NCBI GenBank assembly: GCA_964429585.1
Contig: CAYSCN010000003.1
Coordinates: 47,795 to 111,794, forward strand
Reading direction: 5' to 3'
Length of the DNA: 64,000 nt
DNA from: an uncultured bacterium
GTDB taxonomy: Bacteria; Desulfobacterota; Deferrimicrobia; J040
Shown here: positions 1-64,000 of the stretch, one piece after another
Numbering within the stretch: the first letter of the stretch is position 1
How the letters are laid out: the number at the start of each line of letters is the position of its first letter
Translations under genes and position numbers: made by a program
The notes under the pieces: generated by a model
What the model was told of the DNA's origin: nothing
What the model saw: only the letters and a program-made list of their open reading frames with translations
The model's database searches: none

Positions 1-1
1 C

Positions 2-133
2 CTCTATGTCCCCGAAGCTCTTCCTGCTGTCCACAAGCGCTTCCGGGGGATAGAACCGGCCCCTGCTGGCATCATGTACAACTTCATCCAATGGTATGTC
101 CCGGAGAACGAGGTGAAGTACAGGAGGTTCTGA
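2..133 (+). CDS. C-terminal fragment (5' partial) of a likely family-5 ABC substrate-binding protein (OppA/DppA-like)
   Basis: An open frame runs in from the window edge and ends at TGA 131-133, 10 nt upstream of the first permease gene. The short C-terminal peptide (…[20 protein letters not shown]) and its position ahead of permease-permease-ATPase-ATPase fit the binding protein of the operon. The fragment is too short for a firm call. Confidence 0.4.
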
Positions 134-143
134 CGGATTCGAC

Positions 144-1124
144 ATGGTGAGGTTCCTCGCTAAGAGACTCGCTCTCATGGTCCCGCTGCTTCTGGGGATT
201 ACTCTCATTACTTTCGTGGTCATTCATCTCGCTCCCGGCTCCCCGACCGGCATGGCGACCGACCTCAACCCCAAGGCGGGGAGGGAAGCGCGCGAACGGT
301 TGATGAGATACTACGGCCTGGACAAGCCCCTTCACGTCCAGTACCTCCTCTGGCTCAAAAGAGTCGCCACATTCGATTTCGGCAACAGTTTCATGCCCGA
401 CGGCAAGCCGGTGATTCAGAAGATAAAGGAACGCCTTCCCATAACGATTCAGATCAATCTCCTGTCGATGGCTGTGATACTTGCCGTGGCGATTCCCCTG
501 GGAGTGGTCGCGGCCGTGAAAAAGGATTCGTTTTTCGACAAGAGCACGACGGTCTTCGTTTTCATAGGGTTTGCCACGCCCACTTTCTGGCTGGCCCTTC
601 TGTGCATGATTCTTTTCGGGGTGAAGCTTGGCTGGCTTCCCATCTCCGGGATAAATTCTCTCGATTACGAGCAGCTGAGCCTGTGGGGAAAGATACTCGA
701 CCGGGCGAGACATCTTCTGCTACCGGTACTTCTTGGCTCTTTCAGCGGTCTGGCTGGGCTTTCGAGATACATGAGGTCCAACATGCTCGAGGTGATAAGG
801 CAGGATTACATAACCACTGCCAGAGCCAAGGGAGTTCCAGAGAGGGATGTCATGTTCAGGCACGCCATGAGAAACGCGCTTCTGCCGGTGATAACGATTC
901 TTGGACTTTCGGTTCCGGAATTGATAGGCGGGTCGGTCATATTCGAGACTATTTTCGCCATCCCTGGCATGGGAAGGCTGTTTTTCCAGAGCGTTCTCTC
1001 GAGGGATTATCCCGTGGTGATGGGGATACTTTTCATCGGGGCTGTTCTGACTTTGCTGGGGAACCTGCTGGCGGATATCGGGTATGCCCTGACTGATCCC
1101 AGGATAAGGGAGGGAGTGGAATGA
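144..1124 (+). CDS. Peptide/nickel ABC transporter permease (OppB/DppB family)
   Basis: 326 aa. N-terminal [34 protein letters not shown] is typical of DppB/OppB. It carries a BPD-transporter signature region and multiple TM segments, and is first of two permeases followed by two ATPases. Confidence 0.9.
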
Positions 1125-1972
1125 AAGGAAGGAAACCTTCTCTCTTCCTGGATTTCCTGGAGAGGATCAGAAGAAATCGGCTGGCGGTTGTTGGTTTCGT
1201 GATAATAATTTTTTTCTTCGTTCTTTCTCTTTTCCCCGACTTTTTCGCTCCATACGATCCGAACCAGGTCGACGTGACTGCGATACTCGCACCGCCGTCC
1301 AAGGCGCACATAATGGGAACGGACGAGCTGGGGAGGGATGTTCTGTCCAGGATGATCTACGGCGCCAGGATTTCGCTCAAAGTGGGATTTGTTGCGATAG
1401 GCATAGCGGTATTGATTGGCACGGCCGTCGGGCTCACGGCCGGATACTTCGGTGGCTGGGTGGATGCGCTGCTGATGAGGTTCGTGGACGTGATGCTCTG
1501 TTTTCCAACTTTCTTCCTGATACTTGCGGTGATCGCGTTTCTGGAGCCGTCCATCTACAACATCATGATAGTGATAGGCCTGACCGGGTGGATGGGGGTT
1601 GCGCGCCTGGTGAGAGCGGAGGCGCTGTCTCTCAGGGAGAGAGAGTTCGTTCAGGCTGCGAAGGCGCTTGGGCAGTCCGATTTGGTAATAATGCTCAGGC
1701 ACGTTCTCCCGAATGCCATGTCTCCCATTCTCGTGGCCGCAACGCTCGGCGTTGCTGGGGCGATTCTGGTGGAGTCGTCTCTTTCTTTCCTGGGAATAGG
1801 AGTCCAGCCGCCCACGCCTTCCTGGGGAAACATCTTGACCGCCGGGAAGGACAACATAGAGTTTGCCTGGTGGTTGTCTCTTTATCCCGGGATTGCCATT
1901 CTTCTGACCGTCCTCGGTTATAATCTCCTGGGCGAGGGCATAAGGGATTCGATAGATCCGAGGTTGAAGTGA
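1121..1972 (+). CDS. Peptide/nickel ABC transporter permease (OppC/DppC family)
   Basis: 283 aa. The start overlaps the upstream stop by 4 nt. The N-terminus has the OppC-like motif (…DPNQVD…) and the [12 protein letters not shown] region is typical of DppC/OppC. Confidence 0.9.
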
Positions 1973-2006
1973 TGAGGGGGACAATAGCACCATTTAGGAG
2001 GATTCT

Positions 2007-2984
2007 TTGAACGTAGTTTCCGTAGAGAATTTGAGCGCCGGGTTTCGAGGTGAGGATAAACCTCTTTTGGCTGTGAGGAACGTGTCGTTCCGGATACGAA
2101 AGGGAGAGGTGTTCGCTCTCGTTGGAGAATCAGGTTGTGGGAAGACGATGACCGCCCTCACCATCATGAGGCTTTTGCCACAGCCGGCGGGTTTCGTGGA
2201 TTCGGGCAGGGTTGTTTTCATGGGCAGAAACCTCCTGGAGCTCCCGGAGGAAGAGATGCAGAAGCTGAGGGGCAGGGAAATTTCCATGATATTTCAGGAA
2301 CCAATGACTTCCCTGAATCCTGTCTTCACAGTGGGATATCAGATAGCGGAGGTTTTCGTCGTTCACGGCGTTTGCTCGTGGAAGGAGGGGATGGAGAGAG
2401 CCGTGGAGCTGTTGAGGAAGGTACGGGTCCCGGATCCGGAGAAGCGCATCAAGGAATATCCTCATCAGTTGAGCGGCGGCATGAGACAGAGGGTGATGAT
2501 AGCCATGGCTCTTGCTCTCAATCCGAAGCTTCTGATCGCCGATGAGCCCACCACTGCTCTGGACGTCACCGTTCAGGCTCAGATTCTCGAACTCATGGGC
2601 GAGTTGAAGGAGCAATATGGGATGAGTGTACTACTGATAACCCACGACCTGGGGGTGGTGGCCGAGCTCGCTCATCACGTGGCGATCATGTATCTGGGGA
2701 AGATCGTAGAGGAGGCGAGCGTGGAAGAGCTGTTCGACAGGCCCATGCACCCTTACACGAGGGGCCTTCTCGAGTCGCTTCCTCCTCTTGAGGGAGAAAA
2801 GAGGATTTTGAAACCCATTCCCGGCATGGTTCCCGATCTCGCTTCGATTCCGCAGGGGTGTCCTTTTTACGACAGGTGTGAGGTGAGGATGAACCCGTGC
2901 AGAGAAGATTTTCCCGAGTACACGAGGGTAAGCGATACTCACAGGGTTGCCTGCTACTATGCTCAAAAGGAGATAGCCGGATGA
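2007..2984 (+). CDS. Oligopeptide/dipeptide ABC transporter ATP-binding protein (OppD/DppD type)
   Basis: Walker A GESGCGKT, ABC signature LSGGMRQR, Walker B LLIADEPTTALD, and the C-terminal oligopeptide-ABC extension (HPYTRGLL…CPFYDRC). Confidence 0.9.
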   Translation: MNVVSVENLSAGFRGEDKPLLAVRNVSFRIRKGEVFALVGESGCGKTMTALTIMRLLPQPAGFVDSGRVVFMGRNLLELPEEEMQKLRGREISMIFQEPMTSLNPVFTVGYQIAEVFVVHGVCSWKEGMERAVELLRKVRVPDPEKRIKEYPHQLSGGMRQRVMIAMALALNPKLLIADEPTTALDVTVQAQILELMGELKEQYGMSVLLITHDLGVVAELAHHVAIMYLGKIVEEASVEELFDRPMHPYTRGLLESLPPLEGEKRILKPIPGMVPDLASIPQGCPFYDRCEVRMNPCREDFPEYTRVSDTHRVACYYAQKEIAG

Positions 2985-3958
2985 AAAGCGCCGACAGGGG
3001 CCATGGCGACATCCTGGTGATGGAGGAGGTTCACAAGCGGTTTCCCGTAAGGGCTGGTTTCTTTCAAAAGAAGGCGACCGTTCACGCGGTGAGCGGGGTG
3101 ACTTTCAGTGTGGGGAGGGGGGATTCGTTCGGGCTCGTGGGCGAATCCGGCTGCGGTAAGACCACTCTCGGGAGGCTGGCGATAAGGCTTATTTCCCCCA
3201 GCGAGGGAAAAATATATTTCGACGGGACCGACATAACGGCAGTGACGGAGAGGTTTTTGAGGCCGATAAGGAAGAAGATGCAGGTGATTTTCCAGGACCC
3301 GTTTTCTTCTCTTAACCCCAGGATGCGCGTGGAGAGCATAATAGGGGAAGGAATGATGGTTCACGGCCTGGCGGACAAAAAAAACGTGCGCGATCAGGTT
3401 GCAAGGGTTCTCGCTCTCGTCGGCCTTTCCCCGGATGTCATGGACAGGTATCCTCACGAGTTCAGCGGGGGGCAGAGGCAGAGGATTTGCATCGCCAGGG
3501 CCATTGCGGTGGAGCCGGATTTTCTCGTTGCCGATGAACCTCTCTCCGCTCTCGACGTTTCCGTTCAGGCTCAGATTCTCAACCTGCTGATGGAGATAAG
3601 AGAGAGAATGGGGATGTCTTTTCTGTTCATCTCTCATGATTTGAGAGTTGTGAATCTTTTCTGCAATAGGGTTGCCGTAATGTATCTGGGAAAGATAGTC
3701 GAAATGGGAGAGTGTTCTCTTATTTTCAGCGACCCACGTCACCCTTACACGAAGGCGCTTCTCTCCGCCGTTCCGAGGCCCGTTCCGGGCAGGAGGGGGA
3801 AGAGGATAATTCTCTCGGGAGATCCTCCGTCTCCTATTTCACCGCCCCCGGGCTGTTTGTTTCACACGAGATGCCCCATTGCAGAGGATGTCTGTTCGAG
3901 AGAGGTTCCCGAATTGAGAGAGGTCGGCGGCAGACTCGTTTCCTGCCATCTCGCTTGA
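2981..3958 (+). CDS. Oligopeptide/dipeptide ABC transporter ATP-binding protein (OppF/DppF type)
   Basis: Start ATG 2981 overlaps the upstream TGA (ATGA). Walker A GESGCGKT, signature FSGGQRQR, Walker B FLVADEPLSALD, C-terminal HPYTKALL…CLFHTRC motif. Confidence 0.9.
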   Translation: MKSADRGHGDILVMEEVHKRFPVRAGFFQKKATVHAVSGVTFSVGRGDSFGLVGESGCGKTTLGRLAIRLISPSEGKIYFDGTDITAVTERFLRPIRKKMQVIFQDPFSSLNPRMRVESIIGEGMMVHGLADKKNVRDQVARVLALVGLSPDVMDRYPHEFSGGQRQRICIARAIAVEPDFLVADEPLSALDVSVQAQILNLLMEIRERMGMSFLFISHDLRVVNLFCNRVAVMYLGKIVEMGECSLIFSDPRHPYTKALLSAVPRPVPGRRGKRIILSGDPPSPISPPPGCLFHTRCPIAEDVCSREVPELREVGGRLVSCHLA

Positions 3959-3961
3959 GTT

Positions 3962-5869
3962 TCATGATCGCTTGGTGATGGGCACAGACTTGAGGAAGTC
4001 GTACCTGCAATATGGACAGAATCTCCAGATCGGATCCACCGTCTTCTGACAGGCAGGACAGGTTTCGACCAGCTTCTTTCCGCAGTGGGGACAGGCGATG
4101 AATTCTGGCCCCAGCACCGCCTCGCAATCCGGGCATATCGACCCGAAGTCTTCGTCGGTGTGTATTACCCGAAGCACTTCGCTGACCGATGTTATCCCTT
4201 TCAGCACCTTTTCCAGTCCCGCCTGAGCGATGGTTCTCATTCCTTCCGCTATGGCTGTCTGCCTTATGTTGGATTCGGTGGCGTTGTTGGCTATCAGATC
4301 TTTTATCCTCTGGGAGAAGACGAGGATTTCGTAAATGCCGGTCCTGCCCTTGTACCCCGTCCAGCCGCACTTGGAGCACCCTTTGCCCCTGTAGAACTGG
4401 AGTCCCCTGATACTCCTGGAAGGTATTCCGATCTTGAGCAGGCTTTCTTCGGATGGGGAATCCTGAACCTTGCAGTTTGGACAGATTATTCTGACGAGTC
4501 TCTGAGCTATTATGCCTATGATAGTAGACGCTATGAGATAAGAGGGTATTCCCAGATTTTTTATCCTGGATATCGTGGAGACGGCGTTGTTTGTGTGGAC
4601 CGTGCTGAGCACCAGGTGTCCCGTGAGGGAGGCCTGCATGGCTATGGTGGCTGTTTCGGCGTCTCTCATCTCACCCACTAAAATCACGTCCGGGTCCTGT
4701 CGCAATATGGATCTGAGCGCACCCGCGAACGTCAGTCCTACCTTTTCATTCACCGCTACCTGATTGATTCCCTCCAGTTCGTATTCTATCGGGTCTTCTA
4801 TAGTGGTTATGTTTTTCTCGATGGACTTTATCCTGGTGAGAGCGGCGTAGAGGGTCGTTGTCTTTCCGCTGCCCGTGGGACCGGTTACGAGGATGATTCC
4901 CTGAGGTTTGTTTATCAACGATAGAAACCTGTCGAGAGTGTTACCTTCCATACCGAGCTGTTCGACGGTGAGAAGGGCGTTTTTCGGGTCGAGAATTCGT
5001 ATGACGACTTTCTCCCCGTAATTCGTCGGGAGAGTCGATACCCTGAGGTCGAGCATTCTTCCCCCGACTCTCACCCCTATCCTCCCGTCCTGAGGTAGGC
5101 GTTTCTCGGCGATGTCCATCTTCGCCATGATCTTTATCCTGGAAATCACCGCTCCCTGCACCCACTTGGGAAGCTCGATGCTTTTTCTGAGCATTCCGTC
5201 GACTCTGTTTCTGATGACCACTTTGTCTTTGGTGGGTTCCACGTGTATGTCCGAGGCTCCCTGTTCCACCGCCTCCGATATGAGGAGGTTCACCATCCGT
5301 ATTATGGGGGCGGCCTCGCTCTTCTTCTTCAGGTCCTCGACTTCTTTGGAATCTTCCTTCACCTCCTGCAGGACTTCGACGACCTTTTCAGATGAGATGT
5401 CCTTGACGATCGAGTCGAGAGATGCTCCCAGATTGTAGTGATGGTCTATCGCCCAGATTATGTCGCTTTGCGTCGCCACGTAGGGTTTGATCGTGAACCC
5501 GGATGCGAAACGAACGTCCTCGAAGGCTTCGTAACTCAAAGGATCTGCCATCGCAACGTGCAGATCCTTGTCTTCCACGCTGATTGGGATTATGAGGTGT
5601 TTCCTCGCCACCTTTTCGGGGATGATTTCTATTGCAACCGGTTCGACGGGCGTGTTCTTGAGGTCTATGAGCTGTATTCCGAGCTGGGTGGACAGCGCCT
5701 GGGCAATTTCTTCCTCGCTGCAAATTCCCATTTCCACGAGGATGGCGCCGAGTTTTTTCTTTCTGCCCTTTTGTTCCGCGAGCGCCCTCTTCAGGTCTTC
5801 CTGGGAAATGGTCCCCGATTCGAGGAGTATCTCACCCAGTTTTTTCTTTATTTTTATCTTGGTTCCCAT
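3962..5869 (-). CDS. MshE/PilB/GspE-family secretion ATPase: N-terminal tandem MshEN (c-di-GMP-binding type) motifs, tetracysteine motif and an extra C-terminal double zinc ribbon
   Basis: 635 aa. Walker A GPTGSGKTTT, Walker B/Asp box DPDVILVGEMRD, His box LVLSTVHTN, and the family tetracysteine CPNC…CSKCG. The N-terminus has two copies of the MshEN pattern: KLGEILLESGTISQEDLKRALAEQ and KLGAILVEMGICSEEEIAQALSTQ. Extra C-terminal tail CPDCEAV…CPHCGKK…CPACQKT…CPYCRYDF. Confidence 0.85.
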   Translation of the reverse strand: MGTKIKIKKKLGEILLESGTISQEDLKRALAEQKGRKKKLGAILVEMGICSEEEIAQALSTQLGIQLIDLKNTPVEPVAIEIIPEKVARKHLIIPISVEDKDLHVAMADPLSYEAFEDVRFASGFTIKPYVATQSDIIWAIDHHYNLGASLDSIVKDISSEKVVEVLQEVKEDSKEVEDLKKKSEAAPIIRMVNLLISEAVEQGASDIHVEPTKDKVVIRNRVDGMLRKSIELPKWVQGAVISRIKIMAKMDIAEKRLPQDGRIGVRVGGRMLDLRVSTLPTNYGEKVVIRILDPKNALLTVEQLGMEGNTLDRFLSLINKPQGIILVTGPTGSGKTTTLYAALTRIKSIEKNITTIEDPIEYELEGINQVAVNEKVGLTFAGALRSILRQDPDVILVGEMRDAETATIAMQASLTGHLVLSTVHTNNAVSTISRIKNLGIPSYLIASTIIGIIAQRLVRIICPNCKVQDSPSEESLLKIGIPSRSIRGLQFYRGKGCSKCGWTGYKGRTGIYEILVFSQRIKDLIANNATESNIRQTAIAEGMRTIAQAGLEKVLKGITSVSEVLRVIHTDEDFGSICPDCEAVLGPEFIACPHCGKKLVETCPACQKTVDPIWRFCPYCRYDFLKSVPITKRS

Positions 5870-5904
5870 GGTTGAATCCAGCGTTTGACTCGAAAACAGT
5901 GTTG

Positions 5905-5933
5905 ATATTATCAGAATTTTTTTTGGATAACAA
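5905..5933 (-). promoter_or_regulatory. Candidate sigma70-type promoter for the ATPase gene (minus strand TTGTTA-17 nt-TAATAT)
   Basis: The reverse complement of 5905-5933 reads TTGTTA tccaaaaaaaattctga TAATAT. It sits about 35 nt upstream of the ATPase ATG in an AT-rich intergenic region. Identified by eye only. Confidence 0.35.
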
Positions 5934-6088
5934 TTAATTGTGAGAAAAAATATTTTTCAGGTATTTCTTGGTGTGAAACTATCGATTCTGCTGGGCGAGT
6001 TGAATCGAGAACACAGATTCCCCTTTTCCCCCGAGAAATTTGGTAGAGCTTTCAGGATGGAGCTTACGTGCCGCCATGTGTCTCTTCG

Positions 6089-6274
6089 TCAACCTGCGGC
6101 CTTGGTTTTTTTCCTCTTGTCGTCTTTGTTGCTCTTTTCCGTTCTGTTTCTGATGACAACGTCGTCGACTACTTCACCGCATATCACGCATCGCCACGCG
6201 TAAAACACTTCCAGCATATCCTGATATCTCTCGTATATCATGAGTCCGTTGCATCTCGGACACTTCATTTTCAT
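6089..6274 (-). CDS. Small zinc-ribbon protein (61 aa, CPRC…CVICG) with a Lys-rich tail
   Basis: The ORF has a good RBS on the minus strand (reverse complement of 6277-6288 = AAGGGAGGGA) before the ATG. Two CxxC pairs lie about 22 aa apart, with a basic C-terminus KDDKRKKTK. Codon usage resembles neighbouring genes. It is co-directional with, and upstream of, the ATPase. Confidence 0.55.
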   Translation of the reverse strand: MKMKCPRCNGLMIYERYQDMLEVFYAWRCVICGEVVDDVVIRNRTEKSNKDDKRKKTKAAG

Positions 6275-6462
6275 CCCTCCCTTTTCGTTTCAATATTAGA
6301 TGATACGGTTATTCTCCTGGTTTCATCGTGTTGTTTTCAAAATATTACATTATATTACCGCTCATGTCATCTCCTTTGTTACAAACGCTTTGAATGTTTC
6401 GCTTTTTCCCCGGCGAGTTTTTGGAGTATACTTTTGGGAAGTTTTACCTGGAGGGTTTTGTG

Positions 6463-7698
6463 ATGAGACATCGCGGCATGTGGGTCGTTTTCTTCGTTGT
6501 CACGTCCGTCGTTCTCGTTTTCCATTCGAGGGCTTTTGCCGGGGATCCGGGGAAGCTTTTTCAGGAGGCCAGGGAACGAATAGCCGTGAAGGATTTCGAG
6601 GGAGCTCTGTCTGTTTACGAGGAAATACTCGATTCTTATCCGGATGACCTGGATGCCCTGCTGGGTAAAGCAAGGGTTCTCTCGTGGATGGGTAGATACG
6701 AGGAGGCGAGGGCCGTTTACCGGGATGCATTGAGGGTCGACCCTGAAAACGTGGATGCCGAGCTCGGGATAGCGGACACTTTCGCCTGGCAGTGGGATTA
6801 TGACAGGGCGATTTCGATGGCGCGTAAGCTGGAAAGGAGGAACCCCAGGGACAGGAATGTGCTCATAAGGCTTGCGAGATACAACCTCTGGGCAGGGAAC
6901 AGGGAAGAGGCAATTTATTACGCGGAAAGAGTGAAAAGAGATTATCCCGATGACCAGGAAGCCGACGATATAATTAGAAAAGCCGGGAGACTATACAGAT
7001 ACAGGGCTCTCGTGGGTTACGAATTTCTGAATATAACGAACGACGTGGACGGTCACAGTCTGTATGGGTTTCTCGACGTTGTTGAGGGAAAAGGGAAGAG
7101 GTTTTTCGGTGGGGTGGAGATCATCGACAGGTTCGATGAGCAGGAGGGCAGGATATCCGGAGGGGGGTCGTTCAAGGTGAGCGACAAGCTCGAGGTGTCC
7201 GTCGAGGCCGGCATCGCGCCTGGAGCAGACGTCCTTCCCCAATTTTCCGGCTGGGTGGAGCTGGCGTCTCCAGCTCTCCCTTCGTGGGTCGTCTACGGGT
7301 CTTTTTCCACTCAGATTTATTCCGACGCAGACGTATACAATTTTTCCGTGGCAGGAGAGTATTTCCCTTATGGTTACCTTTCTCTGTTCACCAGGGTTTC
7401 CGTGTCGAGAACTGAATTCGACCTTGGGAGAAGCTCTACCGATGGAAGCATCCTTTTCAGGACGACGTATTACGCAAATGAGGACGATGAATTTCACGTT
7501 TACGTGGGCTACGGGAACGAAGCATACAAGTCGGAAACCATCGATCTTGTGGGGGACATAGAAGCGAAGATTATAGGGGCAGGGGGGACTTACTACGTAT
7601 CCCCCTCTTTGGGGTTGTCACCGGGGTTCGAGTTTCAGGACAGAAGCGGTGGCACGCGGTATTACACATTTACCCTCGATCTACTTTACCGGTGGTGA
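6463..7698 (+). CDS. Outer-membrane protein: signal peptide plus TPR repeats plus C-terminal beta-barrel (possibly YaiO-like)
   Basis: ATG 6463 follows RBS GGAGGG. Signal peptide MRHRGMWVVFFVVTSVVLVFHSRAFA. About 170 aa of TPR-like helical repeats (ALSVYEEILDSYPDD…, ARAVYRDALRVDPEN…). The C-terminal ~230 aa show alternating hydrophobic beta-strand patterns with Gly/aromatic residues and a terminal aromatic (…FTLDLLYRW), typical of OM beta-barrels. Confidence 0.7.
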   Translation: MRHRGMWVVFFVVTSVVLVFHSRAFAGDPGKLFQEARERIAVKDFEGALSVYEEILDSYPDDLDALLGKARVLSWMGRYEEARAVYRDALRVDPENVDAELGIADTFAWQWDYDRAISMARKLERRNPRDRNVLIRLARYNLWAGNREEAIYYAERVKRDYPDDQEADDIIRKAGRLYRYRALVGYEFLNITNDVDGHSLYGFLDVVEGKGKRFFGGVEIIDRFDEQEGRISGGGSFKVSDKLEVSVEAGIAPGADVLPQFSGWVELASPALPSWVVYGSFSTQIYSDADVYNFSVAGEYFPYGYLSLFTRVSVSRTEFDLGRSSTDGSILFRTTYYANEDDEFHVYVGYGNEAYKSETIDLVGDIEAKIIGAGGTYYVSPSLGLSPGFEFQDRSGGTRYYTFTLDLLYRW

Positions 7699-7753
7699 CC
7701 TTTATAAAAAAGCCCAAGAACACGTATGAGAGAAAAAATCTTGGAGGGGGACG

Positions 7754-8101
7754 GTGCGAGTTCTCGTAATTGAGGACAACGCCGAGGTCAGGGAAATACT
7801 GAAGGAGATGGTTCAGCTTCTCGGGGCCGAGGCGGTTGTAGCTGAAAACGGATTGACAGGGCTCGAGCTCGTCAGGACAACTAAATTCGATCTGGTTTTC
7901 ACTGATCTCAGGATGCCGGGACTTAAGGGGACTCAGCTAGTAGAAGCGTTGAAGAAGGCGGTTCCAGATGTTCCGCTGGTTGTCGTTTCGGGTTCACCTC
8001 AGGACCTCAATGAGGAAGAGGTGAGGGACAAGGTGTTCCGGATAGTTAGAAAGCCATTTTCGATAAGGCAGATAGGGGAAATTATCGATTCTTTCCGGTA
8101 A
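7754..8101 (+). CDS. Single-domain response regulator (CheY-like receiver)
   Basis: 115 aa, GTG start after RBS GGAGGGGG. Canonical receiver residues are present: acidic pair VLVIEDN, phospho-acceptor Asp in LVFTDLRMPG, VVVSGS and VRKPF (Lys-Pro). There is no output domain. Confidence 0.85.
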   Translation: MRVLVIEDNAEVREILKEMVQLLGAEAVVAENGLTGLELVRTTKFDLVFTDLRMPGLKGTQLVEALKKAVPDVPLVVVSGSPQDLNEEEVRDKVFRIVRKPFSIRQIGEIIDSFR

Positions 8102-8127
8102 AGCGCGAGAGGAGAGTGGCGGTTCGC

Positions 8128-9186
8128 CTATCTCCAGCACTTGTTGCAGTATTTACAATTGACCTCAGTGCATATCGAAACGTTCTTGGCCGCGTACGCC
8201 TTTCCGGAATTGGCGTGAGACCTTTTCACGCATCCGTGGGGAAGATGAACGGATGGGATCAAGACGAGAAGCCCTATGAGTGCGAGCGAAGACGCGAGTG
8301 TCAGGATCTGTCCTTTGAAAGAGGCAGCTTTTTTTTCAGAGCTCGGGTTCCTGTCTTCTTCCAGGAGGGCCCGAACTCTTCTGCTTACTTCTTTGCTGGA
8401 AAAGTACGCGGATTGAGGAGCTTCTCCGCTGCTGTTCAGGCGGGCTGTCTTTACGATGGATTCTGCCAGAACCAGGGGATCGGCCCCCATTTTGACCGCG
8501 TACTGGTCGGCGGCCAGTTCCGTCATCAGCCTGAATCGTTCGAAGAGTTCATTTCTTCTGGGGATGAAGATCAGAGGTCTCAGTATGCTCCAGAGAAACA
8601 GTTTCTTGAGAGGGTGTCTGTATTTGACGTGTCCCGCTTCGTGGAGGATGACTGTCTCGAGTTCCTCTTCTGATAGAGAACTGGCAAGAGCTTCCGATAC
8701 GTAAATTTTCCCTTCTATAAGCCCGGTGGAGAATGCGAAGACTTTGTTTGAGGGAACCAGAATGACGGAGTGTCCCGAGATCCTTTTTTCCTGCCCCCTT
8801 GCCACGATCACGGGGGTTTCCTTCTCTACTTTGCAGATCGAATGCACACCTGAGAAAAAGTTCTTCAAGAATCCGACTATTCCATATGGAATCAGGAAGA
8901 GAATGAACAGGCTTATGGCAGCTTTGGTGATGTTTCCCAGAGAGGAAATTAGCGTCTGCGCCGCGTGGCAAAGGTGGATAGCGATCTTGGAAGACAGTAT
9001 CGCCGCGACTATCCCGTCCCACCTGGAATAGAGAATAGATGCCAGAAAAGAAAATGAGAGAGCCAGCGTAAGGACAGTTGTGAGGAAGAGTTTTCGACTC
9101 TCTCTCTCGTAGTCAGTCTTCCGATTTCCCCTTCTTTTGCTCAATGAGTTTCTCCAGCAGCTCCAGATCTTCCGGATCCTCAGCAA
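8128..9186 (-). CDS. M56-family (BlaR1/MecR1-like) membrane zinc metallopeptidase lacking a penicillin-binding sensor domain, with a Cys/His-rich C-terminal tail
   Basis: HEXXH zinc motif ILHEAGHVKYRH, flanking TM helices and the downstream ELAADQYAV region match the M56 protease domain. After a final TM helix (ILTLASSLALIGLLVLIPSV) the protein ends in HLPHGCVKRSHANSGKAYAAKNVSICTEVNCKYCNKCWR. The true start is uncertain because the longest ORF overlaps the upstream repressor gene by about 70 nt. Confidence 0.8.
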   Translation of the reverse strand: MLRIRKIWSCWRNSLSKRRGNRKTDYERESRKLFLTTVLTLALSFSFLASILYSRWDGIVAAILSSKIAIHLCHAAQTLISSLGNITKAAISLFILFLIPYGIVGFLKNFFSGVHSICKVEKETPVIVARGQEKRISGHSVILVPSNKVFAFSTGLIEGKIYVSEALASSLSEEELETVILHEAGHVKYRHPLKKLFLWSILRPLIFIPRRNELFERFRLMTELAADQYAVKMGADPLVLAESIVKTARLNSSGEAPQSAYFSSKEVSRRVRALLEEDRNPSSEKKAASFKGQILTLASSLALIGLLVLIPSVHLPHGCVKRSHANSGKAYAAKNVSICTEVNCKYCNKCWR

Positions 9187-9547
9187 CCTTTTCGATGAAG
9201 GCGGCTATCGCTGTTTTACCGTCCAGTTCTAGAAGTCCCTCTACCACTTTCTGCGACACGACGCGTTTGTACTCTTCTTCGGTCAGAGTGGGAGCATACC
9301 TGTAAATTTTACCCTCTTTTTCTTTAGTAAGAAGATTTTTTTCCACGAGTCGATTCATGACCGTGATGACAGTGGTGTAGGCGATCTCCTTTTCCCTCGA
9401 GAGCTCCTCGTGAACTCTCTTGACGGTTGCAGAGCCCATCCTCCACAGGACATCCATGATTTCCTGTTCCAGGTCTCCGAAAGTTTGCCCGATTCCCTTT
9501 CTACCAGGACGAAAGATGAATTTGATTTTTTCTCTCAATGATGGCAT
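9113..9547 (-). CDS. BlaI/MecI/CopY-family (penicillinase-repressor type) winged-helix transcriptional repressor
   Basis: The protein starts MPSLREK… at ATG 9547 after RBS GGAGG. Its N-terminal region (EQEIMDVLWRMGSATVKRVHEEL…YTTVITVMNRLVEKNLL) matches the Penicillinase_R DNA-binding fold. It has a C-terminal dimerisation helix and no CopY-type CxC…CxC metal site. It lies immediately upstream of the M56 peptidase gene. Confidence 0.85.
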   Translation of the reverse strand: MPSLREKIKFIFRPGRKGIGQTFGDLEQEIMDVLWRMGSATVKRVHEELSREKEIAYTTVITVMNRLVEKNLLTKEKEGKIYRYAPTLTEEEYKRVVSQKVVEGLLELDGKTAIAAFIEKVAEDPEDLELLEKLIEQKKGKSED

Positions 9548-9645
9548 GGTCAATTTTCCTCCTTGAGTTTGATTCATATTATATTTTACCTGTCGTAGAA
9601 ACACAACTTAAAATCAGGAGTTTTCGGCTTGGGGCACAATTAACT

Positions 9646-9675
9646 TTGACAGTCCGTAGAAAACGAGTGTAGAAT
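9646..9675 (+). promoter_or_regulatory. Candidate sigma70-type promoter (TTGACA-18 nt-TAGAAT) for the Met-rich protein gene, with GTAGAA repeat elements
   Basis: TTGACA at 9646-9651 and TAGAAT at 9670-9675, about 30 nt upstream of RBS AAGGAGGA/ATG 9707. Hexamer GTAGAA occurs at 9595-9600, 9656-9661 and 9669-9674 in the divergent intergenic region. The two promoter-proximal copies could form the repressor operator (speculative). Confidence 0.35.
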
Positions 9676-9706
9676 TTAACCAGAAATCACTCAAGGAGGA
9701 GCAACT

Positions 9707-10255
9707 ATGGAAGGAAAGAAGATAGCTGGTGTGTTTACGGTTTTTGTGGTGGCGCTTGCAATGGTATTTTCCTTTGGAATCTCCAATGCCATGATGGGAG
9801 GCCATTCTGGAAAGGGTATGATGGGTTCTGGAGGAAGCGGCAACCAGGGGATGATGGGAAAAAGCGGCGGCAAGATGATGGGAAAAAGTGGTAAGGGTCA
9901 CGGCGGAATGATGGGCGGCATGAAGGTCTTCGAGAGGGAAGCTTTCGGGATGAAGCTCGAAGGAAACATAGTGGATGTGAGAGCGCAGATGAAGAAACTG
10001 GGCAGGAACGCTCCAAGTGGAATAACTCACCACATCATGATCACTCCTTCCAGGCCATTCCCCAAGGGGACGAAGGCGACTCTCATCGTGAAGTCCCCAA
10101 GTGGCGAGAAGAAAGAGGTGGGACTCATGGCAATGGGCAATCACATGGGAGCCGATCTCTACCTCCCGGACCCGGGGAAATACGTATTCGATTGTCAGAT
10201 AACCTCGGGCGGTGAAAGCACGGAGTTTCAGTTCAGCTACCAGGTCGAGAAGTAA
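9707..10255 (+). CDS. Secreted Met/Gly-rich repeat protein with a C-terminal beta-rich His/Met-containing domain (putative periplasmic metal-binding, possibly copper)
   Basis: RBS AAGGAGGA. Signal peptide MEGKKIAGVFTVFVVALAMVFSFGISNA. Five MMG repeats follow (MMGGHSGKG MMGSGGSGNQG MMGKSGGK MMGKSGKGHGG MMGGM). Then a ~100-aa domain with HHIM and MAMGNHMG motifs. It is divergent from the repressor/M56 operon. Confidence 0.6.
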   Translation: MEGKKIAGVFTVFVVALAMVFSFGISNAMMGGHSGKGMMGSGGSGNQGMMGKSGGKMMGKSGKGHGGMMGGMKVFEREAFGMKLEGNIVDVRAQMKKLGRNAPSGITHHIMITPSRPFPKGTKATLIVKSPSGEKKEVGLMAMGNHMGADLYLPDPGKYVFDCQITSGGESTEFQFSYQVEK

Positions 10256-10282
10256 ACCGTCCCGTCTGATCGAAGGTGATGA

Positions 10283-10303
10283 CCGGGGGAATCTTTCCCC
10301 CGG
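10283..10303 (+). terminator. Possible stem-loop (9-bp GC-rich stem) downstream of the Met-rich protein gene
   Basis: CCGGGGGAA tct TTCCCCCGG lies directly after the stop codon. The U-tract is poor (cccttcatcctttattt), so this is a weak intrinsic-terminator call. Confidence 0.3.
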
Positions 10304-10391
10304 CCCTTCATCCTTTATTTATCCTTGAAATTTCGGGAAATTCGCTATAATTTAAGCTGACACGGGTTTCGAAAACGCCGGAGGGCGTTCT

Positions 10392-11273
10392 TTGCGCAGG
10401 AAAGTTACATTTTTCGTCATATCCGGGGATGAGGGACGGGTCAGGAAGATAACCGTCTCTCTTTTTCTGATAAGGTTTCTGGTGTTTTCCTTCATAGTTT
10501 TTTTCTCTGCTGTCTGCTTCATGATATACGATTACAGGGGAGCGGTTCGGCAGAAGATAGAACTGATGAAATTGAGGGAGATCGCCTCGAAACAGAAGCT
10601 CATGCTTTCGTTCTTCGAGGACAAGTTTCGTCGTGTGGAGTCTGAGGTCTCCAGGCTGAGGGTTATAGACAGCAGGATTAAAAAACTCATACGCATTCAG
10701 GAGCCCCGTAAGAGATCTCAGAAAGCCTACATTGGTGGTAAGGAATACGAGGATGGAGAGCTTTTCCTCACGGAAAACAGGCTTGTCAGGTTGAGGATCG
10801 AGGAGCTGGAAAAGGGCATCCTCGTGGACCTCACCAAGCTGGAAGGAATAAAGGATATGCTCGAGACGAGACTCGAGGTTCTGGAGTCGATGCCCACGAG
10901 GTGGCCCGTGAGAGGGGTGATCTCGTCGGGGTTTGGTGCGAGAATTTCCCCGTTTACCAGGAGGACCGTTTTTCACAGGGGGCTCGACATTCAGGCGCCG
11001 ATGGGAGCTGAGGTCAGAGCTGCGGGATCCGGAAGGGTAGTTAGGAGCAGTTTCGATCCAACTTACGGAAACATAGTGGTGATCGATCACGGGAGCGGCT
11101 ACAGAACGATCTACGCGCACATGTCGGAGAACCTCGTCAAACTTGGAGATTACGTGGAGAGAGGACAGGTCATAGGAAGAGTCGGAACGACCGGGAGGAG
11201 CACAGGCCCTCACCTCCACTTCGAAATTCGCGTCAATGGAGTCCCCACGAATCCCATACGATATCTTGGATAA
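10392..11273 (+). CDS. M23-family (LytM-type) peptidoglycan endopeptidase with N-terminal membrane anchor and coiled-coil
   Basis: C-terminal M23 domain with HxxxD (FHRGLDI) and HxH (GPHLHFEIR) zinc ligands, plus GYRTIYAHM. There is an N-terminal TM helix and a long coiled-coil (EnvC/NlpD-like architecture). It lies upstream of secA. Confidence 0.85.
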   Translation: MRRKVTFFVISGDEGRVRKITVSLFLIRFLVFSFIVFFSAVCFMIYDYRGAVRQKIELMKLREIASKQKLMLSFFEDKFRRVESEVSRLRVIDSRIKKLIRIQEPRKRSQKAYIGGKEYEDGELFLTENRLVRLRIEELEKGILVDLTKLEGIKDMLETRLEVLESMPTRWPVRGVISSGFGARISPFTRRTVFHRGLDIQAPMGAEVRAAGSGRVVRSSFDPTYGNIVVIDHGSGYRTIYAHMSENLVKLGDYVERGQVIGRVGTTGRSTGPHLHFEIRVNGVPTNPIRYLG

Positions 11274-11366
11274 TTCAGCCACCTATGCAGTAGAATGGAA
11301 TAGTGGTTCTCCTCGTGTTCTGGCGGATGTGAGGGGGACGAGATTTCATCGGTTCAGGAGCGAAGT

Positions 11367-13892
11367 ATGTTGAAGTGGATCGTAAAAAAGGTCATAGGCA
11401 CGAAGAACGAGAGGGAGCTCAAACGGCTGGCGCCCGTCGTGGAGAGGATAAACAGCTTCGAGGAGGAGATGAAAAAGCTTCCCGACCATCGCCTCGCGGC
11501 GTACACGGGAGAGTTCAAGGAGAGGATCGAGAAAGGAGAATCCCTCGACGATTTGCTTCCGGAAGCGTTCGCGGTGGTCAGGGAGGTATCCAGGCGTGTC
11601 CTCGGGATGAGGCATTTCGACGTGCAGCTGATAGGTGGAATCGTCCTCCACGAAGGGAAGATAGCCGAAATGAAGACCGGTGAAGGTAAGACGCTGGTTG
11701 CCACACTTCCCGTTTACCTCAATGCCCTCACCGGAAGAGGGGTTCACGTTGTCACGGTCAACGACTACCTGGCGAAGCGTGACGCGGAGTGGATGGGACC
11801 GATATACAGGTTTCTGGGACTGGAAGTGGGCGTGATCGTTCACGGGATGGATGACGAAGAGAGGAAGAAAGCATACGCGGCGGACGTGACTTACGGCACG
11901 AACAACGAATTCGGGTTCGATTATTTGAGGGACAACATGAAGTATTCCCTCGATGACATGGTTCAGAGAGAGCTTCACTACGCCATCGTGGACGAGGTGG
12001 ACTCCATCCTGATAGACGAGGCAAGGACTCCTCTCATCATATCTGGTCCTTCCGAGGAATCCACCGACAAGTATTACAGAGCGAATGCCGTGATCGTCCA
12101 CCTGAAGAAAGAAAGGGATTACACGATAGACGAGAAAGCGAGAACGGTGGTTCTCACTGAAGAGGGCGTGGCGCGGGTTGAAAGACTGCTCGGAGTCGAC
12201 AACCTGTACGACCCGAAGAACATGGATCTTCTGCACGCCGTCAATCAGGCGCTCAAGGCGCACACTCTCTTCAAGAAGGACGTGGATTACGTGGTCAAAG
12301 ACGGAGAGGTGATAATCGTCGACGAGTTCACGGGAAGGCTGATGCCAGGCCGCAGATACAGCGACGGTCTCCATCAGGCGCTGGAGGCGAAAGAGGGAGT
12401 GAAGATAGAGAGTGAAAATCAGACACTCGCTTCCATCACCTTCCAGAACTACTTCAGAATGTATGAGAAGCTCGCCGGCATGACGGGAACCGCCGATACC
12501 GAGGCGGTGGAGTTCAAGGAAATCTACAACCTCGACGTGGTCGTGGTACCCACCAACAAACCGATGATTCGAATAGATTACCCCGATGTGGTCTACAGGA
12601 CCGAGAGGGAAAAATTCCGTGCCGTTGTGGAAGAGATAAAGGAGCTTCACAGGATCGGCAGACCGGTGCTGGTTGGAACCATATCCATAGAGAAATCGGA
12701 ACAGCTGAGCAAGATGCTCAAAAGAGAGGGTATCCCGCACAACGTTCTCAACGCCAAGCATCACGAGAAAGAAGCGCAGATAATCGCCGAAGCGGGTCAG
12801 AAGGGGAAGGTCACGATTGCGACCAACATGGCGGGAAGAGGTGTTGACATAGTGCTTGGTGAAGGGGTCAAGGAACTGGGCGGGTTGCACATCATAGGAA
12901 CGGAGAGGCACGAGAGCAGGAGGATAGACAATCAGTTGAGAGGAAGGGCAGGGAGGCAGGGAGACCCGGGCTCCAGCAGGTTCTTCCTTTCCCTCGAGGA
13001 CGACCTGCTCCGTATATTCGGTGCCGAAAAAGTTTCTTCGCTCATGGAGAAACTGGGCATGGAAGAGGGGCAGCCCATAGAGCACAAGATGGTATCCAGG
13101 GCGATAGAAAACGCCCAGAGCAAGGTCGAGGCTCACAATTTCGAAATCAGGAAGCACCTGCTCGAGTACGACGACGTGATGAACAAACAAAGAACCGTCA
13201 TCTACGACCTCAGGAAAGAGATAATGGGTAGCGAAAACCTTAAAGAGACGGTTCTCGACATGGCTTATGAAGTTGTGGATGAGCTCGTGGAAACGTATAC
13301 GGACGAGAAGCTCTACCCGGAACAGTGGGACCTCAAGGGGCTGTCCGAATATTACCGGATGTTGTTTGGAGTTTCCCCGGAAGTCACCGAAGAACAGATA
13401 ACCGAGATGACGAGGGAAGAGCTCAGAGAGAAGCTCTTCGAGCAGGCGGTGAAGGTTTACGAGGAAAGGGAAGCTACGTTCGGTGAAGAGATAATCAGAT
13501 ACCTGGAGAGGGTGCTTGTCCTCTCGACCATCGATGCGCTCTGGAAGGATCATCTCCTCGCGATGGATCACCTGAAAGAGGGGATAGGGCTGCGCGGTTA
13601 CGGTCAGATGGATCCGTTGAAGGAGTATCAGAGAGAAGGGTTCGAGATGTTCCAGAACCTCGTATACAGGATAAAGGAGGAGAGCCTCAAGAAACTTTAC
13701 AACGTGAGGATTCAAACGGAAGAGGACGTTTCCTCCATATCCCTTTCCGGTCCCAGGAGGATGGTGATGAACAGGGGCGAGGCGGGGGCGGCTGCCAGGA
13801 CCGTGAAACGGAAGGGTAAGAAGGTCGGGCGGAACGACCCGTGTCCTTGCGGAAGCGGCAGAAAATACAAGAAATGCTGCGGAGCGAATTGA
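11367..13892 (+). CDS. secA: Preprotein translocase ATPase SecA
   Basis: 841 aa. Walker A KTGEGKT, DEAD-like DEVD, and characteristic SecA blocks ([10 protein letters not shown]…, GRQGDPGSS). C-terminal zinc-binding motif [14 protein letters not shown]. Confidence 0.97.
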
Positions 13893-13893
13893 T

Positions 13894-15082
13894 GATGGGA
13901 GGTACGCTTTATGTCCCCGGTTTCAAAGCGTCGGCCGCATCTGCCGGGATAAAGGGGAAGGGGAAGAAAGATCTGGCTCTTTTCGTGTCGGATTTACCTG
14001 CGACATCAGCCGTCGTGTTCACCAGGAACCGGGTTCAGGCTGCACCGATACTATGGGCGAGGGAAAATTGCAGGCTGTCAAGGGTCCGGGCGATTCTGGT
14101 CAACGCCGGGAATGCAAACGCCTGTACGGGTTTGGAAGGACAAAGGGCGGTTGGCGAGGTCGTCGATTTGTTGAGCTCTTTCACGGGAATCAAAAGAGAA
14201 GAGATCCTTCCGTGTTCCACAGGTGTGATAGGGGTTCCGTTCCCCGTCGGGAAGGTGCTCAAGGTGATGGGGTCACTGGTCGAAGGACTTTCCCCCGTTG
14301 GATTTCGGGATGCAGCGGAAGCCATCATGACGACGGATTCCTTTCCCAAGGCGGTAAGAAAGACGTTCGTATCAGGTGGGAAGCGCTACGTTTTGCTGGG
14401 TCTTGCCAAGGGGGCAGGGATGATAGCTCCAAACATGGGGACTATGCTTTCATATGTGTTCACAGACGTGAAAGTGAGCGCCCTGGACCTGAGGTCGATT
14501 CTAAAAAAGTGCGTCGACGGAACCTTCAACAGGATAATAGTGGATGGCGACACCAGCACGAACGATACCGTTGCCATAATGGCGAACGGCTTCGCTTCGG
14601 ACGCATACCTGGATGATGATGGGCTGGAAGTATTCCAGGAAACCCTGTTCTCACTCATGGAGAAGCTGGCGTTGAAAATCGTCTCGGATGGAGAGGGAGC
14701 GACCAGGGTTGTGAAGGTGACCGTTTGCGGGGCCGATTCGGATAGAGCGGCGGAAAAGATAGCGAGAACGATAGGGACGTCCCTTCTAGTCAAAACCGCT
14801 ATTTTCGGGGCGGATTTCAACTGGGGGAGAGTGGTTGCAGCAGCGGGCAGGGCAGGAGTGGACGTGGACCCGGAGGAACTCGTGGTATATTACGATGGAG
14901 TGAGGGTCTTCGGGCCGGGATTGGTTCCTGATACGGAGGGGGCGAAGCGGGGTAGACGTGTCGTGAGAAACAGGTTTTACGAGATAACCGTGAAAGTTGG
15001 AATGGGGTCGGGAGAGTATTACGTCTTCACCTCGGATCTGACCCACGACTACGTTACCCTGAACAGCGAATACACCACGTGA
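13894..15082 (+). CDS. argJ: Bifunctional glutamate N-acetyltransferase / amino-acid acetyltransferase ArgJ
   Basis: ATG 13894 follows the secA stop. ArgJ N-terminal GFKASAASAGIKGKGKKDLALFVSD, self-cleavage site region ATMLSYVFTD (Thr nucleophile), C-terminal …VTLNSEYTT. Confidence 0.9.
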
Positions 15083-15093
15083 ATCGTTTTCAC

Positions 15094-15122
15094 TTGATTT
15101 TTCACCCAGAAAGGGTTTTAAT
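15094..15122 (+). promoter_or_regulatory. Candidate promoter (TTGATT-17 nt-TTTAAT) ahead of a ~140-nt GC-rich leader of rpsB-tsf
   Basis: Identified by eye in the 183-nt intergenic region. The leader is GC-rich with several short inverted repeats. Confidence 0.25.
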
Positions 15123-15265
15123 TATAAAGTTTATTTTATCCGGGGATTTTCCCGGAGGTGGGTAAATTACACACGGTCCTGACGGGACGCGCCCGGTGGT
15201 CTCTTCGGAGGCTGGCTCGTTCCGGATGAAGGAGCCGGAGGAATAACCGAAAGGAGGAACCTGCC

Positions 15266-16114
15266 ATGGAGCAAAAAGCTCAACCCAGAATCACCATGAA
15301 GCAACTGCTCGAAGCGGGAGTTCACTTCGGTCACCAGACGAGGAAGTGGAACCCAAAGATGAAACCCTACATCTTCACTGCGAGAAACGGCATCTACATC
15401 ATCGATCTTCAGCAGACGGTAAAGATGTTCAACGAAGCGTATGATTACGTGCGGGACCTTGTCGCTCAGGGGAAGACGCTTCTTTTCGTCGGCACGAAGA
15501 AACAGGCTCAGGAATCTGTGCGTGAAGAAGCGGAGAGGTGTGGCATGCCCTACGTCAACCAGAGATGGCTCGGCGGCATGCTCACCAATTTTCAGACGAT
15601 CAGGAAGAGCGTCGAAATGATAGATCGTCTCGATGAGATGGAGAAGGACGGGACCTTCGACAAGCTTACCAAGAAGGAGGTCATAAAGCTCAAGAAAAAG
15701 AGGGAGAAACTCCTGAAGGTTCTGGGCGGTGTAAGGGACATGAAGCGCCTGCCCGATGCAGTATTTATCGTCGACCCTTCGAGAGAGGAGATAGCGGTAA
15801 GAGAAGCCAGGAAACTCGAGATCCCCGTGATTGCCATAGTTGATACAAACTGCGACCCGGATTTGATAGACATAATCATTCCGGGTAATGACGACGCAAT
15901 CAGGGCGATAAAGCTGTTCGTCAGCAGGATTGCCGATGCCGTCATCGAGGGGAAGGCCGAATATGAGTCTAAGATGGCTGCTGCTTCTGAGGAAACTGCG
16001 GAGGAAGAAGTCAAATTTGCGCTGATCGAGCCCGAGGAAGAGGAAACAGAGGGCGAGGTTGAGGTCGAGGAAGAATCCGGCGAGTCTGCAGAGACGACTG
16101 CCGAGACTGAGTGA
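15266..16114 (+). CDS. rpsB: 30S ribosomal protein S2
   Basis: [27 protein letters not shown]… is the canonical S2 N-terminus. There is an acidic C-terminal tail. Confidence 0.97.
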
Positions 16115-16146
16115 AGAGAAGACAAAATCTAAGGGAGGTTTTCGAT

Positions 16147-16755
16147 ATGTCTGTTACACCTGCGTTGATAAAAGAGCTCCGTCAGAAGACCGGTGCCGGC
16201 GTCATGGACTGCAAGGAAGCACTGGTTGAGTGTGGTGGAGACATGGAAAAGGCGGTCGAATATCTGAGGAAGAAGGGACTGGCAACTGCCGCCAAGAAGG
16301 CTTCCAGGGCCGCATCCGAGGGGCTCGTAGCTTCTTATATTCACGCCGGAGGTAAGATAGGTGTTCTCGTCGAGGTGAATTGCGAAACGGATTTCGTTGC
16401 CAAAACCGACGAGTTTCAGGCACTCGTCAAGGATATATGCATGCAGATAGCGGCATCCAGCCCCCAGTACGTGAGCCGTGAGGACGTTCCCGAGGAAGTC
16501 GTGGAGAAGGAGAAGGAGATATACAGAGAGCAGGCACTCGAGTCCGGCAAGCCGGAAAAGGTCGTGGACAGGATAGTCGAGGGCAAGATATCCAAATTCT
16601 TCGAAGAGGTTTGCCTGCTCGAGCAGGATTTCATAAAAGACCCCGACAAGAAAGTTAAGGATGTGGTTACCGAAGCCATCGCGAAGCTGGGAGAGAACAT
16701 TGTAGTCAGGCGTTTTGCGCGCTTTGCCCTGGGGGAGGGAAGCGAGAAGAAATGA
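16147..16755 (+). CDS. tsf: Elongation factor Ts (short form)
   Basis: ATG 16147 with [37 protein letters not shown] is the EF-Ts UBA-like N-terminus. It is immediately downstream of rpsB. Confidence 0.93.
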
Positions 16756-16768
16756 ATGATCCCGCTGA

Positions 16769-18080
<1,312 letters not shown>

Positions 18081-18105
18081 GGTGCTTCGTCACCACCTGA
18101 AGCGG

Positions 18106-18137
18106 CAGGGCTTTCCCGTGGAGAGCCCTGTTTTTAT
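18106..18137 (+). terminator. Rho-independent terminator downstream of frr
   Basis: 11-bp stem CAGGGCTTTCC / GGAGAGCCCTG (one G-U) with a 3-nt loop, followed by TTTTTAT. Confidence 0.6.
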
Positions 18138-18152
18138 CTGGAGGCGATCCAT

Positions 18153-18899
18153 TTGGGTGTAAAAAAGACGAAAATACCACGTCACGTTGCGATAATAATG
18201 GACGGCAACGGCAGGTGGGCGAGGCAGAGGGGACTTCCTCGTATCTTCGGCCACAGGGCTGGTATAAAGTCGGTTCGGAAGGCTGTGGAGTTTGCTTACG
18301 ACAGGAATATAAAGTTCCTCACGCTTTTTGCGTTTTCCACCGAAAACTGGGGGCGCCCCAGGGAGGAAGTCGATGCTCTCATGAACCTTCTGAAGGAGTA
18401 TATCGATAAGGAGCTGCCCGAGATGAAAGAAAAGGGCATAAGGGTCAACGTGATAGGCGATGTGGAGCGTCTTCCCCGGGACGTGCGCCGCAGGGTCCAG
18501 AAGGCTGTGAAGGATACCAGGAATCTGGATAGAATGGTTTTGACTCTTGCCCTGTCTTATTCCGGAAGGGATGAAATAGTGAGAGCTGTAAGGAGGTTGC
18601 TCGAAGAGGGAGAAGTGACCCCGGATGCTATGGACGAAGAGACATTCTCGTCTTATCTCGATTCCCCTTGGATTCCGGAACCCGATCTTCTGATTCGTAC
18701 CAGCGGCGAGATGAGGATAAGCAACTTCATGCTCTGGCAGCTAGCCTACACGGAGATTTACGTCACGGAGAAGCTCTGGCCTCAGTTTACGAAGCGGGAG
18801 TTCCAGAGAGCTCTGGACGACTATGCGAGAAGGAGAAGGAGGTTCGGCCTCACAGACGAACAGATCGAAGATTTCCCCAGGGGAGAGGATGTTACTTAA
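18153..18899 (+). CDS. uppS: Undecaprenyl-diphosphate synthase (isoprenyl transferase)
   Basis: HVAIIMDGNGRWA, FSTENWGRP and the RTSGEMRISNFMLWQ motifs. Confidence 0.95.
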   Translation: MGVKKTKIPRHVAIIMDGNGRWARQRGLPRIFGHRAGIKSVRKAVEFAYDRNIKFLTLFAFSTENWGRPREEVDALMNLLKEYIDKELPEMKEKGIRVNVIGDVERLPRDVRRRVQKAVKDTRNLDRMVLTLALSYSGRDEIVRAVRRLLEEGEVTPDAMDEETFSSYLDSPWIPEPDLLIRTSGEMRISNFMLWQLAYTEIYVTEKLWPQFTKREFQRALDDYARRRRRFGLTDEQIEDFPRGEDVT

Positions 18900-19680
18900 A
18901 AGGGTCCTCACAGCTTTCATACTGATTCCGCTTCTCGTTGCCAGCGTTCTGTACCTTTCACCGAAGCAATTTTCCGTGTTGCTCGCTCTCGTTGCTTTTG
19001 TTTGCGGATTTGAATTCTCGCTGATGTTCTTCGGTGCTGGTTCGATCAGGTCTTATTTCCTTCCGTTTCTGGTCGGTGGTGCCGTTTACGCGATATGCAC
19101 CAGGGGGAGTTCCTACTTCCTGCCTCTTCTGATATTGTCTTTCTTCTTCTTCCTGTTTTATTCGATCCTGCTGCCCGACACTCCAAGAGAGTCGGGGAGA
19201 TGGTTTGCGTTTTCCCTTCTTGGATTCGTATACATCGCGCTTTTGCTCCCGTATTTTCAGTTTCTGAGGGAACTCGATGGAGGGGCTCATCTGATTTTCT
19301 CCGTGGCCGTGACAGTTTACGTGGGAGATACGGCGGCTTATTTCGCTGGATCCAGGTTCGGCAGAACCAAGCTCGCCCCGGCAATATCTCCGGGTAAGAC
19401 GTGGGAAGGGGCCATTGCATCGGCTTTGTTCGGAACGGCCGCAGGTTGTATATACCTGACGGCCTTCGGGCTCGTGGACGGCAGGCTGAAGGCCATTCTC
19501 ATCGCTTTCGTGGTTTCCACTGTGGGGCAATTCGGTGACCTGTTCGAGTCGCTCCTGAAGAGGGTGGCCGGTGTGAAAGATTCCGGATCGATTTTCCCCG
19601 GGCACGGCGGAATGCTCGACAGAATAGACAGCTTCATCGTGAACGGCGTGGTTCTGTATTTCCTCATGAAGGGGTTTTGA
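18889..19680 (+). CDS. cdsA: Phosphatidate cytidylyltransferase
   Basis: Polytopic membrane protein with the CdsA C-terminal signature (…SLLKRVAGVKDSGSIFPGHGGMLDRIDS). The start is approximate and overlaps the uppS end. Confidence 0.85.
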   Translation: MLLKRVLTAFILIPLLVASVLYLSPKQFSVLLALVAFVCGFEFSLMFFGAGSIRSYFLPFLVGGAVYAICTRGSSYFLPLLILSFFFFLFYSILLPDTPRESGRWFAFSLLGFVYIALLLPYFQFLRELDGGAHLIFSVAVTVYVGDTAAYFAGSRFGRTKLAPAISPGKTWEGAIASALFGTAAGCIYLTAFGLVDGRLKAILIAFVVSTVGQFGDLFESLLKRVAGVKDSGSIFPGHGGMLDRIDSFIVNGVVLYFLMKGF

Positions 19681-19681
19681 C

Positions 19682-20860
19682 GTGAGGGGTATAGCTCTCC
19701 AGGGTTCGACTGGATCTATAGGAGTTTCCACTCTCGAGGTGATACGGGAGAACAGGGATAGATTCAGAGTCGTTTCTCTCATAGCGGGTAGAAACGTGGA
19801 ACTTCTGGCCGAACAGATAGAGGAATTTTCCCCGATTGCGGTTTGCGTGGAGAGGGAGGAGGATGCAGAAAAACTCGAGAGGCTCGTTACTGCCGGTAGG
19901 TGTCGCATCCTTTGGGGTAAGGATGGAATAAAAGAAGCCACGCTCCTCGATGGAGTGGATACAGTTCTGGCCGGTGCGTCCGGGACTCATTGTCTGGAGG
20001 CCACGCTGGAAGCCACCAGAAGAGGAATGAGAATAGCCATCGCAAACAAGGAACTGCTGGTGACCGCTGGAGAACTTTTCGTCAGAGAGGCCGGGAAGTC
20101 CGGTGCGTTGCTGATTCCCGTGGACAGCGAGCATTCCGCCATATTTCAGGCCACGGTGGGACAACACAGGGAGGGGATAAAGAGGATAATACTAACTGCC
20201 TCAGGGGGCCCTTTTCACGGCAGGAACGATCTTGCCCTGAAGGACGTTTCCCTGGAGGACGCGCTCTCGCATCCCGTATGGAGGATGGGAAAAAAGATAA
20301 CGATCGACTCTGCAACAATGATGAACAAGGGATACGAGATAATAGAGGCGGTGAATCTGTTCGGATTGCCTCCGGACAGGATAGATGTGGTCATTCACCC
20401 TCAGTCGATTGTCCATTCCATGGTAGAGTTCAGGGACGGTTCCATCCTCGCTCACATAGGAGAGCCGGACATGAGAATTCCGATTTCTTACGCGCTCGGT
20501 TACCCTGAAAGGGTGGATCTCCGAATAGAGATAGATTTGTTCGACGCGCTGAACGGGCTCGAATTCTTTCCTCCCGACTACGAGAGGTTTCCATCGATCC
20601 CCCTTGCGAAGGAGGTTGCAAGAAGAGGAGGGCTCCTGCCAGCGGTACTGGTGGGTGCGAACGACTACGCGGTGGAGGAGTTCATAAAAGGTAACATACG
20701 TTTTACCGATATATACAATGTGACTGAGAAGGTCGTGAGGAAAATGTACAGCAAGGAGAATGAACCCGTGACGCTTGAAGGTGTCGAGGAAACCATTTCG
20801 GAAGCGAGAACTCTAACTGGTAAAATAGTTGTAGAAATGAAAGGGAGAATAGAGGGTTGA
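19682..20860 (+). CDS. dxr: 1-deoxy-D-xylulose 5-phosphate reductoisomerase
   Basis: GSTGSIG NADPH-binding N-terminus, LANKELLV, IPVDSEHSAIFQ, and a Dxr C-terminal domain. Confidence 0.95.
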   Translation: MRGIALQGSTGSIGVSTLEVIRENRDRFRVVSLIAGRNVELLAEQIEEFSPIAVCVEREEDAEKLERLVTAGRCRILWGKDGIKEATLLDGVDTVLAGASGTHCLEATLEATRRGMRIAIANKELLVTAGELFVREAGKSGALLIPVDSEHSAIFQATVGQHREGIKRIILTASGGPFHGRNDLALKDVSLEDALSHPVWRMGKKITIDSATMMNKGYEIIEAVNLFGLPPDRIDVVIHPQSIVHSMVEFRDGSILAHIGEPDMRIPISYALGYPERVDLRIEIDLFDALNGLEFFPPDYERFPSIPLAKEVARRGGLLPAVLVGANDYAVEEFIKGNIRFTDIYNVTEKVVRKMYSKENEPVTLEGVEETISEARTLTGKIVVEMKGRIEG

Positions 20861-21921
20861 TCTACATTTTTTCTTTCATAGTCGTTCTGGGCATATTGAT
20901 TTTCGTTCATGAGTTCGGGCATTTCATAGTGGCCCGGCTCATCGGCATCGAGGTTCAGAAATTTTCACTGGGTTTCGGCCCCAGGCTCGCGGGATTCAAG
21001 AGGGGAGAGACGGAATACCTGGTTTCCGCGATACCCTTCGGGGGATACGTTAAGTTGCTTGGGGAGACTCCGGAAGACGACGTTTCTCCTGAAAAGGAAG
21101 ACCGCTCTTTTTCCCATCGTCCTCCGCTCCACAAGCTGCTCGTGGTTCTGGCCGGTCCTGGGTTCAACATCGTGTTCGCGGCCTTCGTTTTCTGGTTCAT
21201 ATTCATGGCGGGCATGCCGGTGCTCAAACCGGTTGTGGGTCAGGTTATCGAAGGGTCTCCCGCGGAGAAAGCCGGGCTGGTGAAGGGGGACGAAATAATC
21301 GAAATCGATGGCGTCCCGGTTTCCAGGTGGGAGGATGTAGCGAAGGTGATAAAAGAAAAGGGAGCCGGAAAGCTCCTGGTTCTCAAGGTGAAAAGAGGAG
21401 GGGAAGTGGTTGAAGTTTCTCTGGCGCCGGAGCTGAGGATCGTGAAAAACCTGTTCGGTGAGGAAGTGAAGGAGCCCAAGATAGGAATAGTGGCGAGCGG
21501 CGACTTTGAGATCCGCCGATACGATCCATTCAACGCGTTCTTCCTGGGTATCAGAGAGACGGGTAAACTGATATACCTGACTGTGATGACGGTCGTCAAG
21601 CTGGTCGAGAGAGTCGTTCCACTTAAGTCGCTTGGTGGTCCCATTCTTATCGCTCAGCTCGCGGGGGATCAGGCGAAGCAGGGACCGATGCCGTTTTTCT
21701 ATTTCCTGGCGCTTTTGTCGGTGAACCTGGGAATTCTCAATCTCTTGCCGATACCGATTCTCGACGGCGGACACATAATGATCTACTCTATCGAGGCAGT
21801 GACAGGGAGAGAGATGAGCATGAAGGTGAGGGGAATCGTTCAGCAGATAGGGCTCGTCATCATAATAACTCTCGCCGTCCTTGTGTTTTACAATGACATC
21901 GCGAGAATATTCACGAAATGA
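20857..21921 (+). CDS. rseP: Site-2 protease RseP (M50 zinc metalloprotease) with PDZ domain
   Basis: HEFGHFIVAR HExxH motif in TM1, a PDZ segment (GSPAEKAGLVKGDEIIEIDG), and LNLLPIPILDGG. It follows dxr as in many genomes. Confidence 0.9.
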   Translation: MIYIFSFIVVLGILIFVHEFGHFIVARLIGIEVQKFSLGFGPRLAGFKRGETEYLVSAIPFGGYVKLLGETPEDDVSPEKEDRSFSHRPPLHKLLVVLAGPGFNIVFAAFVFWFIFMAGMPVLKPVVGQVIEGSPAEKAGLVKGDEIIEIDGVPVSRWEDVAKVIKEKGAGKLLVLKVKRGGEVVEVSLAPELRIVKNLFGEEVKEPKIGIVASGDFEIRRYDPFNAFFLGIRETGKLIYLTVMTVVKLVERVVPLKSLGGPILIAQLAGDQAKQGPMPFFYFLALLSVNLGILNLLPIPILDGGHIMIYSIEAVTGREMSMKVRGIVQQIGLVIIITLAVLVFYNDIARIFTK

Positions 21922-22628
21922 ATGGGTGCGGGGAAGGGCTGATAATAGCCATCGAGTCCACGCTTCTCCCGGGAAGCATTTCGATCGGTGAAAGATGCAG
22001 GGTTGTGTCGACGGCGTTCGTCGAGGAAGGCAGGCAGTTTTCCGGAGAGTTCCTGCCGCTTTTGGAAAGGATGCTGAAATCTGCGGGAAAGTCTCCCGAA
22101 GAGATTTCCGGGGTGGTTGTTTCTCAGGGACCGGGGTCTTTCACCGGCATTAGAGTAGGCCTCTCTTTCGCGAAGGGGATATCACTCGCTCTTTCTGTTC
22201 CGGTCTATCCCGTCCCGGGTCTCGATGTCATGGCGTATTTCGCTGCTTCCGCCGTTTCGGATGGGTGGGAGCTCTATCCCTGTCTGGATGCCAGAAAGGG
22301 TGAAGTATACACGGCCTGTTATGTATTGAGAAACAGCTTCCCTGTCAGGGAGGGGAATTACATTTCAATCACCCCGGAAAATCTGGTATATAAAATAGAA
22401 AATCGAAAAGCCCTCGTGTTCGGACCTGGTTTTGAGAGATACGAAGAATTTTTCCTCTCGAAGGGGATTGGGAAGGGAGATTTCGAATTGAGGGGTGTCT
22501 GTCTCGACTCCCGCCGCCTTCTCGAATACTTTTTCCGCTGCGAAGAGGTCATGCCCGTGGACCCTGAAAGGCTGTCCGCCATTTACGTCAGACCCTCTGA
22601 GGCGGAACTCAAACATAAAGGAGGATGA
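21918..22628 (+). CDS. tsaB: tRNA threonylcarbamoyladenosine biosynthesis protein TsaB (YeaZ)
   Basis: LIIAIESTLLPGSISI…VVSQGPGSFTGIRVGLSFAKG matches the Kae1/TsaD-fold N-terminus without the metal-binding HH pair. Size is ~230 aa. Confidence 0.8.
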   Translation: MNGCGEGLIIAIESTLLPGSISIGERCRVVSTAFVEEGRQFSGEFLPLLERMLKSAGKSPEEISGVVVSQGPGSFTGIRVGLSFAKGISLALSVPVYPVPGLDVMAYFAASAVSDGWELYPCLDARKGEVYTACYVLRNSFPVREGNYISITPENLVYKIENRKALVFGPGFERYEEFFLSKGIGKGDFELRGVCLDSRRLLEYFFRCEEVMPVDPERLSAIYVRPSEAELKHKGG

Positions 22629-22867
22629 TGATGACCTTTCGCGACGAGGAAATCATCGAAAAGCTGATGCAGGAGGATGAGGAATTCAGGAAGCTCGTCA
22701 TGGAGCACAGGGAGCTCGACAGGAAGATACAGGACCTGGACTCCAAGCCTTACCTCATCCCCGCTGAGGAAGCCGAAAGAAAAAAGTTGAGCAGGCTGAA
22801 GCTCGCCAAGAAAGACCTCATAGCTCAGCGGGTGTCCGAGTATAGAAAATCCGTCCTCGGGGAATAG
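22625..22867 (+). CDS. Small DUF465/YdcH-like coiled-coil protein
   Basis: 80 aa, charged with a heptad pattern (…FRKLVMEHRELDRKIQDLD…). The start overlaps the tsaB stop. The family call is tentative. Confidence 0.5.
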   Translation: MMMTFRDEEIIEKLMQEDEEFRKLVMEHRELDRKIQDLDSKPYLIPAEEAERKKLSRLKLAKKDLIAQRVSEYRKSVLGE

Positions 22868-22917
22868 TATTATTGGGTGACCGTTCCGATCGTGGACACT
22901 TAATTCACGTTTGAGAG

Positions 22918-24588
22918 GTGAATATGAGAAGTAAGCGTGCCAAAGAAGGTCTCGAGAGGATGCCTACCCGCGCTCTGATTTGCGCCACAGGCGTGCCGAG
23001 AAGCGAGATGGACAAGCCGTTCATCGGGATTGCGTCTTCTTTCACCGATCTCATACCAGGGCACGTGGGGATGCGCCTTCTCGAGAGATACATAGAAAAC
23101 GGAGTATGGGCGGGTGGAGGAGTGCCATTTGTTTTCGGCATTCCGGGCATATGTGATGGCATAGCAATGGGGCACAGGGGGATGCATTATTCCCTTCCTT
23201 CTAGAGAGCTCATCGCCGACATGGTCGAGTCGATTGCCGAGGCGCACGCGCTGGACGGGCTCGTGCTTTTGACCAATTGCGACAAGATAACGCCGGGAAT
23301 GTTGATGGCGGCTGCGAGGCTGAATATTCCATCGATTGTGATAACCGCAGGTCCCATGCTGACAGGGAGGCTAGGAGAAAGGCGTCTCTCCCTGGTATCG
23401 GACACTTTCGAGGCGATAGGGCGCTACAAGGCGGGTGAGCTCACTGATGAGGACCTGGAATTTCTCGAGGGTGAGGCGTGTCCAGGAGAGGGGTCGTGCC
23501 AGGGGCTCTACACGGCGAACACGATGGCGTGTCTGACCGAGGCGTTGGGGATGTCGCTTCCCGGTTGCGGAACGGCCCTCGCGGTTATGTCGAAGAAAAA
23601 GCAGATTGCCTTCGCCACGGGGAAGAGAATCGTAGAGCTCGTGAAAGACGACGTGAAGCCGAGAGATATAATGACGAGGGAAGCATTCGAAAACGCGATA
23701 AGAGTCGATATGGCGCTTGGTGGCTCCACCAACAGCGTCCTGCATCTTCTCGCCATAGCACACGAAGCGCGCGTGGAACTTCCACTGAACAGATTCGACG
23801 AGATTTCCAGGGAAACTCCCCAGCTTGCAAGCGTGAGCCCCGCTGGTGAAAATTTCATGGAGGACGTGGAATACGCCGGCGGAATTCCCGCTGTTTTGAA
23901 CAGGCTGTTGCCGATGCTCAGCTCGAATATCACCGTTTCCGGGCGCGATATAAAAGAAATTGCGGAAAAGGCCAGAGTTTATTCGGACGAGGTCATACGC
24001 CCTCTCGACAATCCCATAAGGAAAGAAGGGGGTATTGCGGTGCTGTGGGGGAATCTCGCCCCTGACGGTGCGGTGATAAAACAGTCCGGCGTGGACGAGA
24101 AGATGTTCAGGTTCAAGGGGAAGGCCGTTTGCTTCGACTCCGAGGAAGAGGCAATAAAAGAAATACTCGATGGGAAGATAGAACCAGGTTCGTTCATAGT
24201 AATAAGATATGAAGGGCCGAGAGGGGGGCCTGGAATGAGGGAGATGCTGGGGCCCACATCTGCTTTGATGGGAATGGGCCTGGGAGACAAGGTGGCGCTT
24301 CTCACGGATGGAAGATTTTCCGGCGGAACCCATGGACCGTGCATAGGGCACGTTTCACCGGAGGCGATGGAGGGAGGACCGATCGCCATAGTTCAAAACG
24401 GCGACGAGATATCCCTGGACATACCGGAGAGGAAGCTCGAGCTCCTGGTTTCAGAGGAGGAGATAAAAAGGAGGCTCGCGAGCTTCAGCCCGCCGGAACC
24501 CAAAGTGAAGTCCGGTTATCTGGCGAGATATTCGAGATTCGTGAGATCTGCCAATACAGGAGCCATTTGCACTGAAGAAAACAGATAA
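22918..24588 (+). CDS. ilvD: Dihydroxy-acid dehydratase
   Basis: 556 aa. [16 protein letters not shown], a CDKITPGM cysteine ligand, and [16 protein letters not shown] motifs of the IlvD/EDD family. Confidence 0.95.
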
Positions 24589-24606
24589 GTCAATGGAGGT
24601 TGTGCC

Positions 24607-26301
24607 TTGAAGATCACAGGTGCTGAGATTTTCGTCAGGTCTCTGATCGACCTGGGCGTCGACACGATATTCGGTTATCCGGGCGGCGCCGTAATAAACA
24701 TTTACGACAGCCTGTTCAACAATACGTCCATCAGGCATTATCTCGTGAGACACGAGCAGGCGGCGGTTCACGCTGCTGATGGATACGCGAGGACGTCCGG
24801 CAAGACAGGGGTGGTGCTCGTGACCTCGGGTCCCGGAGCAACCAATACGGTGACCGGGATTGCCACGGCATATATGGATTCGATTCCTCTGGTGATTTTC
24901 ACCGGTCAGGTGCCGACGCTGATGATAGGAAACGACGCTTTTCAGGAAGCCGACATCGTGGGAATCACCCGCCCGTGCACCAAGCACAATTACCTCGTGA
25001 AGGACGTCAAAGACCTGGCGAGGATCATAAGAGAGGCGTTTCACATAGCGAGCACGGGGAGACCTGGCCCCGTTCTGGTCGATCTGCCCAAAGACGTGAT
25101 CACCTCTGTGCATGAATACAATCCTCCCAGGCAGATCGTTCTCAGAGGCTACAAACCCAACTACAAGGGGCACATGGGGCAGGTCAAAAAAGCGGTTGAA
25201 CTGATATACAGTTCGAGGAGGCCGGTAATATATGCAGGAGGCGGTGTGATACTTGGAGACGGGGCGCGTCAGCTGACGGAGTTTGCGGACTTGATCGGCG
25301 TTCCGGTGACGCTGACCCTCATGGGGCTCGGGGCTTACCCGGCATCCGGTAAAAATTTCGTGGGTATGCTCGGGATGCACGGCACCTACGCTGCGAACAT
25401 GGCAATTTCCAATTCGGATCTGATCATCGCCATAGGTGCCAGGTTCGATGACAGGGTGACCGGCAAGGTCGACGAGTTCGCGCCCGAAGCGAAGATAATT
25501 CACGTGGACATCGACCCCACGTCGATAAAGAAAAACGTGAAAGTAGATATTCCAATAGTCGGAGACGTCAAGGACGTGCTCAGAAAACTCATAAAGGTGG
25601 TGAAGGATTCAGGAGAGGCCGAGAAATACAGGAGGAAGATAGCGCCCTGGAGAAGCCAGATAGAAAAGTGGGACGCGGAACATCCCCTCAAGTACAAAAA
25701 CAGCAAGACGAAGATAAAACCTCAGTACGTGGTCGAGAAGATTTACGAGATCACTAAGGGAGAAGCCATAATCTCAACCGAGGTGGGCCAAAACCAGATG
25801 TGGGCGGCTCAGTTCTACAAATTCGATAAGCCGAGAAGGTTCATAACTTCGGGTGGGCTTGGCACGATGGGATATGGTTTCCCAGCCGCCATAGGCGCTC
25901 AAATAGCCAATCCGGGTAAACTCGTCATAGACATAGCTGGAGATGGTTCTATTCAGATGAACATTCAGGAGCTTGCGACAGCCGTCCAGTACAAGCTACC
26001 GGTGAAGGTAGCCGTTTTGAACAACGGGAGCCTCGGTATGGTCAGACAATGGCAGGAGCTCTTCTTCGACGGCAAGTATTCGCAAACGTGCCTCCCGTCG
26101 CTTCCGGACTTCGTGAAGCTGGCGGAGTCTTACGGTGCTCTCGGATTGAGAGCCACGAAACCCTCGCAGGTGGAAGAGGTGATAAGAAAGGCGATCGAGC
26201 ATCCGGGGCCGGTGCTCATGGACTTCATGGTGGACCCCCTGGAGCTGGTCTACCCGATGGTTCCCGCGGGAGCACCTCTTACGAAAATGCTCCTCGTATA
26301 A
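24607..26301 (+). CDS. ilvB: Acetolactate synthase large subunit
   Basis: ThDP enzyme. N-terminal [12 protein letters not shown], an FAD/ThDP-binding core, [15 protein letters not shown] and [14 protein letters not shown] motifs. Confidence 0.93.
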
Positions 26302-26322
26302 CTTTTTCCTGGAGGAGATTAG

Positions 26323-26874
26323 ATGAGACACACCATTTCGGTTCTGGTGGAAAATGAATTTGGGGTTTTGTCCCGCGTGGCGGGTCTTTTCAGCGGAAGG
26401 GGCTTCAACATCGAGAGCCTCTGCGTTGCCGAGACCATCGACCCCACGGTTTCGAGAATGACTATCGTGACCACCGGGAATGAGCAGATAATGGAGCAGA
26501 TATTGAAGCAGCTGAACAAACTCGTCAGCGTCATCAAGGTGGTGGACATGACGCGGAGCGATTTCGTGGAACGGGAGCTCGTCCTCATAAAGGTGAGCGC
26601 CGACGAGAACACGAAACCGGAGATATTGAGACTTGTCGACATATTCAGGGGGAAGATAGTGGATGTGAGCACTGAATCCTACACTATAGAGGTGACGGGT
26701 GACGAGGGAAAGATAAATGCAATCATAGAGCTCATGAGGCCGCTTGGAATAAAGGAGATCGCCCGTACCGGCAAGGTGGCGATGACGCGCGGTCCGCGCA
26801 CGCTCAAGGAAGCCAAGAAAATCAAACAGGGGGTGGAGAATGAAGATATATTACGAGAAGGACGCCAATCCTGA
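26323..26874 (+). CDS. ilvN: Acetolactate synthase small (regulatory) subunit
   Basis: ACT domain N-terminus [31 protein letters not shown]. ~180 aa. Located between ilvB and ilvC. Confidence 0.9.
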
Positions 26875-27856
26875 AATTCTCAAAGGGAAAACCATTGCGG
26901 TCATAGGGTACGGCAGCCAGGGTCACGCGCACGCCAACAACTTAAGAGACAGCGGTTACGACGTGGTTATCGGTTTGAGGGAAGGGGGAGTTTCGTGGAA
27001 GAAGGCAGAAGCAGCGGGGTTCACCGTTCTACCCACCTCGGAGGCTGTGGAGAGGGCGGACGTGGTGATGCTTTTGGTTCCCGATGAGATAATGGGCGAT
27101 CTCTACAGGAGTGAGATTCAGGGGAATTTGAAGAGCGGTGCTTATCTGGCTTTTGCCCACGGCTTCAACATACACTTCGGACAGATTGTTCCTCCAGACG
27201 ACGTGAACGTGTTCATGGTTGCTCCGAAGGGGCCGGGTCACCTGGTCAGGCATCAATACGTTCAGGGACAGGGAGTTCCCTCGCTGATGGCGATCCACCA
27301 GGATCCTTCTGGAGACACCAGAGATGTTGCGCTGGCGTATGCCTGCGGGATAGGTGCCGGGAAGGCGGGCATAATAGAGACCACCTTCAGGGAGGAGACG
27401 GAGACTGACCTGTTCGGTGAGCAGGTGGTTTTGTGCGGCGGCGTTACCGCTCTAATTCAGGCGGCATTCGACGTTCTGGTGGAGGCGGGGTATTCTCCGG
27501 AGATGGCTTATTTCGAGTGTCTTCACGAGTTGAAACTGATAGTGGATTTGATTTACGAGGGCGGAATCTCTAACATGCGTTATTCTGTGAGCAACACGGC
27601 GCAGTATGGCGATTTGACCAGGGGTCCCAGGGTAATAAATGAAAGTGTCAAGGAAGAGATGAGGAGGATTCTTGCAGAAGTTCAGAGCGGAGAGTTTGCC
27701 AGGGAGTGGATTCTGGAGAACAGAGCTGGCAGGCCTGTCTTCAACGCCCTGACTAAGAGGGGCGAGGAACACCTCATAGAGGAAGTGGGCAAAAAGCTCA
27801 GGGCGATGATGCCGTGGCTGCAGAAAGAGAAGCTGGTCGACAGGAGCAAGAACTGA
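26840..27856 (+). CDS. ilvC: Ketol-acid reductoisomerase
   Basis: [25 protein letters not shown]-binding motif and GFNIHFG. Class I (short) KARI. Overlaps the ilvN end by ~35 nt. Confidence 0.95.
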
Positions 27857-27868
27857 CAGGGGATTTTC

Positions 27869-28492
27869 ATGGCAAGAGAAGGCGTTCCTTTTCTCGTTGC
27901 GGCTCTGGTGCTCGCGGTGGGATTGAAATTCTTTATTCCCAGCAGTAATTTACTCCCGGCGGTTTTCATCGTTCTGGCGGCGTTTGTCGCGTTTTTCTTC
28001 CGGGACCCGCAGAGGCAACCTCCTGACGACCCGAAAGCGGTGATCTCTCCTGCGGACGGGAAGATTGTATTCGCGGGAGACGTGGAGGGGGGGCATTTTT
28101 TCGAAGGGCCTTCCCGCAAGGTGAGTATTTTCATGTCACTGTTCGACGTCCACGTGAACAGAGCGCCGTTTTCGGGAAAGGTCGAGAAAATAGTCTATAA
28201 CAGGGGGAAGTTTTTCCGCGCCGACGTGGACAAAGCGTCCCTGGAGAACGAGCAGAACTGGGTTATAATGTCTAATGGCGATAAGAAGTTTGCGTTCGTT
28301 CAGATTGCGGGCCTCGTGGCCCGCAGAATTGTGTGTAAGGTAGAAGAAGGAAACTTTCTCAAGAAAGGACAGAGAGTGGGTCTCATCATGTTCGGTTCCA
28401 GGGTCGATGTTTATCTTCCTCCTGACGCCATAATTAAGGTTGAAGTGGGCGACAGAGTGAGAGCCGGGGAGACCGTAATAGGGGAAATGTGA
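27869..28492 (+). CDS. psd: Phosphatidylserine decarboxylase (short, Asd-type proenzyme)
   Basis: N-terminal TM helices and a PSD core with an LFDVHVNRAP… segment. A GS self-cleavage motif (MFGSRVDV) lies near the C-terminus. Confidence 0.85.
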   Translation: MAREGVPFLVAALVLAVGLKFFIPSSNLLPAVFIVLAAFVAFFFRDPQRQPPDDPKAVISPADGKIVFAGDVEGGHFFEGPSRKVSIFMSLFDVHVNRAPFSGKVEKIVYNRGKFFRADVDKASLENEQNWVIMSNGDKKFAFVQIAGLVARRIVCKVEEGNFLKKGQRVGLIMFGSRVDVYLPPDAIIKVEVGDRVRAGETVIGEM

Positions 28493-29259
28493 TGGACAGG
28501 AAAAAAAGGAAGAGAAGAAACAGGGGCAAGGGTATATACGTCCTGCCCAATCTGATAACCACCGGAAGTCTGTTTGCCGGGTTTTACTCGATAGTTTCCA
28601 CGTTCAACGGCGAGTTCGTGAAGGCGGCTTACGCGGTGTTGATTGCCGTGGTTCTGGATGGGCTGGACGGCAGAGTTGCAAGAGCCACGGGAACAACGTC
28701 TTCGTTCGGTGTGGAGTACGATTCTCTGGTGGATCTCGTTTCCTTTGGGGTGGCTCCAGGATTCCTTGTGTATGCCTGGGCTCTGACTCCATATGGCAGG
28801 GTGGGCTTTCTCGCCGCATTTCTATACGTAGTATGCGGGGCCCTCAGGCTGGCGAGGTTCAACATCCAGGTGGGTAGCCTGGAGAAAGGGAGGTTCAATG
28901 GACTTCCCATCCCTGCGGCGGCTACGCTAATTTCCTCGATGATACTTTTCATAAATTACACGGGCTACTCCGGGAAAGGGAAGAATCTCGCGGTTATCCT
29001 GAGCATTTACGTGGTGGCGTTTTTGATGGTTTCCAACGTGAAATACAAAAGCTTCAAGGATCTCGAGCCCTTCAGGCGGAGACCCTTCCACACGCTCGTA
29101 GCCATAGTGCTGCTCATGATTCTTTTGCTCTCTGAGCCCGAGGTTATGATATTCGCGTTCACTATTCTCTACATTTTATCCGGACCCGCGGAGGCTCTGT
29201 TGAAAGGCAGGGTGACTTCCAGGGAAAGAATCAAGGAAAAGGAGGAGAAGTTCGGATAA
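28489..29259 (+). CDS. pssA: CDP-diacylglycerol--serine O-phosphatidyltransferase
   Basis: CDP-alcohol phosphatidyltransferase motif DGLDGRVAR…G…D…D ([14 protein letters not shown]…EYDSLVDL) and multiple TM segments. Confidence 0.88.
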
Positions 29260-30521
29260 TGGGAATGAATTTGACCGAGAAGATAATCGCCAGACACGCA
29301 GGAGTGAGCAGTGTCGAGCCTGGGGATCTCGTGCTCGCCAGGGTTGACCTTGCTCTGGGAAACGATATTACGAGCCCGATTGCAATAAAGCAGCTTTATG
29401 CCCACGGGGTCACGGAGGTTTTCGATCCAGAGAGGATCGCTCTGGTTCCGGATCACTTCACCCCCAACAAGGACATAAAGTCCGCCGAGCAGGTGAAAAT
29501 GATGCGAGAGTTTTCCGCCAGATACGGCATAAAGAACTTCTTCGAAATTGGGGAGATGGGAATTGAACACGTCCTTCTGCCCGATAAAGGTCTCGTCCTC
29601 CCGGGTGATCTCGTCATTGGTGCGGACAGTCACACCTGCACTTACGGCGCGCTCTGCGCGTTCTCGACCGGCGTTGGAAGCACGGATCTCGCCGCTGCCA
29701 TGTTGAGCGGGGAGGTGTGGCTCAGAGTGCCGGAGAGCATCAAGTTCGTGCTCAAGGGGAAACCGCCCGAGTGGGTAGAAGGCAAGGACATAATACTTTA
29801 CATAATCGGTGACATAGGTGTAGACGGCGCGCTTTACAAATCTATGGAGTATTCCGGTGATGGAATAGCGCATCTTCCGATGGCGTGGCGGTTCACCATT
29901 GCGAACATGGCGATCGAGGCAGGGGCGAAAAACGGCATATTCCCGTTTGACGAGATAACCGAGGGGTATGTCAAAGAGAGAGCCTCGAGGGAATATGAGA
30001 TTGTCACGCCCGATCCGGACGCGAATTACTCGGAGGTTAGAGAGTACGACCTTTCGTCTCTCGAACCGCAGGTTGCGTTCCCTCACCTGCCTGAGAACAC
30101 AAAGCCGGTGAGTGAGGCGACGGACGTGCACATCGATCAGGTTGTCATAGGTTCGTGCACAAACGGCAGGATAGAGGACCTGAGGTCCGCCGCGAAGGTT
30201 CTCGAAGGAAAGAGAGTCAAAAAAGGAGTGAGGCTCATAGTCATTCCCGCGACTCAGGAAATCTACATGCAGGCGCTTAGAGAGGGACTCATAGAAACTT
30301 TTGTGGAAGCCGGCGGTGTGGTTTCCACGCCGACTTGCGGCCCTTGCCTCGGAGGGCACATGGGAGTCCTCGCCGAGGGAGAGAGGGCCGTTGCCACCAC
30401 CAACAGGAATTTCGTCGGCAGGATGGGGCACCCTGGAAGCGAGGTATACCTGGCCAATCCTGCGGTGGCGGCTGCATCGGCCGTGTTGGGGAGAATTGCC
30501 CATCCAGCCGAGGTGATGTAA
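29259..30521 (+). CDS. leuC: 3-isopropylmalate dehydratase large subunit (short aconitase-family LeuC type)
   Basis: 420 aa. Aconitase-family Fe-S ligand region (GSCTNGR…, [13 protein letters not shown]), paired with a short LeuD immediately downstream and leuB after that. Confidence 0.88.
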
Positions 30522-30570
30522 ACTTTTAAAGCTTGTCTTTTTTCGAATATTCCCAGCTACGAGGTGGCCA

Positions 30571-31071
30571 ATGGAAATCAGGGGAAAAGTATGGAAGTTC
30601 GGAGATGACGTGGACACCGATGTGATTATACCAGCGAGATATCTGAACATGTCTGACCCGGAGGATCTGGCGAAACACTGCATGGAGGATCTGGATCCGG
30701 AATTTGCGAGCAAGGTTTCCCCGGGCGACATAATAGTTGCCGGTAAGAACTTCGGGTGCGGTTCTTCCAGGGAGCATGCTCCCATCGCCATAAAAGGAGC
30801 CGGAGTGTCTGCGGTGGTTGCAAAATCGTTCGCCAGGATATTTTTCAGGAATTCGTTCAACATGGGGCTGCCCATAGTTGAAGCTCCTGAGGCGGTGGAC
30901 AGGATAGATGAGGGGGACGAGCTCGCCATAGACGTGAGTAAGGGAGAGATTCGAAATTTGACGAAAGGGGAAACCTACTCGGTCAAGCCTATTCCCCAGT
31001 TCATGAGGGATTTGATAGAAGCAGGTGGTCTCATGCCATACGTGCTCAAAAGAGTGAAAGGAGAAGCCTGA
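30571..31071 (+). CDS. leuD: 3-isopropylmalate dehydratase small subunit
   Basis: 166 aa aconitase swivel-domain protein ([13 protein letters not shown]). Confidence 0.9.
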
Positions 31072-32147
31072 TGCCTAAGATTGCGGTTTTTCCGGGTGAC
31101 GGTATAGGGCCAGAGGTGGTCAGAGAGGCTCTCAAGATTTTGAAAAGAATCGAGAGCGTATTCGGAGTGTCCTTCGAGTTCGAGGAGGCGCCTCTCGGAG
31201 GAGCTTCCATAGATGCATATGGGGTTCCAATGACGGATGGTGCGATGAAGCTCGCTCTGGAAGCGGACGCGGTTTTACTCGGCGCGGTGGGCGGTCCGAA
31301 GTGGGATGAGTTGCCTTTCGAGATTCGCCCGGAAAGAGCTCTTCTGGCGCTCAGAAAGAACCTGAATCTGTTTGCCAACTTAAGACCCGCGAAAATATAC
31401 GGTCCTCTGGCGGGTGCCTCCACGCTGAAGAGGGAAGTGATAGAGGGTGTGGATATCATGGTGGTAAGGGAGCTGACGGGAGGCATTTACTTCGGCGAGC
31501 CCCGCGGAATAAGAGAGGAAAATGGAGAAGAAGTCGGGATTAATACCCTGGTGTACAGGAGGAGCGAGATAGAGAGGGTGGCCAGGGTCGCTTTCGAGAT
31601 AGCCAGGAAAAGGAGCAAGAAACTCACGTCGGTGGACAAGTCGAACGTCCTGGAGAGCACGGAATTGTGGAGGAAGGTCGTAACGGATGTGGGGAAAGAG
31701 TATCGTGATGTCGAGCTCAACCATCTTCTGGTGGACAACTGCGCGATGCAGCTTGTCAGGTACCCGAAGCAGTTCGATGTTCTGGTGACCACCAACATGT
31801 TCGGTGACATACTAAGTGACGAAGCGGCGATGATAACGGGCTCGATCGGGATGCTGCCTTCCGCGTCCATAGGAGGTGAAACGGGGCTCTACGAACCCGT
31901 GCACGGGTCTGCTCCAGACATAGCCGGAAAGGACGTGGCGAATCCTCTCGCTACGATTTTGTCAGTGGCGATGATGTTGAAGTATTCCTTTGACATGGAT
32001 GAGGCGTCTGGGGCAATAGAGAAGGCAGTGGAAGATGTGCTGGATGCAGGATACAGAACGGCGGACATAGCCTCCGAGGGAACCAGAGTCGTCTCGTGCA
32101 GTGAAATGGGGAACAGGGTGATAGAAGCCCTCGAAAAATTATTTTGA
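31071..32147 (+). CDS. leuB: 3-isopropylmalate dehydrogenase
   Basis: [14 protein letters not shown]-terminus and the isocitrate/isopropylmalate dehydrogenase signature [25 protein letters not shown]. Confidence 0.93.
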
Positions 32148-32173
32148 AGAAAATCTTTGAGAGGGGTGATCCG

Positions 32174-33190
32174 ATGAGTGGGAAAAGCTTCAGTGTGGCA
32201 GTGGTGGGAGCAACCGGAGCAGTGGGTCAGGTGATGCTGGAGCTCCTCGAAGAGAGGAAGTTTCCTGTGAAGAGCTTGAAGCTTCTCGCGTCGGAGCGTT
32301 CGGCCGGGAAAAAGTTGAAGTTCATGGGAGAGGAAATCCCAGTCGAGGTTCTCTCCAAGGATTCGTTTTCGGGTGTGGACATAGCGCTCTTTTCCGCAGG
32401 CGCTTCGAGGAGCAGGGAATTCGCCGGGCACGCGGTGGATGCAGGTGCAGTCGTTGTTGACAACAGTTCCGCCTTCAGGATGGATCCCGATGTTCCCCTG
32501 GTTGTGCCGGAGATCAACGCCCACGCCATAGCCGGACACAAGGGAATAATAGCGAATCCTAACTGCACCACGATAATAACGATAATGCCCCTCAAACCCC
32601 TTCACGACTACGGAAAGGTTAAGAGGGTCGTTGCTTCGTCCTACCAGGCGGTATCCGGGGCTGGGGCTAAGGCCATGGAGGAATTGAAGAAGCAGGTGGA
32701 AGATTTCGTAGCGGGGAAGGACCTGAAGGTCGAGGTGTTCCCGAAGCAGATCGCGTTCAATCTGATTCCCAGAATAGACACGGTTCAGGACAACTATTAC
32801 ACCCGCGAAGAGATGAAGATGGTCAATGAGACGAGAAAGATCATGGGTGACGATTCGATCAGAATCACCTGCACCACCGTGAGAGTTCCCGTGTTCAGGG
32901 CTCATGCCATATCGGTCAACGTGGAGACGGAGAAAAAGATCACTCGTGAGAAGGCGATGGAGTTGATAGACGCGTTTCCCGGGTGCAGGGTGATGGACGA
33001 CCCGGCGAATGATGTGTATCCTGACCCGCTTATAGCTTCCGGAAAGGACGACTGCTACGTGGGGAGAATCAGAGAAGACGAGTCCATAGAGAACGGGATC
33101 AACTACTGGGTTGTCGGGGATCAGCTGAGGAAAGGCGCAGCGTTAAACGCGATACAGATAGCGGAAGTGCTCGTAGAGAAGTACCTGTAG
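32174..33190 (+). CDS. asd: Aspartate-semialdehyde dehydrogenase
   Basis: VAVVGATGAVGQ NAD(P)-binding motif and active-site Cys in IANPNCTT. Confidence 0.93.
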   Translation: MSGKSFSVAVVGATGAVGQVMLELLEERKFPVKSLKLLASERSAGKKLKFMGEEIPVEVLSKDSFSGVDIALFSAGASRSREFAGHAVDAGAVVVDNSSAFRMDPDVPLVVPEINAHAIAGHKGIIANPNCTTIITIMPLKPLHDYGKVKRVVASSYQAVSGAGAKAMEELKKQVEDFVAGKDLKVEVFPKQIAFNLIPRIDTVQDNYYTREEMKMVNETRKIMGDDSIRITCTTVRVPVFRAHAISVNVETEKKITREKAMELIDAFPGCRVMDDPANDVYPDPLIASGKDDCYVGRIREDESIENGINYWVVGDQLRKGAALNAIQIAEVLVEKYL

Positions 33191-33199
33191 TCTTCTGCC

Positions 33200-33985
33200 A
33201 TGGGGAGGAATGTTCTTCTCGTTCTGTCGTATGATGGCACCGAGTTCCACGGCTTTCAGGTGCAGAAGGCAGGTTTGACTGTTCAGCGTGCCCTGGAAGA
33301 GGCTCTGTTTGAAATCACTGGTAGCCGGGTCAGGGTGAACTCTTCCGGTAGGACCGACGCGGGAGTTCACGCCCTGTGCCAGGTGGTGAATTTCCTCACC
33401 GAGAGCGGAATACGGGTGGAAGCCCTCGTTCGGGCTCTCAACTCCAGGCTTCCCGAGGCGATTCGCGTTTTGCACGCTCAGGAAGTTCATCAGGGCTTTC
33501 ACGCGAGAAAGGATGCGATCAGGAAACTTTATCGTTACGTCTTATTCAACGGTGAGGTGATGCCTCCTTTCTACAGGAATTACGCGTGGCACCTGAAGCA
33601 GCCCAAGATAGACCATGAGTTTCTGGACCGGGCTGCGAAGGCCTTCGTCGGCGAGAAGGATTTCACGTCATTTATGGGTAGCGGTTCGTCTGTGAGAAAC
33701 AGAGTCAGGAGAGTGGAGAGATTCGAAGTGGAAAGAAGGGGAGAGTTCGTCGTGTTCTCGGTTCAGGCGAACGGGTTTCTCAAGAACATGGTAAGAAACA
33801 TGGTGGGCACACTGGTTGATGTTGCGAAAGGAAGGATAGACCCTTCGGACATAGATGCTATAATTGAGTCGAAAAACAGGAGAAAGGCTGGAATGTGTGC
33901 TCCTCCGCAAGGGTTGTATCTCTGCGGGGTAGACTATGGGGTCATGTCATTTCACGCCCCGTTGCCATTTCCCCTTGACTTTTAA
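33200..33985 (+). CDS. truA: tRNA pseudouridine(38-40) synthase TruA
   Basis: LVLSYDGTEFHGFQVQ and catalytic-Asp motif GRTDAGVHA. Confidence 0.9.
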   Translation: MGRNVLLVLSYDGTEFHGFQVQKAGLTVQRALEEALFEITGSRVRVNSSGRTDAGVHALCQVVNFLTESGIRVEALVRALNSRLPEAIRVLHAQEVHQGFHARKDAIRKLYRYVLFNGEVMPPFYRNYAWHLKQPKIDHEFLDRAAKAFVGEKDFTSFMGSGSSVRNRVRRVERFEVERRGEFVVFSVQANGFLKNMVRNMVGTLVDVAKGRIDPSDIDAIIESKNRRKAGMCAPPQGLYLCGVDYGVMSFHAPLPFPLDF

Positions 33986-34041
33986 TGGGTGATTTATTAT
34001 AAGTTTAACTTTGATTTATAAGAGGAAAGAGGTGTGTGGAT

Positions 34042-34476
34042 ATGAACAAGACAACGTATTTCGCCAAGCCGGGAGAAGTTGAGCGGAAGTGGTATCTCGT
34101 GGATGCAGAGGGGAAAACTCTCGGTAGACTCTGCTCCGAGATCGCCAAGATTCTCAGGGGAAAGCACAAGCCTCAGTTCACTCCTCACGTGGATACCGGT
34201 GATTTCGTCATCGTTGTCAACGCCGAGAAGGTGAAGCTCACGGGGAAGAAACTCGATAAGAAGGTTTACTACAGGCACTCCGGGTATCCGGGTGGAATAA
34301 AGTCGATAAATGCGAAGAGGCTTCTGGAGAAATTTCCAGAGAGGGTCATAGAGTACGCCGTGTGGGGAATGCTTCCCAAGAACAGTCTTGGGCGGCGCCA
34401 GTTCAAGAAACTGAAGGTTTACAGAGGACCAAATCACCCGCATGAAGCTCAAAAACCGGAAAAACTGGATTTATAA
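34042..34476 (+). CDS. rplM: 50S ribosomal protein L13
   Basis: [30 protein letters not shown] is the canonical L13 N-terminus. RBS AGGAAAGAGG. Confidence 0.95.
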
Positions 34477-34488
34477 ATAAGGGAGAGG

Positions 34489-34890
34489 ATGAAAATGGCC
34501 GAGGTCAAGTATTATTACGGGACTGGAAAGAGAAAAACTTCTACTGCCAGAGTGTTCATAAAGCCCGGAAGCGGCGTCATCACGATCAATGGGAGGGATT
34601 TCGAGGATTATTTCCCTCTCGAACCGTGGAGAAAGGTGGCCCTTTCCCCTCTGGAAGTGACGGGCAATCTGGGGAAGTTCGATATCAAGATCAACATCAG
34701 AGGCGGCGGGATAAGTGCTCAGGCAGATGCAGTCAAATACGGTATAGCGAAGGCTCTGGTGGCTTGGCAGCCGGAGCTCAGGACTCAGTTGAAGAAGCAG
34801 GGTTTCCTCACGAGAGATGCGCGAGTGAAGGAAAGGAAGAAATACGGTCAGCCTGGTGCGAGAAAGAGGTTCCAGTTCTCGAAGAGGTGA
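34489..34890 (+). CDS. rpsI: 30S ribosomal protein S9
   Basis: [14 protein letters not shown] and the C-terminal [11 protein letters not shown] are canonical S9. Confidence 0.95.
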
Positions 34891-34930
34891 TATCCCTGTC
34901 CCTGTGACAAGACGAGAAAAAGGGGAAGGG

Positions 34931-34958
34931 TATCCTTCCCCTTTTTTATTTGTGCGGA
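34931..34958 (+). terminator. Rho-independent terminator after rplM-rpsI
   Basis: AGGGGAAGG gtat CCTTCCCCT followed by TTTTTTATTT. Confidence 0.7.
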
Positions 34959-34973
34959 TGAGTGGGGGTTGAG

Positions 34974-36008
34974 ATGGTCAGGGTAGGAATTTTCGGTGCA
35001 ACCGGGTACACGGGGCTGGAGCTGGTCCGAAGGCTTTGCAAGCATCCCGGGGTCGAAATCGTTCTTTTGACGAGCGAACAGTATGCGGGGAAGCAGCTTC
35101 ACGACGTTTTCCCATTCGCTCCTAGGTTCGACTTTCCCCTCGTGAACTCGGAAGAAGGGTTGGAAAGTTCTCTCGACTTCGCATTTCTGGCTCTCCCGCA
35201 TACGGTTTCGATGAGGCTCGTTCCGGCTCTTCTCGATGAGGGCGTGAAGGTGATCGATCTCAGTGCTGACTTCCGGCTCAGCGATCCGGTCCTGTACGAA
35301 GAAACCTACGGTGTGGAGCATTCTTCACCGCATTTGCTCCGGGAATCCGCCTACGGGCTTTGCGAGATAGAGAGGGAGAAGATAAAGGGTGCCAGGCTTG
35401 TTGCGGTTCCCGGTTGTTTCCCGGCATCCGTGATAATACCGCTGTATCCTCTCCTCAAAGAGGGGATCGTGGACGAAAAGATAATCATAGCCGATTCGAA
35501 GACGGGTGTATCCGGTGGGGGAAGGACTCCAAAGCTTTCCTTCCACTACCCCGAGGTGGAGGGGGGTATCATCGCGTACGGTTTCCCCAGGCACAGGCAC
35601 ACGTCTGAGATGGAGGATGTTCTCTCGCGCACGACCGGCTCGAGTGTCTCGGTTGCGTTCGTTCCTCATCTGGCTTCCATGGTGCGGGGCATACTCTCCA
35701 CCATATACCTTCCTCTGAAGGGCGGCGTGGATGAGAGTGACGTTGCTCATGCGTTTGCTCGCAGCTACGGCGAAGAGCCGTTCGTCAGGATTTATGGAGG
35801 GAGTGTTTTCCCTTCTACGAAGTATGTGGCGGGAACCAACTATTGCGATATAGGATTCCAGTTCAGAGAGGATTCGGGGCTCCTCATAATAGTGTCTGCG
35901 ATAGACAACCTGGTAAAAGGAGCATCCGGGAGCGCTGTTCAGTGCCTGAACGTCATGCTCGGGTGTGACGAGAGGACTGCCCTTGATGATGGACCTCTCT
36001 TCCCGTAA
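34974..36008 (+). CDS. argC: N-acetyl-gamma-glutamyl-phosphate reductase
   Basis: VGIFGATGYTGLEL N-terminus and active-site Cys in AVPGCFPAS. Confidence 0.9.
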   Translation: MVRVGIFGATGYTGLELVRRLCKHPGVEIVLLTSEQYAGKQLHDVFPFAPRFDFPLVNSEEGLESSLDFAFLALPHTVSMRLVPALLDEGVKVIDLSADFRLSDPVLYEETYGVEHSSPHLLRESAYGLCEIEREKIKGARLVAVPGCFPASVIIPLYPLLKEGIVDEKIIIADSKTGVSGGGRTPKLSFHYPEVEGGIIAYGFPRHRHTSEMEDVLSRTTGSSVSVAFVPHLASMVRGILSTIYLPLKGGVDESDVAHAFARSYGEEPFVRIYGGSVFPSTKYVAGTNYCDIGFQFREDSGLLIIVSAIDNLVKGASGSAVQCLNVMLGCDERTALDDGPLFP

Positions 36009-36018
36009 TATTTTCCCT

Positions 36019-39190
<3,172 letters not shown>

Positions 39191-39191
39191 G

Positions 39192-40163
39192 ATGTCACCT
39201 AATGAAGCGATAGCTCTTGCCAGAGAAGTCTTGAGGATCGAGGCGGAAGCCATTTCCGAGATAGAGTCCAAGGTCGATGAGAGGTTCGTGAGGGCGATAG
39301 AGATTCTCAAGGATACGAGAGGGAAGGTGGTTCTCACGGGAATGGGAAAGTCCGGACTGATAGGCAAGAAGATTGCGGCAACTCTCGCGTCGACAGGGAC
39401 GCCTGCATTCTTTCTTCACCCGGCGGAAGCGATACATGGAGACGTTGGTATGATAATGCCGGAGGATACTCTGATAGTCCTTTCCAACTCGGGGGAAACT
39501 CCTGAAGTGATATCGATCCTCCCAGTCGTGAAGAGGATGGGGGTCAGAGTCATAGCCCTGCTGGGTAATTTGGATTCCACGATATCGAAACACGCCGATG
39601 TTGTGATAGACGTTGGTGTTTCCAGGGAAGCCTGTCCGCTTGGAGTTGCACCCACGTCGAGCACGACCGCTGCTCTCGCCATGGGGGATGCGATAGCAGT
39701 CGTGCTGCTGAAGGAGAAAGGATTCTCGCTAGAAGAATTCGCTCAGCTCCATCCCGGAGGGGCTCTTGGTAGAAAACTCAAACTCGTATCTGACCTCATG
39801 CACACCGGGGAGGAAATTCCTCTCGTCGAGCCGGATACTCTCCTGAAAGACGTTCTTTACGAGATTTCTTCCAAGAGGCTCGGTATCACCGGCGTTGCGG
39901 ATGAAGCGGGAAGGCTCGTCGGTGTCATAACCGACGGTGACCTGAGAAGGGCGATGGAAAGAGGGGTGGATGTGTACAATTCCAGGGCGAAAGACATAAT
40001 GACCACGAATCCGAAGAAGATAAGAGAGAGCGAGCTCGCCGCCAAGGCGCTGGAGATGATGGAGCGATTCAAGATAACGTCGCTTTTTGTGTTCAATGAT
40101 GAAATGGAAGAACTCGTCGGGATAATTCACATACACGACCTGCTGCACTCGAAAATCACGTGA
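39192..40163 (+). CDS. kdsD: Arabinose-5-phosphate isomerase (SIS plus tandem CBS domains)
   Basis: SIS domain (VVLTGMGKSGLIGKKIAATLASTGTPAFFLHP) followed by two CBS domains, within a kds gene cluster. Confidence 0.9.
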   Translation: MSPNEAIALAREVLRIEAEAISEIESKVDERFVRAIEILKDTRGKVVLTGMGKSGLIGKKIAATLASTGTPAFFLHPAEAIHGDVGMIMPEDTLIVLSNSGETPEVISILPVVKRMGVRVIALLGNLDSTISKHADVVIDVGVSREACPLGVAPTSSTTAALAMGDAIAVVLLKEKGFSLEEFAQLHPGGALGRKLKLVSDLMHTGEEIPLVEPDTLLKDVLYEISSKRLGITGVADEAGRLVGVITDGDLRRAMERGVDVYNSRAKDIMTTNPKKIRESELAAKALEMMERFKITSLFVFNDEMEELVGIIHIHDLLHSKIT

Positions 40164-40702
40164 GGGGAAAAAATATGAAAACGGAACTTGCAGAGAGAGT
40201 GAAGTCGCTGAGACTGCTTCTGCTCGATGTGGACGGTGTGCTGACGGATGGGCGCATCGTTTATTCTTCCTCGGGGGAGGAACTGAAGTTCTTCGACGTG
40301 AGGGACGGCCACGGTATCAAGCTTCTCCAGAGGGCCGGTTTCAAGGTTGGTATCATCACCGGCAGGAGCTCCCAGGTGGTGGAGAGAAGGGCTAAGGAGC
40401 TCGGCATCGACATCGTGTATCAGGGTCAGTTTGACAAGGTGAAGGCTCTCGAGGAGATTCTCCGGGATACCGGATTTTCCCTGGAGCAGGTTGGATACGT
40501 GGGCGATGACATAGTCGATGTCCCCGTGATGAGGAGAGTCGGATTCGCGGCGGCGGTGGGAGATGCAGTCGAGGAAGTAAAGGAAAATGCCCACTACGTT
40601 TCGTCACGGCCGGGCGGCAGGGGAGCTGTGAGGGAAATCGTGGAGTTGATTCTGAAGGCTTCCGGCCTTTGGGAAAAGGTTACATCCAGGTATTTCGAGT
40701 AA
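40160..40702 (+). CDS. kdsC: 3-deoxy-D-manno-octulosonate 8-phosphate phosphatase (HAD family)
   Basis: LLLLDVDGVLTDGRI HAD motif I and GDDIVD motif. Follows kdsD as in E. coli. Confidence 0.85.
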   Translation: MRGKNMKTELAERVKSLRLLLLDVDGVLTDGRIVYSSSGEELKFFDVRDGHGIKLLQRAGFKVGIITGRSSQVVERRAKELGIDIVYQGQFDKVKALEEILRDTGFSLEQVGYVGDDIVDVPVMRRVGFAAAVGDAVEEVKENAHYVSSRPGGRGAVREIVELILKASGLWEKVTSRYFE

Positions 40703-40785
40703 GTCCTCTTCGTGCACCCCGTTTTTACAGACGTTCCAACCGAAGTCCCTTTATGAATTCTCGGAAAGAGTGATAATATAGTCCT

Positions 40786-41364
40786 GTGATGAAGCATGGA
40801 ATAATATTTGCTACAGTAGCTCTTCTGCTTCTGTCATATTCGTGTTCGGCGGATTACGGCGTAAGCGGTGCTCTCACCAGAACTGTCGCTTCGCCTTCTC
40901 AGTCGGACGCGGACATGATAGTCGAGAGGTTCACGTTCGACGAAATTTCGGCGAGGGAAAGAGGGGTTTCCTTTTCGGCCGACAGGGCTTTTTACTATGA
41001 GGGGGAAAAGCTACTATTCTTGAAGAACGTGAGTGGGGATTTCTCTTATCCTTCGGGGAAGTTTTCTTTTTTCCTTCCAGAGGCGGTTTATGACAGGGAG
41101 CACAATCAGCTCGTGGCGCTCTCGAAAGTTTCCATCTCGACCGCGTCGGGATTTTCCGTGAGAAGTGAGGGAGGAGTGCTTGATTTGGAGAAAAACGAGG
41201 TTTCCCTTGAGAGGAACGTGGTGATAACCACGTCTTCAATGGAAATCAGGGGAGAGACGGGACAGGTGGATCTCAGCAGCGGGACGGTTAGATTGAGGAT
41301 TGTGGAGGGAGAGATACGCAGTCTGGGAGGCGTCAGGGAAGATATTCGGGAGGTGATCAAGTGA
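40786..41364 (+). CDS. lptC: LPS export system protein LptC (probable)
   Basis: ~190 aa, N-terminal anchor/signal, beta-jellyroll-like sequence. Its position directly upstream of lptA-lptB matches the kdsC-lptC-lptA-lptB arrangement. The call is synteny-led. Confidence 0.65.
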   Translation: MMKHGIIFATVALLLLSYSCSADYGVSGALTRTVASPSQSDADMIVERFTFDEISARERGVSFSADRAFYYEGEKLLFLKNVSGDFSYPSGKFSFFLPEAVYDREHNQLVALSKVSISTASGFSVRSEGGVLDLEKNEVSLERNVVITTSSMEIRGETGQVDLSSGTVRLRIVEGEIRSLGGVREDIREVIK

Positions 41365-41918
41365 AGAAGTTGTCGTTCTTCGCTATCGTTTTCTCGCTCG
41401 TGGGGGTGATGTTTTTTTCTGGATCCTCGGCTGCCGGGGACGCCGGCGGGAAAGAGGTGTTGAAGAGGGCATCTACGAAACCGATAGAGATCACGGCGGA
41501 GGAACTGATCGCTGAGAGGGCGAAAAACAGGGTGATCTTTAAGGGAAACGTGGTGGCGAGACAGGAAGGGCTCGTCATATACGCCGACGAGCTCATTGCT
41601 CAATATGAGAGCGATGGGAAGGAGATCGAAAAGATCGAGGCGAATGGTGACGTTCGTGTCGTTCAGGAGGGGATCAGAGAGGCCACCGGAGACAGGGCGG
41701 TTTTCCTGAATAAGGAGCAGAGGATAGAACTCGAAGGCAATGCAACCGTCAGGGAAGGAGAGAGCACGCTCATCGGTGAGAAACTCACCATATACCTGGC
41801 CGAGAACAAAAGCGTCATTCAGGGGGGGGAAGAAGGAAGAGTGAGAGCTATAATAAATCCACAGAAATTCATGAAGAAAAAGGGGGAGGAGAAAGATTCC
41901 GAAGGGGGGAGAGACTGA
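41361..41918 (+). CDS. lptA: LPS transport periplasmic protein LptA (OstA-like)
   Basis: Signal peptide plus OstA-like repeats (…ITAEELIAERAKNRVIFKGNVVARQEG…ANGDVRVVQEG…LEGNATVREGES). Confidence 0.8.
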   Translation: MKKLSFFAIVFSLVGVMFFSGSSAAGDAGGKEVLKRASTKPIEITAEELIAERAKNRVIFKGNVVARQEGLVIYADELIAQYESDGKEIEKIEANGDVRVVQEGIREATGDRAVFLNKEQRIELEGNATVREGESTLIGEKLTIYLAENKSVIQGGEEGRVRAIINPQKFMKKKGEEKDSEGGRD

Positions 41919-41920
41919 CA

Positions 41921-42643
41921 TTGAAGGTCCTCAGGGCGGAGAACATCGTCAAGTTCTACGGGAAGAGAGAAGTACTGAAGGGGATTTCCATAGAAGCCCA
42001 CACAGGAGAAGTTCTGGGTTTGCTTGGTCCGAACGGTGCGGGCAAGACGACCCTTTTCTACGCCATAACCGGCCTGATAGTCCCGGAAGAGGGAAAGATC
42101 TTCTTCGATGGTCAGGACATAACGAGGCTTCCTATGCACAAAAGGGCAAGGCTTGGAATCGGATATCTTCCCCAGGAAGCATCAATATTCAGGAAACTCA
42201 CCGTCGAGGACAACGTCAGAGCCATCCTGGAGATGATGCCGGTTTCCCAGGAAGAGGTCGAAAACAGGCTCGAGAGACTTCTGGATCAGCTCGGAATAGC
42301 GCATCTGAGAAAGGTTATGGGTTATGCTCTCTCGGGTGGGGAGAGGAGGAGAGTGGAAATCTGCAGAGCCCTCACACTTTCTCCCTACTTTTTGCTGCTC
42401 GACGAGCCGTTCGCGGGTATAGATCCCATCACGATATCCGATCTTCAGAGAATCATTCTCAACTTGAGGGACCAGGGGATTGGTGTGATTATAACCGACC
42501 ACAATGTGAGGGATACTTTGAGGGTGTGTGATAGAGCGTATATAATAAACGAAGGGGAAATACTGGAGGAAGGAGAGCCAGAAGTTATTTTCAACTCGCA
42601 CAGGGTGAAGGAAGTCTATCTGGGAGAGGAGTTTTCGATCTGA
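41921..42643 (+). CDS. lptB: LPS export ABC transporter ATP-binding protein LptB
   Basis: Walker A GPNGAGKTT, signature LSGGERRRVEI, Walker B LLLDEPFAGID. Located upstream of rpoN. Confidence 0.93.
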   Translation: MKVLRAENIVKFYGKREVLKGISIEAHTGEVLGLLGPNGAGKTTLFYAITGLIVPEEGKIFFDGQDITRLPMHKRARLGIGYLPQEASIFRKLTVEDNVRAILEMMPVSQEEVENRLERLLDQLGIAHLRKVMGYALSGGERRRVEICRALTLSPYFLLLDEPFAGIDPITISDLQRIILNLRDQGIGVIITDHNVRDTLRVCDRAYIINEGEILEEGEPEVIFNSHRVKEVYLGEEFSI

Positions 42644-44073
42644 TGGCTCTCGAAATAAAACATAACCTCAGACTCCAGCAACAGTTAAAGTTAACGATCA
42701 CCCCACAGCTTCAGCAGGCCATAAAGCTCCTTCAGCTAACCAGGCTGGAGCTCGAACAGGCTATCAGGAACGAGCTCGAACAGAACCCGGTGCTCGAGGA
42801 AGTCATAGAACAGGAGCGTCCGGAGCCGGAAGGTGATTCCGAAGCTCGTGAAGTGGAAGGAGTGAAATCGGAGGGAAACGGCCTCGATGAGCCGGACTAC
42901 GAAGCTCTTTTCCCCGACGAGCCGTATGGAAGTTACAGGGTGGAGAGGGAAGCACAGGAGGAAGACGGGAGGCCGGTTTATGAAAACACCTTGAGGGTGG
43001 AGCTGTCACTGATAGAACATCTGATGACTCAGTTGTCCCTCGACGAATTCACCGAGGAACAGAGGAAAATAGGTGAATTTTTGATAGGAAACATCGACGA
43101 GAACGGGTATTTGATGGTCGAGGTGGAAGAGGTTGCCGATATGCTCGGCGTTTCTGCAGAGGAAGTGGAAGAAGTTCTCCAGAGAATTCAAAGGTTCGAT
43201 CCCACGGGGGTCGGCGCCAGGAATCTGAGAGAGTGCCTGATGGTACAGGCAGGGGAGAAGTTCGGTGATGGGTCGGTGGAATACCAAATATTGAGGGATC
43301 ACTTCGACAGGTTCATCAAGGGTGACATAGCGGGAATTTCCAGGGAGCTCGGGTTGGGGAAGGAGGAGGTTCAGGAGGCTTTCAGGAACATATCGAAGCT
43401 CGATCCAAAACCGGGCAGGTCCCATTCGACTTCCACGGTTCATTACGTTACTCCTGATATTTACGTCTACAAAGTCGGGAACGATTGGGTGATAGAGCTG
43501 AACGAGGACGGGCTGCCGAAACTCAGGATAAATTCCTACTACAGGCAATTGATCAAGAACAGAGACTCCCTTTCGAAGGAGGAGAGGGAGTATCTGAAGG
43601 AAAAAGTCAACTCGGCTGTCTGGTTCATAAAGAGCATATACCAGCGAAGGAAGACCATTTACAGAGTCATGGAATCCATCCTCAAACATCAGATAGAGTT
43701 TTTCGAGAGAGGCCCCGGACACCTGAGGCCGCTTACCTTGAAAGACGTGGCGGAAGACATTCAGATGCACGAGTCTACCGTGTCTAGAGTTACGAGCGGC
43801 AAGTACGTGCACACTCCTCACGGGTTGTTCGAGCTCAAGTACTTTTTCACCGGCGCCCTGTCGAAAAGTGATGGAGACTCGGTTGCTTCGGAGTCGGTAA
43901 AGGAGAAGATAAAGGAGCTCATAAAAAACGAAGATCCGTTGAAGCCGTTGAGTGACATTCAGATAGCGAAGATCCTCAAGTCTCAGGGGATAAACATAGC
44001 GAGGAGGACAGTGACGAAGTACCGGGAATCGCTCGGGATTTTGCCTTCGAACAAGAGGAAGAAGATATTTTGA
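42643..44073 (+). CDS. rpoN: RNA polymerase sigma-54 factor
   Basis: Region I MALEIKHNLRLQQQLKLTITPQLQQAIKLLQL. C-terminal HTH and RpoN box (ARRTVTKYRESLGI). Confidence 0.95.
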   Translation: MALEIKHNLRLQQQLKLTITPQLQQAIKLLQLTRLELEQAIRNELEQNPVLEEVIEQERPEPEGDSEAREVEGVKSEGNGLDEPDYEALFPDEPYGSYRVEREAQEEDGRPVYENTLRVELSLIEHLMTQLSLDEFTEEQRKIGEFLIGNIDENGYLMVEVEEVADMLGVSAEEVEEVLQRIQRFDPTGVGARNLRECLMVQAGEKFGDGSVEYQILRDHFDRFIKGDIAGISRELGLGKEEVQEAFRNISKLDPKPGRSHSTSTVHYVTPDIYVYKVGNDWVIELNEDGLPKLRINSYYRQLIKNRDSLSKEEREYLKEKVNSAVWFIKSIYQRRKTIYRVMESILKHQIEFFERGPGHLRPLTLKDVAEDIQMHESTVSRVTSGKYVHTPHGLFELKYFFTGALSKSDGDSVASESVKEKIKELIKNEDPLKPLSDIQIAKILKSQGINIARRTVTKYRESLGILPSNKRKKIF

Positions 44074-44155
44074 ACCGTTTGACTTCTATTGATTTTCCGG
44101 GGGTAATGCTTTAACATTATCAATCGCGCTTATATATACGGGCTGGAGGTAATAA

Positions 44156-44692
44156 ATGGCAATTACAGTGACGTTCAGGCACGTTGATCCTTCGCCGGCG
44201 CTTCGGGATTACGCCGTTGAGAAGCTGGAAAAGCTCGACAAGGTCATCAGGTCTTCATTCGACGCCAACGTTATCTTGAGCGTGGAGAAGTATCGCCATA
44301 TCGCGGAGGTGGTCCTCTACGCGAAGGGCATGAACGTCAAGGCGGTGGAGGAGACAGACAATCTTTATTCCGCGATCGACCTTGTGGTGGACAAGATCGA
44401 GAAACAGGTGAAAAAGCTCCGCGAGAAAAAGAAGGAACACTCGAATTACAGCCCTTCCGCCCCGCAGCCGGCGGTGGTCAAAGGGCCTGGAGGTGAAAGG
44501 CTTCCCGGGGATGAATACGAAATAGTGAAACTAACCAAGAACTTCATACCCAAGCCGACTACGCTGGATGATGCCATCAAGTTCATGGAATACAAAGGAA
44601 GAGACGTCATTCTCTTTTTGAACCACGAGACCAACAAATACACCGTGGTGTGCAAGCTCGAAGACGGCAGGATAGGTCTCATAGAACCGTAA
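44156..44692 (+). CDS. hpf: Ribosome hibernation promoting factor (long form)
   Basis: N-terminal sigma-54-modulation/RaiA fold plus C-terminal extension, 178 aa. Follows rpoN. Confidence 0.9.
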   Translation: MAITVTFRHVDPSPALRDYAVEKLEKLDKVIRSSFDANVILSVEKYRHIAEVVLYAKGMNVKAVEETDNLYSAIDLVVDKIEKQVKKLREKKKEHSNYSPSAPQPAVVKGPGGERLPGDEYEIVKLTKNFIPKPTTLDDAIKFMEYKGRDVILFLNHETNKYTVVCKLEDGRIGLIEP

Positions 44693-44723
44693 ACACGCGA
44701 AGAACGGGAGGCAGTGGTTACCT

Positions 44724-45185
44724 TTGAAGCTCTTTGATCTGATAACCGCCGAGACCATAATCGACGAGCTGCAAGCTGACACGAAGGAAGGAGTGATCAG
44801 GGAGCTTTGCGAGCGGATTGCCAGTGTGAACGATGAGATCGACGCAAGCGAGCTCTTCCGGATTCTCATGGAGAGGGAGAGCCTCGGTTCCACCGGTATA
44901 GGTGATGGAGTGGCTATACCTCACGGCAAGTATCCGGGGATAAAGTTTCTGGTTGGGGCTCTCGGGAGGAGCAGGAAAGGAGTCGATTTCCAGTCTATGG
45001 ACGGAAAGCCTGCCCACCTTTTCTTTCTGCTCGTGGCTCCTGAAAATTCGGCTGGCCTTCACCTGAAGGCACTGGCAAGAATTTCGAGGATTTTCAAGAT
45101 AGAAAGACTGCGCAAAAGACTTCTCGAAGCGGCGTCGAAGGATGAGATGATAGAGATCTTGAAGGAAGAGGATGAGAGGGTATGA
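44724..45185 (+). CDS. ptsN: PTS IIA-like nitrogen regulatory protein PtsN (EIIA-Ntr)
   Basis: Fructose/mannitol-type EIIA fold with phosphorylatable His in GIGDGVAIPHGK. Located between hpf and hprK. Confidence 0.85.
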   Translation: MKLFDLITAETIIDELQADTKEGVIRELCERIASVNDEIDASELFRILMERESLGSTGIGDGVAIPHGKYPGIKFLVGALGRSRKGVDFQSMDGKPAHLFFLLVAPENSAGLHLKALARISRIFKIERLRKRLLEAASKDEMIEILKEEDERV

Positions 45186-45206
45186 TCTCCGGAGCGACAG
45201 AGGTAT

Positions 45207-46169
45207 ATGAGGAGCATAACTGTAGAAAAGCTGTTGAGGGACAACCGCCAGGACCTTGGACTTCGAATCTACGCCGGAAGGGCAGGTAAAGACCGGAAGA
45301 TTGAAACCCCCCGCATTCAGAAGTCCGCTCTCCTTTTTGCCGGGATATTCAGGGCATTTCATCCAGACAGAATTCAGGTTGCCAGCGAGGCGGAACGGCT
45401 CTTTTTCGGTTCTCTCGTCGAGGAAAAGAAGAAAGCGGTTATCGAGAAACTCATTTCTTCACATGTTCCGTGCCTAATATTTGCGGATGGCGTCAAGCCC
45501 CCTCCAGAGCTCAGGCGGGCAGCATCCGAAAAAGCGTTTCCGGTTTTAGTCACGGAAATGGACGTGTCCACCGTGATAGAGAAGTTGATGAGCTATCTTT
45601 CTCTCGAGCTGGCCGATAGAACGAGCGTTCACGGGGTTTTTCTGGACGTCTACGGTGTTGGGGTTCTCATCACTGGAGAGAGCGGAATCGGGAAGAGCGA
45701 ATGCGCTCTCGATCTCATCACGAAGGGGCACCGTTTCGTGGCCGATGACGTGATCGAGATCGAGAAAAGAGGGAAGAAGGTTCTTCTCGGTAAGGGGGCG
45801 GACGTAATAAAGCATTACATGGAGATAAGGGGGCTCGGGATAATCAATATCAGAGACCTGTTCGGGCTATCTTCGATAGTCGATTCGAAGGCGATAGACT
45901 TGATAGTTGAATTCGAGTACTGGGATTCATCAAAGGAATACGACAGGATCGGGCTGGAAGCCGAGGAGAGAGAGATACTCGGAGTCAAGGTTCCCGCCAT
46001 CAGGATTCCCGTCAGTCCTGCGAGGAATCTTTCAACTCTCGTCGAAGTGGCGGTAAGGAATCACATTCTGAAACAATCCGGGATAAATTCTGCGGAAAAA
46101 TTTTTGAAGCGACACAGAAAGGTGCTTCTTTCCGATAAAAAAGAAGAGAGGGAAGACGGCTCGAGGTGA
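45207..46169 (+). CDS. hprK: HPr kinase/phosphorylase
   Basis: C-terminal P-loop GESGIGKSE and HPrK signature …EIRGLGII…. Confidence 0.92.
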   Translation: MRSITVEKLLRDNRQDLGLRIYAGRAGKDRKIETPRIQKSALLFAGIFRAFHPDRIQVASEAERLFFGSLVEEKKKAVIEKLISSHVPCLIFADGVKPPPELRRAASEKAFPVLVTEMDVSTVIEKLMSYLSLELADRTSVHGVFLDVYGVGVLITGESGIGKSECALDLITKGHRFVADDVIEIEKRGKKVLLGKGADVIKHYMEIRGLGIINIRDLFGLSSIVDSKAIDLIVEFEYWDSSKEYDRIGLEAEEREILGVKVPAIRIPVSPARNLSTLVEVAVRNHILKQSGINSAEKFLKRHRKVLLSDKKEEREDGSR

Positions 46170-46204
46170 GAATCGTTTTTGGTTGAGATTCCGTTTGCGA
46201 ATGT

Positions 46205-47092
46205 ATGGACGAAGGTAAGGTCATGGGAAAGCCGCAGGTGTTGATAATAACGGGTATTTCCGGATCCGGAAAGAGCACGGTCCTCAAGGTTCTCGAGGAT
46301 GCGGGATACTACTGCGTCGACAACGTGCCGGTCGTGATAATTCCGAGAGTGGTCGAGATTCTGACGGGGGAAGATCTGGGGAAGGAAAGGCTTGCTTTCG
46401 TGATAGATGTGAGAGGCAAGGAGTTTCTGGACCAGTTTCCGGAGTTTATCGGTGAACTCGACAGGATGGGGGTTCAGCGGAAGGTTTTGTTCCTGGACTG
46501 CAGGGATGATGTTCTGTTCAGGCGCTACAAGGAGACCAGGAGGAAACACCCTCTTTCTGAGACGGGCAACCCCCTCGAGGGGATAGAGAGGGAGAGGGAG
46601 CTGCTCTCCGCCGTGAACGAATACGTGGATCTTTACATAGATACGAGCGAAATGAACGTGCATCAGCTTCGGGATTACATTCTCAAGGAAATGCCGGGGA
46701 GTGAGCTCACGGGGATACACGTGACGATCCTGTCTTTCGGGTTCAAATACGGCATCCCTGCAGAAGCGGATCTGGTGTTCGATGTTAGATTTCTTCCAAA
46801 CCCGCATTTTGATCCTGCTTTGAGAAACAAAACCGGGCTGGACCCCGATGTGCGCGAATACGTTTTCAAAAGGAGCATAACGGCCGAATTCGTTTCTAGA
46901 CTTCTCGACTTCATCGAATTTCTGCTTCCCCACTTCGTTCGGGAGGGGAAGGTCTATCTCACGATAGCGATAGGTTGCACTGGGGGGAGGCACAGATCCG
47001 TGGCACTTGTCGAGGAAATTGCGAGATTACTAAAGAATCGACAGGATAGTGTTAATATAGATGTGAGGCACAGGGATTACACAAGAGAATAA
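46205..47092 (+). CDS. rapZ: RNase adapter protein RapZ (YhbJ; P-loop NTPase)
   Basis: ITGISGSGKST Walker A and a RapZ C-terminal domain (…IAIGCTGGRHRSV…). An alternative start is ATG 46223. Confidence 0.9.
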   Translation: MDEGKVMGKPQVLIITGISGSGKSTVLKVLEDAGYYCVDNVPVVIIPRVVEILTGEDLGKERLAFVIDVRGKEFLDQFPEFIGELDRMGVQRKVLFLDCRDDVLFRRYKETRRKHPLSETGNPLEGIERERELLSAVNEYVDLYIDTSEMNVHQLRDYILKEMPGSELTGIHVTILSFGFKYGIPAEADLVFDVRFLPNPHFDPALRNKTGLDPDVREYVFKRSITAEFVSRLLDFIEFLLPHFVREGKVYLTIAIGCTGGRHRSVALVEEIARLLKNRQDSVNIDVRHRDYTRE

Positions 47093-47108
47093 AATCGGGA
47101 GAGAGAAG

Positions 47109-47528
47109 ATGGTTGGAATCGTTATAGTGAGTCACGGAAAGCTTGCGACGGAGCTTCTGCAGACGGCGGAATTGATCGTGGGAAAAATCGAAAACGCCCT
47201 CGCCATAGACATAGATCCATCAGCCGGGATGGAAAAGATTCACGACGAGATCGAGAAGGCAATAAAGAAGATGAACAGCGGCGATGGTGTCCTGATCATG
47301 ACGGATATGTTCGGTGGAACCCCGTCTAACATATCCCTGTCCTTTTTGGACAGGTACAAGGTGGAGGTGATAACGGGGGTCAATGTCCCCATGCTCGTCA
47401 GGGTTCCGGCGGCGCGCGAAAACAGGGATCTGGTGGAACTGGCGCGGTTCATCAAGGAATACGGACAGAAAAACATAACCGTCGCCAGTGAAATATTGAA
47501 AAGGAAGGTTGGGAGGGGAACCTCTTGA
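47109..47528 (+). CDS. PTS mannose-family EIIA component
   Basis: GIVIVSHG (phospho-His) N-terminus typical of EIIA-Man. Confidence 0.85.
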   Translation: MVGIVIVSHGKLATELLQTAELIVGKIENALAIDIDPSAGMEKIHDEIEKAIKKMNSGDGVLIMTDMFGGTPSNISLSFLDRYKVEVITGVNVPMLVRVPAARENRDLVELARFIKEYGQKNITVASEILKRKVGRGTS

Positions 47529-47992
47529 ACGTGGTTCTGCTCAGAGTCGATTCGAGACTCGTTCACGGTCAGGTCATAGAGGCCTGGCTTCCTTACGTCG
47601 ACGTCGACGTCATCTGCGTCGTCGATGATGCCACGGTTTCAAATCCAATGCTCCGAGAAGTGATGTCTCTCGCTGTGCCTTCTCACGTCGAGCTTTTCTT
47701 TTTCGGCGTCGAGGAATTCATTTCAGGAAGATGCCCCGGGAGCGTCAACAGGGCGAAAACTCTCGTTCTTTGCAGGGATTTGAAAGTGGCTGAGAAGCTT
47801 GTCAGGTCCTGTAAGTGGATAAGAAAGGTGAATGTGGGAAATCTTCAGTCCGGCCCGGGCAAGAAGTGCCTGGGCCCCACGATATTCCTTGGCGACGAGG
47901 ACTGGGAAATAATACAGAAGCTCAGAGAGCATGGTGTGGATGTCGACGCCAGAGCCGTCCCAAGCGACGTAAACCTCTTCGAAAGCTTTTGA
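47525..47992 (+). CDS. PTS mannose/sorbose-family EIIB component
   Basis: LLRVDSRLVHGQV is the EIIB-Man phospho-His motif. Confidence 0.85.
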   Translation: MNVVLLRVDSRLVHGQVIEAWLPYVDVDVICVVDDATVSNPMLREVMSLAVPSHVELFFFGVEEFISGRCPGSVNRAKTLVLCRDLKVAEKLVRSCKWIRKVNVGNLQSGPGKKCLGPTIFLGDEDWEIIQKLREHGVDVDARAVPSDVNLFESF

Positions 47993-48009
47993 TCGAAAGG
48001 AGCGAGGAA

Positions 48010-48726
48010 TTGGGAGGATTGTTTCTCCTCGGGAAAATAACCATTGTTTCGGTTGTCGTGGGAATTCTCTATATGGATCGAGTGGCTGTATTCCAGGGAA
48101 TGCTCCACAGACCCATCGTCGTGTCCCTCGTGGGAGGTTTGATTCTGGGTGCCCTGCGGGAGAGCATGATGGCGGGACTTCTGCTCGAGATTCTCTGGAT
48201 TGCCAGGCTTCCGGTGGGGGCGACGGTTCCTCCCGATGATACAACTGCCGCCCTTTTCGCTGTGTGCGCAATAACTGCGCTGTCTTCATTCAGAACAATC
48301 ACCATGGCCGATGTGGGGTTCGTGGTTTCCGTGTCGGTGGTTGTCGGAGAGGTTGCCAAAGAGGCGGATATATTCGTCAGAAAAATAAACGCCAGGATAG
48401 CCAGATACGCCAGGACGGCGGTGGAGCTCGGGGACTTCAGGACTTTCGAGTCTTCGGTCTTCGCATCGCTCATGGTCTGGCTCGTCGCCGGCGTGTCCGT
48501 CTCATTGTTGACGGGATTTGTCGGAACGGCTGTGGGAAGGACCGTTGGGGAATTTTTGCCCCTCGAGATGATAAAGCTCTTCAGGATAATGTATTTCATA
48601 ATTCCTGCAGTCGGGGTGGTGAGTTTGTATCAGCACTGCCGGGTCGGCAACAGAGGAGCGGTTTTTCACACTGCCCTCGCGTCGGGAGCACTGGTTTTCG
48701 TACTCTTCGAACTGGGGGTGATTTGA
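48010..48726 (+). CDS. PTS mannose-family EIIC component (membrane)
   Basis: In-frame TTG 48010 preceded by AAGGAG at 47996-48001. A polytopic membrane protein with the ManY-like segment (…GGLILGALRE…LLLEILWIARLP…). Confidence 0.7.
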   Translation: MGGLFLLGKITIVSVVVGILYMDRVAVFQGMLHRPIVVSLVGGLILGALRESMMAGLLLEILWIARLPVGATVPPDDTTAALFAVCAITALSSFRTITMADVGFVVSVSVVVGEVAKEADIFVRKINARIARYARTAVELGDFRTFESSVFASLMVWLVAGVSVSLLTGFVGTAVGRTVGEFLPLEMIKLFRIMYFIIPAVGVVSLYQHCRVGNRGAVFHTALASGALVFVLFELGVI

Positions 48727-48727
48727 G

Positions 48728-49486
48728 GTGTTGACCAGGGCAACGCGGATGAAAGTCCTTTTAAGGAGCTTTTTCATACAGGCTTGCTGGAACTTCGAAG
48801 ACATGCAGAGCGTTGGGTTTCTCTACGCGGTGTTGCCTGGCCTGAGGGAAATATACGGCGATGACGTGGAGGGTTTGCGGGAGGCGGCGAAAAGGCACGT
48901 GGAGTTTTTCAATGCTCATCCTTATCTGGCGAATTCCGCTATGGGGCTCGCGCTCAGGCTCGAGGTCATGGTGAAAGAGGGCAAAATGGACGCGGGCTCC
49001 GTGAATTCGACGAAAGTCGGGTTGATGGGTTCTTTGGGGGCGATAGGTGACTCCTTTTTCTGGGGTTCGGTGAAGCCGATGGCTTCCATACTCGGTGTTC
49101 TCGTATCTCTGTTCAGTCCCGTTCTCGGAGTTCTGTTTATGCTGGGGTTTTACAATTATTTTCACCTCGATTCGAGGATAAAGGGTTTCGACTCCGGCCT
49201 GAGAGGCTCGGAGGGGATATACAGGTTCCTCAAAGAGGGGAGGTTTGCTGAGAAAAACGAGGCGTTCAGGGGGTTGCTCCTCGTTTTGATGGGGGTGTAT
49301 CTGGGATATTACGTTGGCTCGGTAATTCCGCATCCCTTCAGTCTCGGTGTGGCGTCGGTTCACTTCGCCACGTGTCTGGTTCTGGTGGTGGCGCTCGAGT
49401 TCGTTTACAGGAAGATTTCGGTAGTGTCGGAACTGGTGGTTTTCTCGGCACTTTTCGTTGTCCTGTTATCACTTGTTGCGAGGTGA
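48728..49486 (+). CDS. PTS mannose-family EIID component (membrane)
   Basis: GTG start. ManZ-like N-terminal cytoplasmic region (…SFFIQACWNFEDMQSVGFLYA…HVEFFNAHPY…) and C-terminal TM helices. Confidence 0.8.
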   Translation: MLTRATRMKVLLRSFFIQACWNFEDMQSVGFLYAVLPGLREIYGDDVEGLREAAKRHVEFFNAHPYLANSAMGLALRLEVMVKEGKMDAGSVNSTKVGLMGSLGAIGDSFFWGSVKPMASILGVLVSLFSPVLGVLFMLGFYNYFHLDSRIKGFDSGLRGSEGIYRFLKEGRFAEKNEAFRGLLLVLMGVYLGYYVGSVIPHPFSLGVASVHFATCLVLVVALEFVYRKISVVSELVVFSALFVVLLSLVAR

Positions 49487-49494
49487 GTGGAAAG

Positions 49495-49785
49495 ATGGAG
49501 AAAGCCCGTGAACATCATGTCGTAAGAGATTTCGAGATAACCAACGAACTTGGACTTCACGCGAGAGCGGCGTCCGCCCTCGCGAATCTGGCGGGGAAGT
49601 TCAATTCGGAGATAAAGATCGTCAAGGATGGAGTGGAGGTGAACGGTAAGAGCATCATGGGGATTCTGATGCTTGCCGCTCCAAAGGGCTCCGTAATAAC
49701 CGTTCAGGCGAAGGGGGAGGATGCCCGGGAGGCGATCGACGCGATAGGCAACCTCATCAAAGACCGATTCGGAGAAGAAAAGTGA
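49495..49785 (+). CDS. ptsH: Phosphocarrier protein HPr
   Basis: ATG 49495 after RBS GAGGTGAGTGG. His15 motif NELGLHARAAS and Ser46 motif GKSIMGILML are both present. Confidence 0.9.
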   Translation: MEKAREHHVVRDFEITNELGLHARAASALANLAGKFNSEIKIVKDGVEVNGKSIMGILMLAAPKGSVITVQAKGEDAREAIDAIGNLIKDRFGEEK

Positions 49786-51548
49786 GTTTCAGGGAAAGAA
49801 AGAACATAGTGCTTAGGGGGATTCCGGCTTCTCCCGGTATAGCGATTGCCAGGGGATTCTTTCTGGAGAGGTCTCTTCCCAATTTCGTGAAGTCTTACGT
49901 GCCCGATTACCTTGTGGAGGAGGAAGTCAAGAAATTCCGTCTGGCAGTCGAAAAGTCGAAGGATCAGATAAGAGAGATAAAGGACTCTCTTCCGGACCGA
50001 GAGAGCGATCACTACAGGATACTGGAGGTACATCTGGGGCTTTTGGAAGACTCGATGTTGATAGATTCCACTATAAAGCTCATACGCGATTATCACTTCA
50101 AGGCCGAGTGGGCGTTGAACAGGGTTCTCTCGGGAATCATGGAGAGTTTCCGAAGGATAGAAGATGCTTACCTGAAAGAGAGGGGGGACGATATAAAGCA
50201 GATAGCGCACCGCATCTTCGAGAATCTCGCCGGCAAGAGGGTCGATTCGATACAGGACGTCGATGATGATGTGATCGTCGTGGCGCATGATCTCTCTCCT
50301 GCGGATACCGCCCAGATGCTCGGCAAACCCGTAAGAGGGTTTGCCACCGATGTGGGCAGCAGGACGTCTCACACTGCTATCGTCGCTCGTTCCATCGGCA
50401 TACCGGCGGTCGTGGGGCTTGGGAACATAACCGAGGCTTTTCTTCCAGGGTCCTCCCTCATTGTGGATGGTTACGAAGGGGTGGTGATAATCGAGCCGGA
50501 TCAGGATGCGGAGGAAAGATACATGCGACGCCTTGAGAAACTGGAGAAAAAACGCAAGAGCCTGGTCAAGTTTTCCAAGCTGCCCGCGGTTACGAGGGAT
50601 GGGTATTCTTTCAGCGTGATGGCGAACATAGAGCTGCCAGATGAAGCGGAACAGGCAATCTACATGGGGGCGGATGGGATAGGCCTTTACAGGACGGAGT
50701 TCCTCTTCCTCAACAGGAGGACTCTGCCGGACGAGGAGGAGCAGTTTCGGATATACAGGGAGGTGGTGGAAAAATTCCAGGATGCGCCGGTGGTTATTCG
50801 AACGATAGATCTGGGTGGAGACAAATTCGCCAGCCACGTCGACCTTGCAGACGAGATGAATCCCGCCATGGGCTTGAGGGCCATAAGGTTCTGCCTGAGA
50901 GAGAGGGAGATATTCAGGACCCAGCTTAGAGCCATCCTCCGCGCTTCACACTACGGGAACGTGAAAATTCTGATCCCTATGATATCGGGGGTTCAGGAGG
51001 TCAGGGAAACAAAGAGGATCCTTGAGGAGATAAAGGCGGAACTCAAGCGAGAGGGACATCCCATGGGGGATGATATTCACTTCGGGATAATGATAGAAGT
51101 TCCCTCCGCTGCGATGATAGCCGATATTCTGGCGAAAAAGGTGGATTTTTTCAGTATAGGGACGAACGACCTGATTCAGTATTCTCTTGCCATAGACAGG
51201 GTGAACGAATACGTGACCTATCTATACGATCCGCTCCATCCAGCTTTGTTGAGAATGATAAAAAGCGTTGTCGATTCTGCCAGGGACAATGGGATAGAAA
51301 TCGGAATGTGCGGCGAGATGGCGGGAGAGCCTTTGTACATTCCAGTGCTGGTGGGATTGGGGATAGAAGTGCTCAGCATGAACTCGGCATCCATTCCGAT
51401 TGCGAAGACGATCATCAGAAAATCCTACAAGAAGGAACTGGAGGAGCTCGTTTCCGAGCTGTTCAGCTACGAGTCCGGCGAGGAGGTCCACAGAAGGGTG
51501 AGACAGGAGTTCGAGAGGCTGTATCCCGAAGAATTGAATGATAGGTGA
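49782..51548 (+). CDS. ptsI: Phosphoenolpyruvate-protein phosphotransferase (PTS Enzyme I)
   Basis: GTG start overlapping the ptsH stop. Phospho-His region GSRTSHTAIVARS. PEP-utilising C-terminal domain with GMCGEMAGEP active-site Cys. Confidence 0.93.
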   Translation: MSFRERKNIVLRGIPASPGIAIARGFFLERSLPNFVKSYVPDYLVEEEVKKFRLAVEKSKDQIREIKDSLPDRESDHYRILEVHLGLLEDSMLIDSTIKLIRDYHFKAEWALNRVLSGIMESFRRIEDAYLKERGDDIKQIAHRIFENLAGKRVDSIQDVDDDVIVVAHDLSPADTAQMLGKPVRGFATDVGSRTSHTAIVARSIGIPAVVGLGNITEAFLPGSSLIVDGYEGVVIIEPDQDAEERYMRRLEKLEKKRKSLVKFSKLPAVTRDGYSFSVMANIELPDEAEQAIYMGADGIGLYRTEFLFLNRRTLPDEEEQFRIYREVVEKFQDAPVVIRTIDLGGDKFASHVDLADEMNPAMGLRAIRFCLREREIFRTQLRAILRASHYGNVKILIPMISGVQEVRETKRILEEIKAELKREGHPMGDDIHFGIMIEVPSAAMIADILAKKVDFFSIGTNDLIQYSLAIDRVNEYVTYLYDPLHPALLRMIKSVVDSARDNGIEIGMCGEMAGEPLYIPVLVGLGIEVLSMNSASIPIAKTIIRKSYKKELEELVSELFSYESGEEVHRRVRQEFERLYPEELNDR

Positions 51549-51610
51549 GCGTTTTTATGGTATAAGTTCAATTTGACTTTCAAAAAGAGAAAAAAATCGG
51601 GAGAGAGGAG

Positions 51611-52774
51611 ATGATAGAGAGGCCCTATCTTTTTACGTCCGAATCGGTGACGGAAGGACACCCTGACAAGATAGCGGATCAGATTTCCGATGCGATTCTC
51701 GACGAAATAATTGCGAAAGACCCGGAGGCTCGGGTTGCCTGTGAGGTGCTTGTGACCACCGGAATTGTATTCATGGCGGGTGAAATAACGACAGGCGCTT
51801 CTTATGATCCACCTTCTATAGCCAGAGAAGTCATAAGAAGCATCGGCTACACTTCATCGGATATGGGGTTCGATGCGGACACCTGCAGCGTGGTGACCGC
51901 GTTCAACAGGCAGTCGCCGGACATAGCTATGGGCGTTAACCGCGGGTCGGACGAAGAGCAGGGAGCCGGTGATCAGGGAATGATGTTCGGTTTTGCCTGC
52001 GATGAGACTCCGGAACTCATGCCTCTCCCCATAATGATGGCACACAAAATATCCAGAAGGCTCGCTCAATGTCGCAAGGAAAACATACTGCCCTTTCTGA
52101 GACCGGACGGGAAGTGCCAGGTCACCATAAAATACGACGGCGGCAAGCCCATCGGGGTGACCACCGTGGTAGTTTCTTCGCAGCATGCTCCGGACGTGAA
52201 GTTCGAGGTGCTGAGGGAAGGAATAATAGAAGAGGTGGTCAAGAAGGTTCTGCCTCCGGAGTTCATCACCCCCGAGACCCGGTATCTGGTGAATCCCACG
52301 GGTAAGTTCGAGACAGGGGGGCCGATGGGTGATACCGGTCTGACGGGCAGGAAGATAATCGTGGATACCTATGGGGGCTACAGCAGACACGGAGGAGGGG
52401 CTTTCTCCGGCAAGGACCCCTCCAAGGTGGACAGGAGCGCCTCTTACATGGCTCGCTACATTGCGAAGAACATAGTGGCTGCGGGACTTGCGAGCAAATG
52501 CGAAATTCAGATCTCGTACGCCATTGGAGTAGCAGAGCCCATTTCCGTGAACCTCGACTTTTTCGGAACGGGAAAGGTGCCCGAAGAGTTGGTGGAAAAG
52601 GTTATCCCGGAGATTTTCGACATGAGGCCCGGGTTGATAATAAGGGAGCTGGATCTTCTGAGACCGATCTACAGGAGGACTGCTGCATACGGACACTTCG
52701 GGAGGGAAGAAGAAGAGTTTACCTGGGAGAAAGTAGATCGCGCCGAGAAGATAAGAGAGTTGGTCGGAGTTTGA
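51611..52774 (+). CDS. metK: S-adenosylmethionine synthetase
   Basis: [26 protein letters not shown]-terminus and [17 protein letters not shown] signature. Confidence 0.95.
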
Positions 52775-52824
52775 ACCGGTTGCGGTTTTGCGCATTCGAT
52801 CCCCCAAAGTCGTAAAAGGAGAGT

Positions 52825-54087
52825 GTGATGAGAAAAAGCCACGTGAAGAATGTCAGACTCGCTGATGCGGGCGAGAAGCGGATAGAGTGGGCTGCTATGG
52901 AAATGCCCGTTTTGAAGAAGATAGCGGATGAATTCGAGAAAAAGAAGCCGCTGGGTGGGGTCAGGATAGCCGCCTGTCTCCACGTCACGACAGAAACCGC
53001 CAACCTGATGATAGCATTGAAGAAGGGAGGGGCCTCGGTATCCCTGTGCGCTTCGAACCCGCTGAGCACTCAGGACGATGTGGCGGCTGCGCTTGCGAAG
53101 AATTACGGAATACACGTTTACGCGATAAAGGGTGAGACGAGGGAAGTTTATTACAGGCACATATTGAGCGCCCTCGAAATCAAACCTCACGTGACGATGG
53201 ATGACGGGGCGGATCTCGTGTCTACAATTCACCTCGAAAAGAGAGAGTATCTCTCGGGAATCGTTGGGGGAACGGAAGAGACCACCACCGGTGTGATTCG
53301 ATTGAGGAGCATGGCCTCCGAGGGGGCTCTCGAGTATCCGATAATAGCGGTCAACGAAGCTTTGACCAAACACCTGTTCGACAACCGTTATGGGACGGGG
53401 CAGAGCACCATAGACGGCATCATGCGCGCTACCAACAGGCTGATAGCGGGTTCTACTTTCGTGATTTCAGGTTACGGGTGGTGCGGCAAGGGGCTGGCGA
53501 TGAGAGCCCGGGGCATGGGGGCGAAGGTGGTTGTGACCGAAGTGGATCCGGTCAAGGCTCTTGAGGCAGCGATGGATGGATTCGAAGTAATGCCCATGAG
53601 AAAGGCGGCGAAAATCGGCGATTTCTTTTGCACGGTCACCGGGGATATAAACGTGATCGACGAGCAGCATTTCACCCTCATGAAGGATGGAGCGATAATC
53701 GCGAACTCGGGGCACTTCAATGTGGAGATAAACACGGAAGCTCTCGAGAAGCTCGCCAGGGGAAAGAGGCAGATGAGAGATTACGTGACGGAGTATACGC
53801 TGGATGGCGGCAAGAGGATCTACCTTCTCGGTGAGGGGAGGTTGATAAACCTCGCTGCGGCGGAGGGGCATCCCGCGAGCGTCATGGATATGTCGTTCGC
53901 CAATCAGGCTCTTTCCGTTCTGTACCTGATCGAGCGGGGAAATCGTCTGGAAAATAGGGTTTACAGCGTTCCAAAAGAAATAGACGAGAGAATAGCGTCG
54001 ATGAAGCTCGCCTCGATGGGTATTCGGATCGATCGCCTGACGAAGAGGCAGAAGGAATACCTGTCTTCCTGGACCGAAGGTACCTGA
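52825..54087 (+). CDS. ahcY: Adenosylhomocysteinase
   Basis: …EMPVL… N-terminal region and NAD-binding [13 protein letters not shown]. ~420 aa. Confidence 0.95.
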
Positions 54088-54091
54088 CCGG

Positions 54092-55165
54092 TTAAACTCG
54101 CATTCTCCGGTAAAAGAAAGTCGCCGCTACAGTGATGAGGAAGATCGGCAGCCAGGCGGAGAGGGCAGCGGGGATTACGCCTTTCCTGCCGAGCGCCGTG
54201 GAAATTGAAAAGAGTCCCCAGCAGGCGAAACCGACGAATATGGCTATTCCCACGCTCGCGACGAGAACCCCCTTTCTGGCTGGGGTCAGCGAGAAAGGCG
54301 CCGCGAGCAGCACTATCACCACCGAAAGGAATGCGTAGGCTATTCTGCTGTGAAAATCAACGAGATACTGCTGAACGGCGTATCCTTTCCTTTTTATTTC
54401 CTTGATGTACCGGCGGAGTTCTCCAAGGCTCATGTCGGATGTGTGTTTTTGCGCGCTGAAGAACGAATCGAAGGTGGCGGGAAGGGTTAAGCTCATGCTT
54501 TTTGATCGAGCGAGCTTGTTTTTCGGGCCTAGGGTGAGGATTTCCACGTCCTGTAGATACCACTTCCCGTCGTAGGTTCCGCTTTCGGCGTCGATACGTT
54601 TGGTGAGATTCCCTTCGCCGTCCAGGTATAGGATGGTTATACCGTATAGAGTGGATTTTTCCCTGTCCAGCACCTGAGCCGTTATAACCGCATCTTCGAC
54701 TTTGAGCCAGTATCGGTTCTGGAAGAACCTGGCAGCCCTCTCGCTCGTTTTTATGTATTGGGCCCTGAGCTCTCTCGCTTTCAGTGATGTCACAGGCACA
54801 ACCTTTTCGCTGACAAGGAGCGAGGTCGCCGAGGCGACAATGGAAATCAGGATTATGGGACTCAGCAATGACCAGAGACTCACGCCGGATGCGAACGCGG
54901 CTATCGTCTCGTTGAAACGTGACCTGATCACCAGCGTGACCGTCGCGGCAATGAGCAGAGAATACGGAAGAAAGAGGGTGAAATACTGTGGCGTCAGGTA
55001 CAGGTAATAGAGGACCACGTCTTTCATTCCCGCGCCCTTGTGGAGGAAGTTGTCTGCGTGTTCGATCAGGTCTATCAGGTGGAACAGGAGGATCAGCGCC
55101 ACGATGGTCGCTATGAGCGCCTTGAGAAACTCGATGCCCATGTATCTTTTGAGGACCGGAATCAT
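54092..55165 (-). CDS. lptG: LPS export ABC permease LptG (YjgP/YjgQ family)
   Basis: 6-TM YjgP/YjgQ permease with a periplasmic beta-jellyroll insert. Second of a tandem pair. Confidence 0.8.
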   Translation of the reverse strand: MIPVLKRYMGIEFLKALIATIVALILLFHLIDLIEHADNFLHKGAGMKDVVLYYLYLTPQYFTLFLPYSLLIAATVTLVIRSRFNETIAAFASGVSLWSLLSPIILISIVASATSLLVSEKVVPVTSLKARELRAQYIKTSERAARFFQNRYWLKVEDAVITAQVLDREKSTLYGITILYLDGEGNLTKRIDAESGTYDGKWYLQDVEILTLGPKNKLARSKSMSLTLPATFDSFFSAQKHTSDMSLGELRRYIKEIKRKGYAVQQYLVDFHSRIAYAFLSVVIVLLAAPFSLTPARKGVLVASVGIAIFVGFACWGLFSISTALGRKGVIPAALSAWLPIFLITVAATFFYRRMRV

Positions 55166-56319
55166 CTGGATCTCCTGAAGATGCGGGACAGTTTTTCCTG
55201 GAATGACGGGTCTTCATCAATCTTTCTGATGAATATCACCGTAACTATCCCGAAAAGGATGTTCGGAAGCCATATCATTCCCAGAGCTAGTGGGAGCGAG
55301 ATTCCCTTGAGGCTTTGGGCTATGCCGATGAACAGGTAATATACCAGGACGACCACGCCGGTTACTATGAACGAGGCCGATTTTCCCCTGCTTCTTTGTG
55401 CCATTCCCAGAGGAACCGCGAAGAACGAGAAGATTATGGAGGCAAACGGCAGTGATAGTCGCTTGTGCAGGGAGAAGAGGTAGGAAGGGATGTTGCCCCT
55501 TGGGATCTTCTTCGTCTTCAGGAGGGAAATGATGCTGGGGAGGGACATTTCTTTGGGCTTTCTCGCTATTCCCCGCGGGGTTTTCTTCGATCCATTGAGT
55601 TTGAAAGTCAGCCTGTCGAAAACCAGGATACGCTGGCTTCCATCGGGGAGTTTCTGGTTCATCACGCCTTTTCTCAGGACCAGACTTCCCCCTTCCCCGC
55701 CGCTGGAATAAAATTTTTCGCCTTCCTTGGCGGTTATTATTATCGGTTCGTCCGTTCCACGTTTTTCGGAGATGAGAACACCCCAGAGCCTTTTGCCGTC
55801 CGGGGAGATGTGTTCGGTGTAGATCAGGGTTGACTCTCCGAGTTTCGAAAAAACCCCTTCCTTTATCACTTCCCTCGACCCGTAAATTGAGATTTTTCTC
55901 AGGGTGTTGTAAAAGTTTCGATACCCGTATGCAGAGCCGTAGAGCGTCAGCGCCGAGACTGCTGCAAATCCCAAAAATGCTATGATTGCCACGCCGGGAA
56001 GTATCCTTCCGAGCCCTACGCCGGATGCTCTCATGGCGATCATTTCGCTGTCGATGGAGAGACGTGAGAACGCAATCGTTATGCCCAATATGAGGGAGAT
56101 GGGGATGCTGATCTCGAGAAACGCTGGCAAAGAGTATATGATCAGTTTCCCCATCTCGCGGACGGGGACGCCGCCGGTGATCAAGTAATCGGATATCTTG
56201 ACGAGTTGCTGCCCGATCACTATGAGGGTCAGTACAAATATGCCGAGGATTGTGGGAGGAATGGTTTCTCCGAGTATGTACCGGGTTATGGTCTTCATAA
56301 GAGGGAATGCGATTTCCAA
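55162..56319 (-). CDS. lptF: LPS export ABC permease LptF (YjgP/YjgQ family)
   Basis: A YjgP/YjgQ-family paralog immediately upstream of lptG, overlapping it by 4 nt. Confidence 0.8.
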   Translation of the reverse strand: MEIAFPLMKTITRYILGETIPPTILGIFVLTLIVIGQQLVKISDYLITGGVPVREMGKLIIYSLPAFLEISIPISLILGITIAFSRLSIDSEMIAMRASGVGLGRILPGVAIIAFLGFAAVSALTLYGSAYGYRNFYNTLRKISIYGSREVIKEGVFSKLGESTLIYTEHISPDGKRLWGVLISEKRGTDEPIIITAKEGEKFYSSGGEGGSLVLRKGVMNQKLPDGSQRILVFDRLTFKLNGSKKTPRGIARKPKEMSLPSIISLLKTKKIPRGNIPSYLFSLHKRLSLPFASIIFSFFAVPLGMAQRSRGKSASFIVTGVVVLVYYLFIGIAQSLKGISLPLALGMIWLPNILFGIVTVIFIRKIDEDPSFQEKLSRIFRRSR

Positions 56320-56377
56320 ACCTGTAATTCATAATGTTAATATATGGGTCTCATATTCACAAGGAAGGGGTTGAAGA

Positions 56378-57535
56378 TTGAGGGTGATTCTACTCGTGCT
56401 CGATGGAGTGGGGATAGGCGGAGCGCCCGATGCGGCCGAGTACGGTGACTCGGGTGCCAACACCCTGAAGGGTGTCGCATCGAAGTGTGCCCTCTCTTTG
56501 CCCAACCTCGAGAGATTGGGGCTCGGGCTTACAGGAACTTTCGAAGGCATCAAGCCGGTTTCTGCCCCCGCTGGCGCGGTTGGAGTGATGATCGAGAAAT
56601 CCAAAGGGAAAGATACCGTTACGGGGCACTGGGAGATGATGGGGCTTTTGGTGGAGGAGCCTTTCCCCGTTTTTCCGGAGGGATTTCCCGACGAGGTGAT
56701 GGAGGAATTCGTTTCAAGGACGGGGTATGGATACCTCTGGAACAGGCCTGCATCGGGAACGGAGATAATAGCGCGCCTGGGTGAGGAACATCTCAGGACG
56801 GGCAAGCCGATAATATATACCTCGGCGGACAGCGTTTTCCAGGTAGCGGCGCACGTCGAAGTCATTCCGCTGGAGGAATTGTATAGAATCTGCCGGGTTG
56901 CAAGAGAGGTAGTCGACCCGTTGAGAGTTCTGAGGGTCATAGCCAGGCCGTTTGCCGGAAACCCCGGGAATTTTTACAGGACGGCAGACAGGAAAGACTT
57001 TCCGTTTCCCCCTCCATGTGAGACGGCACTAGATCTGCTAGCTGACGCCGGCGTGGAGGTTGTCTCCGTGGGAAAGGTCTCCGAGATGTTCGGGGGGCGA
57101 GGATTTTCGAGGACGGTCAAAACGGGAAACAACATGGAAACCGTTGGCGCCGTGCTTGAGGAAATGAGGGAAGAAGGAAGGAAGTTCGTCTTCGCGAATC
57201 TCAATGACTTCGACACTCTGTTCGGTCACAGGAACGACGTGGTGGGATTCGCCCGGGCTCTCGAAGAATTTGACGACTTTGTCCCTTCGATCATCGACGA
57301 GATGGATCAAGAGGATCTACTGATTATCACTGCCGACCACGGCAATGACCCCACGTATCCCGGGACCGACCACACCAGGGAGAAGGTTCCCTTGATAGTA
57401 TACGGGAAGGGGGTTAGGGGTGGTTGTTTCGGTGAAGTGGAAGGTTTTTCTGTAGTTGGAAGGCTGGTGCTCGAACGCTTCGGGGTTGATGTCCCGTTCG
57501 ATGCTGCTGATTTCCCGCTGGAGGTGGCAGGATGA
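56378..57535 (+). CDS. deoB: Phosphopentomutase
   Basis: VILLVLDGVGIG N-terminus and alkaline-phosphatase-superfamily metal-site motifs (DHGND). Confidence 0.88.
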   Translation: MRVILLVLDGVGIGGAPDAAEYGDSGANTLKGVASKCALSLPNLERLGLGLTGTFEGIKPVSAPAGAVGVMIEKSKGKDTVTGHWEMMGLLVEEPFPVFPEGFPDEVMEEFVSRTGYGYLWNRPASGTEIIARLGEEHLRTGKPIIYTSADSVFQVAAHVEVIPLEELYRICRVAREVVDPLRVLRVIARPFAGNPGNFYRTADRKDFPFPPPCETALDLLADAGVEVVSVGKVSEMFGGRGFSRTVKTGNNMETVGAVLEEMREEGRKFVFANLNDFDTLFGHRNDVVGFARALEEFDDFVPSIIDEMDQEDLLIITADHGNDPTYPGTDHTREKVPLIVYGKGVRGGCFGEVEGFSVVGRLVLERFGVDVPFDAADFPLEVAG

Positions 57536-58455
57536 AGATTGTGAGGGGACTGAAGTCCATGCCTGTTCTGGATGGCGATACTTACGTGACCATCGGAATG
57601 TTCGACGGCGTTCACCTGGGGCACCAGAAGATACTCAGGGAGCTCAAGAAAATGGCGGGAGGAAAAGGGAGGACCGTACTTTTCACCTTTTCCCCTCATC
57701 CCGTCAAGTATCTTAACCCCAAAGGAAAATTTTACGAGATCACCACCATGAAAACCAGGATAGCCCTCGTGGGGGAGTTTGGCCTGGACTACTTCGTCAT
57801 AGAGAAGTTCGGAGGGGAAATATCGCAGCTGCCTCCGGAGAGATTCATCGATGAGGTTTTGCTCGGGAAACTGCGCGCGAAAGGCGTCGTCGTCGGCTAC
57901 GATTTCCTCTTTGGGAAGGACAGGAAGGGCAGCACGGAACTCCTGAAGGAGCTTGGAGAGAAAAAGGGGTTTCAAGTAAGAGTCGTCGAACCGGTCACTT
58001 TCACTGGGACCATAGTGTCTTCCACGAGAATAAGGGAACTCGTGCTGTCCGGTAGGGTCAGGGAGGCGGCGTTTCTCCTGGGGAGGGAGTTTTTTTTGAC
58101 CGGGAAGGTCATCGCCGGAGCTGGCAGAGGCAGGGAGCTCGGATTTCCCACGGCGAACATCGACGTCAACGAAGAGCTTTTGCCCCTCCCGGGCGTTTAC
58201 GCCGTGAAAGCCAGGGTGAGGGGAAATTTGGAGAAGGGCGTGGCGAACGTAGGCTTCAATCCGACTTTCGGGGAAAAGACCCTGAGAGTGGAAATTCACC
58301 TGTTCGATTTCCGTGAAAATATATACGGTGAAGAGATAAGCGTATATTTTATTGATAGAATAAGAGATGAGCGAAAGTTCAGTGGCGCTGATGCACTGGT
58401 CTCGCAGGTCATGAGTGATATCGTCGTAGCCAAGAAAATTCTGGAGTCGAAATGA
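57532..58455 (+). CDS. ribF: Bifunctional riboflavin kinase / FMN adenylyltransferase
   Basis: GMFDGVHLGHQ (FAD synthetase) and C-terminal riboflavin kinase domain (…GFPTANI…). Confidence 0.92.
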   Translation: MKIVRGLKSMPVLDGDTYVTIGMFDGVHLGHQKILRELKKMAGGKGRTVLFTFSPHPVKYLNPKGKFYEITTMKTRIALVGEFGLDYFVIEKFGGEISQLPPERFIDEVLLGKLRAKGVVVGYDFLFGKDRKGSTELLKELGEKKGFQVRVVEPVTFTGTIVSSTRIRELVLSGRVREAAFLLGREFFLTGKVIAGAGRGRELGFPTANIDVNEELLPLPGVYAVKARVRGNLEKGVANVGFNPTFGEKTLRVEIHLFDFRENIYGEEISVYFIDRIRDERKFSGADALVSQVMSDIVVAKKILESK

Positions 58456-59903
58456 TGATGAGAAAAGTCGAGAGAGCTTTTCTGGCCCTCCTGCTCGTTA
58501 TTGTGGCGGTTGCACTGTTTGCTGGTTGTGAAAGGGTGCAGGAAGTTGGGAAGGCGCCAAAGAAGAAAACCGCGGAAGTGAAGCAGAAAGCCGTCCAGGC
58601 TGCACCCTCGGATCTCGTTAGAGCCCTGGAGGATGCCTTCGTGTCAGCATCTTCTAGAGTCATTCCTTCGGTGGTCAACATAAGCACGGCTCCCAAGGTC
58701 AAAAAGAGAAAAAGCGGCAAAAAACCCGGGTTCCACGACTTCTTCGACGAGCTCTTTCCCCCGGCTCCTTTCGGACCCGATACGAGTCTCGGGTCGGGTG
58801 TGATAATTTCGGACCAGGGTTACATCGTAACCAACGAGCACGTAATAAGAGACGCCGGCGAGATAACGGTTAGGCTTTACGACAAGACGGAATACAAAGC
58901 GAAGGTAGTGGGGGCCGACCCCAAAACTGACATAGCGGTTCTCAAGATAGCGGCGAGAGAAAAGTTGACTCCTGCAAAACTCGGAGATTCCTCGAAACTC
59001 CGCGTTGGGCAATGGGCGATCGCCGTCGGCAATCCATTCGGTCTGAACTCGACAGTGACGGTGGGTGTGATAAGTGCCATAGGCAGATCCGATATAGGTG
59101 TGGAAGCCTACGAGGATTTCATCCAGACCGACGCTTCCATCAATCCCGGAAACAGCGGCGGCCCTCTATTGAACCTCGAGGGCGAGGTGATAGGTATAAA
59201 CACGGCGATAATAAGTGCCGGTCAGGGGATCGGGTTCGCCATCCCGATCAATCTCGTCAGGAACATAGTCGAGCAGCTGATAACCACGGGTTCCGTCAAG
59301 AGAGGCTGGCTTGGCATAGGGATACAGGACCTGACTCCCGAGCTGGCGAAGTCGTTCGGCATACCCGACGTGAGGGGTGTTCTGATAAACAACGTTTTCG
59401 AGGGCTCTCCCGCGGAGAAGGCGGGGTTTTTGAGGGGTGACGTGGTGATCTCTTTCAACGGGGAAAAGGTGGAGACGGTCAGGAAATTGCAAAGGCTGGT
59501 CGCTACCTACGAGGTGGGTAAAAAGGCCGAGGTTGAAGTTCTCCGTGAGGGGAAGAAGGTCACCCTCAATCCGGTGATAGGAGAAATGCCCAAAGAGGAG
59601 AGCCTGTTTGCGTTCAGGGAGCCCGAGCCAGACCCGCTTGGACTGGTCGTCGGCGACATACCGGAGGTTCTCAGGGAGAGTATGGGGATCGATGGTGGAG
59701 TCAGGGTCGAATCGGTTTCCCCGGACAGTCCGGCCTACGCAGCTGGTTTGAGGAAGGGAGACATAATAGTGGATCTCAACATGCGCTCGATAAAGTCACT
59801 TCAGGACTACGAAAAGGCGATCGAGGGGTTGAAGGAGGGCGACGTGGTCTCCGTCCTGGTCGTTAGGAAAGGAAAGCACGTTTATCTCGCGTTGAAAATG
59901 TAG
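58452..59903 (+). CDS. htrA: Periplasmic serine endoprotease DegP/HtrA (trypsin-like plus 2 PDZ)
   Basis: Signal/anchor sequence. Catalytic triad context TNEHV…DIAVLKI…GNSGGPL. Two PDZ domains. Confidence 0.9.
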   Translation: MMMRKVERAFLALLLVIVAVALFAGCERVQEVGKAPKKKTAEVKQKAVQAAPSDLVRALEDAFVSASSRVIPSVVNISTAPKVKKRKSGKKPGFHDFFDELFPPAPFGPDTSLGSGVIISDQGYIVTNEHVIRDAGEITVRLYDKTEYKAKVVGADPKTDIAVLKIAAREKLTPAKLGDSSKLRVGQWAIAVGNPFGLNSTVTVGVISAIGRSDIGVEAYEDFIQTDASINPGNSGGPLLNLEGEVIGINTAIISAGQGIGFAIPINLVRNIVEQLITTGSVKRGWLGIGIQDLTPELAKSFGIPDVRGVLINNVFEGSPAEKAGFLRGDVVISFNGEKVETVRKLQRLVATYEVGKKAEVEVLREGKKVTLNPVIGEMPKEESLFAFREPEPDPLGLVVGDIPEVLRESMGIDGGVRVESVSPDSPAYAAGLRKGDIIVDLNMRSIKSLQDYEKAIEGLKEGDVVSVLVVRKGKHVYLALKM

Positions 59904-59948
59904 TAAAAATTATATTCAATAAACCGACTCGGAGCGGGGGGTGCGAGG

Positions 59949-60215
59949 TTGGAAAAGGTAAAAGACCCTGAGGTGGCGAGGAGGATCGCCAGGGCGGTTG
60001 TTTCAGATATAGTCATGTACAATCAGCAGAAGCTGGAAGAGGGCATAAAAAACGACAATCTCTTTCAGATCCTCCGTGATGAGATAGAAGAGGGGAGGCT
60101 GTATTACGAGAACAGAGTCGATTCTGAGATTCTGGAGAACTACAACTTCTTTGAGAGAGCTCTGGTGGACATTCTCGTGAAACAGGCGCCCCGGGTTCCT
60201 TCCAAGATATGGTGA
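59949..60215 (+). CDS. Small hypothetical protein (88 aa, charged/helical)
   Basis: TTG start. It fills the gap between htrA and rluD exactly and has coding-like codon usage. No family was recognised. Confidence 0.35.
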   Translation: MEKVKDPEVARRIARAVVSDIVMYNQQKLEEGIKNDNLFQILRDEIEEGRLYYENRVDSEILENYNFFERALVDILVKQAPRVPSKIW

Positions 60216-60216
60216 G

Positions 60217-61155
60217 ATGAACGAAAGCCACGTCTTACCCGTCACTTCCCAGGACGATGGAAAAAGGCTGGATCTCTTCCTCGCAGAGCGGCTCCCGGAA
60301 CATTCAAGAAGTTTCATCAAAAAAGTGATAGAAAAGGGGCTCGTCCTCGTCGACGGGAAAGTGGTGCAGAAGGCGGGAACCAGGTTGAAGGTCGAGTCCT
60401 TGGTTGCCGTGACCATTCCGGAACCTGAAGCCCCGGATCTCGTTCCGGAAGGAGATATCGACATAACCATACTATACGAGGACGACCACCTGGCGGTGAT
60501 TCAGAAACCCGCTGGGCTCGTTGTGCATCCGGCATGCGGTCACCCGAGAGGGACTCTCGTCAACGCTCTGCTCGCCAGGTTGAGCTCGCTCTCGTCCGGT
60601 GGAGATGTGTTGAGGCCCGGTATAGTTCACAGGCTCGACAAGGAAACATCGGGCGTCATGGTGGTCGCCAAGACGGATGCCGTCCACAGGCGTCTGACCG
60701 AACAGTTTGCGGCTCACTCAATCTCCAGAAAATACAGAGGGATTGTATTCGGGATGATGAAGAAAAAATCGGGGATTGTGGAGACAAGAATCGGCAGACA
60801 CCCGAAGCACAGAAAAAAGATGGCCGTTTTGAAAGATGGCGGAAGGGTAGCCATCACCGAATACAGGGTTCTGGAGGAGAAGGGCGGTTTTTCTCTCGTG
60901 GAATTTACTCTCAGAACCGGCAGGACGCACCAGATCAGGGTCCACGTTTCTCATCTAGGACATCCCATAGTGGGAGACACCCTCTACTCCACCAGAGGGA
61001 GGACGATAAGGCTTGGAAAAAAAGAGATCCAGGTGAATCGGAACATGCTTCACGCTTTCCACATAGGGTTCGTTCATCCCGTTATTGAAGAGTGGATGGA
61101 GTTTACCGTGGAAGATCCTCAGGATTTCCGTGAGTTCTGGGAGTTGATAGGATGA
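60217..61155 (+). CDS. rluD: RluA/RluD-family 23S rRNA pseudouridine synthase (S4 domain plus catalytic domain)
   Basis: N-terminal S4-like domain (RLDLFLAERL…) and catalytic motif HRLDKETSGVMVVAK with the conserved Asp. Confidence 0.88.
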   Translation: MNESHVLPVTSQDDGKRLDLFLAERLPEHSRSFIKKVIEKGLVLVDGKVVQKAGTRLKVESLVAVTIPEPEAPDLVPEGDIDITILYEDDHLAVIQKPAGLVVHPACGHPRGTLVNALLARLSSLSSGGDVLRPGIVHRLDKETSGVMVVAKTDAVHRRLTEQFAAHSISRKYRGIVFGMMKKKSGIVETRIGRHPKHRKKMAVLKDGGRVAITEYRVLEEKGGFSLVEFTLRTGRTHQIRVHVSHLGHPIVGDTLYSTRGRTIRLGKKEIQVNRNMLHAFHIGFVHPVIEEWMEFTVEDPQDFREFWELIG

Positions 61156-61856
61156 GAAGAGTGAGCTGGTGGCAGTCGAGTATCCTCAACGAGCTGGATG
61201 GCGCCTATCACATGTTCGGCGGGATGGGGCTCGACGTGCGGAAGATCGATGAGCTCCCGGCCCTCCTGAATTTGATCGGGCTTCCGTCGAGAATGTACAT
61301 GGTCGAACAGGTCCACTCTTCCCTCGTGAGAGTGGGGTCCAGAGAACTCACTCCGGGCGATCGCTCCGTTGAGGGTGATGGAATAGTTCTTACGAGGAAA
61401 GGAGAAGGGGGATTAATATTCACAGCCGACTGTGTACCAGTTCTGGTTACCTCCACCCGCGGTCCCTGGGGAGTCCTGATCCACGCGGGCTGGAGAGGAG
61501 TGCTGGATGGGGTTGTTGAGCGGGGTGTGAAGCTTCTGCTTTCAGAGACGCCTGCTGAAGCGTATGAGCTCAGGGCGGCTCTGGGACCAGCAATAGGTCC
61601 GTGCTGTTTCGAGGTGGGGGATGATGTGGCGTCGGCGTTCGAAAGTTTCTTTCCGTGGTCAGTCCTGCGGAATCGGGAAGGAAAGGCGCGCGTCGATCTC
61701 AAGTTGGTTGTGCTGAAAATCCTGGCGTCATGCGGAATTCCGGAGGATAATATAGATATGAGCAGGATCTGCACCTGTTGCGACGGGGGTTACAACAGCT
61801 ACAGGAGGGATAGAGAAACGGCAAAGCGGCAGATTTCTGTTCTCTATTACCCGTGA
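61152..61856 (+). CDS. pgeF: Peptidoglycan editing factor PgeF / YfiH (DUF152, laccase-domain protein)
   Basis: TADCVPVLV and HAGWRG motifs plus a C-terminal CxxC. Follows rluD as in E. coli (rluD-yfiH). Confidence 0.85.
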   Translation: MRRVSWWQSSILNELDGAYHMFGGMGLDVRKIDELPALLNLIGLPSRMYMVEQVHSSLVRVGSRELTPGDRSVEGDGIVLTRKGEGGLIFTADCVPVLVTSTRGPWGVLIHAGWRGVLDGVVERGVKLLLSETPAEAYELRAALGPAIGPCCFEVGDDVASAFESFFPWSVLRNREGKARVDLKLVVLKILASCGIPEDNIDMSRICTCCDGGYNSYRRDRETAKRQISVLYYP

Positions 61857-61876
61857 GCGGTTCGTGAGGGGCGCGG

Positions 61877-62851
61877 ATGATCGACAGGACTTATCATCTT
61901 CTTTCCGATCTCTTTCACAGAGGAGAGAAAGGCCAGAACGAAGAGGAGCTGGTCAATTTCCTCGTTTATCAGCTCTACGACCTGTATGGTCTGAAGAGCT
62001 CTGCGGTGCTTTTTTTCATCGAGTCCGGGCAGTTCGAGATATTCGCTCACAGGGGGCTCTCAAGGGGGTTCATCAAACAGCTGTACTCCCTGCCCGAGAA
62101 GAAGATAGTGATGGAAGCGAAAGAGAGGGAAGTTTACGTCGACAGTAACGATCCGCGGTGGAATCTCCCCGATTACTGCTTCGAACACAGGACGCCTTTC
62201 AGGCTCGCGGTTCCTCTTAAATACTGTGGCGAGACGGTGGGGGTCCTTTTCATGGACTGGGAAGAGGGGCATGTATATTCGGAGCAGATGAGAGAGGATG
62301 TGAGGCTCGTAGCCGGGGTTGTGGCTGCTTACCTTAAGGTCAAGAGCCTGAAAAGCCGGATATCCATGGTCCCGGATATAGACCCTTTGACGGGACTTTA
62401 CAGCTTCAAGTACTTTCACGAGGCCCTTTTCAGGGAGATAACCAGGGCGGAAGAGCTCGGGAGGAAGATGTCTCTTTTCTTCGCGGAGATAAGGAACATA
62501 AGAGATATGAACAGGGTCTACGGCCACGTGGCGGGCGACAAGAACATAGTGCTTCTGGGAGAGCGGGTGAAGAAGCATTTCAGGAGGGTGGACGTGGTTT
62601 CGAGGACCGGTGACAATTTCTACGTGGTGATTCCGGAGCTGGGGCACGAGGGTGCGAGGGAAGTGGTCGAGAGTTTGCTCAGGGATCTGGATGAATCTCC
62701 CATCGGCGAGGGAGAGATACACCTTAACCTGGCTTCCGGGCTGGTCACCTATCCTGATCACGGGACGAATGAGAGAGATTTGATCACACTGGTGGAGAGC
62801 CTTGTTCACGAGTCGCGCAGGAAAGGAGGGAACGCTCTGTCGACTCCGTGA
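61877..62851 (+). CDS. GAF-like sensor plus degenerate GGDEF-domain protein (likely non-catalytic)
   Basis: C-terminal domain aligns with diguanylate cyclases (DPLTGLYSFKYF…YGHVAGDKNIV…). The GG(D/E)EF signature position reads RTGDNFY, and the upstream metal-binding DxD is replaced (LFFAEIRNI). An RxxD (RRVD) lies just upstream. The N-terminal ~150 aa look GAF-like. Confidence 0.7.
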   Translation: MIDRTYHLLSDLFHRGEKGQNEEELVNFLVYQLYDLYGLKSSAVLFFIESGQFEIFAHRGLSRGFIKQLYSLPEKKIVMEAKEREVYVDSNDPRWNLPDYCFEHRTPFRLAVPLKYCGETVGVLFMDWEEGHVYSEQMREDVRLVAGVVAAYLKVKSLKSRISMVPDIDPLTGLYSFKYFHEALFREITRAEELGRKMSLFFAEIRNIRDMNRVYGHVAGDKNIVLLGERVKKHFRRVDVVSRTGDNFYVVIPELGHEGAREVVESLLRDLDESPIGEGEIHLNLASGLVTYPDHGTNERDLITLVESLVHESRRKGGNALSTP

Positions 62852-62901
62852 GGGAATGCGATCGGCGTCTGCTGAAATTGCGGCGGGAAGCAACCTTTTC
62901 C

Positions 62902-62930
62902 TTGACTTTCCCCGAATCTGGAATAAAAAT
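62902..62930 (+). promoter_or_regulatory. Candidate promoter (TTGACT-16/17 nt-TAAAAAT) with a ~110-nt leader upstream of rho
   Basis: Pattern seen by eye in the 194-nt intergenic region. Confidence 0.3.
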
Positions 62931-63045
62931 AATTGGTGTATAACGGAGCAACCCACCGCGGTTTATCAAATCTTTCATTCGCTGGGATAGAGGTCTCTTA
63001 AAAAGGATTCATCAGCAATAAATCACTGCAATCGAGGGGATATCT

Positions 63046-64000
63046 ATGAATTTGAAAGATCTCAAGAAGATGCGCATCAGCGAGCTCACGGAAGTTGCGA
63101 AGCAGCTCAACATCGAAGGGGCGGCTGGGCTCAAGAAACAGGAGCTCATCTACGCAATCCTTCAGGCCACTCAGGCCTCCGAACAGGAAGAAATAGCCGT
63201 CCAGGGCGAGGGAGTGCTCGAGGTTCTGCCGGACGGGTATGGTTTTTTGAGGTCGCCCGACTCGAACTACCTCCCGGGTCCTGATGACATATACGTTTCC
63301 CCTTCTCAGATTCGCCGGTTCGGGCTGAGGACCGGAGATACCGTGACTGGACAGATAAGGGCGCCCAAGGGGGACGAGAAGTATTTCGCCCTGCTGAAAG
63401 TGGAAAAGATCAATTACGACGATCCCGAGGTGGCGAGGGAGAAGATCATTTTCGACAATCTGACCCCTCTCTACCCGATGGAGAAATTCAACCTGGAATA
63501 TGACCCGGAGAACATCTCTACCAGGATAATAGACCTGATAGCTCCCATAGGGAAGGGACAGAGGGCTCTGATAACTGCTCCCCCAAGAGCGGGAAAGACG
63601 ATTCTTTTGCAGAACATTGCCAATGCGCTCACTTCCAACCATCCGGAGATAATTCTGATAGTTCTTCTGATCGACGAGAGACCGGAAGAGGTCACCGACA
63701 TGCAGCGGAGCGTCAGGGGTGAGGTGATAAGCTCCACCTTCGACGAGCCTGCTCAGAGGCACGTTCAGGTTGCCGAGATGGTGATCGAGAAGGCGAAGAG
63801 GCTGGTGGAGCACAAAAAAGACGTGGTAATTCTCTTAGACAGCATAACCAGGCTCGCAAGAGCCTACAACGCGGTTGTTCCTCCATCCGGGAAGGTTCTC
63901 TCGGGAGGCGTCGACGCAAACGCCCTTCAAAAGCCCAAGAGGTTCTTTGGAGCCGCCCGAAACACCGAAGAGGGAGGGTCGCTGACCATAATAGCGACGG
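63046..64000 (+). CDS. rho: Transcription termination factor Rho (3' partial, runs off the window)
   Basis: Starts [25 protein letters not shown] (Rho N-terminal helix). It has an OB-fold RNA-binding region, Walker A PPRAGKT and Walker B LLIDE. It is absent from the ORF track only because no stop is reached. Confidence 0.93.

Follow-up and report, generated by a model that had tools for sequence, protein, structure and literature searches.

Type IV pili and type II secretion are powered by PilB-type ATPases, and the way in which signals switch these on is an active question. The MshEN-T2SSE layout of the ATPase described here is that of MshE from Vibrio cholerae, the extension ATPase of the MSHA pilus (5HTL), and the tandem motif of 53 residues aligns between the two without gaps, with 14/14 positions kept. 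MshE, however, stops after its ATPase domain and sits in the msh pilus operon, whereas our protein adds a zinc ribbon with eight cysteines and is an orphan. In sequence and fold, the best matches are PilB of Geobacter metallireducens/sulfurreducens and Myxococcus xanthus and PilF of Thermus thermophilus (48–49% identity, target-normalised TM-score up to 0.95 for the core). M. xanthus PilB and Thermus PilF, too, bind c-di-GMP via MshEN or GSPII domains. Unlike our protein, these chains stop at the equivalent of its residue ∼572, and most ribbon-less relatives adjoin T2SSF; our protein, in turn, scores below the TIGR02538 cut-off and falls into a separate clade.

Motors with a regulatory module appended at the C-terminus include an MshEN-T2SSE-PilZ protein of Omnitrophota (locus L059) and the MshEN-T2SSE-cNMP-binding protein DP2226 of Desulfotalea (Supplementary Table 4 of PMC5013675). 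Our protein, by contrast, carries a zinc ribbon at this place, which has no known ligand, and the Omnitrophota proteins are mostly encoded beside pilus or T2SS-type genes, while those of our clade are not. [quoted passage not shown] The target of EmvR is a canonical PilB, on which it works in trans without any ribbon being involved, whereas relatives of our protein fuse a receiver after the ribbon. Archaeal REC-TackOD1 proteins, encoded in thaumarchaeal type IV pilus loci, join a Cys-rich domain resembling a double zinc ribbon (DZR) to a receiver (PMC5847659), but they differ in domain order, in three more Cys in TackOD1, in their archaeal origin and in having no ATPase fusion. A 2016 survey of MshEN architectures (PMC5013675) lists no form with a zinc ribbon, and among the papers returned by our literature search none describes a zinc ribbon combined in such a sense with MshEN or PilB.

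RESULTS

Gene and N-terminal c-di-GMP site

The gene occupies positions 3962–5869 on the minus strand of the window, i.e. the whole 64-kb stretch of DNA that was analysed. An earlier sequence-only reading of this DNA had given the same position and left the strand unstated. According to the ORF list, an ATG start is followed by an uninterrupted frame of 635 aa up to the stop codon. The identical 635-aa protein is present on two other public contigs, representing two independent assemblies. Pfam and NCBIfam profiles matched all three parts of the proposed architecture, MshEN, T2SSE and DZR.

Residues 10–62 (positions 5684–5842, minus strand) constitute a predicted c-di-GMP-binding module, an MshEN_N four-helix bundle. 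It comprises two 24-residue motifs, as defined in PMC5013675, at residues 10–33 and 39–62, with the exact five-residue spacer (34–38) between them. The NCBIfam profile for the c-di-GMP motif domain, NF053729, whose cut-off is 38, matches this stretch with 68.1 bits, and the stretch aligns gap-free to the MshE structure 5HTL with an offset of +1. The tandem motifs pointed out in the sequence-only reading thus correspond residue for residue to the c-di-GMP-contacting positions of V. cholerae MshE, 14/14 of which align and are kept if conservative swaps are counted. The sole substitutions among them are Arg9 to Lys10, Arg38 to Lys39 and Leu54 to Ile55 (MshE to our protein), and Lys at the Arg positions is permitted by the relaxed pattern of the authors of the motif (PMC5013675). 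In the AF2 model, the module is predicted as four helices with pLDDT of 90–94. We infer from these sequence features that residues 10–62 bind c-di-GMP. The following MshEN_C/GSPII-fold subdomain, residues 63–148 (5426–5683, minus strand; PF05157, 77 bits), resembles the N-terminal domain structures of PilF and PilB.

ATPase core

The N2D and CTD parts of the T2SSE core span residues 184–567 (4169–5320, minus strand; PF00437, 474.6 bits). All hallmarks of the T2SSE secretion-ATPase superfamily are found in it: Walker A (GPTGSGKT at residue 330), the Asp box (EDPIE at 358), Walker B with the catalytic Glu (DPDVILVGEMRD at 392), the His box (TGHLVLSTVH at 416) and the bilobed N2D+CTD fold. The class assignment proposed earlier, PilB/GspE/MshE, is thereby borne out. 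The CTD tetracysteine (C463/C466/C498/C501) is invariant in 120/120 homologues, and the motifs for catalysis and for the hexamer core show strict conservation, as in working motors. The modelled core compares with PilF (5oiu) and PilB (5tsg) at a target-normalised TM-score of 0.95 and an rmsd of 1.7 Å over 381 residues (Foldseek).

C-terminal double zinc ribbon

Beyond residue ∼572, where solved PilB chains stop, the protein continues with an extra tail of 63 aa (573–635). Within the tail, PF12773 (DZR) matches residues 579–621 (4007–4135, minus strand) with 40.1 bits, above the gathering cut-off of 27.3. Four CxxC pairs, 579/582, 593/596, 604/607 and 618/621, follow the pattern C-x2-C-x10-C-x2-C-x7-C-x2-C-x7-W-x2-C-P-x-C from which two Cys4 Zn sites are predicted. 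PF12773 is carried by 120/120 of the closest homologues, and the eight Cys, W615 and P619 are invariant in the same 120/120. A frameshift or fusion artefact as the origin of the tail was rejected on account of these homologues and of the identical protein in two independent assemblies; the ribbon noticed in the sequence-only reading is real, in frame and kept in every close relative. In 33 tails at 25–73% identity, the Cys, Trp and Pro residues are identical and the spacing across the four CxxC pairs is free of indels, which argues against neutral decoration.

The same reading had suggested that the ribbon binds nucleic acid or protein, and for nucleic acid we found no support. Invariant positions of the tail are limited to the eight Cys, W615 and P619, other residues vary freely, and no conserved basic patch is seen in the alignment of the 33 diverse tails. 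The metal-free AF2 model predicts, with moderate confidence, short β-hairpins for the ribbon (pLDDT 66–76) and a linker at 571–580 (∼57 in the full model); a 70-aa tail modelled alone has a mean pLDDT of 67. No significant PDB match to the AF2 tail model was returned by Foldseek, the best E-value being 0.09, and a faint likeness to RanBP2/NZF-type ribbons was set aside. Sister subfamilies have further domains after the ribbon (DZR-REC and DZR-GAF-HD_5, i.e. GAF-HD-GYP; a single ribbon with REC also occurs), and this hints at a joint of a structural or regulatory kind rather than a nucleic-acid binder. Most likely, the ribbon is a Zn-stabilised structural or docking module.

The DZR clade

The architecture is not rare: among the 150 nearest representatives of clusters at 50% identity, 60 carry four CxxC pairs, as detected with a CxxC regular expression. 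When the ATPase cores were placed in a neighbour-joining tree, built without support values, 58 of 61 DZR sequences (these 60 and our protein) fell inside one clade of 77 leaves, apart from ordinary PilBs. This DZR clade is large and multi-phylum, its members have so far been seen solely in uncultured bacteria, and it is previously undescribed. Database names of its genes are inconsistent (PilB, GspE, even TadA), and PGAP calls the Deferrimicrobiaceae DZR type merely 'ATPase, T2SS/T4P/T4SS family'.

The clade is rich in signalling fusions, with REC, GAF-HD-GYP and multiple MshEN copies. When the c-di-GMP motif was scored by simple local alignments, at least 12 of the 14 positions were kept in 19 of 27 members ending with the ribbon versus 8 of 33 extended ones (Fisher exact test, P-value = 6e–4). 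Judged from these alignments, the regulatory input appears interchangeable: ribbon-terminal members keep the MshEN site, and in those extended by a receiver or GAF-HD-GYP it is mostly degenerate.

Genomic neighbourhood

Neither a T2SSF platform protein nor a pilin, secretin or prepilin peptidase was found in the 64-kb window by annotation of neighbours, Pfam search of ∼55 further ORFs or six-frame profiles, and a prepilin-motif scan gave a single match, inside a pseudouridine synthase. The absence of these components from the window, reported earlier, is therefore upheld, and the gene is an orphan in the window just as it is at each of the 30 related loci that we looked at. The T2SSF profile matched at 0/30 DZR loci versus 44/56 loci of ordinary relatives, and the pilin profile at 0/30 versus 35/56. 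The PilT profile matched one long ORF at each DZR locus, which we take to be the DZR-ATPase (its coordinates bear this out in the window only), so that PilT or T2SSF neighbours are counted at 0/30. Profile search also returned no gsp genes in the 30 loci, T2SSF and pseudopilin likewise missing, and annotated contexts of relatives agree with the profile counts. Orphan status is a family trait. At the left edge of the window, two ORFs (144–1972) were judged, by eye only, to be oligopeptide permeases.

Directly upstream of the gene, at 6089–6274 on the minus strand, a 61-aa Zn-ribbon ORF is a possible lineage-specific companion, though its membership is uncertain. It adjoins the DZR-ATPase gene in every close (MBNT15-like) locus examined (L003–L012, L014 and L015), matches no Pfam or NCBIfam family, and belongs to a family of 73 clusters, all at ≥64% identity. 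Inherited gene order is indistinguishable here from functional linkage. As a general partner the ORF was rejected, since it is confined to one lineage and missing from the second DZR subgroup.

The window further encodes a TPR-YaiO outer-membrane barrel, in type a polysaccharide-export porin, beside the gene, and a single-domain receiver two genes away from it. Both are missing from close relatives and so resemble an insertion. The idea that this receiver is a split-off copy of the fused ones found no support: it shares 23–37% identity with them over aligned stretches, and they share ∼37% with one another. The two main subgroups of the clade have unrelated housekeeping contexts (M23 peptidase and SecA in subgroup A; RNase J, DUF362, cytochrome c7, LuxR/LuxI and RadC in subgroup B), with no conserved neighbour hinting at a partner. 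Annotated neighbours and Pfam matches of window ORFs include no competence genes near the gene. No c-di-GMP riboswitch or other RNA family was detected around it at E ≤ 1. The stretch 5870–6400 has no sigma-54 –24/–12 promoter site, window-wide counts of such sites being those expected by chance, and sigma-70-like matches do not exceed shuffle expectation. A search for anti-phage defence families gave a P-loop noise match only.

DISCUSSION

Taken together, sequence features make it fairly probable that the protein is a catalytically competent, hexamer-forming ATPase of the PilB/GspE class and represents a distinct, previously undescribed subfamily, the DZR clade. To a similar degree we lean towards three traits as characteristic of the clade: a ribbon with eight Cys directly after the CTD, the lack of T2SSF, pilin and PilT genes nearby, and a swappable regulatory input. 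As to function, we somewhat favour a signal-gated paralogue of PilB that would act on a machine encoded elsewhere. Residues 10–62 would bind c-di-GMP, and the N-terminal domain would be stabilised or activated by it, by analogy with MshE and PilB. The ring may then drive a type IV pilus or a T2SS-like platform encoded elsewhere in the genome, probably as an additional motor, specific to a signal, alongside the ordinary PilB of the lineage. By taking two further Zn ions, the ribbon would become a rigid, flexibly tethered knob; that regulators dock on this knob or act through it, and that it is no nucleic-acid binder, is the weakest step of the scheme. From the c-di-GMP-gated motor with a Zn module put forward in the sequence-only reading, the site, the ribbon and the ATPase class are retained on the strength of sequence, and nucleic-acid binding is dropped, as the tail has no conserved basic surface.

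The paralogue reading draws on the published gene list of a genome from a related family, Deferrimicrobiaceae, which has a separate PilB adjoining PilT, plus PilMNPQ, and on differences in naming and context. It is unlikely that we simply deal with the plain type IVa PilB of this organism, its other pil genes being scattered and its ribbon a lineage decoration without a role of its own. The best solved relatives are indeed PilF and PilB, matched over the full length with 574 and 528 bits, the PilB equivalog TIGR02538 scores 647.7 bits, just below its cut-off of 675.65, and a related lineage is reported to have type IV pili and no flagella. However, neither PilT nor T2SSF accompanies any of the 30 DZR loci, PGAP gives no PilB name to DZR-type genes, the core tree parts the clade from ordinary PilBs, and the invariance of the Cys, Trp and Pro residues over such diverse tails is unlike neutral decoration.

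The orphan position at 30/30 loci and the abundance of REC, GAF-HD-GYP and multi-MshEN fusions also fit an ATPase that mainly signals and drives no filament, a c-di-GMP effector whose nucleotide state would control, for example, exopolysaccharide export. A signalling role of PilB in EPS regulation is known (PMC5544727) and has been proposed for M. xanthus PilB, and the window gene lies near a TPR-YaiO barrel and a receiver. The latter two, however, are insertion-like and missing from close relatives, and the catalytic and hexamer-core motifs are conserved as strictly as in working motors, so we regard this explanation as decidedly improbable.

Assignment to a T2SS encoded elsewhere, as its GspE, seems to us more improbable still. 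The GspE equivalog TIGR02533 is missed marginally (628.2 bits against a cut-off of 630.25), some homologues are so named by NCBI, and MshEN-mediated c-di-GMP binding is known in some T2SS ATPases (PMC5013675). Among solved structures, though, PilF and PilB score higher than GspE (434 bits), and full-length GspE is matched by Foldseek at a target-normalised TM-score of 0.58 versus 0.95, even if core-only EpsE chains reach ∼0.83. No gsp genes accompany the 30 loci, and the selective gene list of Ca. Deferrimicrobium SHF-111 has no T2SS entries.

Zinc ribbons are frequently nucleic-acid binders, and Thermus PilF is needed for transformation. Yet a ribbon that binds nucleic acid, coupling the motor for instance to DNA uptake, is hardly credible, even with the precedent of the PriA insert, whose eight similarly placed Cys position a DNA-unwinding wedge (PMC5847659), since the tail beyond its Cys, Trp and Pro is free to vary and has no conserved basic patch, its fold search gave nothing significant, competence genes were not found nearby, and the domains following the ribbon in relatives are receivers, none of them DNA-related.

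Returning to the signal-gated paralogue, a broader and rather doubtful extension would make the DZR clade a separate functional class of free-standing, signal-gated PilB-like motors. These might receive c-di-GMP or phosphorylation input via an N-terminal MshEN or a C-terminal receiver, the ribbon relaying the C-terminal signal to the ring, and, on a shared pilus machine, might take the place of the ordinary PilB or compete with it, or else might drive an as yet unrecognised machine.

The value for annotation is more immediate: DZR-type genes, now named haphazardly, could become a family of their own. If confirmed, the clade, which appears to swap c-di-GMP and two-component input, would be a naturally occurring system in which to study how signals enter the ring from its C-terminal face, a matter hardly studied in such motors, and a case in which one pilus machine is served by several differently gated motors.

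The ATPase and its c-di-GMP site

The open reading frame that the sequence-only reading had placed at 3962-5869 is present, runs from ATG to stop over 635 codons and lies on the minus strand, as few genes of the window do, most being on the plus strand. Pfam assigns MshEN to residues 63-148 (77 bits), T2SSE to 184-567 (474.6 bits) and DZR (PF12773), a double zinc ribbon, to 579-621 (40.1 bits, gathering cut-off 27.3). Scores against the NCBIfam equivalogs of PilB (TIGR02538, 647.7, cut-off 675.65) and GspE (TIGR02533, 628.2, cut-off 630.25) are slightly below threshold. The core is typical, as had been claimed: Walker A, Asp box, Walker B, His box and the tetracysteine of the C-terminal domain were all found. 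The top solved structures, matched over their full length, are Thermus PilF and the PilBs of Geobacter and Myxococcus. The whole protein was modelled by AF2 from a 67-sequence alignment (mean pLDDT 85.9), and comparison of the model's core with PilF and PilB gives a target-normalised TM-score of 0.95. By sequence and predicted fold, then, the protein is an ATPase of the PilB class whose catalytic motifs are intact. The solved PilF and PilB chains stop at query residue ∼572, and residues 573-635 are therefore additional.

The c-di-GMP-motif domain NF053729 covers residues 10-62 (NCBIfam, 68.1 bits, cut-off 38). Residues 6-119 can be aligned without gaps, at an offset of +1, to 5HTL, the structure of the MshE N-domain, and contact positions were scored from the list in Wang et al. 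2016 (PMC5013675). MshE R9, L10, G11, G18, L25, L29 and Q32 correspond to K10, L11, G12, G19, L26, L30 and Q33, and R38, L39, G40, G47, L54, L58 and Q61 to K39, L40, G41, G48, I55, L59 and Q62, with a spacer of exactly 5 residues (34-38) between the tandem motifs. The relaxed MshEN pattern tolerates Lys for Arg (PMC5013675). All 14 contacting positions thus have equivalents, as the proposed tandem motif implied, and AF2 folds this stretch into a four-helix bundle (pLDDT >90). The motif is intact and the site a predicted one.

The zinc-ribbon tail

That the C-terminal extension is a frameshift or fusion artefact can be dismissed: two public assemblies, independent of each other, both encode this exact protein, and PF05157, PF00437 and PF12773 occur together in 120/120 closest homologues (62-100% identity, 620-665 aa), where C579, C582, C593, C596, C604, C607, C618, C621, W615 and P619 are invariant. 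The tail is mostly present in a second subgroup too (48-53% identity). Judged by these sequences, it is a conserved family trait.

Thirty-three tails of 25-73% identity share the pattern C-x2-C-x10-C-x2-C-x7-C-x2-C-x7-W-x2-C-P-x-C; the length across the four CxxC pairs is nearly constant, and nearly all other residues vary. A fixed cysteine pattern within a variable remainder argues for a metal-stabilised scaffold and not for a conserved ligand-binding surface, which leaves the earlier suggestion of a nucleic-acid-binding zinc module without support. In the AF2 model the linker 571-580 has a pLDDT of ∼57 and the ribbon, at 66-76, consists of short beta-hairpins, which gives the impression of a knob that folds on its own and hangs on a flexible tether. 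With the tail modelled by itself (mean pLDDT 67), a structure search returned no significant neighbour.

Extent and gene context of the DZR clade

Searched exhaustively with phmmer, 1.84 billion cluster representatives gave 82,130 relatives; of the best 150, 60 have four CxxC pairs in the 70 residues that follow the ATPase domain. These 60 and the query make 61 DZR sequences, of which 58 group in a single clade of 77 leaves, distinct from the ordinary PilBs, when the ATPase core is used for a neighbour-joining tree (no support values). All members found come from MAGs, none from cultured organisms; their labels are Deltaproteobacteria or Deferrimicrobiaceae (MBNT15), Thermodesulfobacteriota, Acidobacteriota, Eisenbacteria, Nitrospirota and Fervidibacterota.

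Profiles were built from the neighbours of ordinary relatives (Pfam identity confirmed for T2SSF, T2SSG, T2SSJ, T2SSK and N_methyl) and run against all six frames of every locus. T2SSF was found at 0/30 DZR-type versus 44/56 other loci and the T2SSG-type pilin at 0/30 versus 35/56. The PilT profile matched 56/56 other loci and gave one listed match per DZR-type locus; this match is read as the ATPase's own gene, an assignment that its coordinates confirm in the window. A separate count by clustering gave 0/25 versus 39/53 (Fisher p = 2e-10), and annotated contexts of the DZR-type loci agree. The remaining window genes are housekeeping: an opp transporter (the two permease ORFs leftmost in the window, 144-1972, identified by eye only), SecA, ArgJ, S2, EF-Ts, pyrH, frr, uppS, ilv, leu and lpt genes, rpoN, PTS, metK, ahcY and rho. 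The orphan status first proposed for this gene thus holds and, by gene content, is a trait of the clade.

In close, MBNT15-like relatives the DZR gene adjoins a small ORF, an M23 peptidase, SecA, ArgJ and S2; in the second subgroup it lies between RNase J/DUF362 and cytochrome c7/LuxR/LuxI/RadC, also in one complete 2.75-Mb chromosome. One DZR-REC and one DZR-GAF-HD-GYP member are orphans too. Deferrimicrobiaceae DZR-type genes bear only the PGAP name 'ATPase, T2SS/T4P/T4SS family' and adjoin M23 peptidase and SecA, not PilT; the gene list of one genome of this family has a separate PilB beside PilT, together with PilMNPQ. Across genomes, it is therefore simplest to suppose that the DZR gene gives the lineage a further motor in addition to an ordinary PilB.

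Several neighbours deserve mention. At 6089-6274 (minus strand) lies an ORF, with a good ribosome-binding site, for a 61-aa zinc-ribbon protein (CPRC...CVIC) that has a basic tail. Each close MBNT15-like locus examined has a 50-67% identical ORF next to its DZR-ATPase, divergent there and co-directional in the window; the family comprises only 73 clusters and has no Pfam or NCBIfam model. Where close relatives have the ATPase followed by the M23-peptidase/SecA genes, the window has an insertion of ∼4 kb between them (6394-9604). It contains a TPR protein with a YaiO-type outer-membrane beta-barrel (6394-7698, plus), which resembles porins for polysaccharide export like PgaA or NfrA, as well as a single-domain response regulator (7754-8101, plus) and a BlaR1/BlaI-like sensor-repressor pair (8128-9604, minus). 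The 182-aa protein encoded at 9707-10255 (plus) has a hydrophobic start, is very rich in Gly, Met and Lys in one region (MMGGHSGKGMMGSGGSGNQGMMGK...) and matches nothing in Pfam or NCBIfam; by composition it might be a periplasmic metal-binding protein.

Signal input and relation to known motors

About half of the DZR representatives extend past the ribbon. Pfam finds a response-regulator receiver there in P0251, P0267, P0282, P0284, P0363 and P0366, GAF and HD_5 (an HD-GYP-type domain) in P0306 of Fervidibacterota, and four or two N-terminal MshEN copies in P0242 and P0249. By eye, other members of the clade have a single ribbon with a receiver-like tail, or that tail without a ribbon. At least 12 of the 14 c-di-GMP positions are kept in 19/27 ribbon-terminal versus 8/33 extended members (Fisher p = 6e-4), and this difference suggests that c-di-GMP and phosphorylation are alternative inputs within the clade. 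The window protein, with 14/14, is of the c-di-GMP type.

The Fervidibacterota form (P0306/P0391, MshEN-T2SSE-DZR-GAF-HD_5, L087 10001-12988) joins a PilB-like ATPase to an HD-GYP-type domain, and its locus has a GAF-GGDEF gene at a distance of 5 kb. DZR-REC members P0282, P0337, P0366 and P0284 (L086 10001-14587) continue for a further 400-900 residues that have no Pfam match. The window has its own GAF-GGDEF protein (61877-62851, plus), read by eye as RTGDNF at the expected GGDEF signature; on that account it may be a receptor, or a cyclase without activity, and not a c-di-GMP source.

Regulatory fusions at the C-terminus also occur elsewhere in this motor family. A Desulfotalea member has a C-terminal cNMP-binding domain (PMC5013675). 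PilB homologues of Candidatus Omnitrophota carry a C-terminal PilZ domain. These ∼715-aa proteins (PF07238, 43.8 bits in L059, 9992-12130; also L061, L062, L066, L070-L072, L075 and L078) are another C-terminal c-di-GMP-related motor fusion. EmvR, a free receiver, binds PilB and represses its ATPase. The reference survey of MshEN architectures lacks the DZR form (PMC5013675), and we found no description of it in the literature; precomputed Pfam annotations already show it, and its homologues carry inconsistent names (PilB, GspE or TadA).

We propose that c-di-GMP would gate the window protein, that its tail would hold two extra zinc ions, and that the ATPase would serve as a second motor, specific to its signal, for a pilus or T2SS-like platform whose genes lie elsewhere; the ribbon would be an element for docking or transmission. 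Taken whole, this proposal has our slight preference. We place far more trust in its descriptive part, read from sequence (the ATPase, the MshEN motif, the Cys8 ribbon and the orphan clade), and little in the ribbon's role. The DZR form belongs to a known motor family and is not a new kind of system; it is of relevance to those who study pilus motors and c-di-GMP.

Follow-up and report, generated by a model that had tools for sequence, protein, structure and literature searches.

A candidate metal-responsive BlaI/BlaR-type proteolytic switch with a conserved Cys/His tail in a Deferrimicrobiota-like bacterium

Genes and features of the locus

The window (i.e., the whole 64 kb stretch of DNA that was analyzed) contains a repressor gene and a membrane protease gene on the minus strand and, divergent from both, a gene for a secreted Met-rich protein. 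This layout agrees with that given in a preliminary description of the same DNA, and its features are as follows:

8128-9144, minus strand: sensorless BlaR-type membrane zinc protease (M48/M56 clan), 338 aa, TTG start
8131-8247, minus strand: C-terminal Cys/His tail of the protease, residues 300-338, with S-I-C325-x4-C330-x2-C333-x2-C336 preceded by C305, and with H300, H303, and H310
8629-8643, minus strand: HEAGH zinc-binding/catalytic motif, residues 168-172, read from the translation
8965-8976, minus strand: HLCH motif, residues 57-60, candidate extracytoplasmic metal ligands, invariant in four complete orthologues
9113-9547, minus strand: BlaI/MecI/CopY-family winged-helix repressor, 144 aa, Cys-free, Penicillinase_R E 1.3e-33
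9584-9600, no strand assigned: candidate operator A, palindromic TTTTAC-CTGTC-GTAGAA; YKAC-N5-GTARAA matches both strands
9647-9661, plus strand: candidate operator B, TGAC-AGTCC-GTAGAA, overlapping the -35 of the Met-rich gene promoter
9707-10255, plus strand: secreted Met/Gly/His-rich protein, 182 aa, divergent from the repressor gene
9707-9790, plus strand: signal peptide, residues 1-28, a signal-peptide-like N-terminus whose last residues are SNA
9791-9925, plus strand: MMG-repeat region, residues 29-73
9926-10252, plus strand: beta-sandwich domain, residues 74-182

The repressor matches Penicillinase_R (PF03965) with 116.2 bits against a cut-off of 22.6 over model positions 2-115 of 115, and its closest solved relative is M. 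tuberculosis BlaI (2g9w, E 3.4e-16), with MecI and BlaI also found among its PDB relatives. It scored 74.6 bits with the CopY/TcrY model TIGR02698, which is below the cut-off of 121.95. Since the sequence has no cysteine, the CopY CxC...CxC site is absent, in line with what had been noted at the outset, and a direct copper-sensing CopY-type repressor was ruled out. A116-F117 of the repressor align with N-F of 'VLNFVEK' in MecI, which corresponds to the N101-F102 cleavage site; more specifically, when 'aiaAFiek' is set against 'lvlNFvek', the Phe and the following (I/V)EK align and the Asn is replaced by Ala. An AAGGAGG ribosome-binding site precedes the repressor ATG at 9547. The repressor and protease genes overlap by 32 nt in the window, their junction in the orthologues is a 4-nt overlap or a 2-nt gap, and the two genes are translationally coupled. 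A genome scan seeded with the repressor returned no match.

The protease product is identical (100%) to a 338-aa entry, P0001, in a public collection, and a word-indexed homologue search yielded 5 matches for the protease and 3 for the Met-rich protein. The zinc site is intact, as previously described, and H168, E169, H172, E209, and D213 are invariant across distant homologues, with E209 and D213 forming a conserved ExxxD. The protein hence carries the HExxH and downstream ExxxD of a membrane-embedded gluzincin, and its gene adjoins blaI. The best PDB matches of its AF2 model (pLDDT 77) are ZMPSTE24 and S. aureus BlaR1 (8exs/8exr), and Foldseek returned BlaR1 8exs, 8exr, and 8ext among its matches.

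The earlier domain calls held overall, except that Pfam places the protease in Peptidase_M48 (PF01435; 48 bits, cut-off 20.3), while the M56 label fell just short (PF05569; 30.7 bits, cut-off 31). In the orthologues, the M56 scores were 18.7, 15.8, and no match. The claim that the protease has no beta-lactam sensor stood: Pfam and NCBIfam gave no match to a transpeptidase or penicillin-binding domain, and the NCBIfam model blaR1_generic reached 20.7 bits against a cut-off of 400, covering only model positions 158-255 of 585. Canonical BlaR1 identity was ruled out by the absence of the transpeptidase domain. Indeed, only about 6% of roughly 15,000 M56 proteins contain that domain (PMC13492132), and therefore the lack of a beta-lactam sensor is the rule rather than the exception.

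The M48 assignment, along with weak matches to NCBIfam HtpX models, would fit a reading without any signaling link, in which the protease is a co-transcribed HtpX-like quality-control enzyme, or its tail is cytoplasmic and binds zinc or an Fe-S cluster, and the repressor answers something else. We regard this as highly improbable, given that ~96% of M56-type proteases adjoin a BlaI-like gene, that the pair is a functional unit wherever it has been tested, and that translational coupling is seen both here and in the orthologues.

The secreted protein, its family, and the control region

The divergent gene encodes a secreted protein with MMG repeats and a His/Met-bearing domain, as the preliminary description had it. 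The 45-aa repeat stretch comprises 11 Met, 19 Gly, and 2 His, with five MMG units, and His and Met are conserved in the C-terminal domain. A DNA-level tandem repeat was rejected as the source of the MMG units. Pfam and NCBIfam searches with the window protein gave no match, even at E up to 10 (P19/Tp34 PF10634, YtkA PF13115, and CopC included). The fold of the C-terminal domain is closest to those of the periplasmic copper proteins CrdA and P19, with HftA and Tp34 also similar, and the protein has both the fold and the candidate His/Met metal site of a P19/YtkA/CopC/CrdA-type beta-sandwich. In addition, the family profile aligns 'lmaM..GghfGaD' with 'FMPM....GPHYGAN' of P19, a segment that holds copper ligands, at an E of about 0.1 against PDB P19 sequences. 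Weak matches within the family were to YtkA (8/48), P19 (Iron_transport; 2/48), and CopC (1/48).

Genes of the wider family close CusCBA-type efflux operons at their 3' end. A CusA/CzcA pump (TIGR00914, 1163 bits) and CusB were found in 30 of the 44 metagenome loci, the pump lying directly upstream wherever the flank suffices, and two further subfamilies are likewise encoded 3' of CusA/CusB-type pumps. The wider family thus belongs to the CusF-like class (i.e., a small periplasmic His/Met protein beside cusCBA), whereas the window gene does not, and no homologues of CusA, CusB, or TolC and no other copper genes were found within the 64 kb window. The idea that the His/Met-domain family is under BlaI/BlaR control in general was rejected, because neither gene occurs within 4 kb in any of the 44 distant loci.

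The trio recurs in identical layout at four related loci of the Candidatus Deferrimicrobiota type, namely L007 (a Ca. Deferrimicrobia MAG), L008, L053, and the partial L003. The last of these ends within the protease gene, and the protease comparison covers four complete orthologues, including those of L007, L008, and L053. The neighborhood check that had been proposed for the trio thus found it in every related locus recovered, with the loci having been retrieved by seeding with the Met-rich gene and co-occurrence therefore sampled from the side of that gene only. Left-hand neighbors vary between the loci, and the downstream synteny (M23 peptidase, SecA) is common to them. Given that all instances come from one lineage with shared downstream synteny, part of the conservation of the trio may reflect vertical inheritance. 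Protease identity between the complete loci is about 32%, as compared to 81% for SecA. More distant protease homologues are likewise preceded by a Penicillinase_R gene.

Operator A fills the 17-nt spacer of the minus-strand blaI promoter (-35 TTGTGT at 9601-9606, -10 TATAAT at 9578-9583), and the Met-rich gene promoter overlapped by operator B, TTGACA(9646)-18-TAGAAT(9675), scores 11/12. Operator A is kept at the equivalent place in all four related loci, TTGACA-N4-GTAGAA of operator B is common to them, and each locus has two TAC/GAC-N5-GTA sites placed on the divergent promoter elements. The operator pattern matched 3 times in the 64 kb window, where 0.48 matches are expected, with all three in this intergenic region and none elsewhere in the window or in the flanks of the related loci. 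The predicted regulon appears to consist of the single Met-rich gene. With nothing meaningful from Rfam, the idea of a riboswitch or another RNA element in the control region was dropped.

Cys/His motifs and a candidate metal-responsive switch

After its last hydrophobic helix, the protease ends in HLPHGCVKRSHANSGKAYAAKNVSICTEVNCKYCNKCWR, which is a tail of 39 aa (first estimated at ~38) with the 5 Cys (C305, C325, C330, C333, and C336) and 3 His originally reported. The HLCH motif belongs to a polar helix that separates the first hydrophobic helix from the third. Met is absent from residues 41-74 of every orthologue, and HLCH is an invariant element of this stretch. Among the 357 columns of the protease alignment, 59 are invariant, and these include C59 and the five tail Cys. 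All five tail Cys columns are invariant in the four orthologues, and every other Cys column except that of C59 varies. The Cys tail is missing from 87 distant sensorless homologues, and a profile built from the protease matches drifted to actinobacterial sensorless M48/M56 proteins that do not have it.

The inner flank of the last helix carries 2-8 K/R and the first 10 tail residues carry 0-1, which argues that the Cys/His tail probably lies outside the cytoplasm; the periplasmic placement advanced earlier is thus supported by the charge distribution around the helices. The tail of the window protease is itself basic (7 K/R in 39 aa), and the protease N-terminus is a basic stretch of 12-18 aa in the orthologues compared. 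The AF2 model shows three consecutive BlaR1-like N-terminal helices and models the tail with low confidence (pLDDT about 52-55); contrary to that model, charge bias argues that the middle N-terminal helix does not span the membrane. A cytoplasmic tail, as in the reading without a signaling link, would suit a naive positive-inside count, by which the basic N-terminus and basic tail give an in/in topology, and CX4CX2CX2C resembles cytoplasmic metal-cluster motifs. Both the charge difference across the last helix and the consequence of an in/in topology, which would leave the catalytic domain on the periplasmic side, apart from the only plausible substrate, speak against it.

We propose that the trio forms a self-contained BlaI/BlaR-type regulated-proteolysis switch wired to periplasmic copper (or silver) handling, a reading to which, on sequence evidence, we give a probability of roughly 45%. 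A metal-responsive proteolytic switch is the best reading because the trio, the tail Cys, and the operators are conserved and because the target is CrdA/P19-like and comes from a CusCBA-linked family. We infer the link to copper from the target gene and the Cys/His chemistry alone.

In such a switch, a dimer of the Cys-free repressor would bind the two TAC/GAC-N5-GTA operators and keep both transcripts low, with operator A filling the promoter spacer of the repressor's own gene and operator B overlapping the -35 of the divergent promoter. The catalytic domain of the protease would be cytoplasmic, and the HLCH polar helix and the five-Cys tail, judging from the charge distribution, would be exposed to the periplasm. 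Following the precedents of BlaR1 and PetP, a thiophilic metal, with Cu(I) the likeliest candidate, may bind the Cys6/His site and activate the protease, so that this site would play the part of the BlaR1 sensor domain docked on the L2 loop. The activated protease would then cleave the repressor near the conserved A116-F117, as the same two systems suggest. Derepression would yield more sensor, repressor, and secreted His/Met-rich protein, and the last of these, to judge from its fold, its conserved His/Met, and the genomic context of its relatives, may buffer or chaperone periplasmic Cu(I)/Ag(I) in the manner of CrdA, CusF, or P19.

We put forward more tentatively that the HLCH helix and the five-Cys tail jointly make up an extracytoplasmic Cu(I)/Ag(I)-thiolate site standing in for the penicillin-binding domain, with a pump-independent CusF/CrdA-like periplasmic chaperone as the output. 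If true, a definable built-in metal sensor would be on record for a BlaR-type protease for the first time, and copper-responsive BlaI/BlaR switches would no longer be confined to cyanobacteria.

The six periplasmic Cys could equally form disulfides, and Cys clusters are classic redox sensors. These properties would also suit the same BlaI/BlaR switch responding to a signal other than copper, such as periplasmic thiol-redox or envelope stress (disulfides, in an anaerobe meeting oxidants) or Zn/Cd/Fe, with the secreted protein serving that stress, e.g., through P19-like iron handling. Most sensorless BlaR systems have signals that are unrelated to metals or not established, and the structural neighbors P19, HftA, and Tp34 take part in iron uptake with copper as their cofactor. 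We nevertheless find a non-copper signal doubtful, since the wider target family is associated with CusA/CusB-type pumps and not with FTR1-type iron permeases, and since a His/Met-rich N-terminal region is characteristic of Cu(I)/Ag(I) binders. CrdA is one example of a copper binder with such a region (PMC9182242).

The strict co-occurrence of the target gene with this protease subfamily (5/5 loci, all seeded with that gene) and its apparent one-gene regulon would also fit a feedback partner. The metal-bound Met-rich protein might then be the real sensor, engaging the protease from the periplasm in a three-component relay, and the Cys tail would serve for docking or as a structural knot (zinc or disulfide). 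This seems improbable to us: the protein would be kept down by the same switch that it turns on and would need basal expression, and no non-catalytic residues of the protease are more conserved than HLCH and the five Cys. Furthermore, the wider family works without a BlaI/BlaR partner, and thus the His/Met domain is primarily a pump accessory rather than a signaling ligand. Such a relay had already been named as an alternative branch in the preliminary description.

Comparison with known systems

The implication that a metal-linked BlaR variant would be novel did not hold, as PetR/PetP of Synechocystis sp. PCC 6803 has already been characterized as a copper-dependent repressor degradation system in which PetP degrades PetR only with copper present (bioRxiv 10.1101/2020.07.31.226407; PNAS 2021). 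As judged from its published description, PetR/PetP (Slr0240/Slr0241) likewise consists of a BlaI/CopY regulator free of a Cys site and an overlapping downstream sensorless M48/M56 protease (about 300 aa in PetP) that matches both families, as the window protease nearly does. The PetR operator GACN5GTC and the candidate operators here agree in their 3-5-3 geometry, with half-sites that differ (TAC/GAC-N5-GTA here), and the regulon, predicted in the present case, is tiny in both. PetP responds to copper, which it senses outside the cytoplasm through a site placed only roughly, close to the TM2-TM3 loop. A Cys-rich tail is missing from PetP, however, and its candidate ligands are two loop Met (TM2-TM3), where the window protease has HLCH. 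It is also predicted to have four TM helices from residue 4 with a short outside N-terminus, whereas the N-terminus of the window protease is basic and probably cytoplasmic. PetR additionally activates petJ, its targets are photosynthetic electron carriers rather than a periplasmic chaperone-like protein, and its host belongs to the Cyanobacteria rather than being a Deferrimicrobiota-like organism.

With BlaI/BlaR1 and MecI/MecR1 of S. aureus and B. licheniformis, the locus shares the repressor fold, the aligned Phe of the cleavage-site region, the membrane-embedded gluzincin HExxH...ExxxD protease, and an autoregulated arrangement divergent from the controlled gene. The BlaR1 N-terminus lies outside. 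Here, the 39-aa Cys/His tail replaces a penicillin-binding sensor of roughly 250 aa, and the target is neither a beta-lactamase nor PBP2a. Closer in build are the atypical sensorless BlaIR systems (M. tuberculosis/M. abscessus BlaI-BlaR, C. difficile CenIR, and P. aeruginosa PvmSR), in which an M56/M48 protease without transpeptidase lies beside a BlaI-like gene and each system has a short C-terminal region of its own. Their regulons have nothing to do with metals: CenIR is concerned with the cell envelope, PvmSR with virulence and metabolism, and M. abscessus BlaRI, as reported, with energy metabolism. Nor is a conserved Cys6/His motif or a copper-chaperone-like target on record for any of them. 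What is new here is the combination of a conserved Cys/His candidate sensor and a chaperone-type target.

About 94% of BlaR-like proteases have no beta-lactam sensor and few of these have an established signal; even in PetP, the sole copper-responsive case, the metal site is located only roughly. This clade, an uncultured and probably anaerobic lineage, offers an unusually clean test system with an apparent one-gene regulon, two clear candidate operators, and a short invariant Cys/His candidate sensor amenable to mutation or transplantation. A copper-chaperone family whose members usually accompany CusCBA pumps would here have been recruited under a proteolytic switch.

CopY/TcrY of Firmicutes belongs to the same winged-helix family and has TACA-type dyads as operators (PMC7253601). 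It differs in that CopY uses its own C-terminal CxCx4CxC to sense Cu(I) and works without a protease, whereas the repressor here is Cys-free. The secreted protein, for its part, shares an Ig-like beta-sandwich and conserved His/Met ligand candidates with CrdA (H. pylori), P19/FtrA/HftA/Tp34, YtkA, and CopC, with CrdA and P19 being the closest, and CrdA is encoded with CrdB-CzcBA, just as the relatives of the Met-rich protein are encoded with CusCBA/CzcBA-type pumps. Unlike CrdA/P19-type proteins, the window protein has a long additional MMG-repeat N-region, and unlike CrdA/CusF-type genes, its gene stands apart from any pump and under a putative BlaI/BlaR switch. CusF itself has an OB fold, unlike the beta-sandwich of the Met-rich protein.

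The repressor and the sensorless protease

The best-supported reading of 8128-10255 is that its three genes form a regulated-proteolysis switch resembling PetR/PetP (PetRP), a copper-dependent sensorless BlaI/BlaR pair from Synechocystis (bioRxiv 10.1101/2020.07.31.226407). ORF listing, translation and domain searches confirmed every particular that the preliminary description had observed for these genes, but its belief that a metal-linked BlaR1 variant had yet to be characterized is out of date, since PetR/PetP is one. The genes are as follows:

8128-9144, minus strand: sensorless membrane protease of 338 aa, with a TTG start preceded by GGAG
9113-9547, minus strand: BlaI-type repressor of 144 aa, from ORF listing and translation, with an ATG start preceded by AAGGAGG
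9707-10255, plus strand: secreted Met-rich protein of 182 aa, in three parts

The repressor and protease genes overlap by 32 nt on the same strand. The repressor matched Penicillinase_R in Pfam (E 1.3e-33) and scored 74.6 bits with the CopY/TcrY model, under the cut-off of 122, and its nearest solved structure is M. tuberculosis BlaI (2g9w, E 3.4e-16). Its sequence contains no cysteine, and CopY-style copper sensing by the repressor is therefore excluded. Cleavage by the protease would plausibly occur near A116-F117, which together with the following IEK aligns on the N-F of 'VLNFVEK' in MecI, the N101-F102 cleavage site. In addition, residues 1-22 form a basic arm (KIKFIFRPG[RK]KGI) ahead of the winged helix that is conserved among the orthologues without exception; a distant homologue at another locus (L005) has a similar arm, and solved BlaI/MecI chains align to the repressor from residue 23-25 onward only.

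An identical protease product is present in the public collection (P0001). Its HEAGH site (residues 168-172) and downstream E209...D213 are invariant across distant homologues. The protein passed the Pfam M48 threshold (48 bits) and fell narrowly under that of M56 (30.7 vs 31), and its orthologues likewise passed M48 and not M56. The AF2 model (pLDDT 77) resembles both ZMPSTE24/Ste24 and the cryo-EM structures of S. aureus BlaR1. No penicillin-binding domain was found in the protease, with the BlaR1 model matched at positions 158-255 of 585 only; beyond the last hydrophobic helix lie 39 residues carrying five Cys and three His. A missing beta-lactam sensor is normal for the M56 family: only ~6% of roughly 15,000 M56 proteins carry a transpeptidase domain. 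A BlaI-like gene adjoins ~96% of them (PMC13492132). Sensorless pairs studied to date further include M. tuberculosis and M. abscessus BlaI-BlaR, C. difficile CenIR and P. aeruginosa PvmSR.

Conservation and topology of the candidate sensor

Close homologues are rare: of 5.8 billion clusters, 5 matched the protease and 3 the secreted protein. The trio recurs in the same layout at four other loci, namely L003 (a partial contig), L007 (a Candidatus Deferrimicrobia MAG), L008 (an uncultured MAG) and L053. This conservation is to be read with two caveats: the secreted protein served as the seed for finding the loci, and they have common downstream synteny (M23 peptidase, SecA). The SecA proteins of the window and L007 have 81% identity, and the window therefore probably belongs to the phylum-level lineage of L007, Candidatus Deferrimicrobiota. 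The trio evolves far faster than SecA, with identities of ~60% for the repressor, 39-43% for the secreted protein and ~32% for the protease. The left-hand neighbours vary from locus to locus. A stand-alone response-regulator receiver of 115 aa (7754-8101, plus strand), which meets the protease gene tail to tail with 26 nt between the two stop codons, occurs in the window and near-identical contigs; it is absent at L007, L008 and L053 and is therefore outside the conserved unit.

Across the four complete proteases, only 59 of 357 columns are invariant. Besides the catalytic residues, they comprise residues 57-60, which form an HLCH motif, and every one of the five cysteines of the tail, whose pattern is C-x(19-23)-S-[IL]-C-x4-C-x2-C-x2-C. 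All other Cys columns are variable. The Cys tail was absent from 87 distant sensorless protease homologues, mostly actinobacterial. What is new at this locus is an explicit candidate for the sensor, made up of the invariant HLCH and the five-Cys tail.

Hydropathy analysis gave strong helices at 19-40, 75-97 and 280-300 and a weak polar helix at 45-62, which bears HLCH. In all four orthologues, K/R clusters occur at the N-terminus, right after helix 3 and right before the last helix (2-8 K/R), and only 0-1 K/R are present in segments 41-44 and 63-74 and in the first ten residues of the tail. The simplest reading gives the order inside N-terminus, TM1, an HLCH helix that is periplasmic or interfacial, TM3, cytoplasmic protease domain, TM4 and periplasmic Cys tail. 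The AF2 model shows three consecutive N-terminal helices, like BlaR1 and PetP; under either helix count, we infer that HLCH and the tail lie outside, provided that the protease domain is on the cytoplasmic side together with its substrate. The tail of the window protein is basic (7 K/R), which counts against an outside location. A cytoplasmic tail, or the lack of any signalling link, is very improbable.

In a distant sensorless M48/M56 protease encoded with a BlaI-like gene (P0003, L006:2951-3862), a Cys/His-rich stretch, FICHSGPGWLHLCWCH, lies between hydrophobic helices and includes an 'HLC' resembling the HLCH of the window protease. This is a hint that other sensorless BlaR proteins may have Cys/His sites in loops as well.

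Control region and likeness to PetRP

In the intergenic region between the divergent genes (159 nt) there are two promoters, and one motif, YKAC-N5-GTARAA, occurs twice:

TTGACA(9646)-18-TAGAAT(9675), plus strand: strong promoter, 11/12 score
TTGTGT(9606-9601)-17-TATAAT(9583-9578), minus strand: repressor-operon promoter, read from sequence
9584-9600, palindromic: candidate operator A, exactly filling the 17-nt spacer of the minus-strand promoter
9647-9661: candidate operator B, overlapping the -35 of the plus-strand promoter

Within the 64 kb window the motif is confined to this region (3 strand-matches vs 0.48 expected), and every orthologous locus has exactly two sites at equivalent places. 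Such a layout is what would be expected of an autoregulated repressor with one extra target. An Rfam search of the intergenic control region returned no RNA element. A perfect 12-nt inverted repeat, ACTCAAGGAGGA (9557-9568 and 9689-9700), constitutes the ribosome-binding regions of both divergent genes, and the same 12 nt are therefore common to both mRNA leaders.

The PetR operator, GACN5GTC, has a 3-5-3 geometry like that of the window motif, but the half-sites differ (TAC/GAC and GTA in the window). The Met pair of the PetP loop is missing here, and the predicted N-terminal topology, targets and phylum differ. The window locus is thus not a PetRP orthologue, although it appears to work like PetRP.

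The secreted protein, its wider family and the proposed switch

The secreted protein has an N-terminus resembling a signal peptide, a 45-aa middle region (11 Met, 19 Gly and 2 His, with five MMG units) and a C-terminal domain in which His and Met are conserved. In the AF2 model, residues 70-182 form a beta-sandwich at high confidence (pLDDT above 90) and the MMG region is disordered. The top Foldseek matches were CopC, FtrA-P19 and H. pylori CrdA. The domain, used as query in an exhaustive HMMER search, recovered 210 representatives (E 0.001 or better). Among the best 150 of these, about 120 are small and combine a signal-peptide-like N-terminus with a His/Met-rich N-region and this domain. 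H108, H109, M143, G148 and D150 are near-invariant in the family, some members match YtkA, P19 or CopC weakly, and the family profile 'lmaM..GghfGaD' aligns on the P19 segment 'FMPM....GPHYGAN'.

What decides the function of the wider family is its genomic context. A CusA/CzcA pump gene (TIGR00914, 1163 bits) was present at 30 of the 44 family metagenome loci, directly upstream wherever the flank suffices, and CusB-like adaptors were recovered at 15 of these. Two further subfamilies of the domain stand at the end of OEP-CusB-RND operons, and in a third a CusA-like C-terminal fragment precedes the gene. This makes the family a CusF/CrdA-like pump accessory. No BlaI or M48/M56 gene occurred within 4 kb at any of the 44 loci, and the 64 kb window contains no CusA, CusB or TolC homologue; only in the Deferrimicrobiota-type clade is the family gene detached from the pump and placed under a BlaI/BlaR pair. 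The secreted protein might instead serve as a co-sensor, an improbable role beside this pump-linked context.

In the PetRP-like switch that we favour, the repressor would occupy both operators until the Cys6/His2 elements of the protease bind a thiophilic metal in the periplasm, most likely Cu(I) (the organism is probably anaerobic). The protease would then cut the repressor, both promoters would fire, and the His/Met-rich protein would buffer or chaperone periplasmic copper. The analysis establishes what the genes are, the motifs, the conservation, the fold and the family context; binding of the repressor to DNA, its cleavage, the topology and the nature of the signal are inferred. A switch that answers something other than copper, for example thiol redox or a different metal, is possible but less likely. 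A CusF/CrdA-like chaperone as the sole predicted target of a BlaI/BlaR-type pair would be new, as would the occurrence of such a switch in Candidatus Deferrimicrobiota. The value of the locus would lie chiefly in offering a tractable system for how sensorless BlaR proteases perceive signals.

Among the family loci, L048:204-1964 (plus strand) encodes a membrane sensor with a Cache-like region, HAMP and an adenylate/guanylate cyclase domain, downstream of the CusA and His/Met-domain genes; the cluster occurs at 12 of the 44 loci (L009-L052). Its presumably extracytoplasmic part has MMG repeats (SSGMMGMMGGGSSDGRGMMGGG...) resembling the N-region of the window protein, and it may be a Met-rich metal-sensing cyclase. 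At another locus, L056:1846-2235 (minus strand) encodes a secreted protein of 129 aa that has two Cys clusters, ACACGPECDCG and CVCKQECGCD, and gave no match in Pfam; its gene diverges from a His/Met-domain gene and adjoins a CusA fragment.

Elsewhere in the window, a 61-aa ORF with a zinc-ribbon-like CPRC...CVIC (6089-6274, minus strand) lies between genes for a T2SSE/MshEN ATPase and a TPR/YaiO outer-membrane protein, and related contigs L001 and L053 also have a gene call at this position. The neighbours are housekeeping genes (secA, argJ, rpsB and others). GC skew is positive in nearly all 2-kb bins across 1-64000, the cumulative skew climbs steadily and most genes in the window are on the plus strand, a pattern consistent with one replichore arm on which genes are strongly biased to one strand.

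Follow-up and report, generated by a model that had tools for sequence, protein, structure and literature searches.

What is the function of a small exported protein with a methionine-rich arm in an uncultured bacterium, and which signal switches on its gene? Proteobacteria offer well-described examples of how copper and silver are handled in the periplasm (CusF, CopC/PcoC, PcoE/SilE and CopM), but for anaerobic Desulfobacterota and allied uncultured lineages little has been described. The protein considered here is encoded within a window of 64 kb, the whole stretch of DNA that was analysed, and is probably a soft-metal binding protein of ~15 kDa that acts as an inducible chaperone or buffer, most likely specific for Cu(I)/Ag(I). 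A preliminary description had proposed a periplasmic metal sponge or chaperone, and this reading is supported by the family motifs, the copper-protein fold neighbours and the synteny of relatives with pump genes. The gene and the parts of its product are as follows.

9707..10255, + strand: whole open reading frame of the exported Met/His-rich protein, 182 aa plus stop, ATG start
9707..9790, + strand: predicted signal peptide, residues 1-28 (MEGKK, hydrophobic residues 6-24, SNA cleavage motif), as read from the sequence
9791..9922, + strand: disordered Gly/Met/Lys arm, residues 29-72, with five MMG units (from composition and a pLDDT of about 40)
9923..10252, + strand: Ig-like beta-sandwich domain, residues 73-182 (110 aa)
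10025..10039, + strand: T107-H108-H109-I110-M111 motif (T-H-H-x-M), near-universal in the family
10124..10156, + strand: L140-M141-A-M143-G-N-H146-M147-G148-A-D150 motif (M-x-M..G-x-G-A-D), near-universal in the family

The reading frame is present exactly as first described in coordinates, strand and length, and an identical protein is also called on public contigs. The ATG is preceded, at a distance of 7 nt, by an AAGGAGG ribosome-binding site (9693-9699). The KK n-region, the hydrophobic residues 6-24 and the S-N-A at -3/-1 agree with the usual signal-peptide rules, and cleavage after SNA, as earlier proposed, would conform to them. The Kyte-Doolittle maximum over residues 2-32 is 2.39, and the AF2 model has a helix at residues 5-24. 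Because the hydrophobic region is long (19 residues), this segment may instead be retained as an uncleaved N-terminal anchor; in either case the remainder lies outside the cytoplasm.

MMG units start at residues 29, 38, 49, 57 and 68 and are followed by M72. The repeat string quoted in the preliminary description was thus exact and its five units were confirmed by position, while the length of the low-complexity stretch, given there as ~55 aa, had to be reduced to 44 aa. Residues 29-72 comprise 19 Gly, 11 Met, five Ser, five Lys and two His, with no acidic residues. Since methionine makes up 25% of the arm versus 2.5% in neighbouring housekeeping genes, its content is far beyond chance. No DNA-level tandem repeat was found beneath the MMG units by Tandem Repeats Finder. 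The arm is variable and poorly conserved among orthologues, and Met/His-rich linkers occur family-wide, with a median of 26% Met+His in 197 relatives.

The folded domain is all-beta in two AlphaFold models, with eight strands and one short helix, and its pLDDT is above 90 in one model and 96 in the other. This fits the beta-rich domain of ~100 aa noted previously, whose HHIM and MAMGNHMG motifs were located at H108-H109-I-M111 and M141-G148. The domain had been left without a named family such as PCuAC, CopC or YtkA, and the protein indeed matches no model in Pfam or NCBIfam scans. A word-index homologue search with the domain gave two relatives only; the family was exposed by an exhaustive HMM search, which gave 207 matches. 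A profile search collected 490 clusters, all named 'hypothetical' except for one UniRef 'YtkA-like' entry, and the few clusters named with a taxon are from Desulfobacterota. As far as these sequence searches indicate, the protein is a member of an uncurated family with about 500 clusters, most of them from Desulfobacterota. Near-invariant positions include D90, H108, H109, P131, M143, G148, D150, G157, Y159 and F176, and the dominant motif among the 197 relatives is THH[LMFIV]M. H146 is unconserved beyond the subfamily of the protein, and position 111 is naturally Glu in one orthologue. Scanning metagenomes with the subfamily alignment gave two loci, while no relative was found in GTDB species genomes with the alignment of close orthologues. 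A phmmer search against PDB sequences returned weak filamin matches only. Large multi-repeat matches, such as Rib-domain and other adhesins, were rejected as relatives, as they score via 5-19 repeated partial matches.

Structure prediction and profile-profile search, which the preliminary description had put forward as checks of the domain, both led to copper proteins. The best Foldseek matches were CopC, FtrA-P19 and CrdA (apo and Ag-bound forms), and the nearest solved folds of both AlphaFold models are the periplasmic copper proteins CrdA, CopC and FtrA-P19/Tp34. Alignment of the family with FetP/P19 by hhalign gave a probability of 76% (E 2.3e-5). M143 falls opposite FetP M90 and H146 opposite FetP H97 in both hhalign and hmmsearch, and a low-confidence hhalign extension into the N-terminal half places H109 opposite FetP H44 and M111 opposite E46. 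We take copper in FetP to be bound by His44, Met90, His97 and, from the partner subunit, His127 (FetP numbering), and the position of M111 to be that of Glu46 in P19. The FetP segment that holds H127 is absent from the protein in this alignment.

Relatives score 13-20 bits on Pfam models of metal-binding families with cut-offs of 21-26 bits. For PF10634, the protein itself has no match, and 10 of 33 relatives score 13.7-17.6 bits against a cut-off of 21. For PF04234 (CopC), again with no match for the protein, two of the 33 relatives were found at E about 0.02, the sole score shown being 16.4 bits versus a cut-off of 23.3. PF13115 (YtkA) matches neither the protein nor the relative with the 'YtkA-like' UniRef name; weak matches were seen in 6 of 33 relatives (best E 1.9e-5), and the sole member score shown, for P0050, was 19.8 bits versus a gathering cut-off of 25.9.

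The gene surroundings of distant relatives, which share 24-39% identity with the protein over the domain, point to metal efflux. An RND pump gene lies directly upstream in five of eight distant relatives and two genes away in a sixth, and in most relatives the family gene closes an RND efflux operon. Where contigs are long enough (L087, L092 and L103), the full operon order is an OEP gene, a CusB-like adaptor gene with an HMBD domain, and the pump gene. On TIGR00914 (CusA/CzcA), one such pump scores 1208 bits, and for the adaptors CusB is the best match. E. coli CusA shares 55% identity with the pumps of L092 and L103, which retain M573, M623 and M672 together with most relay methionines, according to the list of CusA methionines (Met triad and relay) that we assume here. 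CusF was not found among the genes called in the cusCBA-type operons of relatives, and the sole small ORF, in L103, is not CusF-like. Because these operons have no CusF, the family protein probably serves in them as the periplasmic metallochaperone. The Desulfonema ishimotonii relative has no metal context around its gene, and the window holds no ORF long enough for a CusA-type pump or copper ATPase.

Comparison with known systems places the protein between several of them. Like CusF, it is small and exported, with His and Met-x-Met as candidate ligands versus the Met2His set of CusF; H109 and M141-x-M143 are conserved. CusF folds as an OB-type barrel, whereas the domain described here is predicted to be an Ig-like sandwich, with neither sequence similarity nor a CusF Pfam match (PF11604-type). 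The cusF gene is located between cusC and cusB, while relatives of the protein are encoded last in cusCBA-type operons and its own gene stands outside any cus operon in the window and encodes a long Met-rich arm. As published (PMC9182242), CusF has a Met2His site, PcoE is a Met-rich periplasmic sponge, and CrdA, a periplasmic protein rich in Met, is encoded together with an RND pump. The arm resembles PcoE and SilE in being disordered, 25% Met and His-containing, and by this analogy it could give rapid low-affinity sequestration like PcoE. However, there is no sequence relationship, and the arm is appended to a conserved domain while PcoE and SilE have no folded domain.

H. pylori CrdA (PDB 9LL2/9LL4) and M. 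trichosporium CopC (5ICU) share 12-14% identity with the protein, whose modelled fold is a beta-sandwich of the CopC type. In contrast to both, it lacks the MxxMPGM loop motif (as in PMC9182242). CrdA has no His, whereas the family has an invariant H-H pair, and the N-terminal His Cu(II) site of CopC is absent, because the 44-aa arm precedes the domain. The P19, FetP, FtrA, Tp34 and HftA proteins (PF10634) are Cu-containing periplasmic partners of FTR1-type iron permeases. They differ in that the FetP loop insertion and the C-terminal segment with the fourth His are missing here, in that Met occupies the position presumed to be Glu46 of P19, and in that no FTR1 permease is encoded nearby. The YtkA/CtaK domain (PF13115), a copper-handling domain of CtaK and YcnJ in B. 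subtilis, is implicated in copper delivery (PMC13344008). Both it and the present domain are extracytoplasmic and of the Ig-like E-set type, but the protein is neither a lipoprotein nor linked to cytochrome oxidase genes.

The second part of the question concerns regulation. The following features lie upstream of the gene.

9113..9547, - strand: BlaI/Penicillinase_R-family repressor, 144 aa, divergently transcribed from the exported-protein gene, with no Cys
8128..9144, - strand: BlaR1/PetP-like membrane M48/M56 metalloprotease, 338 aa, with HEAGH, an HLCH segment and a Cys-rich C-terminal tail
9646..9675, + strand: sigma-70-type promoter of the exported-protein gene, -35 TTGACA at 9646-9651, 18-nt spacer, -10 TAGAAT at 9670-9675
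9646..9661: candidate operator site 2, TTGAC-AGTCC-GTAGAA, core GAC-N5-GTA, over the -35 and spacer of that promoter
9585..9600: candidate operator site 1, TTTAC-CTGTC-GTAGAA, core TAC-N5-GTA, filling the 17-nt spacer of the repressor promoter
9606..9578, - strand: predicted divergent repressor promoter, -35 TTGTGT at 9606-9601, -10 TATAAT at 9583-9578

The start of the repressor gene agrees with the public gene call. The repressor scores 116.2 bits on PF03965 (cut-off 22.6), covering model positions 2-115 of 115, and 74.6 bits on TIGR02698 CopY_TcrY, which is under the cut-off of 121.95. The C-terminal metal site of CopY/TcrY is CxCx4CxC, and Cys is absent from all four orthologous repressors. 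Direct copper sensing of the CopY type by the repressor was rejected for its lack of Cys. The repressor gene overlaps that of the protease, which scores 48 bits on PF01435 (cut-off 20.3) and 30.7 bits on PF05569, just below the cut-off of 31. Its HEAGH is invariant, and its hydrophobic segments number three strong and one marginal. The HLCH segment and a C-x4-C-x2-C-x2-C tail are conserved, with five conserved Cys. The protease ends about 40 residues past the last hydrophobic segment, has no penicillin-binding domain and scores 20.7 bits on NF000326 versus a cut-off of 400. With the penicillin-binding domain lacking, classical beta-lactam sensing was rejected. A homologue search with the protease returned essentially itself alone. 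Genes for BlaI- and BlaR-like proteins are present wherever a contig extends upstream (L001, L083, L085 and L096/L097).

The promoter of the exported-protein gene matches the consensus at 11 of 12 positions, and an equivalent -35 TTGACA occurs in L001, L083 and L096. Site 2 is kept as GAC-N5-GTA in all four syntenic loci, and both the TAC-N5-GTA of site 1 and the adjoining TATAAT/TATACT are invariant in the four loci. The extended operator motif has two exact matches only in the 64-kb window.

This arrangement resembles that of PetR/PetP in Synechocystis, a copper-activated BlaI/BlaR-type pair without a PBP domain and with the core site GAC-N5-GTC (bioRxiv 10.1101/2020.07.31.226407). In both, a BlaI-family gene overlaps the gene after it, which encodes a membrane protease of the M48/M56 type that has HExxH but lacks a penicillin-binding domain, and the operators are inverted repeats with an N5 spacer, GAC-N5-GTC for PetR and KAC-N5-GTA here. 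They differ in phylum and in the regulated gene, which encodes a metal-binding protein here versus plastocyanin and cytochrome c6 there. The candidate sensor residues are two loop methionines in PetP and, here, the HLCH segment with the C-x4-C-x2-C-x2-C tail, a comparison made by description.

From the gene and its architecture, the family motifs, the fold neighbours, the synteny and the operator conservation, we infer how the system would work. The Sec signal peptide would carry the protein to the periplasm, where the putative His/Met site would be formed by H109 and M111 on one strand and M141 and M143 on the neighbouring strand, joined in the subfamily of the protein by H146/M147 from the following loop. 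Such a site would be chemically CusF-like (His+Met2) on a CopC/P19-like scaffold. The 44-residue arm with its five MMG units would be a flexible buffer or collector of low affinity, passing ions on to the site or sequestering surplus ones. In this lineage the lone gene would be repressed by the divergently encoded BlaI-type repressor, occupying KAC-N5-GTA operators over the -35 of the gene and over its own promoter. On receiving a signal, the BlaR1/PetP-like protease would cleave the repressor and so induce the gene. The signal would probably be the metal itself, with conserved Cys/His motifs taking the place of a penicillin-binding domain; however, what the Cys-rich tail reports could just as well be redox state or a different thiophilic metal.

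A broader proposal, which we offer tentatively and consider rather doubtful as a whole, is that the three genes form a self-contained envelope metal-stress module not yet described, in which the protease senses Cu(I)/Ag(I) or a thiophilic metal directly, and that the new family, fold-unrelated to CusF, replaces it across Desulfobacterota. Sensing in such a module would proceed via the HLCH segment and the C-x4-C-x2-C-x2-C tail, the Cys-free repressor would be cleaved, and the His/Met protein would be switched on. We know of no metal-sensing BlaI/BlaR switch outside cyanobacterial PetRP, nor of one that controls a metal-resistance effector.

Other explanations share part of this evidence. The protein might bind another periplasmic metal (Zn, Cd, Co, Ni or Hg), or, like P19, work with copper bound in iron uptake and not in copper tolerance. 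The closest solved relatives detectable by sequence, P19/FetP/FtrA/Tp34, work in Cu-dependent Fe uptake, TIGR00914 spans CzcA as well as CusA, the near-invariant D90 and D150 could be ligands for a hard metal, and Zn, Cd or Hg would be in keeping with a Cys-rich tail in the sensor. We nevertheless find this explanation unlikely. Conservation falls on His and Met side chains, with Met also at the presumed Glu46 position, the arm is Met-rich without acidic residues, and the CusA-specific Met triad is retained in the pumps beside two relatives. A P19-type role in iron uptake is in particular unlikely because no FTR1-type permease is found near the gene or at any relative's locus examined, whereas E. 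coli fetP directly follows its permease gene.

The high Met content of the arm and the five conserved Cys with the HLCH segment, which could form a thiol switch, would also suit an envelope protein of oxidative or redox stress, in which the arm is a sacrificial oxidant sink and the protease senses disulfide formation instead of metal; the apparent relationship of the organism to anaerobic Desulfobacterota is likewise in keeping with this. Such a role appears quite unlikely, as it leaves unexplained the conserved domain with its T-H-H-x-M and M-x-M motifs and copper-protein fold neighbours and the position of the relatives' genes immediately behind those of CusA-type pumps, and no gene for an Msr-type methionine sulfoxide reductase adjoins that of the protein. 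Finally, the protein might be a generic Ig-like structural or adhesive component of the envelope, carrying a low-complexity linker and incidental His and Met, and the BlaI/BlaR pair might, given the M23 peptidase gene nearby, answer a cell-wall signal. This we judge very unlikely: Rib matches score only through repeated partial matches, no positions in the family are more conserved than those of His and Met, and the BlaR-like protein lacks a penicillin-binding domain. The adjacency to the M23 gene is seen on several contigs, but it looks positional and not functional, because the M23-SecA-ArgJ block occurs in related genomes without the set of three genes (exported protein, repressor and protease).

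With soft-metal binding as the favoured reading, this uncurated family appears to fill the role of CusF on a different fold, and its conserved site, made up of T-H-H-x-M and M-x-M, can be put to the test. The locus is also suggestive of a second case, independent of cyanobacterial PetRP, in which the BlaI/BlaR proteolytic switch serves to sense metal. If true, hundreds of 'hypothetical proteins' encoded beside cusCBA operons could be annotated, and many orphan BlaR-like proteases without a PBP domain would gain a working model in which Cys/His motifs are the ligand sensor.

One further feature was noted downstream of the gene.

10283..10303, + strand: GC-rich hairpin with a 9-bp stem, then a U-rich stretch, 28 nt past the stop codon (z = -2.4)

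This hairpin was missed by a consensus scan. It has no counterpart in L083 or L096, and an 11-bp hairpin is its counterpart in L001. It is likely a terminator, and the exported-protein gene would therefore be monocistronic.

The protein studied here (the target) is, in the reading that we favour with some reserve, a periplasmic metal-binding protein of the Cu/Ag type under BlaI/BlaR-type control. Its gene and upstream region carry the following features, given by window position or, within the protein, by residue.

9585-9600: site 1, TTTAC-CTGTC-GTAGAA, with TAC-N5-GTA invariant in four loci
9646-9661: site 2, TTGAC-AGTCC-GTAGAA, with GAC-N5-GTA in four of four loci
9646-9675, plus strand: sigma-70 promoter of the target, TTGACA at 9646, 18-nt spacer, TAGAAT ending at 9675; near-consensus (11 of 12 matches)
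9693-9699, plus strand: Shine-Dalgarno AAGGAGG upstream of the target
9707-10255, plus strand: target ORF, 182 residues
N-terminus: signal-peptide-like, MEGKK, hydrophobic residues 6-24, SNA
Residues 29-72: Gly/Met arm, 44 residues (19 Gly, 11 Met, 5 Ser, 5 Lys, 2 His)
Residues 73-182: all-beta domain, 110 residues, carrying T107-H-H-I-M111 and L140-M-A-M-G-N-H-M-G-A-D150
10283-10303: GC-rich hairpin 3' of the target stop codon

The five MMG repeats and the HHIM and MAMGNHMG motifs of the preliminary description are all present in the ORF, the MMG units starting at residues 29, 38, 49, 57 and 68; the arm itself is shorter than the ~55 residues claimed there. Methionine makes up 25% of the arm versus 2.5% in neighbouring genes, and no tandem repeat was found in the DNA under the target gene. 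As judged from the -3/-1 rule alone, the signal peptide would be cleaved, and the hairpin suggests a monocistronic transcript. Long stop-free antisense ORFs at 11346-13715, 10308-11282 and 9614-10144 (all minus strand), which oppose SecA, an M23 peptidase and the target gene, respectively, were rejected as genes: they lack homology support, and a strong skew of the coding strand towards purines and GC accounts for them best.

No Pfam or NCBIfam model matches the target, in line with the earlier failure to place its folded domain in a named family. A word-indexed search of 5.8 billion proteins returned only two relatives (58-60% identity). When 1.84 billion cluster representatives were searched exhaustively with an HMM, 207 matched, most of them secreted proteins of 150-190 residues with the layout of the target, and a subsequent profile search extended the family to 490 clusters. 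Large multi-repeat matches of the exhaustive search were discarded as Rib-domain and other adhesins that score via many partial repeats. All but one of the 490 clusters are named 'hypothetical', the exception being a UniRef 'YtkA-like domain-containing protein'; the few with a taxon name come from Desulfobacterota, and none carries a precomputed Pfam domain. No member passes a Pfam gathering score, the weak sub-threshold matches being to PF10634 (P19), DUF6941, PF13115 (YtkA) and PF04234 (CopC).

Near-invariant positions, in target numbering, are D90, H108, H109, P131, M143, G148, D150, G157, Y159 and F176. Among 197 relatives the dominant motif is THH[LMFIV]M, followed 41-47 residues C-terminally by M-x-M..G-x-G-A-D; H146 and C163 are confined to the target's subfamily. 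The length and sequence of the arm differ among orthologues. A Met/His-rich linker is nonetheless a family trait, because the segment between signal peptide and domain (median 21 residues) has a median Met+His content of 26% across the 197 relatives; the conserved determinants reside in the folded domain.

The beta-rich character expected of that domain was borne out by AlphaFold2, whose predicted fold is an Ig-like sandwich of eight strands plus a single short helix. A run on three sequences gave pLDDT >90 for the domain and ~40 for the arm; one on 29 domain sequences gave a mean pLDDT of 96.3 and a pTM of 0.86. Fold comparison of the target models gave the following neighbours and scores.

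H. pylori CrdA: 11.8 / 11.7
FtrA-P19: 11.1 / 11.2 (101-102 aligned residues, 18% identity)
DUF4426: 10.7 / 11.0
CBM56: 10.8
HftA: 10.8
Tp34: 10.5 / 10.6
Generic cytokine-receptor, FN3 and filamin folds: <= 9.8

Foldseek ranked CopC (5ICU, E 7.7e-4), FtrA-P19 and CrdA (apo and Ag-bound) at the top. The nearest solved structures to the predicted fold are therefore periplasmic copper proteins, with a modest margin over generic Ig folds.

FetP and rhizobial P19 sequences taken from plasmid records were compared with the family profile by hhalign (76% probability, E 2.3e-5, C-terminal half covered). The family M-x-M..H pairs with FetP F-M-P-M-vasd-G-P-H, placing M143 on M90 and H146 on H97, and hmmsearch against PDB sequences gave the same pairing. 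A forced extension, of low confidence, sets H109 on H44 and M111 on E46. We take H44, M90 and H97 to be copper ligands of FetP/P19. On the strength of the family motifs and this alignment, H109, M111, M141 and M143 form a candidate metal site, with H146 and M147 added in the target's subfamily. The L096 orthologue (7812-8336, plus strand) has THHFE in place of THHFM; its Glu at position 111, where the extended alignment faces FetP Glu46, hints at a tunable metal ligand. CusF has a Met2His site (PMC9182242), which the His/Met set of the candidate site would resemble.

Gene context was examined for eight distant relatives, whose domains share 24-39% identity with that of the target. For five (P0020, P0035, P0025, P0022 and P0187) the gene immediately upstream encodes an RND pump, and P0012 lies two genes downstream of one; another, on a short contig, adjoins a gene for cytochrome c, and metal context is absent around the Desulfonema ishimotonii relative. 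Where contigs were long enough (L087, L092 and L103), the operon order is outer-membrane factor, CusB-like adaptor with an HMBD domain, pump. The adaptors match CusB best, and against TIGR00914 (CusA/CzcA) the L092 pump reaches 1208 bits. E. coli CusA shares 55% identity with the L092 and L103 pumps, which retain M573, M623, M672, most relay methionines, D405 and E625. CusF is absent among the genes called in these operons, the sole small ORF (in L103) not being CusF-like. Since relatives follow CusA-type pump genes in operons without a called CusF, the family behaves, by its gene neighbourhoods, like an accessory that serves Cu(I)/Ag(I) RND pumps in the periplasm. This placement mirrors that of the CrdA gene, which is located with crdB-czcB-czcA (PMC9182242). 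Two distant members (L089 766-1290 and L103 7496-7996) adjoin small cytochrome c (Cytochrom_C/CBB3) genes, which may be coincidence or a tie to periplasmic redox or copper delivery.

The target itself is not beside a pump, and no ORF in the 64-kb window is long enough for a CusA-type pump or copper ATPase. It diverges from a BlaI/Penicillinase_R repressor gene whose product (144 residues, PF03965 116 bits) falls under the CopY equivalog cut-off and contains no cysteine. The overlapping BlaR-like gene encodes a 338-residue membrane M48/M56 protease in which HEAGH is invariant and a penicillin-binding domain is absent. A conserved HLCH segment separates the first strong hydrophobic segment from the second, and ~40 residues past the last hydrophobic segment comes a conserved C-terminal tail with one Cys, then S-x-C-T-x3-C-x2-C-x2-C. 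Both elements occur in three proteases:

Window 8128-9144, minus strand: BlaR-like protease
L083 4511-5554, minus strand: BlaR-like protease
L096 6129-7166, minus strand: BlaR-like protease

A homologue search with this protease returned essentially itself alone. HLCH and the Cys tail are candidates for a sensor of metal or redox state that takes the place of the penicillin-binding domain.

Alignment of four intergenic regions revealed two conserved inverted repeats with N5 spacing, and exact matches of the extended operator motif in the 64 kb are confined to sites 1 and 2. Site 1 occupies the 17-nt spacer of the minus-strand repressor promoter (-10 TATAAT at 9583-9578); site 2 overlaps the target promoter at its -35 hexamer and spacer. 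This arrangement is as expected if the BlaI-like protein represses both transcription units. In Synechocystis, the BlaI-family regulator PetR recognises a GAC-N5-GTC core, with the same half-site spacing as both sites, and is degraded in response to copper by PetP, a PBP-less BlaR-like protease (bioRxiv 10.1101/2020.07.31.226407).

Under the Cu/Ag reading, the target would be exported via Sec, its folded domain would bind one Cu(I) or Ag(I) by His and Met side chains, and the arm would catch or buffer extra ions, by analogy with PcoE. The repressor would keep expression off until the protease, sensing a signal by its Cys/His motifs, cleaved it; that the protease senses metal directly is less likely than not. 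The analysis establishes the architecture, family, fold, contexts and operators, and we infer metal binding, metal choice, the ligand set, repression and the inducer. That the target binds another metal, or acts in iron uptake as P19 does, is unlikely. Less likely again is an oxidant sink based on Met and controlled by a protease that senses redox state, for which the Cys tail and the Met-rich arm could be read. We give slightly less credence still to an Ig-like envelope protein of a generic kind whose His and Met are incidental.

Periplasmic Met/His copper proteins are already well known as a functional class. What is new is an uncurated family with its own motifs, joining a CopC/P19-like fold to candidate ligand chemistry of the CusF kind and encoded behind the pump in operons for RND efflux and, in the window's lineage, a member coupled to a BlaI/BlaR switch that is Cys-rich and PBP-less.

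The order TPR protein, BlaR-like, BlaI-like, target, M23 peptidase, SecA, ArgJ is repeated in L083 and L096/L097; L001 keeps the BlaR-to-M23 portion, and in L002 and L084 the target gene adjoins that for M23. Across these loci the target is 45-59% identical. The 80 GTDB species loci with the nearest SecA all lack the protease, repressor and target genes, although several retain M23-SecA-ArgJ, and the three genes are thus a lineage-specific unit. Several genomes keeping M23-SecA(-ArgJ) without them are Desulfobacterota-like, and the window SecA has at most 68% identity to any GTDB species representative. These comparisons indicate an insertion of the three genes, in the window's lineage, upstream of an M23-SecA(-ArgJ) housekeeping block; the target-M23 adjacency looks positional, not functional. 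The block without the three genes is seen in L003, L006, L011, L028, L063 and others, where it begins to show ~1 kb before the SecA match (at 10001).

The TPR gene lies directly beyond the BlaR-like gene in three lineages (window; L083 3028-4305; L096 4742-6031; 47-48% identity). Its window product (6394-7698, plus strand, 434 residues) has N-terminal TPR repeats, a weak TPR_Slam match and, towards the C-terminus, a region resembling an outer-membrane beta-barrel (ending ...LYRW). Between the TPR and BlaR-like genes, and missing from syntenic L083 and L096, the window encodes a stand-alone CheY-like receiver domain protein of 115 residues (7754-8101, plus strand). A 61-residue ORF (6089-6274, minus strand), between a T2SSE-type ATPase gene and the TPR gene, has a zinc-ribbon-like CxxC pair (CPRC ... 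CVIC) and a Lys-rich tail.
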